In this document: one piece after another, positions 1 through 13,379 of the stretch
How the letters are laid out: the number at the start of each line of letters is the position of its first letter
Numbering within the stretch: the first letter of the stretch is position 1
From: an uncultured bacterium
GTDB taxonomy: Bacteria; Abyssobacteria; SURF-5
Direction of reading: 5' to 3'
DNA length: 13,379 nucleotides
Assembly: GCA_964510165.1 (NCBI GenBank)
Contig: CAZEBC010000111.1
Span: 1-13,379, forward strand
Notes under the pieces: generated by a model
The model's input: the letters and a program-made list of their open reading frames with translations, nothing else
Databases searched by the model: none
Told to the model about the DNA's origin: nothing
Position numbers and translations under genes: made by a program

Positions 1-1715
1 ACATGGCCCGCTATTTCATGGATTTCTGCCAGGATGAATCGTGCGGCAAGTGCACGCCGTGCCGCATCGGCACAAAGCGAATGCTTCAAATCCTGCAGAG
101 AATCTGCAACGGCGAAGGGCAGGAGGATGACATCAAGCTGCTTGAAGAGCTGGCGGGCGACATCAAGGACACCGCTCTCTGCGGTCTCGGACAAACGGCG
201 CCCAACCCGGTCCTCAGCACGATTCGCTACTTCAGGAATGAATACGAGGCGCACATTCGCGACAAGCACTGCGCGGCCGCCGTCTGCTCGGCGCTCTTCA
301 AGAGTCCTTGTCAGCACACCTGTCCGGTCGAGATGGACATCCCCGCCTACATCGCCCTCATTCGCGCGGGCAGGATTGACGACGCATACCTTGTCCTCAA
401 ACGCACAAATCCGTTCCCCAGCGTATGCGGCAGGGTATGCGGGCATCCGTGTCAATCGAAATGCAGGCGCGGCCAGCTTGATGAACCGCTCGCGATCAAG
501 TTCCTGAAGCGTTACGTGGCCGACAACGCGAAGAGGCCCAAGGTCGAACCGATACCGGTGAGCCGAAAAGAACGTGTGGCCGTTGTCGGCGCCGGCCCGT
601 CAGGATTGACCGCTGCCCTTGAACTCAAAAAACGGGGATACGCGGTCACGGTCTTCGAAGAACTCCCACAGGCAGGCGGAATGCTGCGGTGGGGGATACC
701 GGCGTACCGGCTGCCGCGAGAAGTTCTCGACGCTGAAATCAATGATATCCTCGCTACCGGGGTGGAGCTCAGGACCAACACGCGCGTCGGCCGCGATGTG
801 AACTTTGCACAGCTTGAGCGCGAATTCGACATGATCTATCTCGCTGTCGGAGCGCATAAGAGCCTCGGGCTCGGAATCCCCGGAGAGGACACGGCGGGCG
901 TATTCGGCGCGGTTGAAATGCTCCGAAACCATAACCTGGATCGGCCGGTCCAGATCGGGAAGCGCGTGGCCGTCATCGGAGGGGGAAACTCCGCCGTTGA
1001 CGCGGCCCGCACGGCGATCCGGCTGGGCGCGGAAAGTGTAACCATCTACTATCGGCGTGAACGCAAGGACATGCCCGCCCAGGAAATCGAAATAAGGGCG
1101 GCCGAAGAGGAAGGCGTCAAGATTGAATACATGGTTGCGCCCGTCAGCGTGAAGGCACGTAACGGCAAGGTGTCCGAACTCGAGCTGACTCGGATGCAGT
1201 TGGGCCAGTTTGACCGCAGCGGGCGGAAGCGGCCTGAGCCGATAAAGGGATCGGAGTTCACAGTCCAGGTTGATACGGTTATTTGCGCTATCAGTCAGGA
1301 GGCGGACCTCGATTTCCTCAGCGGCGACCGCAACGTAGAAACTTCCCGCGGCAGGATAAGGGTCAACCGTGCTCTTCGCACCGCCAACCCGAAGGTCTGG
1401 GCGGGCGGAGACGCTATCACGGGACCAGCCATGGTGATTGACGCCATCAGGGCGGGCAGGGACGCGGCGCGTCGTATTGACGAGGCTATCCGCGAGGCGA
1501 ACGGCGAGAAGCCGTGGGTCGCCCCGACCGACGGCGCCATTGATATCCCGTTCGAGATCGACGAGGAACTCGTCGAGCGGCCTCAGGCGCGGATGCCCCA
1601 GGCGCGCGCAATCGAACGGCGAAAGGATTTCCGGGAAGTCGAGCTCGGTTACACGCTCAAACTCGCCGCCGAGGAAGCGCGGCGCTGCATGCGGTGTGAC
1701 ATGCAGGTCGAGTAG
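1..1715 (+). CDS. 5'-truncated NuoF/HydB-type NAD(H)-binding hydrogenase subunit fused to a GltD/NfnB-like FAD- and NAD(P)-binding Fe-S oxidoreductase
   Basis: The frame is open at the window edge, so ATG at 3 is probably internal. NuoF [4Fe-4S] motif ESCGKCTPCRIG...ALCGLGQTAPNP, then YEAHIRDKHCAAAVC as in HydB. This is followed by GltD-type PCQHTCP and NPFPSVCGRVCGHPCQSKCRR, FAD motif VVGAGPSG, GGMLRWGIPAYRLP, a second Rossmann motif VIGGGNSAVD, YYRR, WAGGD and C-terminal EARRCMRCD. Stop TAG ends at 1715. Confidence 0.92.
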   Translation, partial: MARYFMDFCQDESCGKCTPCRIGTKRMLQILQRICNGEGQEDDIKLLEELAGDIKDTALCGLGQTAPNPVLSTIRYFRNEYEAHIRDKHCAAAVCSALFKSPCQHTCPVEMDIPAYIALIRAGRIDDAYLVLKRTNPFPSVCGRVCGHPCQSKCRRGQLDEPLAIKFLKRYVADNAKRPKVEPIPVSRKERVAVVGAGPSGLTAALELKKRGYAVTVFEELPQAGGMLRWGIPAYRLPREVLDAEINDILATGVELRTNTRVGRDVNFAQLEREFDMIYLAVGAHKSLGLGIPGEDTAGVFGAVEMLRNHNLDRPVQIGKRVAVIGGGNSAVDAARTAIRLGAESVTIYYRRERKDMPAQEIEIRAAEEEGVKIEYMVAPVSVKARNGKVSELELTRMQLGQFDRSGRKRPEPIKGSEFTVQVDTVICAISQEADLDFLSGDRNVETSRGRIRVNRALRTANPKVWAGGDAITGPAMVIDAIRAGRDAARRIDEAIREANGEKPWVAPTDGAIDIPFEIDEELVERPQARMPQARAIERRKDFREVELGYTLKLAAEEARRCMRCDMQVE

Positions 1716-1732
1716 AACGGAACTGTATCATA

Positions 1733-1738
1733 AAGGAG
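1733..1738 (+). promoter_or_regulatory. Shine-Dalgarno site of hydA
   Basis: AAGGAG 6 nt upstream of ATG 1745. Confidence 0.75.
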
Positions 1739-1744
1739 AAGAAG

Positions 1745-3472
1745 ATGGTCACCTTGATGATAGACAATCACAAGGCGGAAGTTCCGCAGGGAACGACCGT
1801 ACTCGACGCGGCGCGCTCGATCGGAATTCGCATCCCGACTCTCTGCGCGCTGCCCGAGATTAACCATACGCCCGGCGCATGCCGCGTGTGCGTGGTCGAG
1901 GTGGACCGCAGCCGCACCCTGGTAGCCTCCTGTGTGTATCCGGTGGCTGAGGGTATGAAGGTGAAGACGAATTCCGAGCGGGTGCGCCGGGCGCGCCGGA
2001 CCGTGGTCGAGTTTCTGTTATCCGACCATCCGGCCGACTGCAATATCTGTCAGAAACACGAACACTGCGAGCTTCAGGCGGTGGCCGAACTGGTCGGAGT
2101 TCGCACCATCAGGGTTCCACGCACCGTGTTCAACTCGCGTCATGTTGACGATTCATCCCCCTCGCTTGTGAGAGATTCCTCAAAATGCGTAAACTGCCTG
2201 AGGTGTGTGACCGTATGCGCGGAGGTGCAGGGGGTGAGTCTTTTGACGCCCGAGGGTCGCGGCTTTGATTCGAAAGTGGTGCCTGCGATGAGCGCGAATC
2301 TGGCGGATTCGGCGTGCACATACTGCGGCCAGTGCGCGGTCGTCTGCCCGACCGGCGCCATCATCGAGCACGACGATGTCGAAAAGGTGTTCGCCGCGTT
2401 GGAGGACCCCTCCAAACATGTGGTCGTGCAGGAAGCCCCGGCCATCCGGGCCACCCTCGGCGAGGAGTTCGGGTTGCCGCCCGGCACATTGGTCACCGGA
2501 AGGATGATCGCGGCGCTTCGGCGTCTTGGCTTTGACAGGGTGTTCGACACCAATTTCACCGCTGACCTGACTATTATCGAGGAAGGCAACGAACTGCTGA
2601 AGCGCGTGAAGACCGGCGGCACGCTGCCGATGATAACTTCGTGCAGCCCGGGCTGGATCAAGTTCATCGAACACTTCTATCCGTCGCTTCTCTCGAACCT
2701 CAGCACGTGCAAGTCTCCTCAGCAGATGTTCGGCGCATTGGCGAAGACGTATTATCCGCGACTCACCGGCATAGACCCGAAGGATATCTTTGTGGTGTCC
2801 GTCATGCCGTGCACCGCGAAGAAATTCGAAGCGTCCCGGCCCGAGATGAACTCTTCCGGCTATCGCGACGTGGACGCCGTGCTTACCACGCGGGAATTGG
2901 GACGCATGATACGCCAGGCAGGCATAGACTTCGTGAACCTGCCCGAAGAGCCGTTCGACCCTCCCATGGGACAGTACACGGGCGCAGGCACGATCTTCGG
3001 CGCCACCGGGGGAGTCATGGAGGCGGCGTTGCGGACCGTCCATGCGGTTGTCTGCGGAAAAAGCATGCCGAACCTCGACATAGCCCCGGTTCGCGGACTT
3101 GACGGCGTGAAGGAAGCCGCCATGCAGGTGGGCGAGCTGGGCGAGATTCGGGTTGCCGTTTCTCATGGTCTTGCAAACGCCCGAAAGCTCCTGGATAGGG
3201 TGATGGACGGGACGGCGGACTACCACTTCATCGAGATTATGGCCTGTCCCGGCGGATGTGTCGGCGGCGGCGGACAAACGCTCCCCGTCAGCAACGAAAA
3301 ACGCGCGCTTCGCGCACAGGCGCTGTATGTTGACGATGGCAAAGTCCAGCAATTCCGGCAATCGCACGAGAACCCGGCGGTCAAAGAACTCTACGAAAAA
3401 TTCCTCAAAGAACCGCTCGGCGAGATGTCGCACAAGTTGCTGCATACCCATTACGTGGAGCGCGGAGTATAA
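1745..3472 (+). CDS. hydA: Group A [FeFe]-hydrogenase catalytic subunit (multimeric, A3-like by context), 575 aa
   Basis: H-cluster motifs TSCSPGW, MPCTAKKFE and EIMACPGGCVGGGGQ. N-terminal [2Fe-2S] (IPTLC...GACRVC...ASC), His-ligated [4Fe-4S] (HPADCNICQKHEHC), and 2x[4Fe-4S] (CVNCLRCVTVC; CTYCGQCAVVCP). C-terminal SHENPAV...LLHTHY. SD AAGGAG precedes the ATG. Confidence 0.97.
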   Translation: MVTLMIDNHKAEVPQGTTVLDAARSIGIRIPTLCALPEINHTPGACRVCVVEVDRSRTLVASCVYPVAEGMKVKTNSERVRRARRTVVEFLLSDHPADCNICQKHEHCELQAVAELVGVRTIRVPRTVFNSRHVDDSSPSLVRDSSKCVNCLRCVTVCAEVQGVSLLTPEGRGFDSKVVPAMSANLADSACTYCGQCAVVCPTGAIIEHDDVEKVFAALEDPSKHVVVQEAPAIRATLGEEFGLPPGTLVTGRMIAALRRLGFDRVFDTNFTADLTIIEEGNELLKRVKTGGTLPMITSCSPGWIKFIEHFYPSLLSNLSTCKSPQQMFGALAKTYYPRLTGIDPKDIFVVSVMPCTAKKFEASRPEMNSSGYRDVDAVLTTRELGRMIRQAGIDFVNLPEEPFDPPMGQYTGAGTIFGATGGVMEAALRTVHAVVCGKSMPNLDIAPVRGLDGVKEAAMQVGELGEIRVAVSHGLANARKLLDRVMDGTADYHFIEIMACPGGCVGGGGQTLPVSNEKRALRAQALYVDDGKVQQFRQSHENPAVKELYEKFLKEPLGEMSHKLLHTHYVERGV

Positions 3473-3535
3473 GAGGGCGGCGCGAGGAACGCCCCGGAAG
3501 ACACCTGGGACGTGGGAATTCAGGGCAAGGTGGTA

Positions 3536-3542
3536 AAGGAGG
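3536..3542 (+). promoter_or_regulatory. Shine-Dalgarno site of the receiver gene
   Basis: AAGGAGG 5 nt upstream of ATG 3548. Confidence 0.8.
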
Positions 3543-3547
3543 CAAGC

Positions 3548-3955
3548 ATGGCGACCAACGGCGAAATACTCCTGGTGGATGATGACCGGGATATTCGAGA
3601 TTCTATTCGGATCATCTTGGAGAGGAACGGCTACAAGGTGAATACGGCCGCGAATGGCCGCGAGGCGCTCGCAGCGCTCAAGACCGGGCTCCCCGACCTC
3701 ATGATCCTCGACATCATGATGGCCACCGACACCGAAGGGTTTGACCTTGCGTATGAACTGAGGGGAAAGCCTGAGTTCGAGAACCTGCCGATCATAATCA
3801 TGACCAGTTTCCTCGAGAAGGTTCGAGACGAGGGCCCCGACAAGTTCCAGCATATCCTGGGCGAGGAATGGCCAGCGAAATGGTTGTTCGAAAAGCCGGT
3901 GGACTCTCAGAAACTGCTCGCCAAGATAAAGGCCATCCTGGCGGAAGATCGGTAA
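3548..3955 (+). CDS. Single-domain response regulator (receiver only), 135 aa
   Basis: ILLVDDD acidic pocket, PDLMILD(55)IMM phosphoacceptor, PIIIMT and EKP lysine. Start moved from 3512 to ATG 3548 because AAGGAGG (3536-3542) lies just upstream. No output domain. Confidence 0.93.
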   Translation: MATNGEILLVDDDRDIRDSIRIILERNGYKVNTAANGREALAALKTGLPDLMILDIMMATDTEGFDLAYELRGKPEFENLPIIIMTSFLEKVRDEGPDKFQHILGEEWPAKWLFEKPVDSQKLLAKIKAILAEDR

Positions 3956-3961
3956 CGCTGA

Positions 3962-4004
3962 CGCGCCTGAGCCAAAGCGCAAGGTTCTTTTATCGTCAGG
4001 CGCG
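3962..4004. repeat. Perfect 9-bp inverted repeat (CGCGCCTGA-N25-TCAGGCGCG) between the receiver and kinase genes
   Basis: Read directly from the sequence: arms at 3962-3970 and 3996-4004. No U-tract follows. Function unknown. Confidence 0.55.
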
Positions 4005-4048
4005 ACCGGGGACCGCCTGGCGCGATCAATGGACAAGGGGGGCGTTCA

Positions 4049-5956
4049 ATGAGTCATGTGGCTGTGGATGAAGGGCTTCTCCACCTGCCCGAAGAAATCA
4101 ACAAACGCAAACGAATCATCCTGGGTGAGTTGAAAGAGCGCACCCTGTGGTTCGTGTTTCTTCGGTGGTGGGTTCCGCCGAGTATCGCTGCCGGAACTTT
4201 TCTGGCTCGCGCCATCGGAGTCGAGTTCTCGACGACGCCGGTTCTTATGGTCGCGGGCTTCATCCTGGCCTATAATGTGATGTTTCATTTCCAGAGCCGA
4301 TGGGTCCAACAGGAACTTGGATGGCAGCCCCAGTATATTCAACGATTCACGCACTGGCAGGTCGGGCTTGATTATGCGGCCATGTTTCTGCTCATCCATT
4401 TCACGGGAGGTGCGGCGAGCCCATTCATCTTCTTTTTCATTTTCCACATCATATTCGCGTCCATACTGCTGAAACCACGCACGGCTTACGGGTTCGCGAC
4501 GTTTGCGGCGGTCGGCATGGCCCTGATCTCGGCGGCGGAGTATCGGGGCTTGATCCCGCGCCATCCGGTCGTGTATCGCGGCGCCCTTGTTAACCTGACC
4601 GAATGCCCGGTTCACATGATGGCGAATCTGGGCTTCTTCACCACGTCGGTCTTCATAACGGCGTTCTCGACCACCGCCATTATGGTGATGCTCCGAAAAC
4701 GGATAGTGAGCCTTGCCGAACTCTCCGAGACTCTGACCAACCTCAACAACAGGCTCAACAGTCTCTATGTGATGACGCAGGCGATTCTCTCGACACGGCG
4801 CCTTGACCACGTGCTCAATATCGTCGTTAACGAGCTTGCGAATGTGATGAACGTGCAGGGAATCTCAATCAAACTTCTGAGCGAGGACGGCAAACAGCTC
4901 CGGTACGCCGCCGCGCACGGAATGCCTGACGGCTTGATTGCGGAAAGGACCATTGACGTTGACAAAAGCCCGCTGAACCGCCGCATCATCGAGGGCGAAC
5001 CGTTCGTCACCGGGCGCATAACGCAGGGGGAAATGTTTCAGTTTGGCGAGGACCTTGCCGCCGCCGACTTGCGGTCGGTCCTATTCGTTCCGCTCAGGGG
5101 CGAGGACCGCGTGATCGGGATATTGGGCGCCTATTGCAAGCTCGCTGACCGGTTTCGCGACGAGGAAGTGGCCTTCTTCCGACAAGCGGCCGGGCTTGTC
5201 GCCATCGCGCTTGAGAATGCCCGCGCATATGAAGCCGTGGAGAACCTCGTGCGAGAGAGGTCCTGGTTCATGATGCGGGTCGCGCACAACCTTCGCGCCC
5301 CGCTTTCGGCGACCGCGAGTATCCTCGACGTGGTCAGGAGCGGCTATCTCGGCGAATTGAACGACGAGCAAAGCGAATATTTGCGCAGGGTTGATCGCAG
5401 AACTCGTACAATGCTTCAGATTATCGAGGAACTTATGACGCTCGCAACCAACCGCGAGCAGAAACAGAAAATCACTCGTGCGCCAATCGACTTGACCGCG
5501 CTTACCCGACGCATTCGGCGCACGTTTCAGGATGAGGCCGCCAAGAGGGCAGTCGCCTTCCACGTAAGCCTGCCCGACGGAACGCCGGAAATCCAGGGTG
5601 ATTTTAAGATGGTCGAGCAGATGCTTGAAAATCTGGTCTCGAACGCCATCAAATATACGCCTGCCGGGGGAAGTGTAAACGTTGTGTTTTCACTCGCCAA
5701 TGACGGAATGGTCCGCATCGAGGTCAGTGACAACGGGATAGGCATTCCGAAGCGAGACATGCCGCGCCTGTTCACCGAGTTTTTCCGCGCGGAAAACGCG
5801 CGGGCTATCGATGAGCAGGGAACTGGCCTTGGCTTGGCCATTGTGAAGGAGATTGTTGACAAGCATGGAGGGCGAATCCTTGTGGAAAGCGAAGAAGGTC
5901 TGGGCACCATCTTCGTCATTCACCTTCCTGTCGCTCACAAGGAGAATGCGTCATGA
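4049..5956 (+). CDS. Membrane-bound sensor histidine kinase (about 6 TM helices, GAF, HisKA, HATPase_c), 635 aa
   Basis: About six hydrophobic segments in the first ~215 aa. GAF-like region (SIKLLSEDGKQL...SVLFVPLRGEDRVIGIL...LVAIALENARAY). H-box VAHNLRAPL, N-box ENLVSNAIKYT, G1 VSDNGIGIP, F-box LFTEFFR, G2 GTGLGLAIVK. The stop overlaps the hydG start (ATGA, 5953-5956). Confidence 0.93.
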   Translation: MSHVAVDEGLLHLPEEINKRKRIILGELKERTLWFVFLRWWVPPSIAAGTFLARAIGVEFSTTPVLMVAGFILAYNVMFHFQSRWVQQELGWQPQYIQRFTHWQVGLDYAAMFLLIHFTGGAASPFIFFFIFHIIFASILLKPRTAYGFATFAAVGMALISAAEYRGLIPRHPVVYRGALVNLTECPVHMMANLGFFTTSVFITAFSTTAIMVMLRKRIVSLAELSETLTNLNNRLNSLYVMTQAILSTRRLDHVLNIVVNELANVMNVQGISIKLLSEDGKQLRYAAAHGMPDGLIAERTIDVDKSPLNRRIIEGEPFVTGRITQGEMFQFGEDLAAADLRSVLFVPLRGEDRVIGILGAYCKLADRFRDEEVAFFRQAAGLVAIALENARAYEAVENLVRERSWFMMRVAHNLRAPLSATASILDVVRSGYLGELNDEQSEYLRRVDRRTRTMLQIIEELMTLATNREQKQKITRAPIDLTALTRRIRRTFQDEAAKRAVAFHVSLPDGTPEIQGDFKMVEQMLENLVSNAIKYTPAGGSVNVVFSLANDGMVRIEVSDNGIGIPKRDMPRLFTEFFRAENARAIDEQGTGLGLAIVKEIVDKHGGRILVESEEGLGTIFVIHLPVAHKENAS

Positions 5957-7359
5957 AAACGGTTGCAGAAGTCAACAACAATTCCTTTATCGACGAGGCT
6001 TTGATTGTTGACTGCCTCGAAGCGGCCGAACAGGGCGGAGTCCAACGCGCCCGAGAGGTTATCGAGAAGGCGCTTGAACTGCGCGGGCTGGACCTTGAGG
6101 AAGTCGCGGTATTGCTCCAATGCGGCGATCCGGACGTGCGCGAGGAGATGTTCCACGCCGCGCGAGCTGTCAAGGAATCCATCTACGGCAAGCGATTGGT
6201 TCTCTTTGCGCCGCTTTACATCTCCAACCTGTGCCGAAACGACTGCCTCTATTGCGCCTTTCGGGTGAGCAACAAGAACGTGCGGCGCCGCGCCTTGTCC
6301 CAGGAGGAAATCGCCCGTGAAGTTGGCGCCCTCGAGGCCATGGGACACAAGCGAATCCTGCTCGTGGCGGGAGAGGGCTACCCGGAAAGCGGCCTCGACT
6401 ATATTTTCGATTCGGTCGCCACCATCTACGGCACACGGGAAGGCCGCGGCGAGATCCGACGGGTGAACGTGAACATTGCCCCGCTCACCCTCGATGAATT
6501 TCGACAGCTTAAGGCCTGCAAGATCGGCACATACCAGGTGTTCCAGGAGACCTATCATTTGGGGACGTACCGGCAAATGCACGTGAGCGGTCCCAAGACC
6601 GACTACCATTGGCGGCTCACCGCCGTCGGTCGGGCATTCGAGGCCGGCATCAATGATGTCGGCATCGGCGTCCTTTTCGGCCTGTTCGATTACAGATTCG
6701 AGATACTGGCATTGCTTCAGCACATTCGTCACCTTGAGCGCGAATACGGGGTGGGACCCCATACGATAAGCGTTCCTCGACTGGAACCCGCCGAAGGCTC
6801 CGTGGTCGCGTCGCATCCGCCGTATCCCGTCTCTGACGAGGACTTCAAGAGGATTGTCGCAATCCTTCGGCTCGCGGTTCCGTATACGGGCATGATCATG
6901 AGCACGCGCGAGACGCCGGAGATGCGAGCCGCAACGTTCGCGCTTGGCGTCTCCCAGCTCAGCGCGGCCAGCCGCACGAATCCCGGCGGCTATATGGAAG
7001 GGGAGCCTTCCACTGCGCAATTCCAGCTTGGCGACCATCGAAGCGTTGACGAGGTGATAAGCGACCTGGTCCGGATGGATTATATTCCATCGTTCTGCAC
7101 CGCCTGTTACAGGCTTGGACGCACGGGCGAGGGTTTCATGGACCTCGCGAAACCGGGCTTGATTAAACGCTTCTGTCTGCCGAACGCGATCCTCACGTTC
7201 AAGGAGTACCTGGAGGATTACGCGAGCGCCGAGACTCGCAAGGCAGGCCTGCGTGCGATCGAGAGAAATCTGCAGGACATCCCGTCCGAGGAAAGGCAAG
7301 CCGAAGCCAGGCGCCGCCTGATGAGAATCGAGCAAGGCGAGCGCGATCTATATTTCTGA
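5953..7359 (+). CDS. hydG: [FeFe]-hydrogenase H-cluster radical SAM maturase HydG
   Basis: YGKRLVLFAPLYISNLCRNDCLYC (CxxxCxxC), GEIRRVNVN, FQETYH, GPHTISVPRLEPA, and C-terminal PSFCTACYR...KRFC (Cx2Cx22C auxiliary cluster, which separates HydG from ThiH). Confidence 0.96.
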   Translation: MKTVAEVNNNSFIDEALIVDCLEAAEQGGVQRAREVIEKALELRGLDLEEVAVLLQCGDPDVREEMFHAARAVKESIYGKRLVLFAPLYISNLCRNDCLYCAFRVSNKNVRRRALSQEEIAREVGALEAMGHKRILLVAGEGYPESGLDYIFDSVATIYGTREGRGEIRRVNVNIAPLTLDEFRQLKACKIGTYQVFQETYHLGTYRQMHVSGPKTDYHWRLTAVGRAFEAGINDVGIGVLFGLFDYRFEILALLQHIRHLEREYGVGPHTISVPRLEPAEGSVVASHPPYPVSDEDFKRIVAILRLAVPYTGMIMSTRETPEMRAATFALGVSQLSAASRTNPGGYMEGEPSTAQFQLGDHRSVDEVISDLVRMDYIPSFCTACYRLGRTGEGFMDLAKPGLIKRFCLPNAILTFKEYLEDYASAETRKAGLRAIERNLQDIPSEERQAEARRRLMRIEQGERDLYF

Positions 7360-7379
7360 GATCATGAGAAGGTACGACA

Positions 7380-8693
7380 ATGGGTCAACGCGCACCAAAA
7401 GGGATAAGACTTCACATCGGGTTGTTCGGCAGGCGCAACGTCGGCAAGTCGAGCCTGCTGAACGCGATCACCCGCCAACAAGTGTCCATCGTCTCGGACC
7501 AGGCGGGCACAACGACCGACCCGGTCGAAAAGCCTATGGAATTGCTCCCGCTCGGGCCGGTGCTTTTCATTGATACCGCCGGGATAGACGACGTGGGCGC
7601 CCTCGGGGAATTGCGCGTTCAGAAAACGCGACAAGTCTTTGACCGCACAGATGTCGGCGTGATCGTCAGCGAGCCGCAAAGTTGGGGCGCGTTCGAGGAG
7701 CAGCTCCTCCACCGACTGACGTCACAGAACATCCCCGTGATCGTCGTGTTCAACAAGATTGACCTCATGCCGCCAGACCCCGAAATGGTCGCTCGCCTGA
7801 AATCGCAGAACATTCGCATTGTGGAGACCGCCGCTTCCTTGAATATGGGAATGCTCGACTTCCGCCAGGCGCTCCTTGACGCGGCGCCGCCCGAGTTCCT
7901 GAGTAATCCCGCGATCCTTGCGGACCTGGTTGGCCCCGGAGAGATGGCGGTGCTCGTGGTCCCGATCGACAAGGAAGCGCCCAAGGGACGGTTGATCCTT
8001 CCACAAGTCCAGGCGATCCGCGACCTGCTTGACAACGACGCCTTCTGCACCGTAGTAAAGGAGCGTGAGCTTCAGACCGCGCTCGACAGGTTAACTGAAC
8101 CGCCGAAGCTTGTGGTGACCGATTCGCAGGTGTTCCTGAAAGTGGCCGCCGACACGCCGCGCGACATCAAGCTGACCTCTTTCTCCATCCTGTATGCAAG
8201 GTACAAGGGAGACCTGCTCGAGCAGGTCAGCGGCACACTGGCAATCGAACGCCTCAGGCCGGGCGACCGGATTCTCATTGCGGAAGCGTGCTCTCATCAC
8301 CCCATCGCAGAAGATATCGGGCGCGTGAAAATACCCCGGTGGCTGACTCAGTATGTGGGCGGAAAGCTGGAGTTCACAACGATTCAGGGACATGACTTTC
8401 CTGAAGACCTGTTCAAATACAGTCTTGTGGTTCACTGCGGGGCCTGCATGATAAACCGACGCGAGATGCTGACCAGGTTGATGCGATGTCGGGAATTGAG
8501 CGTGCCCATTACGAATTATGGACTCGTTATCGCGTATTCGTTGGACATTTTCGAGCGCGCCTTGGAGCCGTTCCCGGCCGCGCTCGAGTTCTATCGCAAA
8601 CAAAGAAAAGAGCATGATGCATTATCACGAAATACTCGCCTGGCTCAAGGAGAAAGACACAGGCAGGCTGCTGGACCTCTGGCGGCGGGCTGA
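7380..8693 (+). CDS. hydF: [FeFe]-hydrogenase H-cluster maturation GTPase HydF
   Basis: G1 GRRNVGKSS, GTTTDPV, G3 DTAG, G4 NKID, APKGRLILPQVQ, VVTDSQ, and Fe-S ligands EACSHH...HCGACM. The 3' end runs 80 nt into hydE. Confidence 0.96.
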   Translation: MGQRAPKGIRLHIGLFGRRNVGKSSLLNAITRQQVSIVSDQAGTTTDPVEKPMELLPLGPVLFIDTAGIDDVGALGELRVQKTRQVFDRTDVGVIVSEPQSWGAFEEQLLHRLTSQNIPVIVVFNKIDLMPPDPEMVARLKSQNIRIVETAASLNMGMLDFRQALLDAAPPEFLSNPAILADLVGPGEMAVLVVPIDKEAPKGRLILPQVQAIRDLLDNDAFCTVVKERELQTALDRLTEPPKLVVTDSQVFLKVAADTPRDIKLTSFSILYARYKGDLLEQVSGTLAIERLRPGDRILIAEACSHHPIAEDIGRVKIPRWLTQYVGGKLEFTTIQGHDFPEDLFKYSLVVHCGACMINRREMLTRLMRCRELSVPITNYGLVIAYSLDIFERALEPFPAALEFYRKQRKEHDALSRNTRLAQGERHRQAAGPLAAG

Positions 8694-9687
8694 CGAGGTC
8701 AGGCGGCAATATGTCGGTGACCAGGTCCACCTGCGCGGACTGGTGGAAATCTCGAACCACTGCGTCCGCCAGTGCGGCTACTGCGGCCTGCGAGCCGGGA
8801 ACACGAATCTTGAGCGCTACCGAATGAGTGAGGCCGAAATCCTGGCCTGCGCCCACGAAACCCAAAGGCGCGGCTATGGCACGCTCGTCATTCAATCCGG
8901 CGAGGACTACGGCATCTCGGCTGACTGGCTCGCGGGAATCATTCGCCGGATCAAAAGTGAAACTCCTCTCGCCGTCACGCTCAGCATGGGAGAGCGGCCG
9001 GATAAGGACTTGGAGATGTGGCGATGGGCCGGAGCGGACCGTTATCTTCTTCGGTTCGAGACCTCCGACGCCGAACTCTACCGTCTCATCCATCCCTCGC
9101 TTCCGGGAAGCTTTGACCGCATAGCCGTTCTGCGCTCGCTCCGCTCGATGGGATACGAGATCGGAGGAGGCGTCATGGTGGGCATTCCCGGACAGACGTA
9201 CACAAGTCTGGCGAGCGACATCGAAGTCTTCTGCGAATTGGACCTCGATATGATCGGGGTTGGGCCATACATTCCACACCCGAATACTCCGCTCGGACGT
9301 GGCGAATGGAGGAGGGAAATTCCGGAGGGCGAACAGGTTCCCGCCACGGCGGAGATGACCTATAAGGTTCTGGCTCTCGCTCGCATCGCGTGTCCGGAAG
9401 CAAATATTCCGGCCACAACCGCACTGGCAACCGTCAATAAAGCCAACGGCCGGGAACTGGGCCTGATGCGCGGGGCGAATGTCATCATGCCGAACTTGAC
9501 CCCGCCTCAATATCGCGAGAAGTACGAGCTTTACCCCGGGAAGGTGTGCCTCAAGAGTGCGCCGCAGGAATGCCACCCCTGCCTGATTCGAACAATTCAG
9601 GCTTTGGGCCGGCTGCCCGGCCTGGGACCGGGCAGTCGGCGCCATCGCGTTCCGGAGCATTGCGGTTATGACGTAACCGGCTGCTGA
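8614..9687 (+). CDS. hydE: [FeFe]-hydrogenase H-cluster radical SAM maturase HydE
   Basis: VHLRGLVEISNHCVRQCGYC (CxxxCxxC), GADRYLLRFET, MVGIPGQT, DMIGVGPYIPHPNTP, NIPATTAL, GANVIMPN, YELYPGK and C-terminal Cx7Cx2C. The start is likely ATG 8614 or 8617 rather than 8518, because the upstream part of that ORF is a shadow of hydF. Confidence 0.93.
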   Translation: MMHYHEILAWLKEKDTGRLLDLWRRADEVRRQYVGDQVHLRGLVEISNHCVRQCGYCGLRAGNTNLERYRMSEAEILACAHETQRRGYGTLVIQSGEDYGISADWLAGIIRRIKSETPLAVTLSMGERPDKDLEMWRWAGADRYLLRFETSDAELYRLIHPSLPGSFDRIAVLRSLRSMGYEIGGGVMVGIPGQTYTSLASDIEVFCELDLDMIGVGPYIPHPNTPLGRGEWRREIPEGEQVPATAEMTYKVLALARIACPEANIPATTALATVNKANGRELGLMRGANVIMPNLTPPQYREKYELYPGKVCLKSAPQECHPCLIRTIQALGRLPGLGPGSRRHRVPEHCGYDVTGC

Positions 9688-11855
9688 ACCGTCTTATCGC
9701 TGCGCTGGGCTTCTTCTCCTGTCATTCCCGCCTCTGCCGGTCGTTCCAAGAGAATTCTGCTGTCTGCGACGACACATCCTTTTCCCGCAGGATAGACTAT
9801 CAATGGGTTGATGTCGAGTTCAGCGATCTCCGGATGGTCGGTGACCAACTGGGAAAGGCGAAGTATGCAGTCTTTGATTGCGTCGATATCGGAGGCCGGA
9901 GTCCCGCGTACCCCCGTCAATATCTTGTATGCCTTGATCGAACGTATCATGATCTCGGCGCTTATCTCCCACATCGGGGCCAGCCGGAAGGTGACATCCT
10001 TCATGACTTCGACAAATGTGCCGCCGAGGCCGAACATGCAGATGGGTCCGAATTTCACGTCTCGCGCGGCGCCAAGTATCACCTCCACTCCGCCGCGCGC
10101 CATCTTTTCCACCAGCACCGTGCGAGCCTCGGCCATCGGATTGTACCTGTTTACATTCTCCAGGATTTCCTTATATGCCTTGTGCGCCTGGCGGGCCGAG
10201 TTGATCCTCAGCTTGACGCCGCCGGCATCAAACTTGTGGATTATGTCGGGCGAGCAGATTTTCATTGCCACGGGCGGCCCGACTTCGGCAAGTGCGGCTT
10301 CAATTTCCGATGGGTCGCTGACGAGCACACTCTTCAAGACCGGGAATCCGTAGCACTGGAGCACTTCATTTGCTTCTTTCTCGTGCATAAAGTATCGAGT
10401 CTTGCCCCGGAGTTTTTCGGCGATTATCTGGGACGCAGCGTGGAAATCGGCGGCGACCCTGTGTATTTCGCGCTTCTCCAACGCGAGGCGGGTGCCGAAG
10501 CGTTCCATCGAGGCTAGTGCCCTCACAGCCTCCTCCGGAAACTCGTAGTTCGGAACGCCATGCTGTTCCAGATATTTCACGCCTTCCGACACGTCAACCA
10601 CTCCCATGAACGAGCACAGAACCGGCTTGTCTATGCCAGCGGTCACCCGTGGCACAATTTCGGCCGTCTCCACGATATCGGTCATTGCCTGAGGCGTGAG
10701 GATGATGATTGCGCCATCAACGCCTTCGTCCATCAATATGTCGCGGATTGCGCACTCGTACCGCTCATGGGTCGCGTCTCCGATTATGTCAACCGGATTG
10801 TCGGTGCTCGCGGTTGCGGGCAAGTGCTCCCTCAGCTTCTCTCGGGTCTGCTCGGAAAGCGTGGCGAGTTTCAGCCCGTGACGGACCGCCGCGTCGGTCG
10901 TCATGATGCCGGGGCCGCCCGCATTCGTGATTACGGCGATTCTATTCCCTTTCGGCACGGGTTGATTTGCAAACGCGACCGCGTAGTTGAAGAGCTCCTC
11001 GGTACCCTCCACCCTTTGAATCCCGCTCTGCAGGAAAATGGCGTCATATGCCAGGTCGGACCCTGCCAGCGAGCCGGTGTGTGACGCCGCCGCGCGGGCG
11101 CCCTCGGGCGAGCGTCCCGATTTGATGGCCAGGATGGGTTTGCGCGCGCCCCACGTGATTTCCCTGGCCGTCTCGATAAATTCCCGTCCGTCGGTTATGT
11201 CCTCGAGATACATGAGAATGACGTGAGTCTCGGGGTCATCCCTCAGGTACCGCAACAAATCGGCCTCGTTCACGTCGGCCTTGTTCCCGAAACTGATAAA
11301 TTTTGAGAAACCGATGCCTTCTCCCTCTGCGAAATCGAGCACCGCCGTGCCCAACGCGCCGGACTGCGAAATGAAGGCGATGTTGCCATGCTTGGGCATC
11401 TTGCGCGCAAAGCTGGCATTCATCTGTATGCCGGGATTCGTGTTGATGATTCCGAGACAATTCGGCCCGATGAGCCGCAGGTTGCGGCTCCGCACGAAGT
11501 CCTTCAGGGCTGACTCAAGCTCGGCGCCGTGTCCTCGAATCTCCTTGAAGCCGGCGCTTATCACAACGATGCCCTGCACCTGCTTTTCGGCGGCTTCTTT
11601 GACAACCGACAGCACCGATTCCGCCGGAACGATGATGACCGCCAACTCGATTTCATCGGGGACTTCCGCCAAACGAGGATATGCCCTGACTCCGTGGATC
11701 GACTTGGCCTTCGGGTTCACGGGATAAAGGACGCCTTGATAGCCTCCGTTGAGCAGATTCCCGAAGATTGCCTGACCGACGCTGCCAGGCCGATTTGTCG
11801 CTCCCACTACCGCGATTGATTTGGGATTAAGTATTCGTTCTATGTCTTTGCTCAT
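9666..11855 (-). CDS. ADP-forming acetate/acyl-CoA ligase, fused alpha-beta type (Acd family), about 729 aa
   Basis: N-terminal PKSIAVVGA CoA-binding fold, LIGPNCLG, ISQSGALG, SFGNKADV, catalytic AASHTGSLAG, ITNAGGPGIM, NPVDIIGDA. C-terminal ATP-grasp with IIHKFDAGGV, FGPICMFGLGG and ELDINPL. No GNAT domain. Start placed at ATG 11855 (MSKDIERIL) on family length. Substrate specificity is not determinable. Confidence 0.9.
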   Translation of the reverse strand: MSKDIERILNPKSIAVVGATNRPGSVGQAIFGNLLNGGYQGVLYPVNPKAKSIHGVRAYPRLAEVPDEIELAVIIVPAESVLSVVKEAAEKQVQGIVVISAGFKEIRGHGAELESALKDFVRSRNLRLIGPNCLGIINTNPGIQMNASFARKMPKHGNIAFISQSGALGTAVLDFAEGEGIGFSKFISFGNKADVNEADLLRYLRDDPETHVILMYLEDITDGREFIETAREITWGARKPILAIKSGRSPEGARAAASHTGSLAGSDLAYDAIFLQSGIQRVEGTEELFNYAVAFANQPVPKGNRIAVITNAGGPGIMTTDAAVRHGLKLATLSEQTREKLREHLPATASTDNPVDIIGDATHERYECAIRDILMDEGVDGAIIILTPQAMTDIVETAEIVPRVTAGIDKPVLCSFMGVVDVSEGVKYLEQHGVPNYEFPEEAVRALASMERFGTRLALEKREIHRVAADFHAASQIIAEKLRGKTRYFMHEKEANEVLQCYGFPVLKSVLVSDPSEIEAALAEVGPPVAMKICSPDIIHKFDAGGVKLRINSARQAHKAYKEILENVNRYNPMAEARTVLVEKMARGGVEVILGAARDVKFGPICMFGLGGTFVEVMKDVTFRLAPMWEISAEIMIRSIKAYKILTGVRGTPASDIDAIKDCILRLSQLVTDHPEIAELDINPLIVYPAGKGCVVADSRILLERPAEAGMTGEEAQRSDKTVQQPVTS

Positions 11856-12906
11856 GGTGATTATCCGAATTGATGAAAGCGCCACCATTGTATGCGCATA
11901 CGCGATTGCGTCCCTGGGCTTTGGCCTGGTAGAGCGCATTGTCGGCGTGCTTTATTATTGCAAGGGCGTTGTCGCCGTGTACGGGGAAGACCGCCAGTCC
12001 AATGCTTACCGTCAACTTCCTCTGGGGCAGGTTGTTCTCATACTGAAACTGAGTCGTTGAAACGCGCTGCCTGATGAGATTGGCTCTCACCAACGCCTCC
12101 GGCACGCTGATCTCGGTCAAGAGCACGGCAAATTCGTCGCCGCCGAACCGGGCGGCTATATCCGAGGCCCGCGTGCTCTCCTTCAGCAGGCGGCCGAGCT
12201 TTATGAGCGCGATGTCCCCGATGAGGTGACCGTTCAAGTCGTTGTATGTCTTGAAACCATCCACGTCCAATATGAGAAGTCCGAACGAGCGTCTGCACCG
12301 CTCGCAACGGTGACACTCTTGAGCAAGGAAATGCTCGAACGTCCGTCGGTTGAACAACGAGGTCAATCCATCAACGTGGGCGAGCCGCTTGAGGCATTTC
12401 CGGTCGCGCGCCTTCGACATGGCCACAGCCACCTGTTTGGCGAGCCCGGGCCTAAGGATGAAGCCCTCGGCGCCCCGTTTAATGCATTCGACAGCGAGGT
12501 CAACGTTGCCTGTCGAAGCCACAACGAAAATCTCCGTCTCCGGGGAGATATCCCTGGCGATGGCGAGCAGTTCGCAGTTGTCGATTCCCGGAGCGCCGAG
12601 GTCCGCAAAAACGACGTCATATGCACATTCACGCATGCTGGCCACGGCCTGGGCGGTATTGTCCAGGGCAGTCACCCGGGCGCCGCACTTCCTTGCTGCC
12701 TCGACAATAAGCGACGATTCCTCTCGGTCTCGATCCAGAACGAGCACATTCTGTGTCTGATCAGGCCCGAAACTGAGCATCTCCTTCCAGCTCCACGAAC
12801 GCGCGGCAGGCTGCTCCAATGGCCCGGCACTATTCTGCTCGGAGACCTTGCGTTGAAGATGCATCGATGCCCTCGCATCCTTTGTCTGTTCCGGGACCCC
12901 GTCCAT
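11827..12906 (-). CDS. Diguanylate cyclase with a degenerate N-terminal receiver domain (REC-GGDEF)
   Basis: DGLTSLFNRR, LDVDGFKTYNDLNGHLIGD, I-site RASD, A-site RFGGDEF, TVSIG, ADNALYQAKAQGRN. REC-like region NVLVLDRD...YDVVFADL...GAEGFILRP. Start uncertain (ATG 12906 chosen; TTG 12942 or downstream ATGs possible). Confidence 0.9.
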   Translation of the reverse strand: MDGVPEQTKDARASMHLQRKVSEQNSAGPLEQPAARSWSWKEMLSFGPDQTQNVLVLDRDREESSLIVEAARKCGARVTALDNTAQAVASMRECAYDVVFADLGAPGIDNCELLAIARDISPETEIFVVASTGNVDLAVECIKRGAEGFILRPGLAKQVAVAMSKARDRKCLKRLAHVDGLTSLFNRRTFEHFLAQECHRCERCRRSFGLLILDVDGFKTYNDLNGHLIGDIALIKLGRLLKESTRASDIAARFGGDEFAVLLTEISVPEALVRANLIRQRVSTTQFQYENNLPQRKLTVSIGLAVFPVHGDNALAIIKHADNALYQAKAQGRNRVCAYNGGAFINSDNHHEQRHRTNT

Positions 12907-12922
12907 GTGGTACGCTCGTTCC

Positions 12923-13219
12923 TTACGATTTGTCGCTGACAACGAGAATTCGGCCGCAGAATTCGCAGCACGTGACTGAATTCTTGTAACGCAACATCGC
13001 GTGTGTCGCCGGGTAGATCATCCGGCACGCACTGCATTGGCTGTCACGCATGACGGCGACTCCGCTGCCTTTGCGCTCCTTCAGGTTTCGGTATCGCCTT
13101 CGGAGAGATGGGTCCAGATGGGTGACGAGTTTCTCGGAATCGGCCCCGTTTGAGCCCTTGCAGCCGGACTCCAGCCTATGCAGTTCCAGCAGCAGATCAA
13201 CCTGGCTTGTTGTTGTCAT
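12923..13219 (-). CDS. Small C4-type zinc-ribbon protein (zf-RING_7/DUF164-like), 98 aa
   Basis: LRRRYRNLKERKGSGVAVMRDSQCSACRM...TCCEFCGRILV matches the Y..i...k.g.av......C.gC.m......CxxCGRIL pattern of this family. A purine-rich GAAAGGG lies 7 nt upstream of the ATG. Confidence 0.8.
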   Translation of the reverse strand: MTTTSQVDLLLELHRLESGCKGSNGADSEKLVTHLDPSLRRRYRNLKERKGSGVAVMRDSQCSACRMIYPATHAMLRYKNSVTCCEFCGRILVVSDKS

Positions 13220-13245
13220 TTGGTTACCCTTTCATGCATTAAACG

Positions 13246-13379
13246 CTATCGGGTGACGATAGCGTGTCGTCCGCGCCTTTCCCGTGTAGTGGGAATGGTG
13301 AACTGTGCAGACGCGAGAACATTGCCCTTCGGGATCACCACGATCCCCTTCTCCGTGACCGTGAACCGCCTCCTGTCCT
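13246..13379 (-). CDS. glgC: 3' end of a probable glucose-1-phosphate adenylyltransferase (partial, runs off the window; not in the ORF track)
   Basis: Manual translation of the minus strand from 13377 gives DRRRFTVTEKGIVVIPKGNVLASAQFTIPTTRERRGRHAIVTR*. The DRxRFTVTExGIVV(I/V)PKG segment is the characteristic GlgC C-terminus. Only 43 residues are visible. Confidence 0.75.
   Translation of the reverse strand, partial: DRRRFTVTEKGIVVIPKGNVLASAQFTIPTTRERRGRHAIVTR

What the first reader, a model, noticed from the sequence alone, without database searches (positions are those of the whole stretch)
1..1715. HydB/NuoF subunit whose C-terminal ferredoxin domain is replaced by a GltD/NfnB-like NADP(H) flavoprotein
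Seen: after the NuoF cluster motif and the HIRDKHCAAAVC segment (to ~287), the protein goes straight into a ~470-aa GltD-like module with FAD and second-nucleotide Rossmann motifs. Known: canonical bifurcating HydB ends in a 2x[4Fe-4S] ferredoxin-like domain at this point. GGGNxAxD (from 978) followed by YRR (1050-1058) is typical of NADP(H)-using GltD/NfnB/SudA proteins. Inference: this hydrogenase could carry two pyridine-nucleotide sites (FMN/NAD and FAD/NADP) and link H2, NADH and NADPH, as a hydrogenase-transhydrogenase hybrid rather than a classic NAD/ferredoxin HydABC. NuoF-GltD fusions occur in other anaerobe genomes but are, to my knowledge, poorly characterised.
Basis: partly seen in the sequence, partly recalled or inferred. 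Interest (0 to 1): 0.72.

Follow-up and report, generated by a model that had tools for sequence, protein, structure and literature searches.

The report
Hydrogenase flavoprotein with added NADPH module
The flavoprotein subunit of this bacterium's only iron-iron hydrogenase has an NADPH-binding module where the usual ferredoxin-reducing tail should be; the design is real and widespread, was noted from sequence in 2024, and has not been tested at the bench.

Summary
Window 3-1715 encodes the last 570 residues of a 1032-aa HydB/NuoF protein; its first 462 residues and a NuoE/HydC gene lie on contig C284. After the NuoF [4Fe-4S] domain and a His/Cys linker, the chain enters a complete GltD-type module (two [4Fe-4S] sites, FAD, GGGNxAxD...YRR NADPH site). 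A canonical HydB has a 2x[4Fe-4S] tail there. HydA (the genome's only [FeFe] catalytic subunit), a receiver protein, a GAF histidine kinase and HydG/F/E follow.

It is not new. Zheng & Huang 2024 (PMC11406978) described this as 'sub-type I BfuB' in the same phylum, and this scan has reported it on at least 8 other genomes.

- The module is the circularly permuted StnC/NfnA type. It carries the Lys of the non-bifurcating StnC FAD site, not the Glu of bifurcating NfnB.
- The visible 570 residues are colinear with SfrB, the NADPH subunit of NADP-dependent formate dehydrogenase.
- An orthologous operon (L057) keeps the canonical tail.

My reading is a ferredoxin-independent hydrogenase linked to both NAD(H) and NADP(H). 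Whether the two nucleotides are obligately coupled is open. No biochemical study turned up in my searches.

The parts
1..1715 (+). 3' part of hydB (bfuB): residues 463-1032 of a 1032-aa NuoF-GltD fusion protein. Reading frame starts at nt 3; stop codon at 1713-1715.
   Evidence: ORF list and translation; Pfam domains; join with contig C284 gives 1032 aa, 0 gaps and 91% identity to P0002.
3..254 (+). NuoF C-terminal [4Fe-4S] (N3/B1) domain, with CxxCxxC at nt 42-62
   Evidence: PF10589 at residues 1-84, E 1.3e-37. Aligns to HydB/NfnB/StnB chains at their residues ~430-542. The cysteines are conserved in 110-120 of 121 relatives.
252..287 (+). His/Cys linker HIRDKHCAAAVC. By position it is the hinge that holds the B2/Zn site in solved Bfu enzymes; this mapping is inferred, not tested.
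   Evidence: H84, C90 and C95 are invariant in 29 of 29 and 121 of 121 relatives. The canonical HydB of L057 shares the motif. [quoted passage not shown]
270..536 (+). Fer4_20 domain of the GltD module, with cysteines for two [4Fe-4S] clusters (CxxxCP at 309-326; CxxxCxxxCxxxC at 426-464)
   Evidence: PF14691 at residues 90-178. All six cysteines are conserved in 121 of 121.
507..509 (+). Lys169 (Lys631 of the full protein), which aligns with StnC Lys170, the non-Cys ligand of the FAD-proximal cluster
   Evidence: Residue-by-residue alignments show Lys in 8oh5_C, 9bov_A and 9n5u_A but Glu in NfnB 4ylf_B and 5jca_L. The role of K170 comes from PMC10482914 section 9. Lys is found in 116 of 121 and Glu in 5 of 121 relatives; it is invariant in 29 of 29 HydA-linked loci.
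573..1457 (+). FAD and NADP(H) Rossmann folds (GAGPSG at 588-605; GGGNSAVD at 978-1001; YRR at 1050-1058)
   Evidence: PF07992 at residues 191-485. Y/R/R are conserved in 118, 116 and 119 of 121. The same VT.xYRR.xxEMPA stretch occurs in the NADPH-using StnC and NfnA chains.
1599..1700 (+). C-terminal tail ending in CxxC (1686-1697). It is the permuted equivalent of the N-terminus of NfnB and supplies two more cluster cysteines.
   Evidence: The tail aligns to residues 10-43 of 4ylf_B and 10-48 of 5jca_L, and to residues ~535-566 of StnC/NfnA chains. Both cysteines are conserved in 120 of 121.
1745..3472 (+). hydA (bfuA): [FeFe]-hydrogenase catalytic subunit, 575 aa, M3-type
   Evidence: Pfam domains Fer2_4, NADH-G_4Fe-4S_3, Fer4, Fe_hyd_lg_C (E 3.3e-101) and Fe_hyd_SSU. 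H-cluster motifs TSCSPGW, MPCTAKK and EIMACPGGCVGGGGQ are present. Best solved relatives are HydA chains at E ~1e-133. It is the only Fe_hyd_lg_C match in the genome.
3512..3955 (+). Single-domain receiver protein (147 aa), probably a regulatory partner of the enzyme
   Evidence: PF00072, E 2e-19. It is 74% identical over 140 aa to the receiver domain fused to the C-terminus of HydB-GltD in other lineages.
4049..5956 (+). Membrane histidine kinase with GAF domain
   Evidence: Pfam domains PilS-like 6TM, GAF, HisKA and HATPase_c. It is conserved after hydA in most related loci.
5953..9687 (+). H-cluster maturase genes: hydG-like (5953-7359), hydF (7380-8693) and hydE-like (ORF 8518-9687; true start probably later)
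   Evidence: Radical_SAM plus BATS; HydF dimer and tetramer domains; Radical_SAM.

Best explanation
This is the diaphorase (HydB/BfuB) subunit of a three-subunit [FeFe] hydrogenase encoded in the order hydC-hydB-hydA.

Shown:
- The protein keeps the whole NADH/FMN core of bifurcating HydB: the N-terminal thioredoxin-like [2Fe-2S] domain, the FMN fold, the B1 [4Fe-4S] cluster and the His/Cys hinge.
- It lacks the C-terminal 2x[4Fe-4S] domain, which is where solved Bfu enzymes reduce ferredoxin.
- In that place, seven residues after the last hinge cysteine, a complete NADPH/FAD/2x[4Fe-4S] module begins.
- The module is of the StnC/NfnA/SfrB type.

Inferred:
- The FAD is a plain two-electron NADP(H) entry/exit site, not a bifurcating flavin.
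- It is wired through its two clusters into the same iron-sulfur chain (B1 and the HydA clusters) that serves the FMN.
- The enzyme therefore exchanges electrons between H2 and both NAD(H) and NADP(H) without ferredoxin.
- NADPH-to-NAD+ transfer is possible as a side path.

Direction would follow H2 pressure. The potentials come from Table 1 of PMC9304861 and the arithmetic is mine. NADPH (about -380 mV) could drive H2 formation up to about 7 kPa; NADH (about -280 mV) only up to about 3 Pa. At higher H2 the enzyme would make NADPH and NADH.
For: Architecture:
- Pfam domains.
- The joined frame is 1032 aa, gap-free against P0002.
- 118 of the 120 best longer homologues carry the NuoF part and the GltD module in that order.

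Missing ferredoxin domain:
- HydB chains extend ~55-90 residues beyond the aligned part.
- The ortholog in L057 has that tail.
- Ferredoxin is reduced at the BfuB C-terminal domain (passages of PMC12018979).
- HydB lacking B3/B4 in S. wolfei is non-bifurcating, as cited in PMC11406978.

Non-bifurcating NADPH module:
- It aligns gap-free with Csac NfnA 9bov_A (E 6.8e-123), 9n5u_A and StnC 8oh5_C, including the permuted tail. Bifurcating NfnB chains need insertions.
- Lys169 aligns with StnC K170. It is Lys in 116 of 121 relatives and in 29 of 29 HydA-linked loci.

Plain-module precedent:
- The whole 570-aa window protein is colinear (42% identity) with an SfrB-like protein of the same genome that has no FMN domain.
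- SfrB2 is the beta subunit of the NADPH-dependent formate dehydrogenase of Moorella (passage of PMC13040438).

Association with HydA:
- HydA follows in 29 of 38 loci and NuoE lies upstream in 43 of 49.
- HydA here has intact H-cluster motifs and is the only one in a genome estimated 97% complete.
Against: No activity, cofactor content or structure exists for any member.

The NuoE/HydC subunit, the N-terminal [2Fe-2S] domain and the hinge are all retained. These are the parts of the Bfu bifurcation machinery, which fits an obligately coupled mechanism at least as well.

NAD versus NADP preference of the FMN site cannot be read from sequence.

The position of the module relative to B1, C1 and the HydA clusters is unknown.

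The Arg that discriminates bifurcating from non-bifurcating FAD sites is conserved in both kinds and differs only in geometry. The 'non-bifurcating' call therefore rests on Lys169, the indel pattern and overall similarity.
Confidence: 0.45

Rival explanations
1. Obligately coupled (Bfu-type) enzyme in which NADP(H) replaces ferredoxin on the low-potential branch. Electrons from H2 reach the B1-FMN-C1 site. One pair goes to NAD+; the other goes via the mobile HydC cluster into the GltD clusters and FAD to NADP+. In reverse, NADH and NADPH are oxidised together to give 2 H2.
For: The module starts 7 residues after the hinge, exactly where the ferredoxin-reducing B3/B4 domain starts in canonical HydB.

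HydC/NuoE is kept in 43 of 49 loci. The N-terminal [2Fe-2S] cysteines (119 of 121) and the hinge His/Cys (121 of 121) are conserved.

In solved Nfn-Bfu the C1 domain swings between FMN and B3/B4.

From my arithmetic on the potentials, the mean of -280 and -380 mV would raise the H2 ceiling for NADH re-oxidation from ~3 Pa to ~150 Pa. That would be useful to the syntrophs that carry this protein (Smithella and Syntrophaceae loci).

An earlier scan note (e1-2380258) proposed the same idea.
Against: NADPH is only ~100 mV below NADH, so the energetic gain is small compared with ferredoxin.

The same N3-linker-GltD unit works in SfrB-type proteins without FMN or NuoE. That suggests a direct wire to the catalytic subunit, which would short-circuit any coupling.

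Non-bifurcating S. wolfei HydABC is also described as a three-subunit HydABC (cited).
Confidence: 0.3
2. Still a ferredoxin-dependent bifurcating hydrogenase. The two [4Fe-4S] clusters of the GltD module dock ferredoxin, as the NfnB clusters do, and the FAD/NADPH site is an extra inlet or is itself a second bifurcating flavin, as postulated by Zheng & Huang.
For: In NfnB-type proteins the homologous clusters lead to ferredoxin (background in PMC10482914 and PMC12018979).

Zheng & Huang postulate a second bifurcating FAD centre.

5 of 121 relatives have Glu at the Lys169 position, as NfnB does.
Against: The window protein has Lys, as in StnC, whose FAD was shown by mutagenesis and structure not to bifurcate.

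The module shares the indel pattern and the permutation of StnC/NfnA, not NfnB.

No NfnA/NfnS-type partner gene is in the operon.
Confidence: 0.15
3. The fused flavoprotein does not serve this HydA. It would be an orphan NADH/NADPH transhydrogenase module or serve another catalytic subunit, or the hydrogenase would be a sensor rather than an enzyme.
For: 7 of 38 related loci have no catalytic gene downstream and 2 of 38 have a formate-dehydrogenase-like gene instead.

The operon contains a receiver protein and a histidine kinase.
Against: Here hydA starts 30 nt after the hydB stop codon, behind an AAAGGAG site. It has all three H-cluster motifs, is followed by hydG/F/E and is the genome's only [FeFe] catalytic subunit. 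The same order holds in 29 of 38 loci.
Confidence: 0.05

Closest known systems
'Sub-type I' BfuABC group A3 [FeFe]-hydrogenases of Hydrogenedentota (Zheng & Huang 2024, PMC11406978; section 7 read in full)
   Same: Same architecture: the B3/B4 domain of BfuB is replaced by a DPD_II (Fer4_20) domain plus an FAD/NAD(P) domain. Same phylum: the best homologues are named Candidatus Abyssubacteria/Abyssobacteria. Same M3a-type HydA with Ser in motif P1.
   Different: No difference in kind; this is another member. The paper postulates a second bifurcating FAD centre. The Lys169, permutation and SfrB comparisons made here point instead to a non-bifurcating NADPH site.
Electron-bifurcating HydABC / NiFe-HydABCSL (PDB 7q4v, 8a6t, 7p5h, 7t2r; organism names recalled: A. 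woodii, T. kivui, T. maritima, A. mobile)
   Same: HydC, the HydB core (E 1e-167 to 3e-204) and HydA (E ~1e-133) are close homologues, in the same gene order.
   Different: Those HydB chains end in a 2x[4Fe-4S] ferredoxin-reducing domain. Here that domain is absent and a 470-aa NADPH/FAD module stands in its place.
StnABC of Sporomusa ovata and NfnABC (Nfn-Bfu) of Caldicellulosiruptor and Thermococcus (PDB 8oh5, 9bov, 9n5u; PMC10482914 sections 8-9 read; PMC11829005 abstract; PMC12018979 passages)
   Same: The GltD module is the same permuted type, gap-free over ~465 residues (E 7e-103 to 7e-123). It has the StnC-K170 lysine and the YRR NADPH site. The enzymes share the same BfuBC-type core.
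   Different: There the module is inserted into the A subunit after its [2Fe-2S] domain (residues 102-565 of StnC). The A subunit has no H-cluster and BfuB keeps B3/B4 for ferredoxin. Here the module hangs on BfuB, BfuA is a true hydrogenase and B3/B4 is gone.
SfrB of Geobacter SfrAB, and the beta subunit (SfrB2) of the NADPH-dependent formate dehydrogenase of Moorella thermoacetica (passages of PMC7483475 and PMC13040438)
   Same: The NuoF N3-cluster domain, linker, GltD module and CxxC tail are in the same order. An SfrB-like protein of the same genome is 42% identical over all 570 window residues.
   Different: SfrB proteins lack the FMN/NADH fold and the N-terminal [2Fe-2S] domain, and have no NuoE partner. 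Their catalytic partner is a molybdopterin protein, not HydA.
Non-bifurcating NADH-dependent Hyd1ABC of Syntrophomonas wolfei (as cited in PMC11406978; the original papers appeared only in a search listing)
   Same: A HydABC whose HydB lacks the B3/B4 clusters and works without ferredoxin at low H2.
   Different: It has nothing in place of the lost domain and has no NADPH site.
NfnAB / NfnSL transhydrogenase (PDB 4ylf, 5jca)
   Same: Homologous FAD/NADPH/2x[4Fe-4S] fold (E 2e-100 and 8e-93).
   Different: NfnB has Glu at the Lys169 position, carries its CxxC segment at the N-terminus and has two insertions relative to the window protein. Its FAD is the bifurcation site.
HydDB [FeFe] group A2, 'glutamate synthase-linked' (PMC5037454 passages), and the archaeal hybrid hydrogenase whose HydB has a glutamate-synthase domain (PMC11216029 passages)
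   Same: A GltD-type flavoprotein is associated with an [FeFe] hydrogenase.
   Different: HydDB calls an enzyme A2 only if the neighbouring protein has GltD but not NuoF. A neighbour carrying NuoF, as this flavoprotein does, is the A3 criterion, so the hybrid nature is hidden. The archaeal case is a different complex, with a [NiFe] partner.

Membership tests
BfuABC / group A3 [FeFe]-hydrogenase (HydABC) | BfuA with H-cluster motifs P1, P2 and P3 | tested here: met
   TSCSPGW, MPCTAKK and EIMACPGGCVGGGGQ are present. The same P1 variant occurs in solved HydA1 7q4v_A.
BfuABC / group A3 [FeFe]-hydrogenase (HydABC) | BfuB core: N-terminal thioredoxin-like domain, FMN/NADH fold and B1 [4Fe-4S] | tested here: met
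   PF01257, PF01512 and PF10589 match. The alignment to 7t2r_B is gap-free (E 2.8e-204).
BfuABC / group A3 [FeFe]-hydrogenase (HydABC) | BfuC (NuoE-like [2Fe-2S] subunit) encoded alongside | tested here: met
   A 173-aa ORF lies directly upstream on C284, PF01257 E 8.9e-53.
BfuABC / group A3 [FeFe]-hydrogenase (HydABC) | BfuB C-terminal 2x[4Fe-4S] (B3/B4) ferredoxin-reducing domain | tested here: not met
   No Fer4 dicluster domain follows the hinge. The alignment to HydB chains ends at their residue ~542. The ortholog in L057 has the domain.
BfuABC / group A3 [FeFe]-hydrogenase (HydABC) | NAD+- and ferredoxin-dependent electron bifurcation with H2 | not testable with these tools
   Needs enzyme assays.
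Sub-type I BfuB (Zheng & Huang 2024) | B3/B4 domain replaced by a DPD_II (Fer4_20) domain plus a C-terminal FAD/NAD(P) domain, in a bfuC-B-A cluster | tested here: met
   Fer4_20 at 90-178 and Pyr_redox_2 at 191-485 follow NADH_4Fe-4S. The gene order is NuoE, fusion, HydA.
StnC / NfnA (Bfu-attached) GltD module | Lys at the StnC K170 position (ligand of the FAD-proximal cluster), strictly conserved in StnC | tested here: met
   Lys169 aligns with it. The role is described.
StnC / NfnA (Bfu-attached) GltD module | Module inserted in the NuoG-like A subunit after its N-terminal [2Fe-2S] domain | tested here: not met
   Here it is fused to the C-terminus of the NuoF-like B subunit. The inserted form was seen in 23 of 136 complete modules among library representatives.
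NfnB / NfnL (bifurcating NADPH flavoprotein) | Glu ligand on the proximal cluster; N-terminal CxxC segment | tested here: not met
   The window protein has Lys instead of Glu, and the CxxC segment is at the C-terminus.
NfnB / NfnL (bifurcating NADPH flavoprotein) | Arg hydrogen-bonded to N5 of FAD | not testable with these tools
   The Arg is conserved (GGMLRWGIP; 115 of 121), but the distinction lies in geometry.
SfrB / NADP-dependent FDH beta subunit | NADH_4Fe-4S, Fer4_20, Pyr_redox_2 and CxxC tail in one chain | tested here: met
   The window protein is colinear at 42% identity with the SfrB-like protein of contig C37.
SfrB / NADP-dependent FDH beta subunit | No FMN/NADH fold; partner is a molybdopterin (SfrA/FdhA) protein | tested here: not met
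   A full NuoF FMN fold lies upstream in the same chain and the partner is HydA.

The most novel reading that the evidence does not exclude
NADPH takes the place of reduced ferredoxin in a Bfu-type confurcating hydrogenase. The enzyme would oxidise NADH and NADPH together, in fixed 1:1 stoichiometry, to make 2 H2 (or the reverse), using the B1-FMN-C1 site with the GltD module on the former ferredoxin branch. The activity may be switched by a phosphorylatable receiver protein that is covalently fused to the flavoprotein in other lineages. That would be a new third-substrate logic for the Bfu family, and a way for syntrophs to re-oxidise NADH at roughly 50-fold higher H2 pressure without ferredoxin.
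Probability: 0.3. Interest if true: 0.75.

Novelty: new member of a known kind. Interest (0 to 1): 0.4.

Why it matters
Bifurcating hydrogenases set the hydrogen thresholds of anaerobic food webs, and the role of the HydB C-terminal domain is central to the current debate on how the Bfu family bifurcates. A natural, widespread variant in which that domain is swapped for an NADPH module is a ready-made test case. If it is a plain dual-nucleotide hydrogenase, it gives a direct H2-to-NADPH route of interest for biocatalysis. If it is coupled, it shows that the low-potential branch can end in a nucleotide instead of ferredoxin.

For this window the value is modest. It is one more member of an architecture already published from sequence and repeatedly found by this scan. 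The useful additions are the StnC-type lysine, the permutation, the SfrB relationship, the canonical ortholog and the receiver-domain fusion.

Tried and rejected
- Complex prediction. I sent the GltD module (residues 100-570, alignment A1) with the N-terminal FeS part of HydA (residues 1-215, alignment A2) to ask whether the module docks on HydA as it does within StnC. The verdict was 'no answer', score 0.00. This is no evidence either way.
- Careful tree. An IQ-TREE run of 136 GltD modules did not finish in time, so I used FastTree instead. Deep branches are weak and I draw only cautious conclusions from it.
- Assembly artefact. I considered and rejected it. The NuoF-GltD junction lies inside the window in one open frame, recurs in 49 loci, and 118 of 120 homologues are full fusions.
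- Shifted stop codon. I asked whether the fusion arose from a StnC-like gene by moving a stop codon, and rejected this. In StnC-like proteins the module follows the [2Fe-2S] domain of the A subunit; here it precedes HydA's [2Fe-2S] domain.
- Damaged active site. I suspected that motif P1 TSCSPGW (Ser for the second Cys of TSCCP) marks a damaged site, and rejected this. Solved HydA1 7q4v_A has the same motif, and the 2024 paper reports Ser as common.
- Literature for biochemistry. Searches found no assay of any NuoF-GltD fusion enzyme. Subscription journals and supplementary files were not searchable. The supplementary gene tables of PMC11406978 and PMC9304861 could list this or sister genomes.
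- Papers checked and found irrelevant: PMC5736913, PMC10327494, PMC12918512, PMC9430772, PMC6037941 and PMC9012536.
- Not attempted: structure prediction, fold search, and expression data from sequencing runs. The tools return no coordinates, so inter-cluster distances could not be measured.
Full report
**What is in the window.** The window is the first 13,379 bases of contig C111 of a 4.17-Mb, 325-contig genome estimated 97% complete. Frame 3 is open from base 3 to the stop at 1713-1715 and gives 570 residues. Pfam finds three domains in it:
- the NuoF iron-sulfur domain NADH_4Fe-4S at residues 1-84 (E 1.3e-37);
- Fer4_20, the two-cluster domain of dihydropyrimidine dehydrogenase and GltD, at 90-178 (E 5.8e-24);
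- Pyr_redox_2 at 191-485 (E 7.8e-33).

The rest of the window continues the operon:
- a 575-aa [FeFe]-hydrogenase HydA starts thirty bases after the stop, at 1745-3472;
- a 147-aa receiver protein (3512-3955);
- a membrane GAF histidine kinase (4049-5956);
- HydG-, HydF- and HydE-like maturases (5953-9687);
- on the other strand, an ADP-forming acetyl-CoA synthetase-like gene and a receiver-GGDEF gene.

**The missing upstream part.** Contig C284 ends with 55 bases identical to window 1-55. It carries a 173-aa NuoE/HydC gene, and directly after it a 479-aa open frame with three domains: a thioredoxin-like [2Fe-2S] domain, the Complex1_51K FMN fold (E 4e-49) and an SLBB domain. That frame runs off the contig end in ...DMARYFMDFCQDESCGKC, which are the first residues of the window protein.

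Joined in a script, the frame is 1032 aa. It aligns over all 1032 positions with no gap to a 1032-aa protein of a Candidatus Abyssubacteria MAG at 91% identity, and to three further proteins at 70-84%.

The N-terminal part aligns gap-free to the B subunit of a solved bifurcating NiFe hydrogenase (7t2r_B, E 2.8e-204) and to HydB 7q4v_B (E 8.2e-185).

**The ferredoxin-type tail really is replaced.** Solved HydB, NfnB and StnB chains of 584-630 residues align to window residues 2-99 at their positions ~430-573 and then continue for another ~55-90 residues.

Among 51 related loci from species-representative genomes, one (L057) has the same operon type: NuoE, HydB, HydA, receiver, kinase, HydG. Its HydB is 647 aa and 68% identical to the fusion's homologue P0002 up to ...AHIRDK.C....C.AL. 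It then runs into a CxxCxxC...CxxCxxC ferredoxin tail instead of the GltD module.

In the window protein the first cluster cysteine of the module lies seven residues after the last hinge cysteine. [quoted passage not shown] My mapping of the His/Cys motif to that Zn site rests on position only.

**What kind of GltD module it is.** Its best solved relatives are not glutamate synthase or NfnB. They are the NADPH modules built into the A subunits of Bfu-type transhydrogenases:
- 9bov_A (E 6.8e-123). This code occurs in the Caldicellulosiruptor NfnABC paper.
- 9n5u_A, 'NfnA' (2e-113).
- 8oh5_C (7e-103). It is 1172 aa, the length the Stn structure paper gives for StnC, whose GltD part is residues 102-565.

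These alignments run almost gap-free from window residue ~101 to 566. NfnB 4ylf_B and NfnI-L 5jca_L need two insertions.

The last ~35 residues (...RRKDFREVELGY...RRCMRCD) align to the N-terminus of NfnB chains (residues 10-43 and 10-48), but to the end of the module in StnC/NfnA. The module is therefore a circular permutant of NfnB/GltD, and the terminal CxxC completes its set of eight cluster cysteines. All eight are conserved in 120-121 of 121 family members.

The Stn paper (section 9 read) shows two things:
- StnC's FAD does not bifurcate.
- The FAD-proximal cluster has a Lys ligand (K170), strictly conserved in StnC, where NfnB has Glu.

Window Lys169 aligns with K170. The three Bfu-type chains have Lys and the two NfnB chains have Glu. 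Lys is found in 116 of 121 relatives, with Glu in 5, and in 29 of 29 HydA-linked loci. The YRR stretch is shared with the NADPH-using StnC and NfnA chains.

**A second relationship: SfrB.** Contig C37 of the same genome encodes a 653-aa protein with NADH_4Fe-4S, Fer4_20 and Pyr_redox_2 but no FMN fold. It is followed by an 862-aa NuoG/molybdopterin protein and a NuoJ gene. It is 42% identical to the window protein over all 570 residues, including the linker, the Lys and the CxxC tail.

Proteins of this SfrB type are the NADPH-binding partners of Geobacter SfrAB (passage in PMC7483475). One is also the beta subunit of the NADPH-dependent formate dehydrogenase of Moorella thermoacetica (passage in PMC13040438). 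The visible part of the window protein is thus a complete SfrB-like unit, with a full NuoF head added in front.

**Distribution and partners.**
- The longer-protein search listed 120 best hits of 1002-1243 aa. 118 of these carry the NuoF part and the module in that order.
- Named hits come from Abyssubacteria, Poribacteria, Syntrophaceae, Desulfobacterales, Spirochaetota and Nitrospirota MAGs.
- Of 11 genomes held for the window's phylum, 6 (including this one) have a copy at 85% identity or more across the junction. Three have a second copy at 54-58%.
- In 51 loci from genome contigs, 49 have the module, 48 have the NuoF part contiguous and 43 have NuoE upstream.
- Among the 38 loci with a complete module and at least 1800 nt downstream, 29 have a full HydA next and 2 (L042, L051) have a formate-dehydrogenase-like gene split by an in-frame stop. 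The other 7 have neither: mostly Smithella, plus L044, whose record is labelled Myxococcales.
- In the 50%-identity library, 5,368 proteins match at E 1e-30 or better. Of the best 150, 10 are NuoF fusions, 28 are SfrB-like and 112 have other contexts.
- A FastTree of 136 complete modules puts the window with two other fusions (support 98), next to the clade inserted in A subunits (support 88, weak). The 'fused' label needs at least four changes, which hints at repeated fusion or module exchange. I treat this as a lead only.

**The hydrogenase itself.** HydA has the M3 layout and the motifs TSCSPGW, MPCTAKK and EIMACPGGCVGGGGQ. The Ser in the first motif is also present in solved HydA1 7q4v_A and is reported as common in this phylum. 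It is the only Fe_hyd_lg_C match in the genome. The genome has four NuoF-like genes. One, on C216, is a canonical 634-aa BfuB with the ferredoxin tail, next to NuoE and a molybdopterin FdhA-like gene.

**How it most likely works.**

Shown:
- two nucleotide/flavin sites in one chain;
- no B3/B4 domain;
- a StnC/SfrB-type module in its place;
- conserved linkage to HydC and HydA.

Inferred:
- NADP(H) binds at the FAD, which acts as a plain two-electron/one-electron converter.
- Its two clusters feed the chain that also serves FMN and the H-cluster.

I consider a ferredoxin-independent, dual NAD(H)/NADP(H) hydrogenase most likely (0.45). The SfrB precedent shows the same N3-linker-GltD unit working without FMN or NuoE. 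A HydB without B3/B4 is also reported as non-bifurcating in S. wolfei (as cited).

The main rival (0.30) keeps the Bfu mechanism and lets NADP+ take ferredoxin's place. It is favoured by the retention of HydC, the N-terminal [2Fe-2S] domain and the hinge, and by the module sitting exactly where B3/B4 sat.

Using the potentials in Table 1 of PMC9304861 (NADH -280, NADPH -380, H2 -414 mV), my own Nernst arithmetic gives these H2 ceilings:
- about 3 Pa for NADH alone;
- about 7 kPa for NADPH alone;
- about 150 Pa for the coupled pair.

A ferredoxin-dependent reading (0.15) cannot be excluded.

**Comparison with the literature and earlier scan notes.** Zheng & Huang 2024 describe the same replacement as 'sub-type I BfuB' in Hydrogenedentota. 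[quoted passage not shown]

A Cell 2024 paper models an archaeal HydB with a glutamate-synthase domain. HydDB rules would assign this enzyme to A3 because NuoF is present, which hides the GltD part.

My searches found no assay of any such enzyme.

This scan had already reported the fusion on at least eight other genomes, with HydA, selenocysteine FDH, [NiFe] hydrogenase or no catalytic partner. It had also reported SfrB-like modules in complex I operons.

**Verdict.** This is a new member of a known, biochemically untested kind, of moderate interest.

Noticed in passing
window 3512-3955 (+): The stand-alone 147-aa receiver protein between hydA and the histidine kinase is 74% identical over 140 aa to a receiver domain covalently fused to the C-terminus of HydB-GltD in other lineages. 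Examples are P0047 (residues 1080-1164 of 1207) and P0097. 19 of the 120 listed homologues carry PF00072, and 23 of 120 have more than 20 residues after the module. By gene-fusion logic the receiver may bind and regulate the flavoprotein directly.
   Followed up: partly
G000 contig C37 = L059 1725-6822 (-): An SfrB-like protein (653 aa; NuoF N3 domain plus GltD module, no FMN fold) is followed by an SfrA/NuoG-like molybdopterin protein (862 aa) and a NuoJ gene. This is the 'NADPH-type input module next to complex I genes' layout that earlier scan notes describe.
   Followed up: partly
G000 contig C216 = L007 800-6061 (+): The same genome also has a canonical Bfu core: NuoE (197 aa) and a 634-aa BfuB with the 2x[4Fe-4S] tail, next to an FdhA-like molybdopterin gene. 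So canonical and GltD-substituted flavoproteins coexist with different catalytic partners.
   Followed up: partly
L057 4528-8223: An orthologous operon (NuoE, HydB, HydA, receiver, kinase, HydG) has a 647-aa HydB that keeps the canonical ferredoxin tail and is 68% identical to the fusion up to the hinge. It is a natural comparison pair for domain-swap experiments.
   Followed up: yes
window 2636-2656 (+): HydA motif P1 reads TSCSPGW (Ser instead of the second Cys of TSCCP). The same variant occurs in solved HydA1 7q4v_A, so it is not a defect.
   Followed up: yes
L036-L039, L041, L046 (Smithella-like); L044 (record labelled Myxococcales): These loci have NuoE plus the NuoF-GltD fusion but no HydA or FdhA gene within ~2-6 kb downstream. 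In L036, L037 and L039 (and the cut L038) a non-coding-looking gap of ~1.5 kb is followed by membrane-protein genes that look like formate/oxalate transporters. That reading comes from their N-terminal sequences and is not tested.
   Followed up: no
L042 7792-10485; L051 7835-10528: Downstream of the fusion, two adjacent ORFs (354 + 538 aa) together resemble a formate dehydrogenase alpha subunit. The break follows ...NNVDHCARL and probably marks a selenocysteine codon; the codon was not checked.
   Followed up: no
family alignment of P0002-P0121: 5 of 121 fusion proteins have Glu instead of Lys at the StnC-K170 position, the state found in bifurcating NfnB. These might behave differently.
   Followed up: no
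GltD-module tree: On a FastTree of 136 modules the NuoF-fused architecture is not one clade; at least 4 changes are forced by well-supported branches. Some fusions sit inside SfrB-like clades, which hints at repeated fusion or module exchange. Deep support is weak.
   Followed up: partly
window 8518-8693 (+): The longest hydE-like ORF overlaps the end of hydF by 176 nt. The real hydE start is probably a later start codon.
   Followed up: no
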